Source: Candidatus Poribacteria bacterium
GTDB taxonomy: Bacteria > Poribacteria > WGA-4E > PCPOR2b
Direction: 5' to 3'
NCBI GenBank assembly: GCA_965208675.1
Contig: OZ242351.1
Location: 3,648,001-3,712,000, forward strand
DNA length: 64,000 bases
Below, piece by piece: positions 1-64,000 of the stretch (position 1 is the first letter of the stretch; every line of letters starts with the position of its first letter). Position numbers and translations under genes: made by a program. The notes beneath the pieces are model-generated. The model made no database searches and had not been told where the DNA came from. It worked only from the letters and a program-made list of their open reading frames with translations.

Positions 1-6
1 GGCATC

Positions 7-897
7 GTGGTTTCCGGCATTGAAGGGCTCGTTGAGGTTGGCGGCGCTGTGGCTGTATTTAAACCGCAGAAGCGGATGGCGGTTGGTAAACACACACTAG
101 CCATTCTCGGCGTAAGGGATTTGGCGGGGAATGTCATGGGAACTTCCGTGCTCCTTTCCTTTGAGGTCATTGCACCGCCCGCTGATGAGATTACCCCACC
201 CGTTTCAAGACCGCCGCTAATAACCGGTGGGCGGGTCATCTTCTGGGAGGCTGAGAATTTCACCGCGAAAAACGGAAATGGTATTGGGGTGTTTAAACCT
301 CCGCATCAGGACACAGGTGCAAATAACGCACAGTATAAGATTGTCGAAGCGTCTAACGGCGCATTTGTCGGTTCAGAAAACGGCGCGGGGGGTGTCTCGA
401 ACTCCTGGCTCAAATATGTGTTTAACGCCTCAGTGGCAGGGGATTGGTATTTCTGGGGAAGGGTCATTGGCCCTCCGAATAGCGACAATTCTTTCTTCTG
501 GGGGGTGGATATCAAGGATGCTGATGCCAAGTCAGTGGACAACGGTACCATCAACATCTGGGATTTCAATGAGGCAGCCGGCGGCTCGGTGAATTTCCCA
601 TTTGGCAATCCGGCGCCGGCGAAAATTTTACATCAGTGGGCGTGGTACCGGTTGAGCAGCCGCAGCGGACCTTTTCCGGGCAGAGGCTCATACGACGATC
701 CAACGCCTCTGGAATTGACGGCGGGCAAGCATACGTTTCACCTCATCGATAGGGAGGATGGGGCGTATTTGGATGCTGTTTTTGCAACGACGGACAAAGC
801 ATTCGATGCCAATGAAACGCCTCCTGACGGCAGGCTCTCCGTCGAACCGCACGGCAGATTAGCAACAATGTGGGCAAACCTCAGGCGAGTTAAATAA
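7..897 (+). CDS. Secreted Ig-like + carbohydrate-binding-like jelly-roll protein with Poribacteria-type C-terminal motif (5' partial)
   Basis: Frame is open from the window edge. Ig-like remnant (AVFKP...HTLAILGVRDLAGN), then EAENF...WYFWGR...DNSFFW...LTAGKHTFHLIDREDGAYLD; ends SVEPHGRLATMWANLRRVK. Confidence 0.75.
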   Translation: MVSGIEGLVEVGGAVAVFKPQKRMAVGKHTLAILGVRDLAGNVMGTSVLLSFEVIAPPADEITPPVSRPPLITGGRVIFWEAENFTAKNGNGIGVFKPPHQDTGANNAQYKIVEASNGAFVGSENGAGGVSNSWLKYVFNASVAGDWYFWGRVIGPPNSDNSFFWGVDIKDADAKSVDNGTINIWDFNEAAGGSVNFPFGNPAPAKILHQWAWYRLSSRSGPFPGRGSYDDPTPLELTAGKHTFHLIDREDGAYLDAVFATTDKAFDANETPPDGRLSVEPHGRLATMWANLRRVK

Positions 898-1361
898 TTA
901 TTCCCTGGTTGAAGCGTTGAACTTTCCCCCATTCGTTGAATAGCCAAAAATAAGATTTTCTAATGTGGGGTTCACTGATGATACTTTGGGAATGGTACAA
1001 AGGTAGAGTTTATACAAAAGGCAAATCCGAAGGTATGTCTGCAGGTATAATTGAACAACAACAGAAGTGGGAAGAGTGGAATACCCGTCAATGCAAAACT
1101 GAAGCTGAAGGTACTAAATTTGATGAACCCCCGCCACATGCCGAATATGGATCGTCTATAGATGAATCTACCCATACGAACAAAAACTAGTTAATCCGTA
1201 AAATACCATTTCAAACCTCCCACCTTTGGCACACTCCAACGGTTTTTTATTCTCTGTACAATTCACGTTGAAATTAATACATCCTGACGATTCAACCTTC
1301 CTAAAAACGCCGGCAACAATCCTTCCTCCGCTGATAAAAACCCAAAATTCTTTTATTTCAA

Positions 1362-1390
1362 TTGACCGAAATTCTGATTTATGCTATAAT
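1362..1390 (+). promoter_or_regulatory. sigma70-type promoter
   Basis: TTGACC-N17-TATAAT with extended -10 TG, ~60 nt upstream of ATG 1449. Confidence 0.65.
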
Positions 1391-1448
1391 AAGCCATTCT
1401 GTGTCGGTACAGTTCGAAATCGATAACATATTGAAAGGAGAGACATAT

Positions 1449-2168
1449 ATGCGACAAATCACCTTTTTCACATTAGCTAGTGTCGTCGCCTTAAGCCTAA
1501 TCGTTTGCACGGCAGATGCACAGCATCAAAGAGGCTGGGAGGCGGAAAACTACACAGACCGAAGCGGCGATGGTATGCAGATTTTCAATTCTCCGCATTC
1601 AGCATCAAATGGGGGTGAATACACAATCTCTGATGCTTCCGGCGGTGCATTTATCGGTTCTGACAATGGTGCAGGAGGCAGTTCAAATTCTTGGTTTAAA
1701 TATGCGTTCAACGCCCCAGTGGCAGGAGGTTGGTATCTCTGGCTAAAAGGTATCGGCCCGCCAAATAGCGACAATTCTTTTTTCTGGGCGATAGATATCG
1801 CAGATGAAGACGCTGCGTCAGCAGATAACGATCAGATAAACATTATTGATTTCAATGAAGCCGCTGGCTCCTCACAGAATTTCCCGCTTGGCAACCCACC
1901 TCCGGAAGGCGCAATACATGACTGGATGTGGTTCCGTGCAGGTAGCCGCGGCGGACCGTTTTCTGGAGTCGGTGATGCAACGCCTCTCGAATTATCCGCG
2001 GGTACGCATACGTTGCACATTATGGATCGAGAGGACGGAGCTTATCTGGATGCCTTCTACATAACAACCGATGCGGATTTCAACGCCAATGAGACTGAAC
2101 CCATAGCCGTTGAATCTCAAGGTAAATTAGCAACAACCTGGGCAAATCTCAAGGGGCAAACACGCTAA
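1449..2168 (+). CDS. Secreted CBM-like jelly-roll protein, paralog 2
   Basis: AAGGAG RBS before ATG 1449; signal peptide ending ADA; EAEN, DNSFFW and HTLHIMDREDG motifs; C-term AVESQGKLATTWANLK. Confidence 0.8.
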   Translation: MRQITFFTLASVVALSLIVCTADAQHQRGWEAENYTDRSGDGMQIFNSPHSASNGGEYTISDASGGAFIGSDNGAGGSSNSWFKYAFNAPVAGGWYLWLKGIGPPNSDNSFFWAIDIADEDAASADNDQINIIDFNEAAGSSQNFPLGNPPPEGAIHDWMWFRAGSRGGPFSGVGDATPLELSAGTHTLHIMDREDGAYLDAFYITTDADFNANETEPIAVESQGKLATTWANLKGQTR

Positions 2169-2265
2169 TTTCGTCCTTGTTTAACATGCATCAAATATGG
2201 TATAAGCGCGTATTCCGACAAAATTGACATTTTTCACAGTCGATTTTTACATGAGGAGGTCAAGT

Positions 2266-3015
2266 ATGCGATTCATTACCTTTTTCACGCTAGTTAGTCT
2301 TGCCCTCTTGAGCGTTCTTACAATCGAAGCAAGCGCCCAAGAATTTCAATTCGCCGCAGAAGACTTTATCGCGTCCAGCGGAGAACGGTGGCAAATTCTC
2401 ACGCCTCCGTTCTCAACCGTGGCATCGGACAACCCGAACCGGGCTCCGGAACTTCCGGAAAATCGTGAGTACACCATTACGGAGGCGGTCGGAAACGCTT
2501 TCATCGGCTGGCCTGATGGACCGGAGGCTTGTTGCGGGGATGGCAGTTGGGTAAAATATTCAGTTAACGTACCAGCAACAGGGACATGGTACCTCTGGGC
2601 ACGGGCTGTCGTTGCGACACAGGCAGATAATTCGTGGTTTTGGGCGTTCGATTTGGCTGATGACGAGGTGGTTTCTGACGACGCCAACGGTGCAGGCCCG
2701 ATGAACATCTGGGATGTCCTTGAGAATGCCGAGTTGCATGACCGGTATACGCTCGATTGGACCTGGTATCCGCTAGTTAGCCGCAGAGGACCGCATCCCG
2801 GTGGAGAGGTTGGTCAGTTTACCGCCGACCGAGTGGGTGTGGAGCTTTCGGCTGGCACCCATACGCTACACTTCAGCTACCGAGAACACTCCCAAATTGA
2901 TCACGTTTGGGCAAGCATGGAGCAGGCGCGCGACCCGAACGTGGATGCGCCGGCTTCTGTGAATCCGCGTGGGAAATTAGCTGCAAAGTGGGGAGATATC
3001 AAAGGCGGTTTTTGA
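2266..3015 (+). CDS. Secreted CBM-like jelly-roll protein, paralog 3
   Basis: GAGGAGG RBS; signal peptide ending ASA; same domain motifs; C-term SVNPRGKLAAKWGDIK. Confidence 0.8.
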   Translation: MRFITFFTLVSLALLSVLTIEASAQEFQFAAEDFIASSGERWQILTPPFSTVASDNPNRAPELPENREYTITEAVGNAFIGWPDGPEACCGDGSWVKYSVNVPATGTWYLWARAVVATQADNSWFWAFDLADDEVVSDDANGAGPMNIWDVLENAELHDRYTLDWTWYPLVSRRGPHPGGEVGQFTADRVGVELSAGTHTLHFSYREHSQIDHVWASMEQARDPNVDAPASVNPRGKLAAKWGDIKGGF

Positions 3016-3048
3016 CCAACACACAAAACATAGTAAATTAGCTAGCTC

Positions 3049-3079
3049 AGGGTGTCCTGTAAAGGACACCCTTTTTTTT
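3049..3079 (+). terminator. Rho-independent terminator
   Basis: AGGGTGTCCT-loop-AGGACACCCT stem followed by a T-run. Confidence 0.85.
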
Positions 3080-3281
3080 GCGCTTGAATTATTTTAGGTT
3101 CATGCTATAATTTAGTGCAGTTGGTGACCTCAAAATTGATAGGGTCCGATTCTATTTGCAGGGCTGGGTCGACTATTCAGATCATGAATTTCACCGTAGG
3201 GCAACCAGAAAAACTCGTCCTATTGTGAAGGATGGGATGGTCACATTTCTAACCACTAACACTATTACAAGGAGGAGGGCC

Positions 3282-4046
3282 ATGCGACTGCGGTATCCAA
3301 ATTTACTTATGTTAGTTAACCTTGTCATATTCAACATTGTCGCTTACGAGGCGAGCGGTCAAACGTTTCAATTTCAAGCAGAAGACTTCATTGAGCAACA
3401 AGGGCCGAGTTGGGAAATCTTGAGTGTCCCTTATACGGCAGCGGCATCGGGGCACGCCGAACGGGCGGCAGAGCTAATTGATAGTGATGGAAACAAAATT
3501 CTGGAGTTTACCATCGACGAGGCGTTCGGCGATGCGTTTATCGGCGATCCATCATCCGACGGCGGCTGTTGCGGCGACGGTGATTGGATTAAATATGAAT
3601 TCAGCGTCCCTATGACCGGAACATGGTACATCTGGGCGAGAGCCATTGCGCCGACGAGGGCAGAAAATGCGTGGCATTGGGGATTAGATATTGATGGGAG
3701 CGATATTGAGGCTGGCAACAACGATCAGAATCCGTCCCTAAATATCTGGGATCTATTCGAGGGAAGCCAGTTCACATGGTCTTCCGATTGGATGTGGTAC
3801 CCAATCAATAGCCGCAACGGTCCGTTTCCAGGCCTTGAAGTCGATCAGCTCACAGACAATCGAGTCGGCTTGGAAATCTCCGCCGGCAGCCACACCTGGC
3901 ACGTCGTCGATCGAGAACGAGCCTATATCGACATGTTTTGGGCAACAATGGAACAGGCACGAGATCCGAACGCAGATCCGCCGGTTTCCGTCAATCTACA
4001 AGGTAAATTAGCAGCACAGTGGGGAGATATCAAACGCAATCTTTAA
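3282..4046 (+). CDS. Secreted CBM-like jelly-roll protein, paralog 4
   Basis: AGGAGGAGG RBS before ATG 3282; signal peptide; closely similar to paralog 3 (CCGDG, MEQARDPN); C-term SVNLQGKLAAQWGDIK. Confidence 0.8.
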   Translation: MRLRYPNLLMLVNLVIFNIVAYEASGQTFQFQAEDFIEQQGPSWEILSVPYTAAASGHAERAAELIDSDGNKILEFTIDEAFGDAFIGDPSSDGGCCGDGDWIKYEFSVPMTGTWYIWARAIAPTRAENAWHWGLDIDGSDIEAGNNDQNPSLNIWDLFEGSQFTWSSDWMWYPINSRNGPFPGLEVDQLTDNRVGLEISAGSHTWHVVDRERAYIDMFWATMEQARDPNADPPVSVNLQGKLAAQWGDIKRNL

Positions 4047-4197
4047 TCAATTCTTTGCAATACGGAAAAGGGATTGTTTCAATGCGGTCTGAATCACCCG
4101 CGGGGTTTGACGTTCTACTTCCAACGCTTCTGCATAGCGTACCTGTTAATCAACCGGCTCCCAAGAACACCTACTTCTACGCCCCGGCGTCAGAAAA

Positions 4198-5082
4198 ATG
4201 GACATAAGTTTTCAGGCTGATGGGGAAGGTTGGAACCTCGAGAAGTGCGCCGCGTGGGCACAAGCAAACGACTTCGACTGTGTACGATTGGCCGATAGCG
4301 GCGTGCTGGAGTCTGACCGAATTCTCACCGAGGGACCGGACAAAGTATTGGCGACACTCAATCAACACGGCCTCTATCTTGCAGCTATCACCTCACACTG
4401 CAATCTGCTGGACGACGATGAAAATGTTCGGCGGTCCGAACAGACCCGTCTGATGAAGGCGATCGAATCCGCGAACGTGTTGGAATGTCCCGTGGTAATT
4501 ACCGGCAGCGGCGCGCCGGTGAAGAACGGCCGGTTCTACGGTATGTACTCATCGCCGCCGGGAAATCCGAGCGACCGCTCGGCGGAACTAGTTGAACGAT
4601 TTGCAGAAATGTTTGCGCCGGTGGTCAAAGTAGCCGAGGACATAGATATCAAGATTGCCTTGGATGTAGCTGTACGCATGGGAAATATCGGTTGCAACCC
4701 TGAAATGTGGGACAAAATCCTGGACGCGGTACCCTCCGATCATCTTGGGTTGTCCTGCGACCCGTCACATTGGTTGTGGATGATGATTGCCCCAATCGAA
4801 GACGTAATTCGAGGTTACGCTGGTAAGTGGTACTATGCGGACGTAAAGGATTGCGAAGTAAATCCGCACATGCTATATCGACAAGGAATCATTGGCAACT
4901 GGTGGTGGCAGTATAGGGTGCCGGGAAGAGGCGCGTTGGATTGGGGCACTGTGATTGGTTCACTGCTAGAATCGGGCTACGATTATGTGCTCTGTGTGGA
5001 GAATGAGGACAGGGAAATGCCCGGTCTGGAGGGCATCGCCTATGGTTGCCGACATCTGCGCCAATTTTTGCCGCCCAAGTGA
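4198..5082 (+). CDS. Sugar phosphate isomerase/epimerase (xylose isomerase-like TIM barrel)
   Basis: LGLSCDPSHW, DVKD, YRVPGRGALDWG and VLCVENED motifs of the AP_endonuc_2 family. Confidence 0.85.
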   Translation: MDISFQADGEGWNLEKCAAWAQANDFDCVRLADSGVLESDRILTEGPDKVLATLNQHGLYLAAITSHCNLLDDDENVRRSEQTRLMKAIESANVLECPVVITGSGAPVKNGRFYGMYSSPPGNPSDRSAELVERFAEMFAPVVKVAEDIDIKIALDVAVRMGNIGCNPEMWDKILDAVPSDHLGLSCDPSHWLWMMIAPIEDVIRGYAGKWYYADVKDCEVNPHMLYRQGIIGNWWWQYRVPGRGALDWGTVIGSLLESGYDYVLCVENEDREMPGLEGIAYGCRHLRQFLPPK

Positions 5083-5222
5083 GCAGATTGTGACGCACCT
5101 CTCATGTCCGCAAGGAACTGCGGTTACGAACCCACCCCGATCTGCTGGTTTTACTACCCAGTCTTGCACCCTTGGTAAATAATACCGTTGTCAGTTCTCA
5201 AGCAGATACTTCAAGCTCAAAC

Positions 5223-5975
5223 CTAATACTGTTGCCTGATATTACCCCACGTTACCGCCAATTTCCCTTGCGGCGATACAGCTAACGATGGAAGTACCTT
5301 ACTCGGGTCTTGCGCTTTGTTGGTGGTGGCAAAAATCACATCAATATAAATCCCGTCTTCGCGGTGAACGATGTGCAGCGTATGGTCCCCGGCAGACAAT
5401 CTCACAGGTTTTGGATTTTGCCCGTTCTGCGTAGCTTCAGGTCCATTGAACGGTCCCGAACGGCTATTGATTTGGAACCATACCCAGTCAGAGGACAGTT
5501 CCCCCCGGAATTGCGCAGCTTCGTAAAAATCCCAAATATTCATGTGCTTATTGTCTTCGGACGCCGCCTTGTCATCGTCAATATCCAACCCCCAATAGAT
5601 TGAGTTATCGCCGACAGTCGGAGCAATAGCTCTCGACCATATGTAATAACTGCCTTCTGCCGGGACATTGAACGCATACTTAATCCATGCGCCCCCAAGA
5701 ACGTTGATCCTGTCGCCCGGACCATTGGGAATACCGATAAAGGCGCCGTTGGACGCCTCAGCGATAGAATATTTGCCTTTACCGCGAATCTCCTTTGCCA
5801 TGTGTTCATGCACTTGTACCGGGGCACTAAACGGCGGCTTCAATTTCTCCCACTCCTTTCCATCGGAGTCGATGAAATCTTCAGCTTCAAAGTGGAAGGT
5901 TTCCGCATTCATCTGAACAGCAACAAAGTTCATGATGATAAAGCTAGCAAGAAAGGTAACGGTCATAAATCGCAT
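5223..5975 (-). CDS. Secreted CBM-like jelly-roll protein, paralog 5
   Basis: GGAGG RBS; signal peptide; FEAEDF, DNSIYWG, HTLHIVHREDG; C-term AVSPQGKLAVTWGNIR. Confidence 0.8.
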   Translation of the reverse strand: MRFMTVTFLASFIIMNFVAVQMNAETFHFEAEDFIDSDGKEWEKLKPPFSAPVQVHEHMAKEIRGKGKYSIAEASNGAFIGIPNGPGDRINVLGGAWIKYAFNVPAEGSYYIWSRAIAPTVGDNSIYWGLDIDDDKAASEDNKHMNIWDFYEAAQFRGELSSDWVWFQINSRSGPFNGPEATQNGQNPKPVRLSAGDHTLHIVHREDGIYIDVIFATTNKAQDPSKVLPSLAVSPQGKLAVTWGNIRQQY

Positions 5976-6303
5976 GAAAGTGACCTCCTTAACGCGTCAG
6001 GTTTTTGATGTTTGTAGACATGTTATTTTAGATAGCAACATCATCAATACACATAAAAAAATTAGGGGCGCACTAAATGGTGGAAGTTTCCCCATGTAGG
6101 AAAGTCAACTCGTATGGCTCTCCGCGGCCTGCTGAAGAGGCGGCATACAACTTCGCATCCGTAGAAACCGCCATCGCAACAGATGCGCGCTCGAATTTCC
6201 TCAATATTCGCCAAATATTATACAAACCTAATTTACCTTTGGCAACGACAATCTTGTTTCGAGTGTCCCATAAACTGCCAATGTTTACCAAAAGGGAAAT
6301 AAA

Positions 6304-7398
6304 ATGCACGGCAAAATGAAAATCGGAATTATCGGCTGTGGTATGATTAGCAGTACCTATTTCGGCGCCGCCCAGAACACCGATGTTCTAGAAATCAAAT
6401 CTTGTGCTGACATCAATATGCACGCTGCCCGGATCCAAGCGGACAAACACAACTGCCAAGCAGTAAGTGTTGACAAATTGCTAACCGATACAGAGATTGA
6501 ACTTGTCCTGAACCTGACTGTTCCCAAAGCCCATGGGGAAGTCGGGTTGGAGGTGTTGGAGGCAGGGAAGCACGTCTATAGCGAAAAGCCGTTTGCTGTA
6601 GACATTGAAAGCGGCGAAAAGCTTCTTCAAACCGCAACCAAACTGGGTTTACGCGTCGGCTGTGCACCGGACACATTTTTCGGGGCAGGGATTCAAACCT
6701 CCCGAAAGATGGCAGATGAAAACCGCATCGGCAAAATAATCGCCGGAACGGCATTCATGTGCGGACATGGTCCCGAAAACTGGCATCCGAATGCTCCATT
6801 TTACTTCGATATTGGCGGAGGTCCCATGATGGATATGGGACCTTACTACATCACAGCGCTTGTAAACATCCTCGGTCCTGTCAAGCGGGTCGCGGGCATT
6901 ACAGCCAAGGCATTTGACGAAAGAATACCAACTAGCGGCGCATTAAGTGGGGTGCATATTCCCGTACACACCTCCACACATCTGGCGGGCGTAATGGAGT
7001 TTGTTTCCGGTGCCGTCGTCACAATGATTATGAGTTTTGATATGTGGAGACACAGCCTACCGTGCATTGAACTATACGGTACAACAGGTTCGATGCAGGT
7101 CCCCGACCCGAATAATTTCGGGGGACCGGTGCGCAATTCTGATTCCGGTGGAGATTGGTACGATGTTCCGCTCGCTTTTCCACAGAATGCCCGCATGATT
7201 GGCGTTATTGATATGGTTCGTGCAATTCGATCGGGAAGAGAGCACCGTGCTAGCGGCAAGTTAGCACAACACGTTCTGGAAACGATGCTCGCGTTTGACA
7301 AATCTTCGCAGTCCGGCAAATATGTCCAAATTCAGAGTGCGGCGGAACGCCCCGCGCCGCTTCCAATCGGCCTTAACGAATGGGAAGTGGAAAGCTGA
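6304..7398 (+). CDS. Gfo/Idh/MocA family oxidoreductase
   Basis: IGIIGCGMIS Rossmann motif, GKHVYSEKP, GGGPMMDMGPY. Confidence 0.9.
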   Translation: MHGKMKIGIIGCGMISSTYFGAAQNTDVLEIKSCADINMHAARIQADKHNCQAVSVDKLLTDTEIELVLNLTVPKAHGEVGLEVLEAGKHVYSEKPFAVDIESGEKLLQTATKLGLRVGCAPDTFFGAGIQTSRKMADENRIGKIIAGTAFMCGHGPENWHPNAPFYFDIGGGPMMDMGPYYITALVNILGPVKRVAGITAKAFDERIPTSGALSGVHIPVHTSTHLAGVMEFVSGAVVTMIMSFDMWRHSLPCIELYGTTGSMQVPDPNNFGGPVRNSDSGGDWYDVPLAFPQNARMIGVIDMVRAIRSGREHRASGKLAQHVLETMLAFDKSSQSGKYVQIQSAAERPAPLPIGLNEWEVES

Positions 7399-7544
7399 TA
7401 TTAAAGCCTTGTATGTTTTGTAATCGTTGAGGATAGATTCCATCGAAAGGTCGTCGGAGTCTATTAAAAAAACAGGATAAAAAAGGATAGTTGTAATACA
7501 TCGGTGGGAATTCAAACTGACAAGTTAGAAAATCGTTGGGCAAA

Positions 7545-7620
7545 TGGTGGGGCGTACTGGATTTGAACCAGTGACTTCTACCGTGTGAAGGTAGCGCTCG
7601 TACCCCTGAGCTAACGCCCC
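7545..7620 (-). tRNA. tRNA-Val(CAC)
   Basis: GGGGCGT...ACGCCCC-A-CCA acceptor stem; anticodon arm CTACC-TTCACAC-GGTAG; GGTTCAAATCC T-loop. Confidence 0.95.
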
Positions 7621-7651
7621 ACTAGGCGAGAACGATAAACAAGTTGAAAAG

Positions 7652-7727
7652 TGGTGGGCCCACTAGGATTTGAACCTAGGACCTGCCGGTTATGAGCCGG
7701 CTGCTCTAACCACTGAGCTATAGGCCC
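7652..7727 (-). tRNA. tRNA with CAT anticodon, probably tRNA-Ile2 (lysidine-modified)
   Basis: GGGCCTA...TGGGCCC-A-CCA; CCGG-CTCATAA-CCGG arm. G1-C72 pair and absence of three G-C anticodon pairs exclude fMet. Resembles ileX-type tRNAs found downstream of rpoD. Confidence 0.9.
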
Positions 7728-7745
7728 ATCTGAAATTGTGACCTT

Positions 7746-7774
7746 AGTGTAAAAGGTTGACTTTGATTTGTCAA
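7746..7774 (-). promoter_or_regulatory. sigma70 promoter of the tRNA pair
   Basis: TTGACA-N17-TACACT on the minus strand just upstream of the tRNA 5' end. Confidence 0.7.
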
Positions 7775-7833
7775 TAGAATTCCAAAATGGGGCAATTGAC
7801 ATCAGTGAAGGCGAGAAACTCCTTCGGAGATAG

Positions 7834-9609
7834 CTAATCCAAATATCCCCTTAGTTGCTGGCTGCGGACCGGGTGACGCAGTTTTCGCAAAGCTTTCGCT
7901 TCAATTTGACGGACACGTTCCCGCGTTACCTGAAATACTGCGCCTACCTCCTCAAGTGTCCGAGGGTATCCATCCCCAATTCCAAACCGCAAGCGGATTA
8001 CCTTCGCCTCACGTTCCGTCAATGTCGTCAACACATCTTCAACCCGTTCCTTTAGCATCGTGAATGCTGCTTCGCTCACCGGCGATTTCGAATCCTTATC
8101 CTCAATGAAATCGCCGAGTTGGCTATCTTCCTCTTCGCCCACAGGCATTTCTAGCGAGACAGGCTCTTGGGCAATTCGAAATACCTGTCTTACCTTTTCA
8201 AGGGGAAGGTCCATTTCATCTGCAATTTCCTGCGGCGTAGGTTCACGTCCCTTTTCTTGCACAAGATGACGAGAGGTGCGGATAAGTTTATTTATTGTTT
8301 CAATCATGTGGACAGGAATACGGATGGTACGGGCTTGATCGGCAATCGCGCGGGTGATGCCCTGGCGTATCCACCACGTCGCGTAGGTGCTAAATTTGTA
8401 ACCGCGCTGATAATCGAATTTATCCACTGCTTTCATCAAGCCGATATTTCCTTCTTGGATGAGGTCCAAAAATGCCAATCCAGGCGTACGATTCCTATAT
8501 TTCTTTGCAATGCTCACAACCAGCCGCAAGTTTGATTCGACAATCATCATCTTTGCCTCTTGCGCGAGCATTTCGCCCTTATGAATCCGCTGAATCACTT
8601 CGTTCAATTGCGCACGTGGAAGGCCAATTTCGCGCTCCAATTCTCCAATCATGCGCTGTGCCCTAACAATTTCTCCACTATGATGTTTTAGCGGCTCCGT
8701 CGCCGCCTCCGAATCGGGGCTTTCTATTTGGTCACGCGCGCCGTTTCCAGCTAGCTGGCAGAGTTGGTCCGCGGGCATCTGGTACGTCCGCTCAATTCGC
8801 ACAATCTCTTTTTCCAAATCAGTAATTGTATTGCCGGCTTCTTTAATCTTGCCTGAAATCTTGCTGATTTCCTCCTGATTAATCTTCACCTGTTTTAAAG
8901 TGTGAATTAATTCTGCGAAATACGATTTAGGCATTTCGCGGACGGTTTCTTCCTCATCAGGCGGCAATGTTTGGTTTTGGAGCCCATGCGCTCCGTTAGA
9001 CCTTTCCAATTCGACATCTTTTAAAGTGGTTAAAAGCTGCTTCGCCGTGTTGAGGTATTTCTCTTCTTTATCGCCAGCCGAAGTGCTGGAAACCGGCAAC
9101 TCTATCACCTCGGACGGTTTCTTGCCCCCTGCCAATATTTGGTTAAGAAGTTCCCCCATCCCTGCAATTGCCAATGGGGTTTCAAATATTGCTTCCTGGA
9201 CGATTCTGTGCGCTTCCTCAATTCGTTTTGATAAAATGACTTCCTGCTGCTTAGATAGTAGAGGGATACGTCCCATTTCCCTGAGGTAAACACGGACCGG
9301 GTCATCAACCTTGTCAAGTTTTTCCGCATTCAGATTGAGCAACAACGCATCGTCGTAGTTTTCGTCATCGACATTGTCCTCACTATCAGAGTAAACATCA
9401 CTGCAATCAATATCTCTTAAATCCATTGTCATTAAATCTCCCTCATCAAGAACGGCCGTGTCATTGGAAGGATTAAGTTCTTCCACATCCAAACATAACA
9501 AATCATCGAAATCCTCTGGTGAGGTATCCGGTTGCTCACTATATTCCAAATAAGCTTGATCTCTGTCTGGTTCGGCCACGCCGTTGTTCAATTTAGTCGT
9601 CGAAACCAT
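7834..9609 (-). CDS. rpoD: RNA polymerase primary sigma factor RpoD
   Basis: [73 protein letters not shown] before ATG 9609; downstream of dnaG. Confidence 0.97.
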
Positions 9610-9681
9610 TATTAATAATTTCTCCTTTAGGTCTAGAGAGTGCCAATCTTTGAGATTGTCACCATCTAACAAAAAGAGGGA

Positions 9682-11466
9682 TTAATGGACGAAATGTCGT
9701 CTTCGGTTTGATAGTTCAACAAGTTCCTTAAGCGTCTCAATGTTATCATCACCCTTCGTCAGGGCGGTGGAACGTCTTTCACGCTCTATATCGCGCAATA
9801 GAAATTCACTGAGTTTTTTCAAACACCCTTCAACCCGCACTTTAAGATTTGGCGTAATCTTCCTTTGCAGGAGGGCATTCGAGATAGTGCCTTTAATTCT
9901 CTCATTCTCACAAGTGTCAATCAGGCCTTGCACGTCAAGTGGGTCGTCAGACTTGCACCCGTCCCATAGCATTTGCGCAATAATTGCAAAATCGGGGTGT
10001 GTAAAATCTTGATAGCGAAATTTCTCTTTTACACCTCGAATAAGATTCGGACTCTGAATTAGGGATTCAATCAACTGCCATTCGATTGACTCGCGCGGCT
10101 TGAGGCTTGCCTTTCCGGCATATTGGGAGGGGGGACGCACCTGGGAAGAACGGTTTGCTTTCACACCGAGACGCTGCAATTCCTTCGATAGCACTTCACG
10201 TTCAATATTGAGTTCTTGCGCGGCATATGTAATATATTCATTTAGTTCAACATTGCTTGTAATATGAGACAAGGTTAATGCAATCTCTTTAACTGTATGA
10301 GTTTTCACATCAATTCGGCGGATTGCATCTTGTTGAGAAGCGCGTTGAATCTGAAATTCGATGAGATTCATCGCAGAGTTGCAGAGTTGATTAAACGCGT
10401 CCAAACCTTGTGATTGAATAAATTGATCTGGATCTTCACCAGTCGGCAGAAGCGCAATGCGAACACGCAGCCCTTTCTTCAGAAGAATGTGCAACCCTCG
10501 AAGCGTCGCTTGGAAACCCGCGGCATCGCCATCATAAACGATAACCGTCTCTTCAGCAAATCGATTCAATAAACTGGCGTGTGATTCGCTAAATGCCGTT
10601 CCTAATGAGGCAACAACATGTTTCACACCTACCTGATAGGGCATGATCGCATCAAAATAGCCCTCGACCAGAATGGCTTTCCCTGCCTTCTGAATTGCTT
10701 GCCGTGCATGGTATAGATTATAGAGCGTTTTGCTTTTATCATAAAGACCTGTTGTAGGCGAATTCAGATACTTGGGAAGCGTTTCTTCAGATAACGCGCG
10801 CCCGCCGAATCCAACAGGTATCCCGCGTTCATCAAGAATTGGAAATATGATTCGACCTCGAAAGCGGTCTATGGACCCGTGTTCATCCTTCTTGATGAGC
10901 CCGGCATCAATTAACTGTTGCACCGAAAAATCGGCTTTTGCCGCAGTTTTGAAAAGATCTTGGCGTCCACGGGTGGCATACCCGAGTTGGAAATGGCGGA
11001 TGGTTTCATCTTTTACACCGCGCTTTTTGAGATATGCCAACGCGTGGCCGCCGATTTGAGGCGTCAAGAGTTGTCGATGAAAATGCGCCATGGCAAAACG
11101 GTTGACATCCTGAAGTTCAAGACGTTTACGACTTTTCTCACGCGATTTCCCGTCCTGACTCGGCAATGAAATTCCAACACGTTGCGCTAACCACGCTACG
11201 GCTTCTATGAAAGGCATACCTTCATGTTTCTGAAGGAAGCTAATCACATTGCCGCCGCTATTGCAACCGAAACAGTAGAAGATTTGCTTCTCGGGAGATA
11301 CGCTGAAGGAGGGCTTTTGCTCTTCGTGGAAGGGACAGAGCGCACTGAATTCCTTACCGGCGGCACGCAACGGAATTCCACACTCAGATATCACCTCCGC
11401 AATATCGTTTTGTGCTCGAATTTCGTTCAGTAGTTCCGGTGGAATGTAATTCGACGATTGATTCAT
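9682..11466 (-). CDS. dnaG: DNA primase
   Basis: CPFH...CFGC zinc ribbon, PKYLNSP, TOPRIM VEGYFD / YDGDAAG, EDPD. Confidence 0.97.
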   Translation of the reverse strand: MNQSSNYIPPELLNEIRAQNDIAEVISECGIPLRAAGKEFSALCPFHEEQKPSFSVSPEKQIFYCFGCNSGGNVISFLQKHEGMPFIEAVAWLAQRVGISLPSQDGKSREKSRKRLELQDVNRFAMAHFHRQLLTPQIGGHALAYLKKRGVKDETIRHFQLGYATRGRQDLFKTAAKADFSVQQLIDAGLIKKDEHGSIDRFRGRIIFPILDERGIPVGFGGRALSEETLPKYLNSPTTGLYDKSKTLYNLYHARQAIQKAGKAILVEGYFDAIMPYQVGVKHVVASLGTAFSESHASLLNRFAEETVIVYDGDAAGFQATLRGLHILLKKGLRVRIALLPTGEDPDQFIQSQGLDAFNQLCNSAMNLIEFQIQRASQQDAIRRIDVKTHTVKEIALTLSHITSNVELNEYITYAAQELNIEREVLSKELQRLGVKANRSSQVRPPSQYAGKASLKPRESIEWQLIESLIQSPNLIRGVKEKFRYQDFTHPDFAIIAQMLWDGCKSDDPLDVQGLIDTCENERIKGTISNALLQRKITPNLKVRVEGCLKKLSEFLLRDIERERRSTALTKGDDNIETLKELVELSNRRRHFVH

Positions 11467-11496
11467 CTCAACCCACCAATTTTCTTAGCCCTTAGT

Positions 11497-13944
11497 TTAA
11501 TCCTGTAGGCTAATGGTTGTCACGCCCGCGCCGCCTTGGTTAAGTGGTGCTTCCCGAAAATCTACAACTAAAGGATGCTCACATAAAAATTTCTGTATTG
11601 CACCGCGTAGCGCACCGGTGCCTTTGCCGTGGATAATTCGAACAGTTGATAAACCGGCGAGAAAAGCGTCGTCCAAGTATTTATCGGTTTCATCTAACGC
11701 ATCGTTGACTGTTTTCCCTCGCAGATTTAGTTCGGTTTCGACAACGCCCGCCTTTTGGTCTTGTACATCCAACACGGAAGCAGACAGATTCGGTGTGTCG
11801 CCCCCAACCGACGGACATAATTCAACTTCATCATATGAAACCTGCATCGCCATATTCCGAACCCAGATTTTTAACGGCGCCTTGCTGCTTTTTTTGATTG
11901 ATAGGACTTCCCCAAACTGATTTAGTTCTTTGAGCCGAACCTTATCTCCCACCTGTATCGTTGGAAGTGATAGGAGGTCTGTCTGCGCTTCTCCCTTTGG
12001 TAGATGGCGCTCCTCGAGTTCATTTTCAGCATTCTCAATGTGTGTGAAAGCCGAACGTACACTTCTTTTTGATGCACCATCGTTTCGCACGTCCGCGATT
12101 GTTTGTTCAATTAGTTTACGCGCATTCTTGAGAATCTCGGCGGCCTCTTTTTCTGCCGCTCGCTTAAGTTCATCGCGCTCAACTTCAAATTGGCTAATTA
12201 GCGCTTCATGTTTTTTATATTTGGTTTCAGCCGCTCGGACTCTCCCCTGCACAATTTCACGCTCAGCTTCAAGTTCACGTTGTGATTCTTGCATGCTAAC
12301 GATGAAGTCTTCAACGGCGACTAGCCGACCGCCCATGTGCGCTTTTGCCTCGTCAGTTATCGAGTCGGCCATTCCCAACCGCTGCGCGATTTTTATCGCA
12401 TTACTACTTCCCGGCACGCCAATTAGAAGCCGATAGGTAGGGCTTAAAGATAGCCAATCAAACTCCATAGAGGCGTTCTCCATCCCCTCCTGAGTATGGG
12501 CAAACGATTTCAAGATGCCGTAATGGGTTGTTACCATAGTACGAGCGCCATTTTTGCCAAGCCGGTCAAGAATCGCCATACCCAATGCTGCTCCCTCAGT
12601 AGGGTCTGTGCCTGCACCAAGTTCGTCCAGCAGCACCAACGACTTCCCATCATGCCGTGCATTGCCATTGTGGATGTTGCCTCGTTCAATATGCTTCAAA
12701 ATCTCAATAATCTTGGTGATGTGCGATGAAAACGTGCTCAAATTCTGTTCGATACTCTGTTCGTCGCCAATATCGGCGAATATATCATCAAATACCGCAA
12801 TTTCACTACCGCTTCGTGCTGGAATGTGCAATCCCGATTGAGCCATGAGCGTCAGCAGACCGATTGTTTTGAGAACGACAGTTTTTCCGCCTGTGTTGGG
12901 CCCTGTAATGACGACCGTGTGAAATGAGTCGCCGATGTGTAAATCAGTCGGAACTATGTGCTCCGGTTTACCCGATTTCCCTTTCCCCCCATGTGCTCTT
13001 AAACTCGCTTCTAGTAAGGGATGCCTCGCTGATTTCAATTTCACAAAACCGCGTGTGTTGAGGCGGGGTTCAACCGCGTTCAGCTTAAGACTTAATTCTG
13101 TCTTTGCACCCAAGAAATCCAGTTCGCCCAGTGTGTCCATTGCGGCTTCCAGATTGGTTGAACACTCGCGAACTTGTTCACTCAATGCAAACAACACCCT
13201 GCAAACCTCTTCACGTTCTTCATCTGCTAGTATATGCAAGGTGTTATTGAGTTCAACAATACTGAAAGGTTCTATGAATACGGTTGCCCCACTTGTGGAT
13301 TGCCCTTGGACAATTCCAGGGAAATGGCTTCTAGCGTCTTGTTTAATTGGAATGACGTAGCGATCGTTTCGGAGGGTGATGATGTTTTCTTGGAGCGATT
13401 TCTGATGGTGGGAAGAACGTAGGATTGTTTCTAATTTCGATTGAATCTTTTCCCGGGTGTTCACCAACTGCAGTCGGATATGCCTAAAGGTCCGACTCGC
13501 TTGATCTAGAATTTCACCTTCCGAACCGATACAGCCGGCAATTGATTTGGATAACTCGATAAATTGCGGAAGATTATTGACGAGTGAGCAAAGGTTTGGA
13601 AAGTCGTCCGCGTCTATTTTCGCTAACCATCGTCTGACGTTCTGAGCAACGTTCGCAAAACGACTGACATCAAGGAGTTCATCGGCTTCTAGTATTGCGC
13701 CCGGCTTCACTGCCTTTCGAAGAACCGGAGAAATATCCGTTAAACCCCTTAGTGGAAAACCGGTCGATGATTCATAAAAAGCCTTCGCCTCACTACCAAG
13801 TTTTTGTTGTTCTCGAATCTCATCTATCTTCCGGCTCGGCCTTAGCTTCTCTACTCTTGATACGCCCAACTGAGAAAGAGCATATTTCTTGAGCAGTGAT
13901 TTCAACTTATCATATTCAAGAACTTTTTCTGTATGGGCGACCAT
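11497..13944 (-). CDS. mutS2: Endonuclease MutS2
   Basis: ITGPNTGGKT, DIGDEQSIEQNLSTFSSH, LLDELGAGTDP, C-terminal Smr domain (IIHGKGTGALR). Confidence 0.95.
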   Translation of the reverse strand: MVAHTEKVLEYDKLKSLLKKYALSQLGVSRVEKLRPSRKIDEIREQQKLGSEAKAFYESSTGFPLRGLTDISPVLRKAVKPGAILEADELLDVSRFANVAQNVRRWLAKIDADDFPNLCSLVNNLPQFIELSKSIAGCIGSEGEILDQASRTFRHIRLQLVNTREKIQSKLETILRSSHHQKSLQENIITLRNDRYVIPIKQDARSHFPGIVQGQSTSGATVFIEPFSIVELNNTLHILADEEREEVCRVLFALSEQVRECSTNLEAAMDTLGELDFLGAKTELSLKLNAVEPRLNTRGFVKLKSARHPLLEASLRAHGGKGKSGKPEHIVPTDLHIGDSFHTVVITGPNTGGKTVVLKTIGLLTLMAQSGLHIPARSGSEIAVFDDIFADIGDEQSIEQNLSTFSSHITKIIEILKHIERGNIHNGNARHDGKSLVLLDELGAGTDPTEGAALGMAILDRLGKNGARTMVTTHYGILKSFAHTQEGMENASMEFDWLSLSPTYRLLIGVPGSSNAIKIAQRLGMADSITDEAKAHMGGRLVAVEDFIVSMQESQRELEAEREIVQGRVRAAETKYKKHEALISQFEVERDELKRAAEKEAAEILKNARKLIEQTIADVRNDGASKRSVRSAFTHIENAENELEERHLPKGEAQTDLLSLPTIQVGDKVRLKELNQFGEVLSIKKSSKAPLKIWVRNMAMQVSYDEVELCPSVGGDTPNLSASVLDVQDQKAGVVETELNLRGKTVNDALDETDKYLDDAFLAGLSTVRIIHGKGTGALRGAIQKFLCEHPLVVDFREAPLNQGGAGVTTISLQD

Positions 13945-13970
13945 AGCTTTTCCAACATTACTCGGAGTTA

Positions 13971-15092
13971 CTAGTCCGAGTCAGCAAATTTTACAGTGTG
14001 TTGGAGTCTATCGTGATGGAAGCGAGCAGTTTCATAGAGGTTGCGGCTCGGCGCAAAGTCGAGATTTACTGCTTGATCGTAATAGTACAAAGCCGTGCTC
14101 TGTTGACCCTCCGACTCATAACGGCGCGCATCTCGAAAGTTTTTTAGAAAATCATCTGCTTTCTTTTCAAAGTTATAAATTCCTGAACGTAACGCCTTAG
14201 TTAATCCGCGGTCAATTTCTCTATTGACTTTGTAGAGATGTACCGCGTCAACGTATGCAATGAAGGCTTTATAATAAGCTCCTTCACTTTCTAGCTTTTC
14301 GGCCTCCGACACATTGGGGGCGTCTGGAAGCGAAGCGAGCAACGATTTAACGCTCGGAGTTAGGTTGCGTCCGAAAATGAAATCGCGGCTTTTCTCTTGG
14401 ATGGCTTTGTCTAGGTTTTCAGCAAATAGATCTATAATATTTTTATAAATTGCTACTGCGTCGTCAAGGCGGTCGAGTTTCTCATAGCATCGTGCTTGGC
14501 TCAACTGGGCATCTACAAGTGCATGCTCGCGAACTGGTACCGGGAGGTCTGGCAGATTTTCATAGGCTTCAATTGCTTTTTCATATTGGCCTTGCTGCTC
14601 ATAACAGTTTCCTATTGCCTTTTGAGCATACAAAGAAAAAATCTGATTATCCGATTCACGGCTTTCCTTGACGGATTCAAATTGTTCTATTGCCGCCGCA
14701 TAATCACCCTGGTAATAGAGGGTCCTCGCATAGTTGTATCGCGCTCTATCAGCAAACGGGGTGCCAGAAAAATTCTGGAAAATCGTTTGAAACGCCTCGC
14801 CCCCTGTCTGGAATTGCTCACCGCTAGTTTCGAACTTCTCGTGATCCAACCAACCGTCTTCCGCTTCTAAATATTTTTCAATGGCTTCCGCAAAAGCTAG
14901 AGATGCTTCCGCACGCGTCTCTTGTTGTTCTTGTGAATAGAAGGAAATTCCTGCTACAAGAACAAGCACAACCGCTGCTGTAATGATTATCAATCTTAAG
15001 TGCTTCTTGAGAAAATCGTAAAATTTGAGGACAGACTCGACAAATTGATCTCGTTTTATCTCTTCCTTTGTCAGACGGTTACCTTGAGCCAT
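13971..15092 (-). CDS. Membrane-anchored tetratricopeptide repeat protein (YfgM-like N-terminus)
   Basis: RLTKEEIKRDQFV N-terminus, single TM helix, TPR repeats; GAGGA RBS before ATG 15092. Confidence 0.8.
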   Translation of the reverse strand: MAQGNRLTKEEIKRDQFVESVLKFYDFLKKHLRLIIITAAVVLVLVAGISFYSQEQQETRAEASLAFAEAIEKYLEAEDGWLDHEKFETSGEQFQTGGEAFQTIFQNFSGTPFADRARYNYARTLYYQGDYAAAIEQFESVKESRESDNQIFSLYAQKAIGNCYEQQGQYEKAIEAYENLPDLPVPVREHALVDAQLSQARCYEKLDRLDDAVAIYKNIIDLFAENLDKAIQEKSRDFIFGRNLTPSVKSLLASLPDAPNVSEAEKLESEGAYYKAFIAYVDAVHLYKVNREIDRGLTKALRSGIYNFEKKADDFLKNFRDARRYESEGQQSTALYYYDQAVNLDFAPSRNLYETARFHHDRLQHTVKFADSD

Positions 15093-15165
15093 TAGCTTCC
15101 TCAATTAATCTTCTGCGGCGATTTTAGAAACTTAAAATTCTTTCGCTAGAATACACGGTTGTTGA

Positions 15166-15237
15166 AGCGGGTGACGGGAATTGAACCCGCGGCCCTCAGC
15201 TTGGGAAGCTGACGCTCTACCGCTGAGCTACACCCGC
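15166..15237 (-). tRNA. tRNA-Gly(CCC), CCA not encoded
   Basis: GCGGGTG...CACCCGC-T; TCAGC-TTCCCAA-GCTGA arm; followed by TCA instead of CCA. Confidence 0.95.
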
Positions 15238-15251
15238 ACGGAAATTGATAA

Positions 15252-15281
15252 ATTATACTGATTGACATACGCCATTGTCAA
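15252..15281 (-). promoter_or_regulatory. sigma70 promoter of tRNA-Gly
   Basis: TTGACA-N18-TATAAT on the minus strand. Confidence 0.7.
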
Positions 15282-15600
15282 GAGGATTTTCTTGAACATT
15301 TGGGTTAGTTAAAGGCGAAAATTCCAGCACGTTTAATGTGAAGTATCCACAAAATTGAAGGAGCGATCTCCGAAACGCGACTACAATCTTGCCGCGATGC
15401 GCGCCAGTTTTCGCCTAGAGTTTACAAAAACTATGTTATACTTTAAGGGGATTTACCATAAGGAAGGAATGTTTGGCCGCACTCCCGAATTTTCCACCGT
15501 CTGGCATATTTGGGCGGCGGCTGAAAAACTCGGATAAGGAACAACACGCGCAGTATTTAAGTCTTGCCGCGAGTAGACAACTGCAGCAGGAAGATTTCAA

Positions 15601-17082
15601 ATGAGCATACGGTCACGGGGCGCAGTTTTGCTAATCTCCTGTTACGAACTTGGACACGAACCTCACGGTATCAGTCTGCCGCTTGGATTTTTGGAAAATG
15701 CCGGATTTGCACCCGATTCAATGGACATAGCGGTCGAGGCGTTCGACACAGAAAAAATTGAACGGGCTAGATTCATAGGAATCTCGGTACCGATGCACAC
15801 CGCTTTGCGGCTGGGTGTCCATGTCGTGCGGCGCATTCGCGAAATCAATCCGCAAGCAATTATCTGCCTCTACGGCTTGTACGCTGTGCTAAACGCAGAG
15901 TACCTCCTAGAACACGGCGTGGACTTCTGTATAGGGGGCGAGTTTGAAGCACCTCTCACGGAGCTCGTCGAAGCATTCGATTCGCAGCCACAAGACTCCC
16001 CACGCCGCCCAACGCGCAACGTTCCGATAGAGGGTGTTATTCAGCGCGGCGCGAAACCGCGGCCTTTCCTTCGACGGTTGCCTTTCGCTGTCCCAAGCAG
16101 GAACACACTGCCGCCTCTTGAAAAGTACGCCCACTTGGAGCACAACGGCGAGCACCGCGTAACCGGTTACGTCGAGGCAAGCCGGGGGTGCGTACATCTC
16201 TGCACGCATTGTCCGATTCCGCCGGTGTACGGTGGACGGTTTTTTGTAATTCCGCGGGAAATTTTACTTGAAGACATACGAAGACAGGTGAACGCCGGTG
16301 CAACGCATATCACGTTTGGGGATCCCGACTTCCTAAACGGACCAACGCACTCGTTGCGTATCATCCGTGCGATGCATGAGGAATTCCCACACCTCACTTT
16401 CGACTTCACTGCTAAAATCGAGCATATCCTAGAACACCGAAAGGTTTTCCCCGAACTCGCAGCGTCAGGCTGCTTGTTTATGATTTCCGCGGTTGAGTCG
16501 CTAAGTGATACTGTCCTAGAGGTATTGAGTAAGGGCCACAAGCACGAGGACATCGTTGAGGCGTTAAAGATTGTACAAAACGCTGGCATCGCACTTCGTC
16601 CTACCTGGGTCATGTTCACACCGTGGACTACCATAGACGATTACACCAACGTGTTGGAATTTCTCGATACACACAACCTTATTGACCACGTAGACCCGGT
16701 ACAATACGCGATTCGACTGCTGATTCCGCCCGGATCCATTCTGCTTGAGTGCCCTGCCGTGAAGCCTTATCTTGGATCGCTAAACCAAGCATCTTTTAGC
16801 TATGAATGGCGTCACCCCGATCCCCGTATGGATGAACTCCATAAAACCGTCAGTACGTTGGTAGAACGGGATTCCCAAGCAGGCGAGGACGAAATGAGTA
16901 TTTTTTACAGGGTGTGGGCGCTTGCGGCAAAAATGCGGGGTGAGTCACTTCCCGAGTCTGTACACCGTAGTCGCCGCGCTAATCGAATCCAAGTGCCGCG
17001 AATAACCGAGCCATGGTTCTGCTGAGCAGAGCCGACCGAGGGTCAGTTGGACCCGCTTCAAGCACAAATGGCCGGTGTGTAA
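15601..17082 (+). CDS. CUAEP-tail radical SAM selenoprotein (UGA at 17023-17025 read as Sec)
   Basis: B12-binding-like N-domain; CxxxCxxC (CVHLCTHC); ...ITEPWFC-TGA-AEPTEGQLDPLQAQMAGV-TAA matches the CUAEP/CCAEP tail family. Confidence 0.85.
17026..17059 (+). promoter_or_regulatory. Putative bacterial SECIS element
   Basis: GGGTC-AGTTG-GACCC hairpin (17040-17054), loop ~20 nt after the UGA with G at loop position 2; lower GAGC/GCTT pairing. Confidence 0.6.
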
Positions 17083-17548
17083 ATCGGCGGGAGGGATGTT
17101 ATAGACCCATGCGAATTTTCAACTCGCTGTGGTTGGAGGAAATGTACTTGGAAGGACTTGCGCCGTGAAGCATCAAAAAAATTGTAGGAAAGATCTCCGA
17201 GTCGCGACATTTTTGCTCAAGTAAAACCCGGTCCTACACGAGACCTCAAATTAAAAGCGCTGCTACCAATTGTGTTTGTTCTATATTTACAATTCTTGGT
17301 TGAATTAACTATACCAAATTAATTCTCGGGGGCACCACGCCGTAGTTGGAAATGTCCAGCAGTAACATCAAGGGCCTATACGTCGACGTATTCAGAACCA
17401 TATCAGGTATCGTCACAATCAGCTTAATCGCATAGGGGAAACGCCTATTTCCGTAGCAAGTGCCATCCCGCACTTAACCCTGAAGACCGGATTTAGCTAA
17501 GGGTATTTCACACGGTTTTAGGAAAGTGCAGATGTGCTATTCCCCTTA

Positions 17549-18202
17549 TTATCGGCTTTTAACCTTGACTTGAGAGGCGTGAGTTGCGGTGAGATATTTC
17601 GCCAAGACAGAACGTACCTTTGCCTCCGTGAATGCCAAGCCTGGCGCAACAAGCATACATCGTCTAGCAGACCACCGAGAAGACCACATCCTAACAAAAT
17701 CCGAATAGGGCAAATGCCTTATCCTCTGACGTTTTAGATCGTTCGTGCCTGAATGGGCTCTCGAAATATTCGTCAGTTGGATTTGCTCATCGCCGTCGTT
17801 GTAGCCAAGCAATGCCCAGAATTCCACTGGACCGTCATACCGTAACAATACCACAGGCGCCCAGCCTGCTGCAATAAACGCCTTCAATACATCAAGATTG
17901 CAATTCGACACTAGGCTAATATGGTCGTCCTGTCTCTTTATTCTTGCGTAGAAATCTTCAATGCCGTGATTGAGAGGTTGGTTTTTGAAAATAGTTTTCG
18001 GCAACGGCAGCCGTGCTGACTCTACCTCTGCTACCCACGGTAATGACGGGCTTGACGATGCCGGTACATTTCTCGGTGCGAAACTGCCATCTATGGAAGT
18101 TGATGCGCTCGGGATATATCTTTTCCCGGGCGCGGGACCGCAACCATTTAGTAAGATACACAACACTAGAAACATTGCAAGATTAGAAGTTGCAGTTCTC
18201 AT
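17549..18202 (-). CDS. Lipoprotein with degenerate peptidase C39-like domain
   Basis: Lipobox LNGC; LDVLKAFIAAGWAPVVLL...LLGYND resembles the C39-like fold without an evident catalytic His. Confidence 0.55.
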   Translation of the reverse strand: MRTATSNLAMFLVLCILLNGCGPAPGKRYIPSASTSIDGSFAPRNVPASSSPSLPWVAEVESARLPLPKTIFKNQPLNHGIEDFYARIKRQDDHISLVSNCNLDVLKAFIAAGWAPVVLLRYDGPVEFWALLGYNDGDEQIQLTNISRAHSGTNDLKRQRIRHLPYSDFVRMWSSRWSARRCMLVAPGLAFTEAKVRSVLAKYLTATHASQVKVKSR

Positions 18203-18436
18203 AATTCTCTCTACCTTATTTTGCACTGCAATTATATCCCCAAGCGGGTAAACAACGCAGCAGCCAATAAGTAAACCTCCCATTTGAACGATGCATTGAC
18301 CGTTTGCATGCCGACACGGCCAAAACATACGATTTGTTACTAATAGCAAATTCCTTAAACGGCCCCTGAGTAAAATAAGATGAACTGATAGTTGATTGAG
18401 TGGATTAAAACGCGACGGTTAAAATACAAAACCGTC

Positions 18437-21400
18437 TTATCCGCTAAACTTCGCCGAGACGACTTTCGACACCCCCGCCTGCTCCATCGTCACGCCATAC
18501 ATCGTATCGGCAATCTCCATCGTTCGTTTGTTGTGGGTAATAATGATAAGCTGTGTCTGTTCAGCGTATTTCCGAATGAGGTTGGTGAAGCGGAGTACGT
18601 TCGCTTCATCTAGCGCGGCATCAACTTCATCAAGAACACAGAAGGGGCTCGGTTTGATTTTGAAGATTGCAAACAGCAGAGCGATAGCAACCAATGACCG
18701 TTCACCGCCGGACAGTTGTGTTATACTCTGAGGGCGTTTCCCCGGCGGACAGGCGATAATTTCAATCCCGGCTTCTAACACATCGGACTCGTCCGTTAAC
18801 CGCAATTCCGTCTCCCCGCCGTTGAAGAGTTCCTCAAAAACAGCCTGGAAGTTAGATCGAATCTGCTCAAAGGTATTGAGGAAGGCGTCCCGTGAGGTCT
18901 TGTTTATCTTTTGAATCGCCTGATAGGTTGATTCCAGCGACTTCTGCAAATCTTCACGCTGCTCCGCGAAAAAAACCTCGCGTTTCTTGTGTTCGTGATA
19001 CTCTTCAATCGCCACTAGGTTTACGGAACCCATGCTCTCAATCTGAACCTTCAGCGTCTCAATCCCGTCCATCAACTCAAGATTGCTAGACGGATGCTCT
19101 TCAACTTCAATCTGATCTATGGACACCTGATATTTGTCCTGAATGCGCGCGGAGATTGCCTTCAGTTGCATCTCCAATTGTGTAGTCGTTACCTCCAAGT
19201 GATGCCGCATGCGGTTATGTTTATCAAATTCACGCCTCGCTCTGCGCATCAGTTTCTGTGCTTCAGCAATCTGTTCGATTAAACCATCACGCTCCGCTTC
19301 CAGTTGACTCACACACTCTTCGGCTTCAAATTTCCGACCCTCCGCCTGCACAAATTGGCGCTGAGCTTCGTCAATCTGTTCCGAGAGATTCTGTTGCGTC
19401 TGGTTGTCCGAGTCAATAATTTCCTGATGTTCTCCAATGCTCTCGCTGATTTGCACCTGATTTTTCTGCAGTGTTGCGAGCTCACTGCCCAAACCCTGTA
19501 ATCTCTCACGCTTGCCAGCCAGATTAATTTCAAGTTCCTGACACGATTCTGAAACTTCATCTCGCTTCTTACACTCGACTTCAATCTGCTCAGATAGGCG
19601 TTCAATCCGCCGCTGTAGTGTATGTTGTGTTTTTTGGTCTTCCGCAAGTTGGCTTTGAAGCGCCTTCCGGTCTGTCTTGACCTTCTCCGTTTCCTGATGG
19701 AGACTTGCGCCTTCCGTTTCAGCATCGGTCAGTTGCGAGTTGAGATGCGTTAATTTGTCATGAAACTGTTCCAAATCCTTTGTCACGCTTGCACGTTCGA
19801 TTTCGTTGTCTTGCTGTTTCGAGATTAGCGTTTGGCGAGTCTGCTGTAGCTGCGCTAACAGTTTGACATGTTCTTTGCGTTTGACGTCTTTCTTGCTCAC
19901 AACGCCCGTCAGTTGATCGATTCGCTCCTGTAAATCTCCCAACTCTCTCGGCCGGCTAAGCAGGCCGCTGGTTTGAGTTTTGCTGGAACCACCTGTGACT
20001 GCACCGGAGGTATTGATCAATTCCCCTTCCAACGTGACCAAACGCGCGTTTGGACGGAAACTCCGCGTCAATTCTATTGCCCTGTCGATATTTTCAATGA
20101 CGACTGTATTTCCCAACAGTTGTTGAACCGCAACTGTATATTTTGGATCGTATTCCAGCAGTTCGGAGGCTAAACCGATTACACCGGTTTGATTGAGCAG
20201 GTTGTTGTCCCGGAAGGAACGGGAACGGAGAATATCCAGAGGCAAGAAAGTCACCCGACCAGCCTGTGTCTCCTTGAGAAATGTAATCCCCGCCTGGGCA
20301 TCCTCCGCCGTTTCTGTAACGACGTTTTGGAGGGCGTTGCCCAACGCCACTTCCATGGCTAACTCGTAGTCTGGCTCGGTGCGAATCAGTTCCGCGATAA
20401 CTCCGCAAACCCCGCCGAATCGTTCGGGATGTATTTCTCTAGCTTTTAAAATAGCTCGTACGCCTGTATAATAACCCTCGTGGGCAGCTTTTAATTCCTG
20501 CAATGATTTGAGACGCGATACGCTCATGCCAAGCGAATCTTGAAGGCCGCGCATCTCAGATTCCAGCTTCCGAAGTTCATCTTGATGATGTTGCAGTTTT
20601 TCTTCAGTGTTTTGTTTTTCAGTGTCAACCCGAAATTGGTCCGCAGTTAACTGTTGCTCGCGTTTCTGTGCCTTTGTTTGTGCTTCCTTCGCGGTTTCCA
20701 GTTCGGTTTGCAACACCCTTGAGTTCTCAACAACCCGGTTCAAATTGTCCGATGAATACGCAAGTTTGCCTTCGAGTGAAGTGAGCTGCGCTTCCGCCTG
20801 CGAAACTTGGGTGTTCGTTTCATCCAACTGTCCTCTAGTTGTATTCACTGTCTGCTCAGCGTCATTTACTCGCGTAGTGAGTTCTGTTAGAACGCGGCGC
20901 CGCGCGGTTAGGCGGCTTTCCTCCAGCTTGAGCGCGACATCCAGTTGTGTCCGTTCTCGGTTGCGTTCATCCTTTTGGGATTCGAGTTCAGCGTGCTGTT
21001 TCTCCAACGATTCAATCGCTTGAACCGCACGTTGACGCTGCTGCTGGATATTTAACTGTCGTTCCTTGTAAAGCGCAATCTGTCGCTCCGTCTTCTCAAT
21101 TTCACCCATGAATTGACGTACGACCTCTTGCGCATCCCGGATAGATGCGTCTAATTCAGACCGTTTCTCTGTTGCCTCTTCAATCTGTCCTTCGGTCGTT
21201 TCAATTGTCGCATTTGCGCCCGCCGTCAGACTCAAAATTTCATCCAAGCTTAGTTGTGTTTCGGTCAGCTCCTTGACAAAGCGTCCGTGCTCCCGGCGAT
21301 TCAGTTCCAGTTCCAACGTTTTTAACTGATCGTGCAATCGTTGATAACTCTCAGCTTCTTGCGCTTGCCGTTTGAGCGACTCGGTTTCGCGCTGCAATTC

Positions 21401-21988
21401 GTGAATGATATCGTTGATCCGCACTAGGTTTTGCTCCGTGGCTTCCAATTTCTTTATCGCGGCTTTTTTGCGGCGCTTATATTTGGTGATACCCGCAACT
21501 TCATCAAACAGAAAGCGGCGTTCCTCCGGACGATTGTTGAGGATGAGGTCAATCTTGGCCTGTTCCATTATGGAGTATGCATCAACACCGATACCGGTGT
21601 CCATAAAGAGTTCCGTGATATTTCGCAGCAGGCAGGGGCTCTGATTGATGAAATAATCGCTCTCACCACTTCGTGTCAATTGGCGGCGAACCTCAATCTC
21701 CGGAGATTCGAGCGCGAGTTTTCCATCGACGTTGGTGAAACGCAAAGAAACATGCGTCTTTGGCGCCGGTTTGAAATTAGCACCGCCGTTGAAAATGATG
21801 TCCTGCATAGTGGCGCAGCGAAGCGCACGCGCACTCTGTTCGCCAAGCACCCACCGGATGGCGTCGGAAACGTTGCTTTTGCCGCAGCCGTTCGGTCCCA
21901 CAACCACAGTGACGCCCGGCTCGAGCAGTAATACCGTCTCTTCGGCAAAACTCTTAAAGCTACTGATTTTAATCTGATTGAGATACAA
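18437..21988 (-). CDS. smc: Chromosome segregation protein SMC
   Basis: TTG start with GGAGG RBS; SFKSFA, GPNGCGKSN, coiled coils, hinge GRVTFLPL, LSGGE, LDEVDAALD. Confidence 0.97.
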   Translation of the reverse strand: MYLNQIKISSFKSFAEETVLLLEPGVTVVVGPNGCGKSNVSDAIRWVLGEQSARALRCATMQDIIFNGGANFKPAPKTHVSLRFTNVDGKLALESPEIEVRRQLTRSGESDYFINQSPCLLRNITELFMDTGIGVDAYSIMEQAKIDLILNNRPEERRFLFDEVAGITKYKRRKKAAIKKLEATEQNLVRINDIIHELQRETESLKRQAQEAESYQRLHDQLKTLELELNRREHGRFVKELTETQLSLDEILSLTAGANATIETTEGQIEEATEKRSELDASIRDAQEVVRQFMGEIEKTERQIALYKERQLNIQQQRQRAVQAIESLEKQHAELESQKDERNRERTQLDVALKLEESRLTARRRVLTELTTRVNDAEQTVNTTRGQLDETNTQVSQAEAQLTSLEGKLAYSSDNLNRVVENSRVLQTELETAKEAQTKAQKREQQLTADQFRVDTEKQNTEEKLQHHQDELRKLESEMRGLQDSLGMSVSRLKSLQELKAAHEGYYTGVRAILKAREIHPERFGGVCGVIAELIRTEPDYELAMEVALGNALQNVVTETAEDAQAGITFLKETQAGRVTFLPLDILRSRSFRDNNLLNQTGVIGLASELLEYDPKYTVAVQQLLGNTVVIENIDRAIELTRSFRPNARLVTLEGELINTSGAVTGGSSKTQTSGLLSRPRELGDLQERIDQLTGVVSKKDVKRKEHVKLLAQLQQTRQTLISKQQDNEIERASVTKDLEQFHDKLTHLNSQLTDAETEGASLHQETEKVKTDRKALQSQLAEDQKTQHTLQRRIERLSEQIEVECKKRDEVSESCQELEINLAGKRERLQGLGSELATLQKNQVQISESIGEHQEIIDSDNQTQQNLSEQIDEAQRQFVQAEGRKFEAEECVSQLEAERDGLIEQIAEAQKLMRRARREFDKHNRMRHHLEVTTTQLEMQLKAISARIQDKYQVSIDQIEVEEHPSSNLELMDGIETLKVQIESMGSVNLVAIEEYHEHKKREVFFAEQREDLQKSLESTYQAIQKINKTSRDAFLNTFEQIRSNFQAVFEELFNGGETELRLTDESDVLEAGIEIIACPPGKRPQSITQLSGGERSLVAIALLFAIFKIKPSPFCVLDEVDAALDEANVLRFTNLIRKYAEQTQLIIITHNKRTMEIADTMYGVTMEQAGVSKVVSAKFSG

Positions 21989-22394
21989 CGGGTTTCCTCC
22001 TTCGATTGACAGACTGTTCGGCAAGCCTACTTCATTCAACGTGAATACGTAATGGTGCGTTTCAAGTCCTCATAAGAAAAATCCGTCGCTTTAATTTGTA
22101 ACTCCTCATCGGTTTTAATCCAATTCAAGATACGGAATGATAGCGCATTGTCGTCGTCTCTAGATAGATGAACGTGCGCCGAAGCTTCCACAGGAACCCT
22201 CTCTCATAAAATCGGCGCCAGTTTCGGTGCATCATGTTGGTCATGGTTGGACCCTGTCACACCACCAATTATAGAATTTATTGCGTGTGTGAAGGGGCGA
22301 GCAACGCTGCTGTATGACGCAGGCCAACTAACTGAAGCAGATGAAAAACACACGGCAATTACGCGGCTGTGTTCGCCAAGCGCAAAACTTGATA

Positions 22395-22423
22395 TTGACA
22401 AAGACTGACAGTTGTGCTATAAT
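22395..22423 (+). promoter_or_regulatory. Consensus sigma70 promoter
   Basis: Perfect TTGACA-N17-TATAAT with extended -10 TG. Confidence 0.8.
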
Positions 22424-22542
22424 CGCTTAGGTTGTGACTTGCACCCATGATGAGCATTTATTCTTGACGATACATTACCAGATGCACAGATTCCAATATC
22501 CAAGCATATTTTTCAATCTCAAATTTAGATTACGAATTCGGA

Positions 22543-23154
22543 ATGGAGAACAATCGGATGAACATAGAGCAACGCTTCGATGAAATCATTGAGAATCGGA
22601 ATTTGCTCAACCACCCCTTTTATTTAGCTTGGAGCGCAGGCCAGTTGCCCCAAGACGCATTGCGAACATACGCCCGTGAGTACGGCGCCTTCATCGCGCT
22701 TGTACCTGATGGTTGGCAAACTTTGAACGAACAGGAAATTGCGCAAGAAGAAAAAGAACATCTCGAAATGTGGAAAGACTTTGCACAAGGATTGGGAACA
22801 CACGTTGGCGAAGCCCATGTTGCGCAGGTGAAAAATCTGGTTGGCGTCGCACGGTCGCTATGGGAAAACCCGGAAACTGCACTGGGAGCGCTTTATGCCT
22901 TTGAAGCCCAGCAGCCCGCCACATCAAAGTCTAAACTCGAAGGGTTGAGAGCGTTTTACCAACTGCCGGGTGAAGTAGAACCTTACTTTGAAATCCACTC
23001 TCATAATGAGCACGAATCGGAAAAACTGCTGCATCGAATGCAACAACTTGCTCCAGGCGAACAAGATTCTGCTTTTCAAGCTTGTGAGAAAATGTGCGAC
23101 GCGCTTTGGTCGGCACTCAGCGGTATTTATGATGCGGAATGCGCGGTTAACTAA
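22543..23154 (+). CDS. Heme-oxygenase-like diiron enzyme, CADD/PqqC-like
   Basis: LLNHPFYLAWSAGQL..ALRTYAREY, EEKEH, ALYAFEAQQP..SKSKLEGL, YFEIH. Confidence 0.8.
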   Translation: MENNRMNIEQRFDEIIENRNLLNHPFYLAWSAGQLPQDALRTYAREYGAFIALVPDGWQTLNEQEIAQEEKEHLEMWKDFAQGLGTHVGEAHVAQVKNLVGVARSLWENPETALGALYAFEAQQPATSKSKLEGLRAFYQLPGEVEPYFEIHSHNEHESEKLLHRMQQLAPGEQDSAFQACEKMCDALWSALSGIYDAECAVN

Positions 23155-23371
23155 CGCTCAATATTAAAGCCGTATACCGGGCGCTCCTAATGGCTGAGGG
23201 CATGAGGAACGGCATTAATCTCTCATTAATTTCCGTCTGCGATGCCCCTCGCCTCCCATTCCACAAACCTCACCTACCCGTGTACGATTGAGAGTAATTC
23301 TGTATAAGCAGATGACAGTTTAATCGTCGATACGCTCTATTGTTTGTACAGAATTACAAAATACGGCAACT

Positions 23372-23754
23372 TCAGTAGCTGTTAGATTCATCTGATTTGG
23401 GGTCCGACCCAAATCGCAATACGTGATTATCAAGGTCTTCCACTTTCATTTCGTACGCCCAGGGGTAGTTTGTTGGGACCTCTCGATTCGTAGCACCGCT
23501 CGCTTGGTGTTCTTCATATAACTTCTCGACATCCTCGACACTTATCCAAGTCCAGGTTCCAGCTTGTCCCTGATCGCCGTGGCATAGCATTATATGACAG
23601 TGGCCGCGTGATACAGACCCAAAGCCTGGCGGATCTCCCCAATCCCAATCCTCTTAAAACCGAGCACTTTTACATAATAGTCGATACTGGCTGGAAAATT
23701 CTTGACATTGAAGATGGGTATGATGCACGCAAACTTGGTTTTTGTCCTTTTCAT
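23372..23754 (-). pseudogene. VOC/glyoxalase-bleomycin resistance family gene with 1-nt frameshift
   Basis: N-half IIPIFNVKNFPASIDYYVKVLGF and C-half EDWDWGDPPGFGSVSRG...PTNYPWAYEMKVEDLDNHVLRFG lie in different frames, joined at ~23654 (TTTAAGAG, one base short). Confidence 0.8.
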
Positions 23755-23952
23755 TGCATCCGCACTCGGCATTTCAAGAATTACGTTCCGTCAGAATTGT
23801 GTCCGCAAGTGTTGACCATTATGGCACAATTGGCAGTATTGTGTCAAACAGTATTCCCCACCCACTGGCATACGTAACAAACGCTTTCGTCTTCTATCTC
23901 GCCTCGATTTCCCACTCAACAAATTTCCCGCTGAATTTTTCTTCCAGTCTGT

Positions 23953-23979
23953 GAACTTTTCATTTCCTTGCGGTGTCAT
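23953..23979 (+). promoter_or_regulatory. Candidate ECF (sigmaE-like) autoregulatory promoter
   Basis: GAACTT-N16-GTCAT upstream of the ECF sigma gene. Confidence 0.55.
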
Positions 23980-24091
23980 TTAGAATGGAAGCTTACCGGA
24001 TGACCTATCGCCCCGCCTTTCGCCGGTAATTTTGATAAGCAATATCAAAGTGTCCTGAACCTAAGTCGGTACTTTCTTAAGCTGATGAGCA

Positions 24092-24706
24092 TTGATATTA
24101 CAATCCGATGAATTTCTCATTGATAAGATTCTTGAACGCGATGCGGAGGCGTTTGAAGTGCTTTGGGCACGATATAGCGCGTCCGTCCGCCGACACATCA
24201 TACGCACCGTACAGGACGAAAGTGCAGCCGAGGATTTGGTTCAGGAAGCATTCTTGCGTCTATGGACATCCGCTGAGCAGTGGGATGGGCGAGGCAACTT
24301 CAAGGGGTGGTTCTTCCGTATCGCCACAAACCTCGCCCTCAATCACCTGCGCGCCCTGCGTCGGCAGAAGCAACAGCCCCTCGAAATACCGCTGGACGAT
24401 TTTGATGATACGGACGACTACTCGTCCGACCCGGATTGGATGATTGACACATCGTTACGCAGTCCCGATGTGATGCTAGAACAAGCCGAGCAGTCTAATC
24501 TGCTCTGGCGGCTGGTTGAAGAACTGCCCGAAGATAAACGAGAAGTGCTTCACCTTGTATATCGGAAAGAGATGAATCTTCGTGACGTTGCCGCTGAGAT
24601 TGGCATCCCGGAAGGCACGGTGAAGTCGCGTTTACACTATTCCATAAAGCGTCTCGCTCAAGCATGGAAGGAGATTACAGGCGAATACGAGGAAGATAGT
24701 CAGTGA
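24092..24706 (+). CDS. ECF-type RNA polymerase sigma factor
   Basis: sigma2 AAEDLVQEAFLRLW...FKGWFFRIATNLALNHLR; sigma4 VAAEIGIPEGTVKSRLHY. TTG start is uncertain. Confidence 0.92.
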   Translation: MILQSDEFLIDKILERDAEAFEVLWARYSASVRRHIIRTVQDESAAEDLVQEAFLRLWTSAEQWDGRGNFKGWFFRIATNLALNHLRALRRQKQQPLEIPLDDFDDTDDYSSDPDWMIDTSLRSPDVMLEQAEQSNLLWRLVEELPEDKREVLHLVYRKEMNLRDVAAEIGIPEGTVKSRLHYSIKRLAQAWKEITGEYEEDSQ

Positions 24707-24729
24707 ACAAGCGAGGCTATTACTCGCCA

Positions 24730-24794
24730 CGCATTACGCATTCCGTATTACACATCACGATTCACGCTACACACTACACACTACACACTACACG
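24730..24794 (+). repeat. Heptamer tandem repeats (CTACACA x3 plus CTACACG, preceded by degenerate ACGCATT units)
   Basis: Exact CTACACA at 24767, 24774 and 24781. Confidence 0.7.
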
Positions 24795-24822
24795 AAATTC
24801 CCAATGGGAGGAGGAGACCGCA

Positions 24823-27800
24823 ATGTCACACAACATCACCGCATTATGGCACAAAAAATCTTTTGACCAACTGATGAACAATCGGCTGCCAGACCTACTC
24901 GCCGAGCGATTGCCGATAGCTGGCTACCATTTTGAACCTACCAGCACCTACACCGGTTGTATCAAAATCTCCCTCACGTCAACTGATGGCGACGTTGAAG
25001 TCGAATACACCGATATCCCGCAACCGGACAAGGAAGGGATGTTCAAAATTGACGGAGAAAACTATGTTGTCGTTCCAACGGCTTCGACTGATAACCTGAA
25101 AAAAGCGAAAATCAGATGTATTGGAGAGCAACTATATAGTTATATCAAAATGCGCTTGAAAGGTGCCACCTTAGACCTGTCATGGGAAACAGCCCCTGTA
25201 CGATCATGGCTCCCGCTTGATAAATGGATACAGGAATTCTTTCGTGACACATTTTACTCGCAGAAACTTCAGGAGACCAACTGGCTCGACAAGTATAGGC
25301 ATCTTCGACGGTTATACGTTCTGAACCGCGAGCAGGTATTCACGCCCTCCCACTTCGGGCGGGCATGCCCTTTCGAGACGCCAGAGGGGCCAAACATAGG
25401 TCGAATCCTTACGATTGCTAGGGGCGCCGAGATTCGCGGCGGAAAACTGGTCGTCGTTGATGAAAACCCCGAAGCAAACCTCGGCTTAGCATCGGCAATG
25501 ATCCCATTTCTTGAACACAACGATCCTGCCCAGACAATGATGGGGGCTAACATGTTGTGTCAGTGGATGGCGCCTTCGTCTCCGGAGACAGCTCCACTAC
25601 GCCAAGCCAAAGAGATACCGAGGTTGGCTGCTGCTCCGGAGCCCGCACTTGTCCAAACTGGTTTAGAACCGGATGTGCCCGACTTTTGGTGCGGTCGCAA
25701 CCTATTGACCGCTTTCATTTCTTGGGGCGGCGATACCTTCGAAGACGGCATCGTGATAAGCCGGTCGTGCGCAGCGCGTCTAAAATTTCCTTATGCAGTT
25801 GAACCCGGCGATAAGATTGGCAACCGTCATGGAACGAAAGGCGTCGTTTCGCGCATCCTGCCTGACGATGAGATGCCGCACCTTGCCGACGGTACACCGG
25901 TGGAACTTGTATTCAGTTTCGGTGGCTTGCACGCGCTAATGAACCTCGGTCAATTACGAGAGGCGGTGATGGGGCGTATTGCACGACTGGAAAATAAGCC
26001 AGCTATCGTGCCGCCATTCCGCGCTCCCTGTGCGGATGAATTGCGCGAACGCCTTAAGAACGCAGGACTTCCGGAAGATGGAATGGAACGCCTTACATTT
26101 GGGAGGAACGGTAATAAGGTGGGGCGGCATAGCACAGTCGGTTGGGTGTATTGGGGACGTCTGGCTCATATTGCGTTAGATAAAATAAAAGCCTCCGACT
26201 CAACCGATATTGAAGACCATAGGTACTTCCAAACACTTGGTGAACTTGAATACGATAGACTACGCAACGCCTCAGTACTTGAAACATTGAGGGAACATTT
26301 TAACACCCGCGCCATGAATCGGACTGATGCGCATACGTTAGCGGAGCGCGTCGCAATAGGCGAAGTTGAGCAGGCGGGTCCGCCGACGCCGATGTTCGCT
26401 AACCTCACGAATCGACTCTCGGCAGCAGGAATTTGGGCCGAACTCTACGGCGGCAAGTTGATTTTTAAATTTGGGCGACCGAATGGAAATACGCTCAAGC
26501 TTGCTCAGCCCGTCCCTTATCCGTGGTGCCGCGATCGAATCCTTGATGAAGTCGGGGTCCGTGAAGGCATGCCTGAATATCAGTCGCTTGCCGATGTCAA
26601 CGCCAGGGCTGACCGTATGCTTGCGAGTAATGCACCGGAAAGTTTAACCCGCCAAACCATCGTGCAGCTCCAAACCCGCGTCGCGGATTATGTCAATGCG
26701 CTCCTAAGCCCAACCGTCATGAACTTTAAGTCACGGAGCCTCTTCAGCGGACGCGCTGTCATAGCACCGGGTGCAGAGTTACACGCTGATCAGGTCGGTA
26801 TTCCGGAGGAGATGGCGTGGGCACTCTTTGGACATCATGTTACAAATCGGCTCGGTGATGCCGAAGAAGTACGGCGGCGTAGTCAAGGTGCAACACAAAT
26901 CCTGGATGAATTGATGGCGGGTTCGTGGGTAATTGTGCTTCGTCCACCGGCGCATACACTCACTAACCTCGTTGCGTTCCATCCGGTGCGGCACCCCGAC
27001 CGTGTCATCCGCGTGCATCCATTCGTGTGCGAGTTTATGAACGCCAATTTTGACGGCGATCAAGCAGCAGTCTTTCTCCCAATCACTGAAACCGGACAAC
27101 GCGAAGCCGGTGAACGGCTTTCCATCGCCGGGCATCTGAAACACGACCCAAGTTTATCCAAATTGCTGGCACCGACGCATGACGCGATGTGGGGATTGGC
27201 ACATTTAAGCCTCACCCCGGAAGGGCGCGGCGAAATCGCAGAGATTGTCGGAACCAACATCCCCGCCCCAGACGGTCTGGTTAGACAAGATTCGCTGGCA
27301 AAGTCACTAGAAGCCATCCTCAAATGCGATGGAATAGACCGCACGATTGAAATAGCCGAGCGTCTAATGCGGCGCGGGCTCGCAATTACTAAGGAATCGG
27401 GTGCCTCCATGAGCCCATTTATCAGTAGACCCGCTGGCAGCCCATCCGTTCCGGTAGATCCCGATGATGCACCCGCTTGGAACGCTCACGCAGAGGAACT
27501 TATCGAGTGGCTTGCCGCGTGTAACGACTTCGCGGACAACAACTTGGGACCGCACATCCTTGCGGCAAAAAGCCAAGACGCACGCAGTAGACTTTATCGA
27601 ATCGCTTGCTGTGTCGGGGCAAGAGGTACGGTTTTGGACCTTCGAGGAAGAGATATCATCGTTCGCAACGGGTATAGCGACGGTTTAACACCCGGTGAAC
27701 TTTACCCGCTTTCCGTCACTTCGCGGGAGGAGATTGTGCGGCTCAATTTGGAACGGCAACGGATAGAATTGGAATTGCGCAACGACAGTGAGCCAGCAGG

Positions 27801-27942
27801 ATTCACCGTCCTGGTGCGTGCAATGCGTGCCAAACACCCAGGTGTCGTTTTCGCCCGAGCCGCTGCAACCGGTGAGGTCGATCCGCTTACTGATGTGGAC
27901 AGCCGTCTTTTCGTCGGGCTACCTGTATCAACTGAGGAGTGA
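24823..27942 (+). CDS. Miniaturised single-chain RNA polymerase beta-beta' fusion homolog (~1039 aa)
   Basis: GGAGGAGG RBS. Beta motifs in order: [61 protein letters not shown]. Then beta' motifs: [38 protein letters not shown]. Confidence 0.9.
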   Translation: [1039 protein letters not shown]

Positions 27943-27979
27943 TTCATTATCTCGAACACACACATTATCCCTGATACAG

Positions 27980-28786
27980 TCATTCATCAAAGACTTCGCT
28001 GCCGATTGAGCCGCCGGCATTCATCGCCAAGTTGCCGCCGTCCATCGGAATTATCGCACCGGTAATCCATGAGGACGCATCCGATGCGAGAAACACGGTT
28101 AGACCGCGGATGTCGTCAGGACTCCCGAATCGACCCATTGGAATGCCGCTGAGGAACCGATCCCTAATTCGCGGATCAGCGTCGATGCGTTTCTGCAAAT
28201 CTGGGTTTAATACTTGTGCGGGTAAAATCGCATTGACTCGCACACCGCGCCCCGACCATTCGGTGCTCAGCTCACGTGTCATCTGAACAACCGCACCCAT
28301 CGCCATGCTGTATGCGATGTGCCCGCGGCCCATACCCGTGATGCTTGCCAAAGAACCGAGACTTACGATGCTCCCACTTCCAGCAGTAAGCATCCGCCGC
28401 CCGGCTTCCTGACAACAACAGAATCTGCCATAGACAAGGTTGCGCCAAGTCTGTTCAACGTCTTCTAATGAGATAACCTCCGGTTTTGATCGGGTCGCTT
28501 CGCCCGCGACATTACCTAGAAAATCGATCCGACCAAATTCCTCGTCCACTCGTGCAAACATGGCGCGGATTTGATCCGGACGCGATACGTCACAATCAAC
28601 AGCGATGGCACGGCGTCCCATCGCCTTGATTTCTCTAGCAGTTTTCCCCGCACCAGCCAAGTCAATATCTGCAAGCATCAAGTCCGCCCCCGCTTCTGCC
28701 AAAGCTAACGACATCGCACGACCCATGCCACTAGCCGCTCCCGATACAACTGCAACTCGTCCGGCAAGATTGAACATCTCCGTCAC
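27980..28786 (-). CDS. SDR family NAD(P)-dependent oxidoreductase
   Basis: VSGAASGMG, YSMAMG (YxxxK variant with K>M), RVNAILP, PMDGG. Confidence 0.9.
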   Translation of the reverse strand: MTEMFNLAGRVAVVSGAASGMGRAMSLALAEAGADLMLADIDLAGAGKTAREIKAMGRRAIAVDCDVSRPDQIRAMFARVDEEFGRIDFLGNVAGEATRSKPEVISLEDVEQTWRNLVYGRFCCCQEAGRRMLTAGSGSIVSLGSLASITGMGRGHIAYSMAMGAVVQMTRELSTEWSGRGVRVNAILPAQVLNPDLQKRIDADPRIRDRFLSGIPMGRFGSPDDIRGLTVFLASDASSWITGAIIPMDGGNLAMNAGGSIGSEVFDE

Positions 28787-29319
28787 AATCCCCTCTCTGT
28801 CTTCATTTTAAATCCAATTACGCTCTCATAGTTGGTGACCGGGATTGAAGCCCTTCTATTTCGTGATGCCTTGGCGCGGGTTCAACTCTTTAATCGCTAA
28901 CACATTTTACACACCGCGCCAAGTGTGTCAAGATGAGAAATTCAGGATTAACAAAAAAGACCTCAAGCATGCGTCATTGAGATTGGCAGCTGTTTTTACG
29001 TGTTGACTCTTTCTTTTCCAATCAACGATTCGAGTTTTTTCTGCAACTGGAAAGTCCTTTCGAACTTCTATGTCCGCTGCTTCTATCGTCTCTCGTAGGG
29101 CTCGATTTGCCTGAACGGCGCCGGCTCCATTGCCTTGTACCTGCTTCTCAAAAAAGATTGTAAACGACGCCGCTTCGACAAATTCATACCGCCGGCCGCA
29201 CACGGTTCTCTGTTCAAATTTATCCCCGGCAAGTGCGAATTTCACCGAATTAAACTATTCTCTTTCACTTTCGGTCTATAAGTAACGAAAATTCAACTCA
29301 AACGCCTGGAGGACTTACT

Positions 29320-29715
29320 ATGCACAGCCAGTTTGACTGGCCCCTTAGACCAGCCGATCTGAATACATCAACGACGCAGGCGCTTCCACTTATGTCAATG
29401 GCAGAAAACCTTTTGAAAGAAGCAACGCTTAAGGCGTCCGGGCGGTCCGCGCTGACATTAGCCCGCGGCGATGAGCTTACGGTGGTATTGACCGTACTCA
29501 AAGCTGGACATAAACTCGCCGAGCATCCTGCGCCAGCCGCAGCCGCTGTCACTTGCCTCGGCGGAAACATCTCGTTTAATACTGACGCTGAAAGAATTAC
29601 GCTAGAGCAAGGCGAGGCGGTTGTTTTTACCGCCGATGTCCTTCACTCTGTTTACGCCAACGAGGACAGTGTGTTTTTAATCGTTATTGGCGGCGCAGAG
29701 GCTAAACACAACTAG
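29320..29715 (+). CDS. Cupin domain protein
   Basis: GGAGG RBS; LKAGHKLAEHPAP...GNISF...LEQGEAVVF..DVLHSV. Confidence 0.8.
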   Translation: MHSQFDWPLRPADLNTSTTQALPLMSMAENLLKEATLKASGRSALTLARGDELTVVLTVLKAGHKLAEHPAPAAAAVTCLGGNISFNTDAERITLEQGEAVVFTADVLHSVYANEDSVFLIVIGGAEAKHN

Positions 29716-29899
29716 GGCGGCAAATAGCGGATTTTCTTCGATAACCATAGACCGTTATGATGCGCTTAACCATTTCTCAAATTACTCGCCTTTTCCTGAT
29801 TGTCATCGCAATTTGCCCGCAGAAATTTGCCGCGGCAAAAGCGGTCCATTCAGTTTGGTTGGCCTGAATGCGTAGGGACGCTGCGTCTCCGGCTGCTGG

Positions 29900-31060
29900 T
29901 CAGATTTTGGCGCTGTGGGCACGTAGATACCGCGCCACCTCAACACGGTCTTCGTGTTCTGCCCATGCAAGCGGGGATAGGTGATGAGCACCGTCTTTAT
30001 GATTTAGGTTTGCACCTCGCTCTGCGAGAAGCATGGCTACCGCGAGATGGCCCTTGAACGCCGAAAAGTGGAGCGGCATCCACACTGCACCTAATCCGGG
30101 CGGCATCGCATCTACTCCCGCGCCTCGGTCAATCAGCAAGGCGGCAACCTCCGCACGACCATTCAAACTGGCAATACACAATGCTTCATCAAGAATCTCT
30201 TGCGGTTCGTCCGACCGAGACTTCTCTTCAAACCAGCCGATGTCGCCGAGGTTCGGTCGATCAGATGCCGCCTCCGGCTTCAGGGTTCCATCTTCAGCAA
30301 AGTAAGACTTAACCAAGTCAATGCCGCCGCCGCCCGCCGCCATCCAAAAGCTACACGGCGATATACCACGCTCAATCCAAAAATCGACAGTATCCCGATT
30401 CCCGTGCAACATGGCCGATTTTATCTGCCAAATGGCAGGAGATTCGTCCGAGCGTAACGCGCCGGTTTCGATGAGGAGTTGGACAGCTTCTAGATTGTTT
30501 GCCCAAAACACTTTTTCCATTCGAGCCCCCGCCCCAATAAGGGCGCGCATTATGGGAAGTCGAGTGTCGGTGGAGATGCCTTCGATCGAGGCGGCGTATT
30601 CTAGAAGTGTGATATAGTCCTCAGATACCTCTGGCACCTTTATCATCGCGTTGACAATGGAGGGGTCATGTGTTAACAGTTCTCTCAGTGTGTCTGAATC
30701 GCCTTTCCGGACGGCTTCAAACGCTGCACTCAAGGTTTCGTCGGTGCGCTCCGTAGGGTCGGCTCCGAGCATGATTGCACGTTCCACGAGTTTCGCCCAA
30801 CTCCTAAAACCCCTTTCACGCGCAATCACGAGTTGCGCCTCTTTTAATGACAGGTCAAACGCGCGGATTTGTTCATCTTTTGCGCCCGGGAAAAGCGGAT
30901 GGTATTCCCGAAGGCGATGAACAGCCCAACGCAAACCAGATTGATGCGCCTTCAATAGAGTTCGCGCTAGTCTGTGGTAGTAGGCGCCGCCATTCCCCCA
31001 TCCCCACAGCATATGGTCGCGCGGGTCTCGCGTGGAGTGCTCGATCAAGTTCACAGTCAT
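29900..31060 (-). CDS. Ankyrin repeat protein
   Basis: N-terminal AQLVIARERGFRSWAKL motif; ankyrin repeats (PLHFSAFKGHLAVAMLLAERGANLN, SPLAWAEH). Confidence 0.85.
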   Translation of the reverse strand: MTVNLIEHSTRDPRDHMLWGWGNGGAYYHRLARTLLKAHQSGLRWAVHRLREYHPLFPGAKDEQIRAFDLSLKEAQLVIARERGFRSWAKLVERAIMLGADPTERTDETLSAAFEAVRKGDSDTLRELLTHDPSIVNAMIKVPEVSEDYITLLEYAASIEGISTDTRLPIMRALIGAGARMEKVFWANNLEAVQLLIETGALRSDESPAIWQIKSAMLHGNRDTVDFWIERGISPCSFWMAAGGGGIDLVKSYFAEDGTLKPEAASDRPNLGDIGWFEEKSRSDEPQEILDEALCIASLNGRAEVAALLIDRGAGVDAMPPGLGAVWMPLHFSAFKGHLAVAMLLAERGANLNHKDGAHHLSPLAWAEHEDRVEVARYLRAHSAKI

Positions 31061-31146
31061 TGATTAAAATTGTCCTCGTAAATCTTATGGGCTAGTAAAC
31101 TATTGGCTTATTTCAATCTTCATTTCTTAGACGTTCCTACCCCATT

Positions 31147-32373
31147 TTATAAGATCTTCGGTAGGTTGCAATTTTTGGTTGGAGTAACTATTATTGCCGC
31201 TGTAATGACAGTTCCGACAACGCCGATTGGCCAGAACCCACCGACTAAATCGACCGCCCAACCGAGCAACGGCGCAAGAACAACTGTCGCCGCCGATTTG
31301 GACTGCGATTCAATCGAAAGCACTGTTGCGGTCATATCCGGCGTGGAATGGGCGTTGAATCGGCTAATCAAAACCGGGCGCCAGAAATTCTCAAGGACGG
31401 CTAACGCCACGAATAGGCAAATAATCGCGGGATACAAGCCGAACCACAGCGACGGAATCAACATGGCGAACACTGCGCCGTTAATCCACCACAAAAAACG
31501 CGCCGCACTGTCATCGCTGCCCCGCCAATCGGCAATTTTGTGCGAATTGCGTGACGCGAGTGAAGACAGAAAGTAGAGTGCAAAATAAACGCCCGCTACC
31601 AGTATCGCTGTGCGCTTATCTGCATCAAATGCCAAAAGCAACGGTATTGCTATCGCTGTCTGCTTGAGAATGGGTTGGAGATAGTCCTTGCATGCCTTGT
31701 ACATCCCTTCAAACCCCATTGATTCGAGGTTAAGTCGACGGAGCGGGGCGGATTGGAGGAGCTGTTTCAGGGCTTTGCCGAGAACGATGAAAACCGCTTT
31801 GAGTGAAACCTGACTTTTCCGATCGCCGTCCAGTTGCACCGGATAACCCAAAAAGTTGATGATATTCAAGGCGTAGGGAATGACTGAGAACCAAAAGATG
31901 TCCGTAAAGTTGCCTCGGTAAAAGACCAACGCGCCGGCAATCAGCACTGAGATTGCAGATCCCATTTGTGACCACGAGCGCGTGTAACCGTAAACTTTCG
32001 TTTTCTCGTCCGACCGCCCTTCAATCCGCAGCCAATCAAAAATCATCGCCTTATGCGTTCCGCTGCGAAACGCCTCGCCTAGACCGAAGAAGAACATGCC
32101 TCCGAATAACGGTGCGACCGAGTTGCTCAACGCAAACGTCACAAAGGACGTGATGTATGCAGAGAACGCGAAAATCATTGCGCGGCGGCGGCCGTAGAGG
32201 TCCGCTGCTGCGCCAGACGGCACTTCAAACACATTGGTTACGACCTCACGGAACCCGATCAAGATGCCAATCTGAAAAAATGAAAGCCCCTTCTCGCGAA
32301 ATGCGAGAATCAGGAACGGGTCATAGTAGCGTTGATTCTTGAGCGCACCGTAGAGTGAAAAACGAAACAGCAT
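31147..32373 (-). CDS. MFS transporter
   Basis: FEVPSGAAADLYGRRR motif A, GEAFRSGT, ~12 TM segments. Confidence 0.9.
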   Translation of the reverse strand: MLFRFSLYGALKNQRYYDPFLILAFREKGLSFFQIGILIGFREVVTNVFEVPSGAAADLYGRRRAMIFAFSAYITSFVTFALSNSVAPLFGGMFFFGLGEAFRSGTHKAMIFDWLRIEGRSDEKTKVYGYTRSWSQMGSAISVLIAGALVFYRGNFTDIFWFSVIPYALNIINFLGYPVQLDGDRKSQVSLKAVFIVLGKALKQLLQSAPLRRLNLESMGFEGMYKACKDYLQPILKQTAIAIPLLLAFDADKRTAILVAGVYFALYFLSSLASRNSHKIADWRGSDDSAARFLWWINGAVFAMLIPSLWFGLYPAIICLFVALAVLENFWRPVLISRFNAHSTPDMTATVLSIESQSKSAATVVLAPLLGWAVDLVGGFWPIGVVGTVITAAIIVTPTKNCNLPKIL

Positions 32374-33501
32374 CAGTACCCGCCCCCCTCCTTGCCTGAA
32401 GCGTCAAATCCTCTGTCCAACCCGCGTCCCTGTGTATATATTATAACGTGAGTTTGACCGCAATCAAACACAAGTTTCTATTGCCTGAATCGCGAATTAC
32501 AGCCATCTACACGCATTCAAAAATTCTCCTTATAAAGTTTATAGTTACCCACAGGTCCAAAAAAGTGAGGGTGATAATAAGCGGCGCGCGATGGTTCAAA
32601 TGCCTCTTCCACAGTGGGTAATCATTTTCGGTTCGCTCAAATTTCATTCCCCCGTACATTCAGCACACGCTTGGAACAATTGCCGAATCGCGACATGACA
32701 AATAAATGTATACTAGTGATACGTTAAAATTTCAAGGGTTCTTTGGCTCCCATTTCCCCAAGGTCTCCCGATTGAAATATTCTCATCCTTGTCAGCCTCG
32801 TCGCTATCCCTCGGCGCGGGCGGCGCATTTAACCCATTGTCATTCCGGTCTCTTACCCATGTGAATTCGACGCCAACCTTGAACGCTCTAGACCTCCACG
32901 AAACCGTGAAATTTCACAGTAAGGATGGCCGGTCAATGGGAAAATGACTGATAGAAATGCAGTTCCAGACTGGATTTAACGCCTCCAAAATCATGTTTCA
33001 ATGTCCGGGTCCGTGTCAATTTACTGTGAAAACTGTGAAATGTAAATTTGCCGTTCAATAAGTTTTTCCATGACAAACCGCGTTTGCGCAACCATGTTCT
33101 CCTATGCGTCTCGGTGTATGTGAATGACGCGCAGATTCGTTTGTCACGAGAATCATTGAGCAAAGAAGGACGGAACAAATTATCTAGGGCGAAGGCGAAA
33201 TCTCGCATCAGAACGGGATTCCGTTCAAAGGAAGGGTTGTACAGTTCTGAGTTGGGCGTTCAATGACATGAAATTGTCAATGTGTGGCGTAAATATATCA
33301 GTCATGGTATGATGCCCCGCCCCTTTTTTGCCGAAAAAAAATCCACAACCTAATCGGTTTGTTGTGAATCACTGTGAAACCTTTTGAAATGGTGATAATC
33401 GGATTTACCGCTTTTACTCATTACTCATTACGCTATACTCATAACCCTTTTCGCGTCACTCCTGCGAGCATTTTTAGGTTTTTCAAAAACGTGTTTGCGG
33501 C

Positions 33502-35337
33502 TCAATTGAGTAATCCGCCAACCCCCGTCTGTTCTAACTTATGAATCCCCGCTATCCATTCCTGCCGCATTTGTGGGGAATAATCTTGAGGAAGCAATGA
33601 CCTTATGGTGCAATTTGCTAGGGCTTGCAGTGTTTGATATTGCCTGACTGGTCCGATATTCGGGAGAATGCGATCGTCCGCGATTTCAAGAATCTGATCG
33701 AACGATAGCGAACCGTCTTTGGCGGCTGCGCTAAGGTCAGAACGGAGTGAAGCGAAACTTGCCGCGGAATAGCCTTCTGTAGCTTGGAGCAACTTATCCA
33801 TGAACGAATCACTAATTGTTTCGTTGATAATGTCCCGCACTGTCCACCTGATAAACGCTTCCCGATCCCTTCCTTCAGGATCAAGCACCGGTATAATCAT
33901 GTCGCCGACTCTTCCCTCTCGCCGCAAGTCCGGTGATAGATTGTAAATTCTAGCGGTCATCAGCAACCACGTAATGTTGCCCTTGAGTTGGGGGTCTGAC
34001 ATCATCGCCTGTATCCTTCCAGTCAGTCGCCGCTCGGTGGCATGCGATTCTCGTCCGATTTCACCGAATTGCGTGTCCGCCTCATCCACGAAAATCATGA
34101 CTTTAACCAGAGCCGCCAATAAACGCCGGAGACGCTCAAAGATGACATCCGTTTGCCCAAACCACATACTCCTGATGTTTTTTAAAACTAAAACAGGAAT
34201 ATCCAAGTCGCCAGCAAGTCCCTCGAAAATAAACGTCTTCCCGCTTCCAATCGGACCGCACACCGCCGTGCCCGAGATTGCATCCGCTCCAGTTGACGTG
34301 ATGCGAGGTAACAGTTTGGTCTGAATGAAGGAGACCAACCGCTCATTTCCGACCACTGCTTTCAAGCCGTGCGCTGGTTTTTTGAATTCGACGACATCTT
34401 CACCCAACTGGCCCTCAATAAAGTTGGAAACTTTCTCTATGACATCGCCCGGCTGAAGTTTATTTCCTGAGTAGAGCCCCATTATCAGAAGTTGCCGCAG
34501 CGCATGGGTGGAAATCCCCGCTGTCAGTGTAGCAAGTTGCTCCTGTGTTCCCCAGAGTCTCAACCGCTTCTCTTTAGGTTTCTGAATCCGATTAAACCAA
34601 AAAATGAAATGTCGTCGTTCTTCGACGCCGGGCGACGGGATTTCAACGGTCGCGATTTGAGGTAACTGGGTGATTCTGGAGTTCAACAAGCTTTTGGATT
34701 CCGCGATAAATATGACCGTGTCCTCCCCACTCATGAAATCAGGGTCAAGAATCCAATCTTGGACAATGCTGACTCGATGCCTATCCGCTTGGGACAGACT
34801 CTGAATTTCACCTACTGGAAGCAACATGTCAGCCGCTTCAATTATTATCACTAGCCTTTCGCTAAGCAAAATATTGCCACGTGATTCCACTGATCTCGAC
34901 AACAAACATAATTGCCGGAGAAATTCGAGGGCGACCGTTGGGTGCCCAATAGAATCATTCAGATTTGCGTCAAATTGCTCCTGCGCGGATTTTACGGGTT
35001 TATCTGGGATAAGATAGTCAAAGGTGTTTCTGGACAGAGGGTTTTGATCTGAATCTTGCCGCCACAATCCGAAGGATTTTTTAAGTTTTTCCCTGTCGCT
35101 GACTCTCAAAAACCTGATGGGACCATTGAGTTCATAAACCATAAGGATAAACCCTGGCACATCCCAGGTCTTCGTCAAAAGTGAAACTAGCGGAACATAA
35201 TCCCCCTCGTTTTTGGCTTTAGCGCAATAGAAAAGATCGTGATTGTTTCCTGCAAGTATAAGAGTTCTCGACGTTCCTGCGTTGATTATCGTTCCCGTTT
35301 GAGATAGAAACTCATATTTCGGCTTTTTGACGGCTAT
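33502..35337 (-). CDS. AAA+ ATPase (classical clade, SMWFG pore loop), probable AUA start
   Basis: GPIGSGKT, RSMWFGQT, IFVDEAD, LRREGR. Frame is open 53 codons upstream of TTG 35178 to an ATA 8 nt after GGAGGT. Confidence 0.85.
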   Translation of the reverse strand: MAVKKPKYEFLSQTGTIINAGTSRTLILAGNNHDLFYCAKAKNEGDYVPLVSLLTKTWDVPGFILMVYELNGPIRFLRVSDREKLKKSFGLWRQDSDQNPLSRNTFDYLIPDKPVKSAQEQFDANLNDSIGHPTVALEFLRQLCLLSRSVESRGNILLSERLVIIIEAADMLLPVGEIQSLSQADRHRVSIVQDWILDPDFMSGEDTVIFIAESKSLLNSRITQLPQIATVEIPSPGVEERRHFIFWFNRIQKPKEKRLRLWGTQEQLATLTAGISTHALRQLLIMGLYSGNKLQPGDVIEKVSNFIEGQLGEDVVEFKKPAHGLKAVVGNERLVSFIQTKLLPRITSTGADAISGTAVCGPIGSGKTFIFEGLAGDLDIPVLVLKNIRSMWFGQTDVIFERLRRLLAALVKVMIFVDEADTQFGEIGRESHATERRLTGRIQAMMSDPQLKGNITWLLMTARIYNLSPDLRREGRVGDMIIPVLDPEGRDREAFIRWTVRDIINETISDSFMDKLLQATEGYSAASFASLRSDLSAAAKDGSLSFDQILEIADDRILPNIGPVRQYQTLQALANCTIRSLLPQDYSPQMRQEWIAGIHKLEQTGVGGLLN

Positions 35338-35395
35338 TTGTCGACACCTCCATCTCTCTTTACTATATGGCGTCTGCCAAAAGAAACTCTAAAAT

Positions 35396-36208
35396 CTAAA
35401 ACGTAAAGTTTAGCCCATTGACGATTTCCAAATCATGCTTCTTGACATTAGCGGGCGGTTCATTGTCGTAGCGGAAACCCAACCATGTCGTAAATCCAAG
35501 TTTCTTGGTCAATCGAAATCCGATGCTTCCCTCAAATAGAATCCGGTAATCGGAGAAGCTTGCCGGCTGGAACTGATAGTAGCCCGTTGCAGCGGAGGTT
35601 AGCCGTTCATCAATCCGCCAGGTCCATGTAACGTAATTGGTCGAACGGATAATGTTTGATTCGATTTTTGCTTCGCTTGTGTCATCATTGATGACCTCGT
35701 CTTCCCACATTAGACCGATGCCGATATACGGGTTAAACGCCCTATAGCTTTCCGATTTGGTTACTTCCCTCAACGGCGAAATTCGCAATCCGCCGCCAAC
35801 TAAATTACGGTCCTGCAACCGGATGAAATCGTTGAATTGCTTTTGAGCGAAGGTCTCAACCGCTGCATCTTGACTGACAGTTCGAATACCGCGCAAGTGA
35901 ATCAGACCCTTATCAATAAACGATTTGTTGTCCTTGCTTCCTTGATGGAGGTTTGCCAAAATGAATAGATGGTAATTTTCAGCTAGATAATCCGAACGGA
36001 ATCGGGTTTTCAGTGTCAGCAAATCCGTATTGCCAGCATGAGCCGTGAGATTAAAGGCGATTTTGTTATACCAGCCGTGCCCCAATTCCATCTGCTGTAA
36101 GGTTTCGGCGTCGAAGATATTGACTTGGGCTGATGTGGACCTGCAAAGCGACAATGAACATGCAAAGTATAGCGCACATTCAATTAAAATGACTGCATGT
36201 AACCTCAT
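35396..36208 (-). CDS. DUF481-like outer membrane beta-barrel protein
   Basis: Signal peptide, GNTD, alternating beta strands, RYDNEPP, terminal F. Confidence 0.7.
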   Translation of the reverse strand: MRLHAVILIECALYFACSLSLCRSTSAQVNIFDAETLQQMELGHGWYNKIAFNLTAHAGNTDLLTLKTRFRSDYLAENYHLFILANLHQGSKDNKSFIDKGLIHLRGIRTVSQDAAVETFAQKQFNDFIRLQDRNLVGGGLRISPLREVTKSESYRAFNPYIGIGLMWEDEVINDDTSEAKIESNIIRSTNYVTWTWRIDERLTSAATGYYQFQPASFSDYRILFEGSIGFRLTKKLGFTTWLGFRYDNEPPANVKKHDLEIVNGLNFTF

Positions 36209-36279
36209 GCTTTCCTATTCCTCAATGCGTCCTTGTAACTAGATAGATGTCGAAAACGCAATATATACGGATTGTGTCA

Positions 36280-37107
36280 TTAGACAGGAAGTTTCGATTC
36301 CGTATCAGCCGAGGATTTTCGATCTTCTGCTTGATCGGTTTGTTGCGCCCCAAAAATTAACTCGTCAAACTCGTTGGTCGCCGTCGATTCTCTGGCCGCT
36401 GCAAGATATGTTTCCTCCTCGGTGCGAGAGTCGGTGCCGGCTAATTCTTGAGCAACGTGCGCTCTGCTTTTCGCCTTTTGCCGAACATCCCGCATCCGTG
36501 CAAGTTCCGCTGATGTGCCGTCGGTACTGATGCCGGATAGCATATCGGCAATTTGTTCTTGCTCTCTCGCCGTAATTAAATCGGCGACAGCTTCCGCCTG
36601 TTCCTGCTTGATTTTATCCAAATCTCGATGTAATGCACTGATTTGCGTCATATGCCCGCTAATGTCCTCTTGAGCGCTTTCGATGTCGGCCTCTAGCTCT
36701 TGGATTCGCGCATTTTTTTCTTCCAGCGTTGAATTAAAATCGTTGTAAGCATCAACACAACGCGTGTAGTCAGGATTTTGTTTGATTGAGTCCTGTGCCT
36801 GCCCCTGCTTCTGTAGATCCTCGGCTATACGCTTTGCCTTCGCTAAAGCCCCGGTTTTGAGTCGTTCGAGTCTATCTACATCGTCGGTAAGGTTTTGAAC
36901 AGTTCCCTCTTTACGCTTAACTAGCGACATCAGTTGACCAATTGCCGACTTGTAACGCTGGACATTCGCTTTTTTATCCGCGATAATTTTTTCATACGCC
37001 CCTCTGATAGCTTCAGGGTTTTCCATCACCCTATCGGAAAGCTCGTGGGCTCTGCCTGTAAGCGCATACCACATAGATTTGAAAAGTCTTCCGATTCCAC
37101 TCGCCAT
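36280..37107 (-). CDS. PspA/IM30 family (ESCRT-III-like) protein
   Basis: Amphipathic N-helix GIGRLFKSMW, ENP motif, long coiled coil, C-terminal NEFDEL. Confidence 0.7.
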   Translation of the reverse strand: MASGIGRLFKSMWYALTGRAHELSDRVMENPEAIRGAYEKIIADKKANVQRYKSAIGQLMSLVKRKEGTVQNLTDDVDRLERLKTGALAKAKRIAEDLQKQGQAQDSIKQNPDYTRCVDAYNDFNSTLEEKNARIQELEADIESAQEDISGHMTQISALHRDLDKIKQEQAEAVADLITAREQEQIADMLSGISTDGTSAELARMRDVRQKAKSRAHVAQELAGTDSRTEEETYLAAARESTATNEFDELIFGAQQTDQAEDRKSSADTESKLPV

Positions 37108-37755
37108 TTTGCATTCTCCTTCTATCCATGATTAAAGGTTTAACTTTTAATAGCAATTCAAGTTACCAGCCAAGACGCGAAACTTCAATTGGTTCGTTTA
37201 TGGTCACCCCGATACTCCATAGGATACCTGTTATTGCAAGACATTGTACAATATTTGGTTAAGTTTTACAATTGGAATTCCATGTTGACCAGGACCATCT
37301 CACAGAAAAAAAGGGTTGCAATCGAGTGTCTGGCGGTCTCTCCCTTTGGGATGTAGGGACTGAAAGTACGGGTCAATATTCTTTGATTGCGGTGCCAACA
37401 TAGATAGGTAATGTGATATAATTCGCGTCATACTGGCCCATGGGAGTCGAAGATGATTATTGAAAAGCGTTTATCGGCAGCGGATGCGCGGAATCATGGC
37501 GACGCGATTCCGGTGTGTGCGGGGCCTTACCACACGAATGGATGAAAAGCGCGTGGGACGTTCGGGTAGAAACACTGAAACTAGGGGATTCGCTTGCGGG
37601 CCGGTAAACAGGTTTTGATATCAAGCGAATCAAAACTGAGAAGGTCATCGTTTGGGTGGGAATTGGATGTCTAGCAACTGCGGGCGGCGCTTGGATCCCC
37701 TTCTAAACCAAGAGTAACCGTCACCAGATATATTATTTAGATGGAGTAGCGGCCA

Positions 37756-38931
37756 ATTAGACGACGTGATTTCCTCAAACTCATTCCAATAGGCATTTCC
37801 GGTTACTGGTTATCCGGATGTTCAGAGTCGGAAAATCTGCTGAGCGATGCCATTGACGACGATAAAATTACCCTTGGCCCTCTTCGTGCTGAAACTCTTG
37901 TGTCCGGCCTGGATACACCGTGGGACATCGCCTGGGGACCGGACGACTTCATCTGGATGACCGAACGTAGGGGAAGAATTTATCGTGTTGATCCCGCCAA
38001 CGGTCAGGTTGCACAAGTTGCCCAAGTCAGTGTGGTTGAGGTCGGCGAAAGCGGATTAATGGGTATCGCATTCCACCCCGACTTTGATACGCAACCCTTC
38101 GTCTACTTCGCCCATTCCTTTGGCGCACGGAATGCGATTCGGAATCGGCTAGTAAGGATGCGTTTCGATGGCATTTCGCTTGGCAACCCAGAAACTCTGA
38201 TGGACAATATCCCCGGCGCCGCCTTTCACAACGGTTCACGCCTTGCCGTGGGACGAGATCGTTTGCTCTACATGACAACAGGTGATGCCGGAAATCCGGC
38301 TTTATCTCAAAACCTCAACTCTGTTGCTGGGAAGGTGCTTCGCCTTACGTTGGACGGTCAACCGGCGCCGGGCAACCCGTTTGGCACAACCATATATTCT
38401 TACGGGCACCGTAATGCTCAAGGATTGGTCTTTCACCCTGAGACAGACGACCTTTATCTGACGGAACACGGTCCATTTGACAATGACGAGGTTAACCGCG
38501 TGGAGATTGGTCGAAACTATGGGTGGCCAGATGTTAGCGGATTTTGCGACGATGATGTTCGCGGGGAAGGCGACTTCTGCGATAGAAACAACGTCGCCGA
38601 GCCCGTCGCGGCTTGGACGCCCACAATCGCTCCTGGAGGGGCGGATTTCTACAATGCCGATCTCATATCCGGTTGGAAAGGTAGTCTTCTCTTCACCACG
38701 CTCAAGGGTTCGGCGCTAATCAGGCTAACGCTTTCCACAGACGGAGATAGGGTGGTTGGCGAGGAATTCCTTTTTCAGCACGAGTTTGGACGGCTGCGTG
38801 ATGTACTGGCAGCACCCAACGGTCCGATATACCTTGCAACGAGCAACCGCGACGGCCGGGGCAGACCTGCTGCAGATGATGACCGAATCCTGCGAATTGA
38901 ACCGGAGTTGATTGTAAACGAAAATGAGTAG
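37756..38931 (+). CDS. PQQ-dependent sugar dehydrogenase (glucose/sorbosone family), Tat lipoprotein; start atypical
   Basis: GLDTPWDIAW, GESGLMG, HNGSRL, YGHRNAQG, GRLRDV. In-frame upstream RRDFLK and LSGC begin at ATT 37756. Confidence 0.85.
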   Translation: MRRRDFLKLIPIGISGYWLSGCSESENLLSDAIDDDKITLGPLRAETLVSGLDTPWDIAWGPDDFIWMTERRGRIYRVDPANGQVAQVAQVSVVEVGESGLMGIAFHPDFDTQPFVYFAHSFGARNAIRNRLVRMRFDGISLGNPETLMDNIPGAAFHNGSRLAVGRDRLLYMTTGDAGNPALSQNLNSVAGKVLRLTLDGQPAPGNPFGTTIYSYGHRNAQGLVFHPETDDLYLTEHGPFDNDEVNRVEIGRNYGWPDVSGFCDDDVRGEGDFCDRNNVAEPVAAWTPTIAPGGADFYNADLISGWKGSLLFTTLKGSALIRLTLSTDGDRVVGEEFLFQHEFGRLRDVLAAPNGPIYLATSNRDGRGRPAADDDRILRIEPELIVNENE

Positions 38932-39158
38932 CGATAAGCGTTTGCCAATTCGCCCGGTCTGGATTTGGTAGTCTAGACGCGCTGCGTCGAATTAAATCGT
39001 TCGGATGTATCGAAATCTAGCAGCATCATCCCGAAATTAACAGCCGGATTGCGGGATGACGCTCCTAGTGCGCACTGAACGATTTTCAATCGGCAGATTG
39101 GCAACTCCGATCAGCTACAGTTCGATTGGCATTTGCAGTTTCATCAGAAATCGGAAGA

Positions 39159-41831
39159 TTATTTGAGGATAACCATACGTCTTGCAGAGGAGGAGTCTGT
39201 TGTGTCGAGCTTATAGAAGTATGGATTACTACTGACTCGCTCGCCGCGGTCATTCCGTCCATCCCAATAGGCAGCTTTCTCCCGAGTCAGATAAGAACCA
39301 GCGGCTTGATTCCCCAGTTGAAGTGTACGTATACTGCGTCCGGATGCGTCATAAATGGTAATGGACACATCGGACGCCTCCGCTAGCTTATACGGAATCC
39401 ATGTTTCAGGGTTGAACGGATTTGGGTAATTCTGAAGCACTTGAGTGGTCATCGGCACCAAGTTGGCAAGCGTCGAATGCAATGTTGAGTAAGCCCGCCG
39501 CATATCCTCCAGCGTAATCAGTTTATCTATCTTTCCAAATGGTTCGCCTGAAGTGACGTCAGTCACAATCAAACGCAGTGTATCTCCAACGTGGACTAAT
39601 GGGTTCCGGTTCATATCGGCGAAACCTAACGTCAATCGGGCCCCTGATTCCACGTTCGCGGTTGTAAGCAGGTTGTTCGTTCTGAGGTTTTTCACGGAAA
39701 CATGGTAAGGTCCAGGGTAACCTTCTCCCTCTATCACGCCGTCAACAACAAACGCCCATAGATTTTGCGGTATTGGCGTTGCCGATGGGGCTGCGATGCC
39801 TTCCGCATCCGGTGAATCGCTCCAGCCTGCTCCCGTGAACTTGACATCGCCGCCATTAGGCGTATTGACGATATAACCGCGTCCGCCCTCAATCTGAAAT
39901 CCGTCGCCCGGAGTATCACGAGTCCATGAGACGAATCTGCCTTCGTCAGAGATACTGATTACCATTGTCGCGTTGATAAATTCCATGAAACTTTGAGCGG
40001 TAAACGGTTCCAATGGACGCAAAGGCGGTGAAATAATGTTCAAGCCGTTGTTTAGGGGCACCGTAAACGAGAGTTTGCCGGTAGCTTCCTCCGGCAAAAC
40101 GACATCTTCAACAGACCCATCCAGCGTACTGACCATGGTCGCTAGATTGTTTGTAGCTCGGTGAAAAAACGGCGGCCAAAAACGTCTAACGGCTTGAACC
40201 TTTTCAATCTCTTGCGTCACGGGTGCCGATTCACCCATTGTCAGGAGAATAAATGCGACCCGAAAATCTTTCTGAGAAGAATCTGCATGTGGGATTCGCA
40301 CACCGTTTGCTGCGACAATACCTTCAATGGTAACTTCCTCTTTCTCGCCGCGGAATGAAACGTCTGCCATGGGGTTCAAAAATCGCAAATTACCCCATAA
40401 AGACGGATCGTCGAACGGAGGTGGAATATCTATATCATGGGCGTTAACGACTAGGAACGTCGGATGAACCTCCTCCGGCCTTAACAAGCCCATCAAATAT
40501 AAATCGAGTGGACCGAATATATCCTTCGGGTCTAAAGTAGTGAAAGTCCCATCGCCATTATCGCGAATATCGTTGCCGCCCATGACCGAACCACCGGTAT
40601 GCAGGAAGAAATTCCAATGCGTGCCGCCGCGTCCTAACAACTGGGTTGGATTTAAATCAACTGCCCATCCGTGCCCGAACTCGTGCAACACGACACTCAA
40701 GGTTGAAGTTGCGGAACCGCTCACGTTCTCCAATGGATTGTCAGACCATACCTTTAAATTCTTCATCACGAGAAAAGTTCTCAACCTGCCCTGACTCCCG
40801 TAATCATCGGTATGATCGAAAATCGGAAAAATGCCCTTGCCGGAATAAACGCTGCCAATTCCCAACACATCATTTTTGACGGGGACGGCAAAGGCGAGGA
40901 CGCGAAAGATGTCTAAATCCGATTCAAAATTGGTGAAGAGAACCAAGCTATCAAAATCGTCGCCGTGGCTCTTATAAAACTCTCGTGCAACATTTTGGAT
41001 GTTGACTGTCGCTTTGTCCACGAAAACTTCGGCGATGGCGCCTGCCGATCCTTGAAACGGCAAATCGTCGGAATAGTCGACCAAAGCTGTCTGTGAGGCG
41101 TCGTTAAGCCCCCCGGGGGACAATCCCACAATTCCTGTTCGGACTCTAGACGATTCGAATCGGATGTCGATGACGCCCGTATCGAACAGAACTACCTGCA
41201 TTGTAACTTGTGAGTCAATAGCTTCAAACGTCGGAACATTGAACCAAGTGATTGTAATTTGGCCCGGAGAATCTTTAACTTCGACCGCGGTCGCTTCCTC
41301 ACTAAAGGGCACTGACGATCCAGGGTTCAAATCTGCATACAGCGCACCAATGCGAGGCGGCCCCCCCAAGAAATTTTGCAAATCCCTAGCACGTGGATTG
41401 GTGTCGCCTGTACCGAATGTGAAGTTTCCATCGGAGTTAACGAAGACATCGGTATACCCCTGTCCGAAAAATGTGAACGGGAATCCGATGGCAATCTTTC
41501 TGCTGTCGTCATCGGTCAAATCCAACACCTGGCCGAAAACGGCTTCAAATTCAACCTCATCGGGTCTGGACACATCGTATCCTTCCACAGCATTGGGGGT
41601 AAATCGTAAGCTGCTATTCGCTAAATCGAAAAAGTTTGTGGGTTGGACGAGGTGTTCGTTGCCCTGAATGACTACCACGTGCCCTACATCAGTGGATGTT
41701 GAAGGGAAGCTAACTTCTCGCGCAGCGTTTATTTTCAGTTGTTGATACGGCGAATCGCCCGGTCTTGCTTGGGCATCTACACAGAAGAGAATTAAAAGTA
41801 TTGTGCTCAACGGCACTATTCTTAACTTCAT
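39159..41831 (-). CDS. Secreted NIDO-like + HExxH metallopeptidase-like protein with FlgD-Ig C-terminal domain
   Basis: Signal peptide; IGFPFTFFG..VFVNSDG; VLHEFGH; QNYPNPFNPETWIPY...WDGRND. Confidence 0.8.
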   Translation of the reverse strand: MKLRIVPLSTILLILFCVDAQARPGDSPYQQLKINAAREVSFPSTSTDVGHVVVIQGNEHLVQPTNFFDLANSSLRFTPNAVEGYDVSRPDEVEFEAVFGQVLDLTDDDSRKIAIGFPFTFFGQGYTDVFVNSDGNFTFGTGDTNPRARDLQNFLGGPPRIGALYADLNPGSSVPFSEEATAVEVKDSPGQITITWFNVPTFEAIDSQVTMQVVLFDTGVIDIRFESSRVRTGIVGLSPGGLNDASQTALVDYSDDLPFQGSAGAIAEVFVDKATVNIQNVAREFYKSHGDDFDSLVLFTNFESDLDIFRVLAFAVPVKNDVLGIGSVYSGKGIFPIFDHTDDYGSQGRLRTFLVMKNLKVWSDNPLENVSGSATSTLSVVLHEFGHGWAVDLNPTQLLGRGGTHWNFFLHTGGSVMGGNDIRDNGDGTFTTLDPKDIFGPLDLYLMGLLRPEEVHPTFLVVNAHDIDIPPPFDDPSLWGNLRFLNPMADVSFRGEKEEVTIEGIVAANGVRIPHADSSQKDFRVAFILLTMGESAPVTQEIEKVQAVRRFWPPFFHRATNNLATMVSTLDGSVEDVVLPEEATGKLSFTVPLNNGLNIISPPLRPLEPFTAQSFMEFINATMVISISDEGRFVSWTRDTPGDGFQIEGGRGYIVNTPNGGDVKFTGAGWSDSPDAEGIAAPSATPIPQNLWAFVVDGVIEGEGYPGPYHVSVKNLRTNNLLTTANVESGARLTLGFADMNRNPLVHVGDTLRLIVTDVTSGEPFGKIDKLITLEDMRRAYSTLHSTLANLVPMTTQVLQNYPNPFNPETWIPYKLAEASDVSITIYDASGRSIRTLQLGNQAAGSYLTREKAAYWDGRNDRGERVSSNPYFYKLDTTDSSSARRMVILK

Positions 41832-41894
41832 GAAAGTATTCTTCCTTATTTTTTTGCGGTTAATACGAGATTTGTTTCACAGCAATTAGTCTTA

Positions 41895-42023
41895 GAACCT
41901 GTTTGAAAAGTCTAAATTCGTTTTCAAGAAAAACCATTATGTGCCAAACGCCTTGAAAATCCCATGATTTTGACCTTCATATAACCAACAAATGGGTTTG
42001 CCACCTACTTTTCAAACTGGCTC
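41895..42023. mobile_element. MITE, IS5-family-like (129 bp)
   Basis: 17-bp terminal inverted repeats GAACCTGTTTGAAAAGT / ACTTTTCAAACTGGCTC (15/17), TTA on both flanks, no ORF. Confidence 0.7.
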
Positions 42024-42176
42024 TTAGAATCCATTGCCAAATTCAGCAGAATCTTCACGTATTTAGAATATCGATAAACCTTCCGTAAACCGAAATTTTC
42101 AATTCAACACTCTACCGCAATACGCACATGGCGCGGTGGCACAAGGCCTTATGCAAGTTGGTAGAGCTCGCAAGCC

Positions 42177-42205
42177 ATTATATTCCGCGATGCTAACGTT
42201 GTCAA
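42177..42205 (-). promoter_or_regulatory. Consensus sigma70 promoter upstream of the 41831 gene
   Basis: TTGACA-N17-TATAAT on the minus strand. Confidence 0.65.
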
Positions 42206-42477
42206 GTCGTTTTTCCACGGTGCAATTCAACCTTCACGCATCATTCGGTGGGTAAGAGAAATTCATCTGCAGGAAAAGAGGGTCTTCACTGATGGACAGC
42301 ATTGCAACTGTAGATGGCGCCATTTACGTGAACGCTCTACAATCTCTGTTGATGCTGTGCTTGAGCGTTTGGCAAAGTGCGCAGGCAGGTAGGTAGGTAC
42401 AACCTCGGTATCTGTAGATTGTGTTAGAGAGTAGAAGGAATCAATGGCGGGTAATCTTGAGCCGATTTAAGCAGAAC

Positions 42478-43335
42478 TCATTTTAGCACTTGGCACTGAG
42501 GACAGTAATATGTAGATCTCTGCTTTTGTATGATACGCTCAATGGCAGATTGGCAGGCTGGGCAGGGCTTACCTTCCTTCCCATATACATAGTGTAAACC
42601 TTGGGACTGTCCCGTATCAACAGCGGTTTGATAATTGGCTACGGTAGCCCCCTGTTGTTCAAAGGCACGTTTTAAAATTGTACTGATTGACTGTCCTAAG
42701 CATTTCTTCTCTGAGCTAGAGAGCTTATTCGCATGTGTGTTTGGGTCTAGTTTCGCTAAAAACAGAATTTCTGATTTATATACATTACCTATTTCTGCAA
42801 CCAGCCGTGAAGAAATTAGAATTTCTCCTAACGGCTTTGCCTGATTTATGGGCAAACTCAAAAGCTGTTCAAACTGCTCTTGGGGGAAGTGCTCTTGTAA
42901 ACCATTGATGCCAAGGGTTTTTACGCTAGGTACTTGTTCCAATAGTTCTTGTTCAGAGCTAAATACTTGAAACCGCCCAAAATTTCGCATATCATCAAAT
43001 ATAGCTCTCATGCCGCCATCGAAATCCAAAACCACTTTCGCATAGTTTGAGGGCATCTCACTTGACAGGTCTTTTGCCGGTTTCTCAATGGTCCACGCGC
43101 CGGTCATTCCAAGGTGGGTTAGCGCGAGAAAACGCTCGAACCACCAGATTAGGAATTTTCCGCGGCGTTCGAGGCGTTCAAGGGTTTTTCCTTGAAGTAA
43201 ACCCAATTTGTCTAGTTGTATTTGGTAGCGTTGGTATTTTAAGGCTAGTGGAGTAAAAGTTACTTTTTGAAGTCGTTTTTTCTCAAGAGCCAGCAAATCG
43301 CGTCGGTTCCGCTCAACCTCAGGGCCTTCAGGCAT
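42478..43335 (-). CDS. Fpg/Nei family DNA glycosylase
   Basis: MPEGPEV, RRGKFL, HLGMTG, IGNVYKSEILF H2TH, CPAC...CPQCQ zinc finger. Confidence 0.92.
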   Translation of the reverse strand: MPEGPEVERNRRDLLALEKKRLQKVTFTPLALKYQRYQIQLDKLGLLQGKTLERLERRGKFLIWWFERFLALTHLGMTGAWTIEKPAKDLSSEMPSNYAKVVLDFDGGMRAIFDDMRNFGRFQVFSSEQELLEQVPSVKTLGINGLQEHFPQEQFEQLLSLPINQAKPLGEILISSRLVAEIGNVYKSEILFLAKLDPNTHANKLSSSEKKCLGQSISTILKRAFEQQGATVANYQTAVDTGQSQGLHYVYGKEGKPCPACQSAIERIIQKQRSTYYCPQCQVLK

Positions 43336-43808
43336 GATTTTTATTAATTATCGGCTTTAATTGGCACTGGCACAGAAACATCTGACGGCTAGCACCGCCT
43401 CGTAGCTGCGTTTTTCATGCACGTTCGTGGTAACTGGCCAAATAGGAATTGATGTTGTCCACAGCGGCAGGTTTAATGCCGATACTGTCTGTAGCGTTTC
43501 TGTTCAAGGCGGGTTATATGCTGCACCGTTCGCGGAGATTACATTCTGTAAATGAACGTCCTGTTGGCAGCAAGACAGTGAGCGGAGTAACTGCAAAGAA
43601 AACCTGATGTTCGAGAAGAATTTTAGTTTCGCGGCAGAATCTCCACCTTAACAGAAGCCAATTAAGACGCTCTGACTTTACAGGTTATTCCCGAAGCTGA
43701 AGCGCGATTCGACCCAATCCAAAAATTTAGGCGTTCGTAAGACCGCAGTAAACCAGACTAAGTCAACCCATTAAAGGCTGTTCAATCGATACTCAGCCGA
43801 AACTGACG

Positions 43809-44153
<345 letters not shown>

Positions 44154-44189
44154 TTACTCCTTCGTCCAAAGCGATTTAGGTAAGTTTAG

Positions 44190-44221
44190 CAAGCCCCGAT
44201 TCGTTTTCCAATCGGGGCTTG
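44190..44221. terminator. Stem-loop between glnA and glnB
   Basis: CAAGCCCCGATT-N8-AATCGGGGCTTG 12-bp stem; no strong U-tract. Confidence 0.55.
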
Positions 44222-44230
44222 GGATTCTGA

Positions 44231-45649
44231 TTAAATATCGTGGTAAAGATGGAATTCGTATGGATGTGGACGTAAATTAATCGCATCGACTTCGTTTTCA
44301 TGCTTATACGCGATCCACGAATCAATCACGTCCTGAGTAAACACATCACCCTTGAGGAGATACTCGTGATCGTCTTCTAAGGCGTCAAGTGCTTCCGCCA
44401 ACGAACTTGGGGTTGAATCAATTGCAGCCATATCCTCCGGTTCAAGATCGTACAAATCTTTATCAACAGGATTTCCCGGATGAATCTTATTCTGGATACC
44501 ATCAAGACCAGCCATCAGCAAGGCACTGAAAGCGAGATAAGGGTTGCAAGATGGATCAGGTGTACGGAATTCAACGCGTTTTGCCTTTGGGCTCTTGTGA
44601 TAAATCGGAATTCGGACACATGCGCTTCGATTCCGCTGAGAATAGGCGATATTGACGGGTGCTTCAAATCCAGGCACCAGCCTTTTGTAAGAGTTTGTCG
44701 TTGGTGCAATCAGCGCACAGAGTGATTGTGCGTGTTTGAGCAGCCCACCGATATAATATAACGCCGTTTCACTCAAAAGCGCATAACCTTGCGCGTCAAA
44801 GAAAATGTTTTGATTGTCCCTCCATAAACTCTGGTGAATATGCATGCCTGAACCATTGTCTTCAAAGAGCGGCTTCGGCATAAAGGTTGCCGTTAGATTG
44901 TGTTCGCGAGCAGTGTTCTTGATGATGTATTTATACAGTGCCAGCTTATCACCCATCCGTGCCAAGGTATCGTACCGCATGTCGATTTCACCCTGTCCAC
45001 CTGTACCTACTTCGTGGTGATGAACTTCCACGTCAATTCCGCATTCAATCATCTTGAGGATAATTTCAGAACGAACATCCTGCAGCGAATCCGATGGAGG
45101 TACCGGGAAATACCCTTCTTTATAACGGGGCTTGTAACCAAGATTAGGCCCTTCATCGCGCCCTGAATTCCAGCTTCCCTCAACTGAATCGACAAAGTAA
45201 TATCCTGAGTGATGATCTTGACCATAACGGATGTCATTTAAGAGATAAAACTCCGCTTCGGGCCCCCAGAAACTAGTGTCGGCGATACCTGTAGATTGTA
45301 AATAAGCCTCCGCCTTCTGCGCCACATGCCGTACATCGCGTGAATAGCTTTCCAGCGTCACCGGATCTTTAATGTTACAGACAAGACTTAACGTATCAAT
45401 TTTACAAGCTGGGTCAATTATTGCAGTATCGGGATCTGGAAAGAGCAGCATGTCGCTTTCGTGAATCTGTTGAAAACCGCGAATGCTTGAACCGTCAAAG
45501 CCGACGCCCTCTTCAAACAAATCTTCGGTTAATTCTGAGATTGGCATCGAAAAGTGCTGCCACATACCCGGCAAATCCATGAATTTGAAATCAACAATCT
45601 TAAGGTCATTTTCTCTTGCAAAAGCAATCACTTCACTCGTTGTCATCAA
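44231..45649 (-). CDS. glnA: Glutamine synthetase type I
   Basis: FDGSSIRGF, HHHEVG, FMPKP..DNGSGMH, RLVPGFEAP, NRSACVRIP, DKDLYDL. Confidence 0.97.
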   Translation of the reverse strand: MMTTSEVIAFARENDLKIVDFKFMDLPGMWQHFSMPISELTEDLFEEGVGFDGSSIRGFQQIHESDMLLFPDPDTAIIDPACKIDTLSLVCNIKDPVTLESYSRDVRHVAQKAEAYLQSTGIADTSFWGPEAEFYLLNDIRYGQDHHSGYYFVDSVEGSWNSGRDEGPNLGYKPRYKEGYFPVPPSDSLQDVRSEIILKMIECGIDVEVHHHEVGTGGQGEIDMRYDTLARMGDKLALYKYIIKNTAREHNLTATFMPKPLFEDNGSGMHIHQSLWRDNQNIFFDAQGYALLSETALYYIGGLLKHAQSLCALIAPTTNSYKRLVPGFEAPVNIAYSQRNRSACVRIPIYHKSPKAKRVEFRTPDPSCNPYLAFSALLMAGLDGIQNKIHPGNPVDKDLYDLEPEDMAAIDSTPSSLAEALDALEDDHEYLLKGDVFTQDVIDSWIAYKHENEVDAINLRPHPYEFHLYHDI

Positions 45650-45895
45650 AAATCCTCCAAAAATGATTCAGAAATAGTAACAAAAACCAGTTCTTGATTG
45701 AGACTGTCCGACGTTGATGAAGCCGAATCAATCGGAGCAAATCAAAATGGGGTTCTCAGACGAACATCTTTTATGACGCTGCGTTGAGCGGCAATGCCTA
45801 CCAATTTAGAGATTTTGCAAACTTGCACTTCACTAAATTCAGGAAACGTTTACGCAATTATTCTAACAGAAACTGCGGCAAATACGCAAAGTATG

Positions 45896-45912
45896 AGCAA
45901 GTGTTATGCCAA
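45896..45912 (-). promoter_or_regulatory. sigma54 (-24/-12) promoter upstream of glnA
   Basis: TTGGCAT-AACAC-TTGCT on the minus strand (GG-N10-GC). Confidence 0.65.
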
Positions 45913-46129
45913 CTTTCAGACCGTGCCGAGTTACATGACGAAATCTACAATCGAACAACTAATGTGTTTGACTCAATACTTCACGAATCGCTGAAACCGT
46001 GTACACCAAAGCATATCCATGCGATGCCACAATGCACTCAGGCAATATATTTAAACAATTAATGATGCTGAATAATTGAGCACTGCTGCTAAAGGTTTCA
46101 GCATTTTGAGCCGTTGCTGTAGTCGGCTG

Positions 46130-46705
46130 CTAACTAGTCAAATCTTCACCAAAACGGCTTGCTACCGGTTCAATCTGTCCTGCATATTTGTTCCCCGGTT
46201 TCTGGCGATATGGCACTTTTGCAGGGGAAGATAACATTTCAAACGTAAACGCGCAAATCCTCATGCCAGGATAGAGTTTGACAGGCATGCGTCCAAGATT
46301 ACCAAGTTCTAAGGTTGCTGTGCCGACCCAACCCGGATCAAAAAGTCCTGCGGTGCTGTGAACAATAATGCCGATTCGACCAATGCTGCTTCTCCCTTCC
46401 AGCCGCGCCATCACGTCGTCCGCCAGTTCAAGGGTTTCGAGCGTCGCAGCAAGGACAAATTCATCCGGCTGTACGGTAAATGCGTCTCCGTCAGGCACCT
46501 CAACTTTGTGCATCAATCCATTAATGTCAATCCCAGATTGGAAATCAATATATGGATATTTGCTATGTTCAAATACACGAAATGTATTTCCCAACCTAAA
46601 ATCAACAGAACACGAACCCAAGTGTTTCGTGAGGTCCGGAGCAGGCGTAATTTTGATTTTCCCTTTCTCCAAATATCTTAAGATATCCTGATCCGATAGA
46701 ACCAT
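46130..46705 (-). CDS. dcd: dCTP deaminase
   Basis: SVDFRLG, LEGRSSIGRIG, TAGLFDPGW, TLELGN, KYAGQ. Confidence 0.93.
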   Translation of the reverse strand: MVLSDQDILRYLEKGKIKITPAPDLTKHLGSCSVDFRLGNTFRVFEHSKYPYIDFQSGIDINGLMHKVEVPDGDAFTVQPDEFVLAATLETLELADDVMARLEGRSSIGRIGIIVHSTAGLFDPGWVGTATLELGNLGRMPVKLYPGMRICAFTFEMLSSPAKVPYRQKPGNKYAGQIEPVASRFGEDLTS

Positions 46706-47273
46706 TAGCGTTCCTCTGTATCAGCCGGTGTATCAACTGCGTGTCGGTTATCCAAAAAAACTCGGTGGTCTCATTTAGAAATTTTACGCGCTTTATCTCC
46801 TGTCTAAATGAACATTGAGCATTAAACCGGATTTACGGCACGATAAGACTCAATTGCAACGCGGATTTCGAAGATTGTAAGCATGCTTTCACTCGGAAAG
46901 CTGATTTGGATGAGAAACATATTCCCATCATTTTCATCATTATATCAAATTTTAAAGCAAGTGTCACGTTTTTTTAATCGAAAGAGAAAACTCCAACCGT
47001 AATCATCTATAGGTATGAAGTCGAGGTGAATATGTATTGAATAAAGATGAAAGGATGGAATAGAAAGAAAGGAGTTCTTTCACCCCTGCCGAAGGCCGCG
47101 CTCGATTGGCGTTTAGGATAGTATGAAACTGTGCTTCACCAATTATTCACCACGTTTCCAAGGATCTGCTACCATTTCACTGTACTTTATATCGAAGCTG
47201 TGATAAACTTTTTTCATATTTCAGATCATTTAGATTAGTCGCGACAATCTCTGAATTATTCAGGAGGCAAATT

Positions 47274-48167
47274 ATGGCACATTCAGATTACAAGATTGGC
47301 GTTGTTGGTACGGGTCGGATGGGGGGTAACATAGCACGCCATTTGCACGATGAAGGGTTTTCAATTGTTGCGGTGTTCGATGTTATAGAAGCAGCAGCTA
47401 GGGTGCTCGCCGAGGAGATAGGTGCGGAGGCGGCTGATCGCCCGGCGCGAGTGACAGAACTCGCTGATTATATTATTACGGTTGTAACCGATGATGATGC
47501 TATGCGGCAAATATTCTCGGAGTCAGATGAAGATAGCTTGCTCAATAGTGCAAAAGGCAAGCTATTTCTCAATTGCGCAACAATTTCACCGCAAGTTCAT
47601 GTCGATGTTGAGAAACTCGCCGAAAAACGTGGTGCCCAGAGTTTGGAAGGCTGCATGGCAAGCAGTATCACGCAAGCACGTGAAGGAACGCTCTACCTGA
47701 TGTGCGGCGGCAAAAGAGACGCCTTTGACAGAGCGAAACCGATTCTCGATTCGATGAGTGTAGCGCTCCGCTATGTCGGCGATGCTGGCCGAGCTGCGCA
47801 GGTAAAAGCCTTAGTCAATATGGTGATGAACATTAACACTGCCGCGCTTGCTGAAGGACTCGGACTTGGCGCCGCGCTCGGTCTCGACTTGACTATGCTC
47901 CAAGAAGTCTTTGCTCAGACCGGTGCCAATTCGCGCGTACTGGAGACAGATGGCGAAGATATGGAAAATCGAGATCACGAATGCTATTTCTCAGCGGCGC
48001 ATGCCGCAAAGGATTCAGGGATTGCCCTTGAGCTTGCCAAAGCTGCTGGCTTAAATCTACCGCTCGCCGAAGCTACCAAGAAACAATATGATAGGATGAT
48101 TGAAATCGGTAAAGGAGAGTTAGATAAATCGGGCGTCGCCGAACTCACATTTCCCGGAAGGGGATAG
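47274..48167 (+). CDS. NAD(P)-dependent oxidoreductase, 3-hydroxyisobutyrate dehydrogenase family
   Basis: GVVGTGRMGG, AQVKALVN, AKDSGIA. Confidence 0.88.
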   Translation: MAHSDYKIGVVGTGRMGGNIARHLHDEGFSIVAVFDVIEAAARVLAEEIGAEAADRPARVTELADYIITVVTDDDAMRQIFSESDEDSLLNSAKGKLFLNCATISPQVHVDVEKLAEKRGAQSLEGCMASSITQAREGTLYLMCGGKRDAFDRAKPILDSMSVALRYVGDAGRAAQVKALVNMVMNINTAALAEGLGLGAALGLDLTMLQEVFAQTGANSRVLETDGEDMENRDHECYFSAAHAAKDSGIALELAKAAGLNLPLAEATKKQYDRMIEIGKGELDKSGVAELTFPGRG

Positions 48168-49004
48168 GTAGAAAAAATATCATCAATTCGATGGCAGGGC
48201 GGCACACACCATTTTGCTCTCATATTTACTTCCATTTGATGACCGAATGAAGCCGCAAATTTTAGGTTCATCTAAATCTCCGACCATACTGAATTCTCGC
48301 AGTAGCAAGAGACCGTCCAATTGATTCTCGCAGAGACCGCCGAATTTAAGTATTTTTGACCTGATCAATTCGGTTATTTGAAACGTTCATCTCGACACAC
48401 GATTTCCTTCATTTCAGTTACACGCCAAGCTGTTCTCAATTCGGGCTGAGAACTGTCCAAGAAATGATTTGCCCTTAAATTTTTGGACTACATCTTATCG
48501 GCATTAAGACCGTACCTTTAATTTTGACTTGCTAGTTGTTGAGATTACCGTATTGTCGGTTTAGTGTCAAAGCGCAATCATACCTGCTCCATTTCCCGAC
48601 GGATTTTTGCATTACACTTGGATTTGGAACGGAGTTTGAAACCGTTCCGAGACAGACCTTGCACATCGCCAAAAAGGTAATGATGAACACTCTACCTCTC
48701 CTTTCCGCCCATTCTCACTGTTGCTTAACCGAGAGACGGGGTAACTCAATGCTTTTTTTGAAATAGATGGGGCCTGCCCCAATTTGCCGCCGAGATGCTT
48801 CCGCTCAGCGACGTGTACGTTGGATGCACTGTGGGGATATTTTTTCCAAGGGAAAAGAGAGTTATGGCGATATCACATTCATCGATGTGACGGCGGCTTC
48901 TTTCATGTTTCTTAGGATGTTTCTAGTATTGATTGATATAGGGATTTGTGTTAAAATGGCGGTCTGCAAAGAAGTGAAGCGTATATATCTTGAGAAGGAA
49001 TAAC

Positions 49005-50369
49005 ATGGCACCGAGGAAGAAACTGTTAAAATTGGGAGGCGGCTCGGCCTGTCCGGGAGAAAGGATTGAGCCAGCGGTAGAACTAGTCGAAAAGGGCGGG
49101 ATTGACTACATTGTGTTTGATTCCCTTTCTGAAAGTGAGATGCTAGCTTTTGAAAGACACAAATTGAGCCACCCTGATGAGGGATTCGATATTTATACGG
49201 AGAGACGGCTCAGGGCAATCTGGCCCATTTGCGCCCGCAAAGGAATAAAAATTATAGGCAACATGGGAGCCGCAAATCCCAAAGCGGCGCAGGATTTAGC
49301 GATTAGGGTGGCACGAGAATTAGGGCTTGGCGGTGTGAAGGTTGCTGTGGTATTAGGTGATGATGTTCTTTCGCTCGTCAAAGAACTCGATCTGAAGGTT
49401 AACGAGACTGAAAAGAGGGTCAGTGAATTCGGCGACAGACTCATTGCGGCGCATGCCTACATACCCGCGGACCCTGTCGTGGAGGCTCTTGAAGCCGGGG
49501 CAGATCTCGTTATGACGGGAAGGGTCGGCGATGCTTCATTGTATCTAGCGCCGATGATTTTTGAATTTGGCTGGCGTGAGGATGAGTGGGATTCATTCGC
49601 CAAGGGCATTATACTAGGGCACCTGTTTGAGTGCGCTGGACAGTTGACCGGCGGATATTTTGCAGATCCGCCATACAAGGTTGTTCCCAATCTTTATCGC
49701 TTGGGTTTCCCCATCGCGGAGGTCGCCCCAAATGGCGATGCCATTATAACGAAGGTTCCGGGGAGTGGCGGACTGGTGAGTCCGGCTACTTGCGCGGAGC
49801 AGATGTTATACGAGGTCGGTGATCCGGCCAGATACATTGAGGCGGATGTAATCTCGGATTTCAGTGATATGGGTTTTGAACAGATTGGTCCCGATAGAGT
49901 TGCAATCACCGGTGTTATCAAGGGAACCCCCAAACCCGAATTGCTGAAGGTCAACTTAGGCGTCAAAGACGGGTATAGAGCGGAAGGTACAATTTTCTAC
50001 GCGGGCCCCGGTGCCTATGAAAGGGCTAAACTAGCTGCGGATATCATCAAAAAGCGGTTGGAGTTGATTTCGCATCTGAAGGCGGATGCGTTACGGTTCG
50101 ACCTGTTGGGAATCAATTCACTGTATGGCTCCTCCAATGAAAAACCAGAAAGTGTTCCGTGGGAAGTGGGGCTTCGCGTTGCAGGTAGAACTCGAGAAAG
50201 CGCTGAAGCTTGGAAGATAATGCATGAGCTAGAGACAATCGACAACAACGGTCCAGCTGCGATTGGCCGCGGCTTAAGGAAAGAGGACGTTACTGAGATT
50301 CTTGGTTACTATTCAACGTTCATACCGCGGGTTAAGGTTAAGACTAAAGTCTTGATTGAGGAGGCATAG
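49005..50369 (+). CDS. Acyclic terpene utilization AtuA family protein
   Basis: NMGAANP, GADLVMTGRVGD, GHLFECAGQLTGGYF, EQMLYEVGDP. Confidence 0.88.
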   Translation: MAPRKKLLKLGGGSACPGERIEPAVELVEKGGIDYIVFDSLSESEMLAFERHKLSHPDEGFDIYTERRLRAIWPICARKGIKIIGNMGAANPKAAQDLAIRVARELGLGGVKVAVVLGDDVLSLVKELDLKVNETEKRVSEFGDRLIAAHAYIPADPVVEALEAGADLVMTGRVGDASLYLAPMIFEFGWREDEWDSFAKGIILGHLFECAGQLTGGYFADPPYKVVPNLYRLGFPIAEVAPNGDAIITKVPGSGGLVSPATCAEQMLYEVGDPARYIEADVISDFSDMGFEQIGPDRVAITGVIKGTPKPELLKVNLGVKDGYRAEGTIFYAGPGAYERAKLAADIIKKRLELISHLKADALRFDLLGINSLYGSSNEKPESVPWEVGLRVAGRTRESAEAWKIMHELETIDNNGPAAIGRGLRKEDVTEILGYYSTFIPRVKVKTKVLIEEA

Positions 50370-50372
50370 CTC

Positions 50373-50693
50373 ATGGGGAAGGTCCAGCTGAGAGAAATCT
50401 GTCACGCAAGGTCCGGGGATAAGGGGAATACCGCGAACATCGGTCTGATTGTATATGATAAACAACACTATGAATTGATTAAAAGAGAAGTAACCACAGA
50501 ACGGGTCAAGGTGTTTTTCCAAGGAACCGTGAAGGGCGAAGTGGAGAGATACGAACTGCCTCGGATGGGCGCACTCAACTTTGTGCTGCACCAGGCGTTG
50601 GATGGTGGATCCACCCGAACTCTCTCGTTCGATGTTTGTGGAAAAGCGCTGAGTTCCGTGCTTTTAAGTCTTATAATTGAAACTTCGGATTAA
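50373..50693 (+). CDS. AtuA C-terminal-like small ferredoxin-fold protein
   Basis: HARSGDKGN, VERYELP..ALNFVL..ALDGG, D..GK. Confidence 0.85.
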   Translation: MGKVQLREICHARSGDKGNTANIGLIVYDKQHYELIKREVTTERVKVFFQGTVKGEVERYELPRMGALNFVLHQALDGGSTRTLSFDVCGKALSSVLLSLIIETSD

Positions 50694-50741
50694 CCCGCAT
50701 TAAATGGAATCACCAAGCTTTATGCTATGGGAGGTACAGCA

Positions 50742-51818
50742 ATGAAATTGGGTATGTTCATGATGCCCTTACATCCACCGGAAAAAGACCGAACTGAATG
50801 TTTTGAGGAAGATATCGAACTGGTAGTTCATGCCGACGAGCTCGGATTCACCGATGTCTGGGTTGGTCAGCACCACTCGGCTGCTTGGGAACCCATACCT
50901 GCCAACGACATGTTCATTGCCCACATGCTACCGCTCACTAAGAACATCCGTTTTGGTCCGGGCGTGGTAATTGTACCCCACCATCATCCAGTCAATGTAG
51001 CAGTTCGTATTGCATACCTAGATCACTTAGCGCGCGGTCGTTTGAATTGCGGCTTTGGTCAAAGTGGCGTGCCGACCGATTGGGAATTGTTCGATTTGCC
51101 GGATCCAAGGACGCAGGGTCTGATGACGCTTGAGGGAATTGATATGGTCCTCAAATTATGGCAAGCGGAGGCGCCGTTCGATTTCAAGGGGGAATTCTGG
51201 CGCATCCGAATCGAAAACCCAAATCCTGAAGTTGCCCTAGGGTCAATGCTTAAACCGTATCAGAAGCCCCACCCGCCAATCGCGATGAGCGTAGTTAAGG
51301 GAACGTCGATGGGAGCCCGAACGGCGGGTGAGCGCGGTTATATCCCGGTGAGCACAAATGTCGTACCGGCGGCTACGGTTGCCCAGCATTGGCAAACCTA
51401 CTGCGCTGGCGCTGAAGGCGCCGGCCAACCGGCCCCTGACCGATCCATTTGGGGTGTATCACGCAGCATTTTCGTGGGGGAATCCAAAAAGGAAGCTTGG
51501 GACTTCGCGGTGAACAGCACATTCGGCCGTTCATGGGACTACATGATTAAGATTGTCAGGGCGGCGAACCTGTTGGACATTATGAAAATGCATCCAGACA
51601 TGCCCGATGATGAGGTCACACCGGAATACGTCCTAAAGAACATTTGTATTATCGGTGATGTAGCGGAATGCGTTCGGCAGTTGGAAGATTTATGGGATGT
51701 GACCGGCGGTTTTGGTACACTGCTGATGATTGCCCACGACTGGGACGACAAAGCGAGATGGATGCAATCCATGAAGTTGCTGGCGGATGAGGTCGTACCC
51801 GCATTACCATCGGTCTAA
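50742..51818 (+). CDS. LLM-class (luciferase-like) flavin-dependent monooxygenase
   Basis: MKLGMFMMPLHPP, ADELGF, LDHLARGR, PYQKPHPPI; resembles diketocamphane/limonene monooxygenases. Confidence 0.88.
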   Translation: MKLGMFMMPLHPPEKDRTECFEEDIELVVHADELGFTDVWVGQHHSAAWEPIPANDMFIAHMLPLTKNIRFGPGVVIVPHHHPVNVAVRIAYLDHLARGRLNCGFGQSGVPTDWELFDLPDPRTQGLMTLEGIDMVLKLWQAEAPFDFKGEFWRIRIENPNPEVALGSMLKPYQKPHPPIAMSVVKGTSMGARTAGERGYIPVSTNVVPAATVAQHWQTYCAGAEGAGQPAPDRSIWGVSRSIFVGESKKEAWDFAVNSTFGRSWDYMIKIVRAANLLDIMKMHPDMPDDEVTPEYVLKNICIIGDVAECVRQLEDLWDVTGGFGTLLMIAHDWDDKARWMQSMKLLADEVVPALPSV

Positions 51819-51960
51819 ATCCATTTTATTGCTGTTTGCGTCGTTTGAGAAGCCTCACCGCGAATCTCCGAATGGCACTTCAGAAGCATTGAAGACGACA
51901 TGTAAACTTTAAGGTTTCAATCCTAAATTACCATAAATCCTGGCGAAGGAGGTGTTTGGC

Positions 51961-52458
51961 ATGGCGTTTGACTCGAAGTTGCAGCGGCAAATCATGGGCT
52001 GCTTTGCAACGGGCGTCACGGTGGTGACAACGAGATGCGGCGACCACATCACCGGTATGACAGCAAACGCCATCATGTCTTTGTCGTTGGAACCGCCGCG
52101 CATCGTCGTTTCCGTTGACAAGTTGAGTCACATGCATGAATCGCTTTTGCAGGGCAAATGCTTCGCGATCAATGTGCTGCGGGCAGATCAGGAGGCTACT
52201 TCTCGCCAGTTTGCAATGCCAGGACCGAAAGACTTTTCCGGATTGCCGCTAACGGTGGCGGAGACCGGGGCACCAGTTTTGGTTGAAGCACTCGCGTTTG
52301 TGGATTGCCGGCTCGTCGAGATTCTATCGGGCGGCGATCACGATATGTTCCTCGGTGAACCCGTTGTCGGTGAGGCGCGTGATGGCGAGCCGCTTATATT
52401 TTACGGCGGAGGTTACACGCAGCTAGCGCTATCAAGCGGGCAAGAGGGGAATCCATGA
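51961..52458 (+). CDS. Flavin reductase family protein
   Basis: FATGVTVVT, GMTANA.MSLSLEPP, GGDH, PLIFY. Confidence 0.92.
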   Translation: MAFDSKLQRQIMGCFATGVTVVTTRCGDHITGMTANAIMSLSLEPPRIVVSVDKLSHMHESLLQGKCFAINVLRADQEATSRQFAMPGPKDFSGLPLTVAETGAPVLVEALAFVDCRLVEILSGGDHDMFLGEPVVGEARDGEPLIFYGGGYTQLALSSGQEGNP

Positions 52459-52865
52459 ATCCCAAGCTTTGGAATATCGGCTTGAAAATTGACGAGCTAG
52501 ATTCGGAAATCGGTTTTATGAAAGCGATTGGCGCCAAACTCCGGTATCGTGAAACTCGGACCAAGCCAAAGGGAGGGAAATACAATACCGCACTGCTTGA
52601 GTTCGGTGGAACCCGTGCTTTTCTTGTCGATGAACCGGTTTTCGAACACAAACTCAAACATCAACTCACCCCCGGGTTGACCCATATTGTGTTTGAGGTT
52701 GATAACCTTGCAGAAGCCTACCAACGGATAACCAGTCTCGGTGCAAGAGTACTTATCGAGCCAAAACAGGTCAGTGGCGGGTATGGGTCACGCCGCATCG
52801 CCTTTTTCCAATCCCCCAATGGCCTAGTCTTCGAGATGATTCAAATCCTAGAAGCTAAGGTGTGA
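52455..52865 (+). CDS. VOC family protein
   Basis: THIVFEVDNL, RIAFFQSPNGLVFEM; ATGA-type overlap with the flavin reductase. Confidence 0.85.
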   Translation: MNPKLWNIGLKIDELDSEIGFMKAIGAKLRYRETRTKPKGGKYNTALLEFGGTRAFLVDEPVFEHKLKHQLTPGLTHIVFEVDNLAEAYQRITSLGARVLIEPKQVSGGYGSRRIAFFQSPNGLVFEMIQILEAKV

Positions 52866-52878
52866 AACTACCGCAGGT

Positions 52879-54648
52879 TTATTGTTCCCTTAAACCCATA
52901 CCTTCCGTAGCGGTTAGGAATCGATTTCCCCGGACATTTTCAAATCGCTCTACAAACCCACTGGGCCAGCGAATCTCTACCAAATCTGCCATATCGGACT
53001 GGCCAAGCCCAAAGTGTAATCGCATATCGCTATGCGAAGGGTAACTGCCCCCGCTTTTAACTTCTCTGATTTGTGAATTACCGCCCACCACGACCTTTAT
53101 CCGGGTCCCAATTCCATCGCGGTTACTTTGCACACCAACTGTTGTAAATGAAAGCCAGTGGTTCAGATGAGCGCTGTCATTTCGCAGGAGATTAGGCGGC
53201 TGATGACAATTAGTGACTAAAACATCAATATCTCCATCATTATCATAGTCGCCAAAAGCTGCGCCGCGACTCACCTTCTTCAAAAGCAACCCTTCGCCGG
53301 ATTGATTGGATACATCCTCAAATGTAATATTGCCCGTGTTCCTGAAAAGTTGGTTTTGCTGGGCATAGGTGAGGTTAGGATTGATTAGATGAATGTTATC
53401 GTTCAAGTCTCCCGTGGCGATAAAGAGATCTACCAATCCGTCGTTATCAAAGTCTGCGAAATCTGCTCCCCAAGATAGCCGCATGAGTGTTTGGGCACCG
53501 ATTCCAGAACGATATGTGATATCTGCAAACAGCCCATTCCGATCGCTGCGGTAGACGGCGTTAGGTTCACCGCTGAAATTCGTAACGACGAGATCGAACC
53601 ACCCGTCGTTGTCGATATCGCCAAATACCGGCGCCATGCTGCTATATGCGCTACCGGTTTCATCGACCGCAACCCCGCTAAATAAGGCGACTTCAGTGAA
53701 CACGCCATTGCCCTGATTCCTATAAAGCCAGTCGGCTTCTAAGTCGTTTGCCACAAACAAATCGAGGTCATGGTCGTTATCGTAGTCGCACCAGACAATT
53801 CCCATTCCTTTACCGTTTGGGTTAAACACACCGGCTTGGCGGGTTACGTCCGTGAATGTACCGTCGCCATTGTTTTGGTAAAGTACACTCGGCGTCCCCT
53901 CAAAGTTTTTAGGCGAACAATATGTTCGCACGTTAAACTCACCGCACTGGGGATTGTCCTCCAGTTCAAACGCAACATAATTCGCGACATACAGGTCCAG
54001 GTCACTATCATTATCATAATCGGCAAAAGCAGCAGAAGCTCCCCACAGGGTGTCACCCACTCCTGCCTGAACTGTTACATCAGTGAAGGTGCCATCACGG
54101 TTGTTGTGATAGAGTACGTTTGGGCCAAAATTAGCGACATAAAGATCTGGAAAGCCGTCATTGTCGAAATCTCCCACGGCGCAACTGAAACCATAACTGC
54201 CATCGCCCACTCCTGCCTGAACTGTTACATCTGAGAAGGTGCCATCGCCATTATTGCGATAAAGTGCGTTTGTTGGCGGCACAACGGAGTGCATGCCTGG
54301 TAGGTCTGCCCCGTTCACGAAATAGATGTCTATATCTCCATCCCGATCATAATCGAACCATGCCGCACCAGCTCCAATGGGCTCGAGATAATACTTCGCG
54401 CCGCTGCGTCCATCTTCATGCTTAAATTGAACGCCGGCTTCAGATGTGACCTCGCTAAATTTTAGTTCGGCCCGCGTTGGCAGAACGGAACACCGAAAGA
54501 GCAGAACGCAAATCAAAAAATGTACCGCGGTTTGTAGTATGTACCGCGTAGCAGTTAAAGCAGCGCACGGATGATTTTGTTTCTTCTCCCTCTGTTCCTT
54601 GTGTACACAATTCACAACTGTAACGAATCCTTCCCTTCGTTTCGACAT
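52879..54648 (-). CDS. CRTAC1/ASPIC-UnbV FG-GAP repeat protein
   Basis: Repeated DYDNDGD.D motifs, SRGAAFGDYDNDG, SNRDGIG, LHFGLG. Start is uncertain. Confidence 0.9.
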   Translation of the reverse strand: MSKRREGFVTVVNCVHKEQREKKQNHPCAALTATRYILQTAVHFLICVLLFRCSVLPTRAELKFSEVTSEAGVQFKHEDGRSGAKYYLEPIGAGAAWFDYDRDGDIDIYFVNGADLPGMHSVVPPTNALYRNNGDGTFSDVTVQAGVGDGSYGFSCAVGDFDNDGFPDLYVANFGPNVLYHNNRDGTFTDVTVQAGVGDTLWGASAAFADYDNDSDLDLYVANYVAFELEDNPQCGEFNVRTYCSPKNFEGTPSVLYQNNGDGTFTDVTRQAGVFNPNGKGMGIVWCDYDNDHDLDLFVANDLEADWLYRNQGNGVFTEVALFSGVAVDETGSAYSSMAPVFGDIDNDGWFDLVVTNFSGEPNAVYRSDRNGLFADITYRSGIGAQTLMRLSWGADFADFDNDGLVDLFIATGDLNDNIHLINPNLTYAQQNQLFRNTGNITFEDVSNQSGEGLLLKKVSRGAAFGDYDNDGDIDVLVTNCHQPPNLLRNDSAHLNHWLSFTTVGVQSNRDGIGTRIKVVVGGNSQIREVKSGGSYPSHSDMRLHFGLGQSDMADLVEIRWPSGFVERFENVRGNRFLTATEGMGLREQ

Positions 54649-54744
54649 CTGCCAATTTCGATTTCGTTCTCATGCATCCTTCCATACTTCCTATCTGTTT
54701 TTCGGTGATTGGAGGGGTAAAACCTGCTTCGGCTTTGAGGCGAG

Positions 54745-54773
54745 ATTATAACAATCGTATTCTTAGTTGTCAA
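54745..54773 (-). promoter_or_regulatory. Consensus sigma70 promoter
   Basis: TTGACA-N17-TATAAT on the minus strand upstream of the CRTAC1-like gene. Confidence 0.7.
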
Positions 54774-55179
54774 GGTATGGTGAGGAGCAAATAATTTGCC
54801 CCTAGGGACGGGTACAGAGTGATGAAACTCCCTTAAAATGGACTTTCTTTTCAGAATGGCATCAGGTATACTTTTATAATAACGTCTTTTCTCCGTTCCT
54901 CTGCAGACTGCATGACTGAGCCACCAAAGCCCTGTGGAGCCCAGATGATGGTATCTTGCGTTTCCTAACAGCCAAGTAAAACAGATTAGCGTCCTGTCTC
55001 GAGAACGTCAAGCAATTCCAAGTCGTAGTGCTTCGCGTGAGATTGAACGAATCGTTAATTCACCTGCCATCAGTATCAAGCGCCTGAATTCTGTTTCTGT
55101 TGTGGCAGAGTCATCTTATAACTGCTTCAACCCGTCGGCGCAGGGGTGAAAGGATTTGTGAATCTTGAAGGTCTGGCGA

Positions 55180-56535
55180 ATGAAGAGAACACAATTGCGA
55201 GCTGTCGTGCTAACGTGGACGGTGGTAGGACTTTTCGTTGGTTCGACGATCTCAGAAGCGAGTGTAGCATACATTATTCAGGAAGGAAATACGATGGCCA
55301 AGACCAGGATTAAAGTCGCACGATCGCCTAATCTCCTAGATAACCGTATTGGCGGGGATTACGGCAGCGATCCCAATGTAACCGAACACATCTTTGATTT
55401 AGGACTCAAATGGGTTCGACTGGGATTCTGGAACAGCGGACTTAACTGGCAACGGGTTCGCAGGGCGCCGGGAAGCTATGCAATCGACACAGCGCCGGAT
55501 AATTTTGTGACCGATCTCGCTGAAGGCGGTATAACGGTTGTAATGACGATGAGTGTAGGCGATGGTCGGTCGCGCGGGGACGATATGTGGCGAATAACAC
55601 CGTCAGCACTGGACGACTACCGAGAATACGTGCGAACGCTCGTTCAACACTTCAAAGACCGCGTCCAGTATTTCGAGATTTGGAACGAACCAGATACCGG
55701 TACTAATTGGGGCCGCATTCCTCCAATTGACTATGCGAGACTTGTTAGGCATGTTGCTCCGGTGATACGCAAAGAGGCGCCAGAAGCCAAGATTGTCATC
55801 GGCGCAATCGGCGGCTGGTGGCAGCCGAAATTCCCTGGATATGGGGACGCAAGCCGCTACACGCTTCACCGAGAATACTTGGAAGAAGTGCTCTGCTCCG
55901 GCATTGCTCCGCTCGTTGATGTAATCTCTTGGCATCCGTTTTACGGACATCGACCGGACGATCCTTACTACCAGAATTACACTAAGATGGTTGGGGAAAT
56001 ACGGCGTCTGGCGGCCGTTCAGGGATTTAAAGGGGAATACCTTGTAGAAGAAGCGTTATGGCGTGTCGAGAGCGCCGATGAACCACAGGGGCCAGTGTCC
56101 GCCATAGTTTCCGCCAAATACATCGCACGTACCATAGTAATGCACCGGGGCCTTGACATGACGGTAACCGTAAGCGGCATGTTTCCGGGCAAATGCCCCG
56201 ACGTGACGCGGCGCCTGTGCACAATCCTTGCGGGTGCTGAAGCGGATGATTTCCCGGTTGTGTTGCATACCGAGTCGTCTGAGGTTGTCTATTACGGATT
56301 TCAACTGCCAAATGGCGATCGACTGATAGCCCTGTGGTCAAATGGAGTAGCGGTGGACGACGACTCCGGCATAGTTGCCGATATTACGTGCCAGGTGGCT
56401 GTTAGCGGCGCAATCGGGTTGGACGTGCTGCACGGATACCAACAAGACTTGGATATTGAAAGCGGGGTAAAAAACACTCGAATTCGCGGTTTGTATGTAC
56501 CCGATTATCCGATGCTCATCCGGCTGCAAAGATAA
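55180..56535 (+). CDS. Secreted clan GH-A glycoside hydrolase (GH39/GH5-like)
   Basis: Signal peptide, FEIWNEPD acid/base, DVISWHPF, LVEE nucleophile region. Confidence 0.75.
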   Translation: MKRTQLRAVVLTWTVVGLFVGSTISEASVAYIIQEGNTMAKTRIKVARSPNLLDNRIGGDYGSDPNVTEHIFDLGLKWVRLGFWNSGLNWQRVRRAPGSYAIDTAPDNFVTDLAEGGITVVMTMSVGDGRSRGDDMWRITPSALDDYREYVRTLVQHFKDRVQYFEIWNEPDTGTNWGRIPPIDYARLVRHVAPVIRKEAPEAKIVIGAIGGWWQPKFPGYGDASRYTLHREYLEEVLCSGIAPLVDVISWHPFYGHRPDDPYYQNYTKMVGEIRRLAAVQGFKGEYLVEEALWRVESADEPQGPVSAIVSAKYIARTIVMHRGLDMTVTVSGMFPGKCPDVTRRLCTILAGAEADDFPVVLHTESSEVVYYGFQLPNGDRLIALWSNGVAVDDDSGIVADITCQVAVSGAIGLDVLHGYQQDLDIESGVKNTRIRGLYVPDYPMLIRLQR

Positions 56536-57020
56536 CAGGGTTTCCGTCGCACGTTTAGACATTTTTAGGACGATAGTTTTATTCAACAGTAGGTGAAGTT
56601 CTTTACCTTTCCTTCTGACATTGTAATTCCTCATCCGATGCCGTATCAGTCTGCGATCGAATCGTGGTTACATCCCTGTATTGTCGAAAAATGGATCCAC
56701 CATTGTTTTACTCATTTCCCATTGGCGGAGCTGAACAGTCTTCAGCTAGCCACGGAAATCTATTGACAACTCGTAAGGATTTGTGTTACTGTTACCCACG
56801 TTGCTACCTACCGAAAGTTCCTGACATTCTTGGGCGTTTCTTTTGTCCTAGCTGTGTACCGATTTGATGGCATTAACCGAACTGGGTCGGACATGCAGAA
56901 TAGTCTACTTTTAGGAAGTTGCAACCTGATATATAAAGGGAAATGTCGGTTTTACAAACAGCGAAAGCGGCTTCGATTCGGAGTCTCGCCTAACTTCGAC
57001 AAAGATGGGAGTCTTATTGG

Positions 57021-58199
57021 ATGGACACGTCCGATTTCAAAAACGATTCACAACAAATTCCCAACCGCCTTCTATTGGGGCCCGGACCTAGCAACACGCC
57101 GCCGCGCGTCCTTTCAGCTATGAGCCAACCCATGCTCGGATATTTGGATCCTGTGTTTTTAAGTTTGATGGATGAGACCATGGAGTTGCTCCGCGGCGTG
57201 TTTGGCACAGAAAATCAGTTGACGTTCCCAGTGTCAGCAACAGGGAGTGCTGGCATGGAAGCTACCTTGTGCAATCTGATTGAACCGGGTGATGAAATCA
57301 TCGTTTGCGTCAACGGTTTTTTTGGCGCACGAATTGCAGATATTGTGAAACGATGCAGGGGAAAACTGCACGTTGTTGAAGGGGATTGGGGAAGCATTAT
57401 TGACCCTGAAGATGTTGAAAACAAGCTAAATGCAGTGAACGCTAAGATTGTGTGCATTGTTCATGCAGAAACGTCCACGGGTGTCTTACAACCGTTGGGC
57501 GATATTTCCGCCATGGCAAAACACAATGATGCTCTCTTACTCGTAGACTGCGTGACTTCATTGGGCGGAGTTCCTGTCAATCTGGATGCGTCAGGTATTG
57601 ATGTAGCTTATAGCTGTACACAAAAATGCCTGGGCGGGCCGCCAGGACTTTCACCGGTAAGCTTTAGCGATCGAGCGGTCGAGATCATACACAAACGGAA
57701 AACAGAGATACAGAGTTTTTACCTTGATATGCGGCTGATTTCTAACTACTGGGGCAAAGAGCGGATTTACCACCATACCGCACCTATTTCCATGAACTAC
57801 GCCATCAATGAAGCACTGAAACTAGTTGAAGAAGAGGGGCTAACTCAGCGATACCACCGCCATCAATTGCATTCGCAGGCACTAGCGGCTGGATTGGAAT
57901 CAATCGGTATTGAGCGGATTGCGCAAGAGGGGTACCGTGCCCCAATGCTGACTTCGGTATCTATCCCCGAAGGTGTAGATGATGCCGACATCCGTCGCCG
58001 GTTGCTGCAAGAATACAATATTGAGATTGGCGGTGGACTCGGCGTTTTCAAAGGAAAAGCGTGGCGAATCGGGCTCATGGGTGAGTCTTGCCGCAAAGAG
58101 AGTGTCATTCGTCTACTCGCCGCACTTGGACACCTATTACCGGGCGTTTCACAGTTGGCAGGTGTTGAAGCGGCCGAAGAAGTTTACGCCTCCGAATAA
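57021..58199 (+). CDS. Alanine-glyoxylate aminotransferase family (class V PLP)
   Basis: LLLGPGPS, HAETSTGV, VDCVTSLGG, TQKCL, YHHTAP, WRIGLMG. Confidence 0.92.
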   Translation: MDTSDFKNDSQQIPNRLLLGPGPSNTPPRVLSAMSQPMLGYLDPVFLSLMDETMELLRGVFGTENQLTFPVSATGSAGMEATLCNLIEPGDEIIVCVNGFFGARIADIVKRCRGKLHVVEGDWGSIIDPEDVENKLNAVNAKIVCIVHAETSTGVLQPLGDISAMAKHNDALLLVDCVTSLGGVPVNLDASGIDVAYSCTQKCLGGPPGLSPVSFSDRAVEIIHKRKTEIQSFYLDMRLISNYWGKERIYHHTAPISMNYAINEALKLVEEEGLTQRYHRHQLHSQALAAGLESIGIERIAQEGYRAPMLTSVSIPEGVDDADIRRRLLQEYNIEIGGGLGVFKGKAWRIGLMGESCRKESVIRLLAALGHLLPGVSQLAGVEAAEEVYASE

Positions 58200-58440
58200 T
58201 TCCGCAAAAATTTCCCTTATGGATTCTTGTGCTACTTACTACTTTCCATTAGGCGCAGCGATCTGCTATCCGCGCCAAGCGTTTACACAAAACGGATAAT
58301 GTAAGGTGAGCGCGGAAGATTATACAGATTCCAAACGCTCATAAACGACATCCATTGGAGGCGTAACACTCCGTACAATCACTTTGTCAGACTTAATATG
58401 AATCCGTTTGTGACGAAAATTGCGTTTGCCGGCGATATAA

Positions 58441-59040
58441 ATGAACCGGGTACCGATACAACCATTTGAGCGATTTCTTCAACAACAGGGTTATCAACGT
58501 ATTGCGGGGGTCGACGAAGCTGGGCGAGGTGCTTTAGCGGGGCCAGTCGTTGCTTCCGCCGTTGTCCTTCCGTTCAACTGTTCCATCCCAGGGCTGACGG
58601 ATTCAAAACAGTTGACACCCAAGCAACGCGACGATTTGTTTATTGAAATTGAGAAATCAGCGGTGGCTGTCAGTGTCGGCTGCGTAGGAAATGAAGAAAT
58701 CGATCGAGTGAATATTCTCCAAGCAACACTGATAGCAATGAGTAAAGCCATCGAACGTATTTCCCCTTTACCCGATTTTGTTCTCGTTGATGGCACACAA
58801 CTTCCTCCCATCTCCGTTCGCGCTCACGCCATTCCAAAGGGAGATTGTCTCTACCAATCAATTGCCGCGGCATCTATCATCGCAAAAGTTAAACGAGACC
58901 GCTTCATGATTGAGTTAGGCGAGGTTTATCCACACTACGGATTTCAACGGCACAAAGGATACGGCACAAGGCAGCATCGGCAGGCAATTTCTAAAGTTGG
59001 GGTGTGTCCAATACATCGGCGTAGTTTTAAACTTCAGTAA
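58441..59040 (+). CDS. rnhB: Ribonuclease HII
   Basis: AGVDEAGRGALAGPV, DSKQL, SIAAASIIAKV, HKGYGT, HRRSF. Confidence 0.96.
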   Translation: MNRVPIQPFERFLQQQGYQRIAGVDEAGRGALAGPVVASAVVLPFNCSIPGLTDSKQLTPKQRDDLFIEIEKSAVAVSVGCVGNEEIDRVNILQATLIAMSKAIERISPLPDFVLVDGTQLPPISVRAHAIPKGDCLYQSIAAASIIAKVKRDRFMIELGEVYPHYGFQRHKGYGTRQHRQAISKVGVCPIHRRSFKLQ

Positions 59041-59041
59041 C

Positions 59042-59422
59042 ATGAGCAACTCGAACATAAAGATTGGCAAGATTGGCGAAGCGTTTGCCGTCGATTATCT
59101 TAAGGCACAGGACTATTGGATACTTGAGCGGAATTACCGCCTGCGTTTCGGTGAAATTGACCTCATCGCTCGCCAAGGGAGGCGAACCGTATTCATTGAA
59201 GTCAAGACACGACGAAGTCTCAAGTTTGGCGCACCGCAGACCGCCGTGACGCCAACCAAGCAAAAGCAGATTTCGAAGGTCGCATTGAGTTACTTGCAAG
59301 AACGCAATCTTTTGGATGCCGCTTGCCGATTCGATGTGATTGCAGTATACCTCTCGTTAAAATGCGAGCTTATCGATCTCCAACACATTGAAAATGCATT
59401 TGAGTTTCGTGCAAATGCTTGA
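59042..59422 (+). CDS. YraN family (UPF0102) protein
   Basis: GEIDLI, FIEVKTR, RFDVI, HIENAF; follows rnhB. Confidence 0.92.
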   Translation: MSNSNIKIGKIGEAFAVDYLKAQDYWILERNYRLRFGEIDLIARQGRRTVFIEVKTRRSLKFGAPQTAVTPTKQKQISKVALSYLQERNLLDAACRFDVIAVYLSLKCELIDLQHIENAFEFRANA

Positions 59423-59469
59423 TGCTTTGTCATCAACAGCGTGGGTAAAACATAGAAAGGCAGTGGTTG

Positions 59470-60153
59470 ATGCAAGCTATTATTTTATGCGGAGGACTTT
59501 CAACACGGCTTGGTAACATAACAAAAAGGGTACCGAAAATCCTACTGGACATACGCGGGCGGACGGTGCTTGAATGGCAAATTGAACTATTGAAGCAAGC
59601 GGGCGTGGGTGAAGTCATCCTTGCATCAGGGCACTTGCATGATACACTGGTTAAAGCAGTGGGAGCGAGGTGCAATGGTGTGTCTATGCAATACGCCAAA
59701 GAGGAAACAAGGTTGGACACGGGCGGCGCAATTAAACATGCAATGCAGTATATTTGCACGTCGCCCTTTTTTGTATTGAATGGCGATGTGTTGTTGGAAG
59801 ATTTTGCTCTATCTGCGATGTTGAACTGCTTTCAACGAGAGACAGTGGGCGTATTACTTGGTGTGTTGGTCGAGGACGTCAGTACTTACGGCGAGATTGA
59901 TTCGGACGATCGGAATAGGATTACAGGATTCCGTGAAAAGCAACGGATTCAGCGGTCTGGTTTTATCAACGCAGGCGTGTATCTATTCAACCAGTCAATG
60001 GCAAAATACTTCCCCAATCAAGACGTGTTTTCTATTGAGAAAGATGTCTTTCCTTACGTGCAAAATCTTTATGTGCATAAAGCGGCAATCAATTGGATTG
60101 ATGTCGGCGATCCAAAACGCCTTGCGTACGCCCGCGAGTGCTTTGGTACGTAA
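59470..60153 (+). CDS. Sugar-phosphate nucleotidyltransferase
   Basis: AIILCGGLSTRL...PK, TGGAIK, LNGD, INAGVY, WIDVG. Confidence 0.88.
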   Translation: MQAIILCGGLSTRLGNITKRVPKILLDIRGRTVLEWQIELLKQAGVGEVILASGHLHDTLVKAVGARCNGVSMQYAKEETRLDTGGAIKHAMQYICTSPFFVLNGDVLLEDFALSAMLNCFQRETVGVLLGVLVEDVSTYGEIDSDDRNRITGFREKQRIQRSGFINAGVYLFNQSMAKYFPNQDVFSIEKDVFPYVQNLYVHKAAINWIDVGDPKRLAYARECFGT

Positions 60154-60301
60154 GCCGTCGCGTTGAATTTAGGTTGACTATTTTTTGCCCGAAAACACCT
60201 ACAAAAATGTATTTCAACGGAAAAACCGATTGGTGCAGTTTTTTCGTAAATTCTGATTTAACACGAATTAATTTTGATTTTCAAACTTACTGGAGGAATT
60301 T

Positions 60302-62779
60302 ATGAATCTCAGACTTTTCGTAGCATTTTCAATGCTTGTATTGTTTGCGTTTTCCCTTAAAGCAGAAGAGACGACAACCTCTATAGAGCTAGAAGAGATT
60401 ATCACCGTTGGTACGCGAGTTCCGGAGCGGAGTAGGCTCGATTCACCAGTACCGGTTGATGTCATTAACGAAGACGCAATCCGGAAGACCGGACATACCG
60501 AAGTGGGCCGCGTACTACAGACATTGGCACCGTCATTCAACTTTTCGAGTTCATCAATTAGCGACGGTACTGATGCGCTGCGGCCGGCGACACTTAGAGG
60601 ATTGGGCCCCGATCAGGTACTAGTGCTAGTGAACGGAAAACGGCGTCACGGAAGTGCATTAATTCACGTAAACACTTCTGTCGGCCGTGGTACGGCGGGC
60701 GTGGACATGAATGCGATTCCCACTAGTGCCATCAAACGAATCGAGATATTGCGCGATGGTGCGTCGGCGCAGTACGGTTCAGATGCACTTGCTGGAGTCA
60801 TCAACATAGTGCTAAAAAATGACTACGAGGGAGGATTAGGTTACTCTTACGGCTCTACTTACGCCGGCGACGGTGAAACGTTCTCACTGAACGCCCATAA
60901 AGGGTTTAAATTCGGAAGTGATGGTACTATTCACGGCGCAATTGAATACCGAGACAGACAACCAACTAACCGTGCTGGCTTGTCGGGGGTGATTCAGTAT
61001 CCCGGCAGCGAAGTTAAAGAGGGTAGTCCCGTCCAGCTAGTCAATGACGCTGGTAACAAAGAGCATGGCTTTGACCGTCAAAATTTCCGTATCGGTGATG
61101 CGGAATCTCGGCAAGGCGCCTTAGTTTTGAACTTGGACAAGCCGATTGACAGCATTTGGCAAGGCGCCGCCTTCTACAGTTTCCTTGATTATTCAAATCG
61201 ACAGAACACCAGCGCAGGATTCTACCGAAGAGCCAATCAACTTGACCGTAACCCGGAAGGATCGGACTATCCCGATGGATTCCTTCCGTTAATCAACACA
61301 AGCGTACTTGATTACTCTATTGGGGTCGGAATCAAGCAGAAGTTCAACAGCGGTCTACTGATGGATGCGAGCGTTGTCACGGGCGGCAATAGCTTCGCGT
61401 TCAACATCAGCAATTCACACAACGCCTCGCTTGTCGCTGCGGACGGTTCTAGCCCATCATCGGCGGACGCAGGCGACCTGCGGTTATTCCTCAACACAGT
61501 TGACCTCGATTTTTCACTTCCGACCGACTGGGGAAACGTTGCCGTCGGCGGCGGATTTCGGAACGACATCTACCAAATCACGGCAGGTGAGGAAGTTTCT
61601 TACAAGGATTATGACGGTCCCGGCGGCGCCTCAGGCGGAATCCAAGTTTTCCCTGGCTTCCAGCCCTCAAATGAGGTGAATGAACTGCGTACGGCATTCG
61701 CATTCTACACGGATGTAGAGCTAAATCCCATCGAATCGGTGTTCATCAATCCTGCGGGACGGGTTGAGAACTATAGTGACTTTGGCTCTACCGTCAACGG
61801 CAAGCTGGCGTTGCGTTATGAACCGATTGAAGAGTTAGCACTGCGTGGTTCAGCAAGTACGGGATTTCGCGCACCCTCTATGCAGCAACTGTATTTCAAC
61901 AACGTAAGCACACAATTCAACACCGTTGACGGCCAGTCTGTCGCCCAAGAAATTGGCACATTCCGAAACGACAGCGATATCGCAAAAGCTGTCGGAATTC
62001 CTGAGTTGACGGAAGAGACCGCGGTGAATGTCAGCAGCGGATTCATCCTTCGTCCACTGCCGCGATTGACGCTTACGGCAGATGTTTAGCGGGCAACCAT
62101 TAGCGACCGCATCATCATTAGTGGTCGCTTGGCGAGCGGCAATGAAGGGATTCCGTCAGAAATTAGAAAGAGTCTCGCCGATTCGGGCGTTGCAGGCGCG
62201 CAATTCTTTATGAACGCAGCCGATACTCAAACACAAGGCGTAGATGTTGTGGCGTCCTATACATACCCGGTATTCGAGCAAGGGCGACTCTTACTGAGCT
62301 TCGCCGCAAACTATACGGAAACGGAGATTACCGGCGTAAATCTTCCCGCGAATCTCCCTGAATCTCTCTTCACTGAGCAAGACCGCTCCATCATTGAGAC
62401 GTGGCAACCGAAAGACAGGGTTTCTATGTCAACCCGATATACGAACGGTTCTCTAGAGGTGGACTACGCAGTCCATCGGTATGGTGAATACACCGTGATT
62501 GATGGCGGTAAGAGCCAAACTTTTACACCGAAGTATCTTACCGACATTCAAGTTAGTTACGGGTTGGGCGAGTACGGCCGAATCAAAATTGGAGCGAATA
62601 ACCTGTTCAGCGTCACCCCGGATGAAAACCATATTGGTCAATCGAGAGGCGGGAAAATCGTGGATCCGTGGGGTAACGTAATTGTTGATTCGCCGGGTGT
62701 ATTTACCTATTCGCGGCGTTCTGCACCGTTTGGTTTCAACGGCGGGTTGTATTATGTCGGCTGGGAGAATACGTTTTAA
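60302..62779 (+). pseudogene. TonB-dependent receptor interrupted by one in-frame TAG (62087-62089)
   Basis: Plug LRGLGPDQVLVLVNGKR and IEILRDGASAQYGSDA; the frame continues across the TAG (LTADV*RATISDRIIISG) to GANNLF and a terminal F. Confidence 0.8.
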
Positions 62780-63084
62780 GCGCAATCTGTCGTTCGACCC
62801 GAATCGTGCAATTCGGTCGAGGCGGGGTAGATCCTGCAGTAACCAACTAGTCTGAAAGAACACGCATTAAGTGTCTGTTTGACGCGTCTTAATCCACCCT
62901 TGAAAAGCTATTTTGTGGCAAAAGTTTTGAAGATTGAATTTTTTTGAGTATCGATTGACCAAAATAATAAACAGCTTTTCCTCCTCGGTATTGGGACGCA
63001 ACACTTGAAGTTTTACGTTGCACGCGAACTTGAGGTGCTTCTGCCGACGCATAAGATTTTGGGTGAAACGGATTTGGAGAAAAT

Positions 63085-63903
63085 ATGCTGGGAGCTATCA
63101 TTGGCGACATCGCTGGTTCCATGTACGAGAGCAAACGTTACAGGATTAAAAGGAAGAATTTTCCTTTCTTCGGGAATTATTGTCGTTTCACAGACGACAC
63201 GGTTTGCACGGTCGCAGTGGCTGATATTCTGCTGCATAACCTCCCACCAGCGCAGACAATGCAGAAGTGGTGCCGACGTTTTCCGAACCGTGGCTACGGC
63301 GGTAGTTTTAGAGACTGGATATATACAGATCAACCCGAACCCTATAACAGTTACGGAAATGGCGCAGCGATGCGTGTCTCTCCAGCGGCGTTTACGAACC
63401 GTGCAAATTTGAGTGCTGCGCTTTCTGCCTCCGACAAGGTAACGGAGATTACGCACAATCACCCGGAAGGTATGAAAGGCGCACGGGCAACGACACACGC
63501 TATTTGGCTCGCGTATCATGGCGAAGCCCAGGAGCACATCCGCAAAGTTATCGCCACCGAATACGGTTACGAGCTTGCCCAGACGGTAGACGATATCCGT
63601 TCCAATTACCCGCCTGAATATCCCTCGGTATTTACTCCCGGGTTCCCTGGTCCCGTGACCTGCATGGGGTCGGTTCCACAAGCAATAACATGTGCGCTGG
63701 AGTCAGAGAGCTTTGAAGACGCTGTGCGTAATGCCATCTCCCTCGGCGGTGATTCTGACACGCTTGCTGCCATTGCTGGTTCGATTGCCGAAGCATTGCA
63801 CGGAATTCCTGATGAACAAAAACTACTGGTAGAAGAACGATACCTTTTCAACGCCCCAGACATCCTTGAAGTGACACAAGAGATGTATCGAACTTCTGAT
63901 TAG
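63085..63903 (+). CDS. ADP-ribosylglycohydrolase (DraG family)
   Basis: GAIIGDIAGS, FTDDT, SYGNGAAMR, THNHPEG, GGDSDT. Confidence 0.93.
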   Translation: MLGAIIGDIAGSMYESKRYRIKRKNFPFFGNYCRFTDDTVCTVAVADILLHNLPPAQTMQKWCRRFPNRGYGGSFRDWIYTDQPEPYNSYGNGAAMRVSPAAFTNRANLSAALSASDKVTEITHNHPEGMKGARATTHAIWLAYHGEAQEHIRKVIATEYGYELAQTVDDIRSNYPPEYPSVFTPGFPGPVTCMGSVPQAITCALESESFEDAVRNAISLGGDSDTLAAIAGSIAEALHGIPDEQKLLVEERYLFNAPDILEVTQEMYRTSD

Positions 63904-64000
63904 CGAATCTTCCAAGATTCGTCCGTGTATTGCTCTTTAATGAAATTCATCTGCTCGGGTTATCGATCGCTAGTTCACTTCGGTGAGCGTAATTTATCGC

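Follow-up and report, generated by a model that had tools for sequence, protein, structure and literature searches.

The window analyzed here, a stretch of 64,000 nucleotides of contiguous DNA, contains a two-gene module under a conserved ECF-type promoter. The first gene encodes an ECF sigma factor. The second encodes a protein of 1039 aa, designated mini-RNAP, which is a single-chain fusion of a pruned beta and a pruned beta' subunit of RNA polymerase (RNAP). The mini-RNAP gene lies directly downstream of its sigma gene, and the spacing suggests that the two are cotranscribed. The module consists of the following elements:

23952-23977, + strand: ECF-type operon promoter, with -35 TGAAC, a 15-nt spacer, and -10 GGTGTC
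24092-24706, + strand: gene of the cognate ECF (group 4) sigma factor, 204 aa, assigned by Pfam and NCBIfam
24823-27942, + strand: mini-RNAP coding sequence, 1039 aa, starting with the ATG at 24823 behind GGAGG

The promoter fits the ECF type in having GAAC in its -35 and GTC in its -10 element, and it would be used by the sigma factor encoded behind it. The motif was found upstream of the ECF gene with identical spacing in 34 of 35 loci; in the 35th, the spacing is one base shorter. When the source genome was scanned with a PWM, the operon site scored 31.4 bits and the runner-up 17.1 bits, with controls reaching at most 19.9 bits. Nothing but the operon's own site exceeded the controls in this genome, and a strict pattern search for a regulon yielded 4 sites versus 3 in the control. 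With an extended consensus, the operon site stood alone in four of five further genomes, the fifth having one extra site. The leader between the promoter and the sigma gene folds no better than shuffled sequences (z = -0.11), no terminator-like site was found downstream of the operon, and Rfam returned no match over positions 22000-29000.

The sigma factor is built of the sigma2 and sigma4 domains only. It exceeded the cut-offs for Pfam Sigma70_r2 and Sigma70_r4/r4_2 and for NCBIfam TIGR02937 (117.4 bits versus a cut-off of 42.9). Of 39 related loci, drawn from six phyla, 38 have an orthologous ECF gene (40-87% identity) upstream of the mini-RNAP gene in the same orientation; at the 39th locus, no upstream DNA is present. 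Stop and start codons of the two genes often overlap, and no neighbor other than the ECF gene is conserved across the mini-RNAP loci. In the sigma factor, D48 and W58 are invariant and E52 is at least 90% conserved. Key sigma residues showed no variation across 35 ECF/mini-RNAP pairs. A PxWMID motif and a Pro are conserved in the sigma linker. A stretch on the sigma HTH was labeled CARF by PADLOC; this match was weak (E = 0.0017) and was taken as chance.

Architecture of the mini-RNAP

A family profile HMM was made from 103 aligned members and used for a domain map against E. coli RpoB and RpoC, which gave 274.8 and 172.5 bits, respectively. Pfam detected Rpb2_3, Rpb2_6 (129.5 bits), and Rpb1_2 in the mini-RNAP, and its sequence and fold matches in the PDB were beta and beta' (e.g., 6kon and 6tye). 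The AF2 model of the protein has a mean pLDDT of 93.3 and a pTM of 0.91. Two parts of the overall layout are the following:

24823-26454, + strand: beta-derived half, residues 1-544, delimited by the family HMM against E. coli RpoB
27691-27786, + strand: bridge helix, residues 957-988, helical in the AF2 model and matching the beginning of E. coli region F

The protein retains the double-psi barrels of both subunits as well as the bridge helix and the clamp helices of beta'. Gone are the beta lobes and the flap with its tip helix, together with the zinc ribbon, lid, rudder, and trigger loop of beta'. The beta-derived half extends to the equivalent of the beta C terminus; missing from it are the lobes (beta 149-472) and the flap (beta 822-1053), and its barrel motif GDK...RHG.KG (residues 329-340) is intact. 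Only 15-20 residues follow the bridge helix at the place of the trigger loop.

The proteins of this family, ~1000 aa in length, are annotated merely as hypothetical. Among the matches listed, at least 120 are close relatives of ~1000-1060 aa, and those that were aligned share the start Met. The source organism is a sponge-symbiont bacterium with a normal rpoC in the same genome, where the mini-RNAP is accessory. Domain and fold searches of the mini-RNAP revealed RNAP domains only and no anti-sigma domain or other known sigma-binding fold. PADLOC assigned it to no defense family, and matches in PHROGs were restricted to RNAP beta and sigma families. No close member was found on viral contigs, on which the best match (33% identity over parts) was of the phage multisubunit RNAP type.

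Docking sites for the sigma factor

In the E. coli sigmaE holoenzyme as described in PMC6648896, sigma2 is seated on the clamp helices and the flap tip helix holds sigma4; the linker runs between lid and rudder and leaves via the RNA exit channel. The corresponding places in the mini-RNAP are as follows:

25768-25806, + strand: joint replacing the beta flap, residues 316-328, from the family HMM and relatives
25873-25911, + strand: first putative alpha-contact segment, residues 351-363 (~beta 1085-1097), from the sequence
26080-26112, + strand: second putative alpha-contact segment, residues 420-430 (~beta 1208-1218), from the sequence
26500-26526, + strand: remnant of a conserved motif of the beta' N terminus, residues 560-568, in a weak HMM stretch
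26572-26706, + strand: clamp helices, a coiled-coil hairpin of residues 584-628, the canonical sigma2 dock, from HMM and AF2
26707-26745, + strand: short link at the place of the beta' rudder, residues 629-641, from the HMM alignment

Residues 284-315 correspond to beta 790-821 and residues 320-414 to beta 1054-1148 in the family HMM; thus, four residues stand for beta 822-1053. In each of the 103 aligned relatives, only a short joint is left of this region. Between S315 and G329, 13 residues are present in 96 of the 103, and the maximum is 34. A preliminary description of this DNA had located the flap deletion between FEDG and PGDK (residues 306-331, positions 25738-25815). These coordinates are exact, and the gap in the HMM confirms the deletion. 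The beta' Zn finger, which had been reported as missing, is indeed absent: beta' 1-75 is without counterpart, and there is no Cys cluster. Residues 500-584 contain 0-3 Cys across the 103 relatives and none in 55 of them. In a weak HMM stretch, residues 530-580 align to beta' 76-127, the preceding zinc ribbon being gone. Together with beta' 1-75, beta' 128-266 and the rudder loop lack a counterpart, which corresponds to the zinc ribbon, lid, and rudder. The link at the rudder site measures 13 residues in 88 of the 103 relatives, and E. coli is 25 residues longer there.

The clamp helices are recognizable by several approaches. Residues 584-798 align to E. coli beta' 267-516 in one stretch (135.7 bits, E = 1.6e-43, 103-member HMM), and within it residues 584-628 match the clamp helices at beta' 267-310. 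An HMM of the 45 coiled-coil columns detected E. coli beta' 269-309 with 17.6 bits and the canonical beta' of the source genome at 301-341 with 16.9 bits, and the top score among 2000 shuffled RpoC controls was 4.8 bits. In the AF2 model, this part forms a helical hairpin (helix 584-601, turn 602-605, helix 606-627). The coiled coil noted earlier from position 26575 onward (residues 585-620) is correct to the letter, and its ungapped beta' register was reproduced by the HMM.

The sigma32 interface on beta' comprises R275, R278, R281, L282, L285, I291, E295, and M298, as listed in PMC10216364. Four of these eight positions are conserved in kind in the mini-RNAP: the equivalents of R278, R281, L282, and I291 are R595 (77%), R598 (74%), M/L/I599, and L608 (93%). 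The other four are altered, with V592, S602, T612, and Q615 in this protein and A, S, A, and Q as the family majority. The coiled coil of the canonical beta' in this genome is nearly identical to that of E. coli.

From these alignments, the sigma2 dock appears to be the only one of the ECF-core contacts in solved holoenzymes that has a counterpart in the mini-RNAP. The anatomy proposed at the outset, a sigma2 dock retained and a sigma4 dock lost, thus holds, and the lid and rudder guiding the ECF linker are missing as well. Complex prediction for the ECF with mini-RNAP residues 1-796 gave a score of 0.24, below the mark of 0.32, a result that counts neither way. NusG/Spt5-type factors also bind the clamp helices in cellular polymerases, so the retention of these helices need not serve sigma.

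The two segments designated earlier as alpha contacts are present in the mini-RNAP as putative contacts. Residues 351-363 are part of a universally conserved region of the beta barrel. The neighborhood comparison revealed no alpha-like gene linked to mini-RNAP loci.

Catalytic center in the family and in this genus

Four positions of the active site differ from the canonical enzyme:

25531-25533, + strand: Gln at the position of beta R678
25558-25560, + strand: Cys at the position of beta R687
25936-25938, + strand: Leu at the position of beta R1106
27040-27060, + strand: catalytic loop NANFDGD, with Asn at the first Mg-binding Asp (beta' D460)

In the family, the catalytic residues are kept. 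Among 183 HMM-aligned members (a regular expression applied to 182 left 26 unmatched), the D460 equivalent is Asp in 170, the D462 equivalent in 181, and the D464 equivalent in 180, and R1069 is conserved in all 183. The mini-RNAP of the window lacks the NADFDGD triad signature and has the fold and descent of the polymerase. Conservation among the 99 other relatives reaches at least 90% in 144 columns; the mini-RNAP of the window departs at 9 of these, four of them in the active site. The 135 positions kept include the second and third Asp, GDK...RHG.KG, and the equivalents of beta E813/D814. Asp-triad substitutions cripple catalysis in E. coli RNAP; Asn in place of the first Asp may leave some activity.

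The Asn is common to all nine members of a clade (Asn clade), and the arginine losses occur in subsets of it. A relative with 94% identity has, of the four active-site changes in the window, the Asn only. Catalytic residues have been lost repeatedly, in lineages distinct from one another: the clade of the window, P0029/P0034, P0158, P0163, and P0192. In the Asn clade, dN/dS was 0.18-0.21 for the mini-RNAP and 0.15-0.21 for sigma; in the sister clade, the values were 0.15-0.16 and 0.13-0.22. No stops or frameshifts were found in the mini-RNAP across four genomes of the genus. The module was found in 22 of 121 genomes of the phylum, with one gene split.

Within the Asn clade, divergence is lowest in the beta' barrel (0.108). 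For the coiled coil, the mean pairwise divergence was 0.173 in this clade versus 0.085 in the sister clade, values that are noisy given 45 residues, and for the whole protein it was 0.161 versus 0.119. Members of the Asn clade show no special preservation of the coiled coil.

Relation to known systems and proposed function

No published description of an ECF-linked protein with beta and beta' fused emerged from the literature search; an earlier mention is possible in Iyer and Aravind 2012 (J Struct Biol). In the main text of PMC7826278, the terms Rpb2, RpoB, RpoC, and "beta subunit" do not occur, and ECF271 of a Chloroflexi bacterium is listed with "unknown mechanism" (PMC8999054). The canonical RNAP of the ECF holoenzymes described in PMC6648896 (E. 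coli sigmaE-RPo and M. tuberculosis sigmaH and sigmaL) is clearly homologous to the mini-RNAP in both large subunits and shares with it both barrels, bridge helix, clamp helices, an ECF partner, and an ECF-type promoter. In contrast to its ~2750 residues, the mini-RNAP is one chain of 1039 aa, with an altered catalytic loop in this genome. The beta::beta' fusions of the Helicobacter/Wolbachia type (NCBIfam NF011417 and NF007172) have the same order, beta then beta', but are complete essential subunits of ~2800-2900 aa; the mini-RNAP matched these models with 154 and 142 bits, the cut-offs being 4632 and 5372.

According to PMC5467207, YonO of the B. subtilis prophage SPbeta is, like the mini-RNAP, a single-chain two-barrel enzyme of ~100 kDa without trigger loop and most peripheral domains. 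Beyond a few catalytic residues, it is described as sharing almost no sequence with cellular RNAPs, whereas the mini-RNAP family is plainly derived from bacterial beta/beta'. The passages on YonO name no sigma partner, and the mini-RNAP family is tied to one. Orf6 of pGKL2, a yeast killer plasmid, is an Rpb2::Rpb1 fusion with the same fusion order and, at 982 aa, a similar size; in both proteins, about half of each subunit is deleted. In the account of PMC2919709, Orf6 is of eukaryotic ancestry, is encoded on a linear plasmid in the cytoplasm, and lacks a sigma factor. ECF anti-sigma factors resemble the mini-RNAP in that the gene lies directly behind sigma and in a possible effect, keeping sigma off the host core. 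Unlike them, the mini-RNAP has no anti-sigma domain, and its mode would be mimicry of the sigma2 dock.

With moderate confidence, we propose that the mini-RNAP is an active sigma-linked polymerase in most lineages and a sigma- and/or DNA-binding pseudo-polymerase in this genus. Sigma would meet the mini-RNAP core via sigma2 on the clamp helices, and sigma4 could not be held there at its canonical place. Because conservation is strict for sigma4, the -35 box, and the 17-nt spacing, and because the promoter is unique in the genome, the operon is most likely transcribed by the flap-bearing host core loaded with this sigma, which would amount to positive autoregulation. An unrecognized sigma4 dock on the mini-RNAP would explain the same conservation equally well. 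Since the catalytic residues are kept family-wide (see the first Asp above), its members probably are active sigma-linked polymerases rather than decoys, and in most lineages the mini-RNAP would serve as a second polymerase that shares the ECF sigma. Decay of the active site in this genus seems to have been stepwise, from Asp to Asn and then, in this genome, at the three arginines, while the entire protein and its sigma remain under purifying selection. With one sigma docking site and a damaged catalytic center, the mini-RNAP may act here by binding and not by RNA synthesis. Function without catalysis is most likely here, and a sigma-binding role is plausible; such a pseudo-polymerase would draw sigma off the host core and thereby damp its own promoter. 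The sequestering core mimic put forward in the preliminary description does not suit the family, ~93% of whose 183 members keep the catalytic residues, and survives as a live possibility for this genus only, with its Asn and the lost equivalents of R678, R687, and R1106. A more specific version, a dead mini-RNAP acting as a clamp-helix decoy core in this genus and a second machine dependent on sigma through sigma2 contacts alone in the Asp-bearing majority, is conceivable but doubtful. Several points speak against the proposed scheme: four of the eight sigma32-contact positions are altered, the coiled coil is not singled out for preservation in the Asn clade, and a sigma with its own promoter as sole visible target plus a dead polymerase is a loop without evident output.

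The mini-RNAP might instead work without sigma, like YonO, with the ECF on the host core merely switching the operon on. The clamp helices would then persist for the integrity of the clamp, for contacts with DNA, or for a factor of the NusG type. PMC5467207 reports that YonO is active in transcription although it has no trigger loop, and that the flap, lid, zipper, rudder, and lobe can be dispensed with in vitro under mild conditions; moreover, half of the coiled-coil residues that canonically contact sigma differ, and every other docking element for sigma or its linker is missing. We nevertheless regard sigma independence as unlikely, given the near-obligate pairing with one orthologous ECF in six phyla with frequent stop/start overlap, a promoter essentially unique per genome, which is unusual for a mere regulator, and the joint conservation of an Arg pair on the coiled coil and an acidic pair in sigma2. 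The conserved PxWMID motif and Pro also set this sigma apart from ECF linkers, described as nonconserved in PMC6648896. Another alternative is that the protein of the window is still an active, sigma-dependent polymerase, its losses being tolerated or compensated, for example by another metal or substrate, and sigma4 being placed by a new surface. The intact ORF with a dN/dS of ~0.2, the conserved positions kept, and the low divergence of the beta' barrel agree with this; four independent active-site losses, stepwise in one lineage and at residues nearly invariant elsewhere in the family, make it quite improbable.

Two further explanations fit the data less readily. That the whole family is a core-mimicking anti-sigma factor sequestering the ECF would be in line with the gene's usual anti-sigma position behind sigma without any other conserved neighbor, with a sigma4 dock missing in all members, and with the repeated loss of catalytic residues in separate lineages. 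However, a decoy needs neither a bridge helix nor both barrels, nor ~1000 residues with catalytic residues near-invariant in ~93% of members, and we consider a family-wide decoy very improbable. It is hardly credible that the gene is functionless and on its way to loss in this genus: the decayed active site and the dispensability of the module in the phylum would suit such a fate, but the reading frame is uninterrupted in the four genomes at the dN/dS given above, and sigma and promoter are retained.

In the textbook view, a bacterium possesses a single core RNA polymerase. A one-chain relative that is widespread, unannotated, and tied to its own sigma would add a second device for transcription. 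The anatomy of this relative would represent a natural deletion experiment, in which the holders of sigma4 and the linker are gone and the sigma2 dock alone is left, making the minimal needs of sigma-dependent initiation directly testable. The Asn clade would be a case of a polymerase remaining under selection after loss of its catalytic center and raises the question of what use a dead RNAP is. We know of no precedent for anti-sigma action by mimicry of the core's own sigma2 dock. If true for this genus, an RNAP paralogue would have turned into a pseudo-enzyme that regulates by mimicry, an unprecedented anti-sigma mechanism.

Domain map of the mini-RNAP

The genes of the ECF sigma factor and the mini-RNAP form an operon, in which a 116-nt spacer separates the two reading frames:

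23952-23977: operon promoter (the 23953 promoter of the preliminary description)
24092-24706, + strand: ECF sigma gene, 204 aa
24823-27942, + strand: mini-RNAP ORF, 1039-aa product; start conserved (ATG 24823) and preceded by GGAGG

In the window, the spacer is filled by tandem heptamer arrays (ACGCATT x4.4 and CACACTA x4.4, 24729-24793); a 4-base overlap of the two genes takes its place in most other phyla.

The 1039-aa product gave Pfam matches to Rpb2_3, Rpb2_6 and Rpb1_2 and matched the NCBIfam rpoB and rpoC models with scores far under their cut-offs. Solved beta and beta' chains were matched by sequence, and the AF2 model (pLDDT 93.3, pTM 0.91) matched bacterial and plastid beta and beta' chains in Foldseek. 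Because a normal rpoC (1433-aa frame) exists elsewhere in the same genome, the mini-RNAP gene is an accessory paralogue. A family profile of 103 full-length relatives (alignment A2) was run against E. coli RpoB and RpoC from NC_000913.

Segments of the mini-RNAP and their E. coli counterparts
106-203: beta 473-580
211-284: beta 652-707
284-315: beta 790-821
320-414: beta 1054-1148
389-544: beta 1177-1342 (C-terminus)
530-580: beta' 76-127 (weak)
584-798: beta' 267-516 (135.7 bits)
810-982: beta' 586-794

After the GANM..Q motif, only the window's closest Poribacteria sequences carry an insertion of ~26 residues (mini-RNAP ~250-272, window ~25570-25640); that of another relative, P0078, is longer.

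The clamp helices had been described as kept without gaps, and the profile alignment returned the identical register. A profile restricted to the 45 coiled-coil columns scored 17.6 bits at E. coli beta' 269-309 and 16.9 bits at residues 301-341 of the genome's own canonical beta', against a best score of 4.8 bits among 2000 shuffled RpoC sequences. In the AF2 model, the hairpin consists of helix 584-601, a turn and helix 606-627. Removal of the flap was likewise borne out: a short joint stands in place of beta 822-1053 (a region that includes an insertion in E. coli), and between S315 and G329 it measures 13 residues in 96/103 relatives and 34 at most. The beta' Zn finger is indeed absent, with zero to three Cys and no zinc-ribbon Cys cluster at residues 500-584 in the 103 relatives. 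To these losses we add the lid region (beta' 128-266, without counterpart), the rudder loop (a 13-residue link in 88/103) and the trigger loop (the bridge helix is followed by just 15-20 residues in 100/103). The protein also lacks the beta lobes (beta 149-472). Both segments proposed to contact alpha are present in the sequence; they belong to the universally conserved barrel region, which is by itself a sufficient explanation for their retention.

Catalytic centre in the family and in the Asn clade

Active-site residues were counted in 183 HMM-aligned full-length proteins of the family.

Counts at equivalents of E. coli active-site residues (of 183)
beta' D460: D 170, N 11, G 2
beta' D462: D 181
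beta' D464: D 180
beta R1069: 183
beta K1065: 177
beta K1073: 177
beta R1106: 176
beta R687: 177
beta R678: 163

Residue 740 (window 27040-27042), ahead of the Asp triad, corresponds to beta' N458, which senses the sugar of the incoming nucleotide in cellular RNAPs; it varies within the family, being N in 127 proteins, D in 30, Q in 14, E in 6, S in 3, G in 2 and T in 1. Since the catalytic residues are kept family-wide, the family as such appears to be built to polymerise. A passage of PMC5467207 reports that YonO works without homologues of the trigger loop, flap, lid, rudder and lobe, and this working example would fit a polymerising family that lacks the same peripheral elements.

The window's catalytic loop reads NANFDGD, and Asn replaces D460 in all nine proteins of its clade (80-94% identity). 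At least 90% conservation in the 99 other aligned relatives was found for 144 columns. The window differs at nine of these, and four of the nine departures are active-site residues (R678Q, R687C, R1106L and D460N). In a 94%-identical relative, Asn is the sole one of the four changes. The dN/dS of the mini-RNAP was 0.18-0.21 in the Asn clade versus 0.15-0.16 in the sister clade, that of the sigma factor was 0.15-0.21 in the Asn clade, and the operon promoter is intact in the window despite the active-site losses. A mini-RNAP that is dead here yet under selection must earn its keep without catalysis, and since a dead enzyme is unable to transcribe its own gene, the host polymerase must do so. 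Two rivals bear on this point. One is residual activity despite the Asn. The other, plain decay of the gene, would account for the active-site losses; the dN/dS values and the intact promoter speak for continued selection.

Distribution, sigma factor and promoter of the module

A search of genome contigs yielded 39 loci with full or partial family members, in Poribacteria, Chloroflexota, Planctomycetota, Armatimonadota, Latescibacterota and Gemmatimonadota. In 38 of these loci, an ECF orthologous to that of the window (40-87% identity) is encoded upstream on the same strand; the one left, L016, has no upstream DNA in its sequence. The ECF of L019 is 3 kb from the mini-RNAP gene. No further conserved neighbour gene was found among the 39 loci. 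Source-named relatives were all "hypothetical" or labelled by Pfam domains alone, and the 413 proteins at E <=1e-30 among 50%-identity representatives include fragments and strong canonical RpoB matches. Presence in just 22 of 121 genomes of the phylum and 3 of 19 genera (one copy split) shows that the gene is accessory.

A sister-genus genome has the mini-RNAP gene in two frames (G093:C2:821095-824204), and the ECF gene of L041 is also split over two frames (L041 5395-7050); both are cases of occasional decay of the module. G+C is 0.51-0.54 across the operon (24001-28000) versus 0.46 just upstream, which, with the patchy distribution, is compatible with horizontal arrival. Two short ORFs on the minus strand (23372-23772; 72 and 60 aa, abutting at 23590, without Pfam match) are possibly a broken gene between a haem-oxygenase-like gene (22543-23154) and the operon. 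Some IMG/VR contigs match mini-RNAP 160-1003 at ~25% identity in a single ~3.4-kb stretch (L086 5001-8442 and similar viral loci), where the phage may encode beta and beta' homologues side by side or as a fusion.

The sigma alignment (A3) comprised 35 sequences, excluding L014 (close kin of L004), the partial L009 and L040, and the split L041. Sigma4 is strongly conserved, with G175, T176, S179, R180 and L181 invariant, and the linker has a PxWMID motif and a Pro, both conserved. ECF linkers are called non-conserved in a passage of PMC6648896, which makes this one unusual. Beside these motifs, the linker (residues 96-135, window ~24377-24496) has an acidic run; the C-terminal tail (residues 190-204, window ~24659-24703) is acidic as well, with a Trp in many orthologues and a Tyr in the window's clade. 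Linker and tail are candidates for new contacts with the mini-RNAP.

The region ahead of the ECF gene contains TGAAC and T/C-GTC with 17 nt between them in 34 of 35 loci; in the exception, L030, the spacing is 16 nt by eye. The motif, with consensus TGAACcT-N11-GCGGTGTCtT, precedes a third conserved patch. This patch (aGTGgAgg; window 23978-23991) is separated by 4 nt from the -10 element upstream of it in most of 34 loci (L004-L039), stands in many of them 6-10 nt ahead of the sigma start codon, and may serve as a ribosome site, as a start-site element or as both. A PWM scan of the 4.89-Mb genome scored the operon site at 31.4 bits and the runner-up at 17.1, with reversed and complemented controls reaching 19.9. 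Five further complete genomes, in all of which the enzyme is Asp-bearing, had 5, 5, 4, 2 and 7 sites of the strict pattern (controls 2, 5, 2, 2 and 2), and the extended consensus gave only the operon-adjoining site, plus one extra in G103. That second copy (L085 299-324 = G103:C1:5486998-5487023) has a similar spacer, directly precedes two ABC-2 permease genes and is possibly a rare extra sigma target. With the extended consensus nearly confined to the operon, the visible regulon of the sigma factor is essentially its own operon, and the module has no obvious output.

That the spacing is fixed and the -35 box conserved argues for some core that places sigma2 and sigma4 at the canonical distance from each other. 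In the host core, the flap needed for this is present. Flap-less E. coli RNAP, as Kuznedelov and co-workers reportedly found in 2002, fails at -35-dependent but not at extended -10 promoters.

Predicted sigma contacts and a proposed role of the mini-RNAP

As described in PMC6648896 for E. coli sigmaE-RPo, a polar surface of sigma2 lies on the clamp helices, the flap tip helix holds sigma4, and the linker runs between lid and rudder, under the lid and out via the RNA exit channel. Among these partners, the clamp helices alone exist in the mini-RNAP. For the sigma32 complex, an excerpt of PMC10216364 lists beta' R275, R278, R281, L282, L285, I291, E295 and M298 opposite sigma D77, E81, I84 and M87. 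The mini-RNAP equivalents are, in order, V592, R595, R598, M599, S602, L608, T612 and Q615. Arg is found at position 595 in 77% of the family and at 598 in 74%, Leu at 608 in 93%, and M, L or I at 599; the remaining four positions are altered in kind family-wide. In the cognate ECFs, D48 and W58 are invariant, E52 is conserved in at least 90% and position 55 is hydrophobic. Because R595/R598 and D48/E52 are conserved, the Arg pair probably faces the sigma acidic pair as in canonical holoenzymes, with half of the surface remodelled.

The genome's canonical beta' coiled coil is almost the same as that of E. coli. Mean pairwise divergence of the mini-RNAP coiled coil, a short segment, was 0.173 in the Asn clade versus 0.085 in the sister clade (whole protein, 0.161 versus 0.119). 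By these values, the coiled coil of the Asn clade seems to be under no extra constraint, which counts against a special role there. A rival reading, favoured by the remodelled half of the contact surface, is a sigma-independent enzyme with a coiled coil that binds partners other than sigma; the conserved charge pairs and the ECF gene upstream in 38 loci point to sigma. The preliminary description had proposed a sequestering core mimic. With the Asn and the lost arginines, this is plausible in the window's genus; a decoy role across the whole family, which the missing flap would suit, does not agree with the catalytic residues kept there.

No prior description of the family was found in the searchable literature, a scope outside which the Iyer and Aravind 2012 and PMC7826278 supplements lie. 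New here are the element-by-element map of sigma contacts, the conserved promoter that is unique in each genome, the strict conservation of sigma4 though the flap is missing, and the stepwise loss of arginines. Taken jointly, we give the following reading about an even chance. The family would be a mini polymerase in a single chain, linked to a sigma factor and retaining, of the sigma docks, that of sigma2 alone, and the host core with the cognate ECF would fire the unique operon promoter. In this genus, the mini-RNAP would have turned into a pseudo-polymerase that is left with binding as its activity, most simply the binding of its own sigma factor, and would thereby exert negative feedback on the operon.
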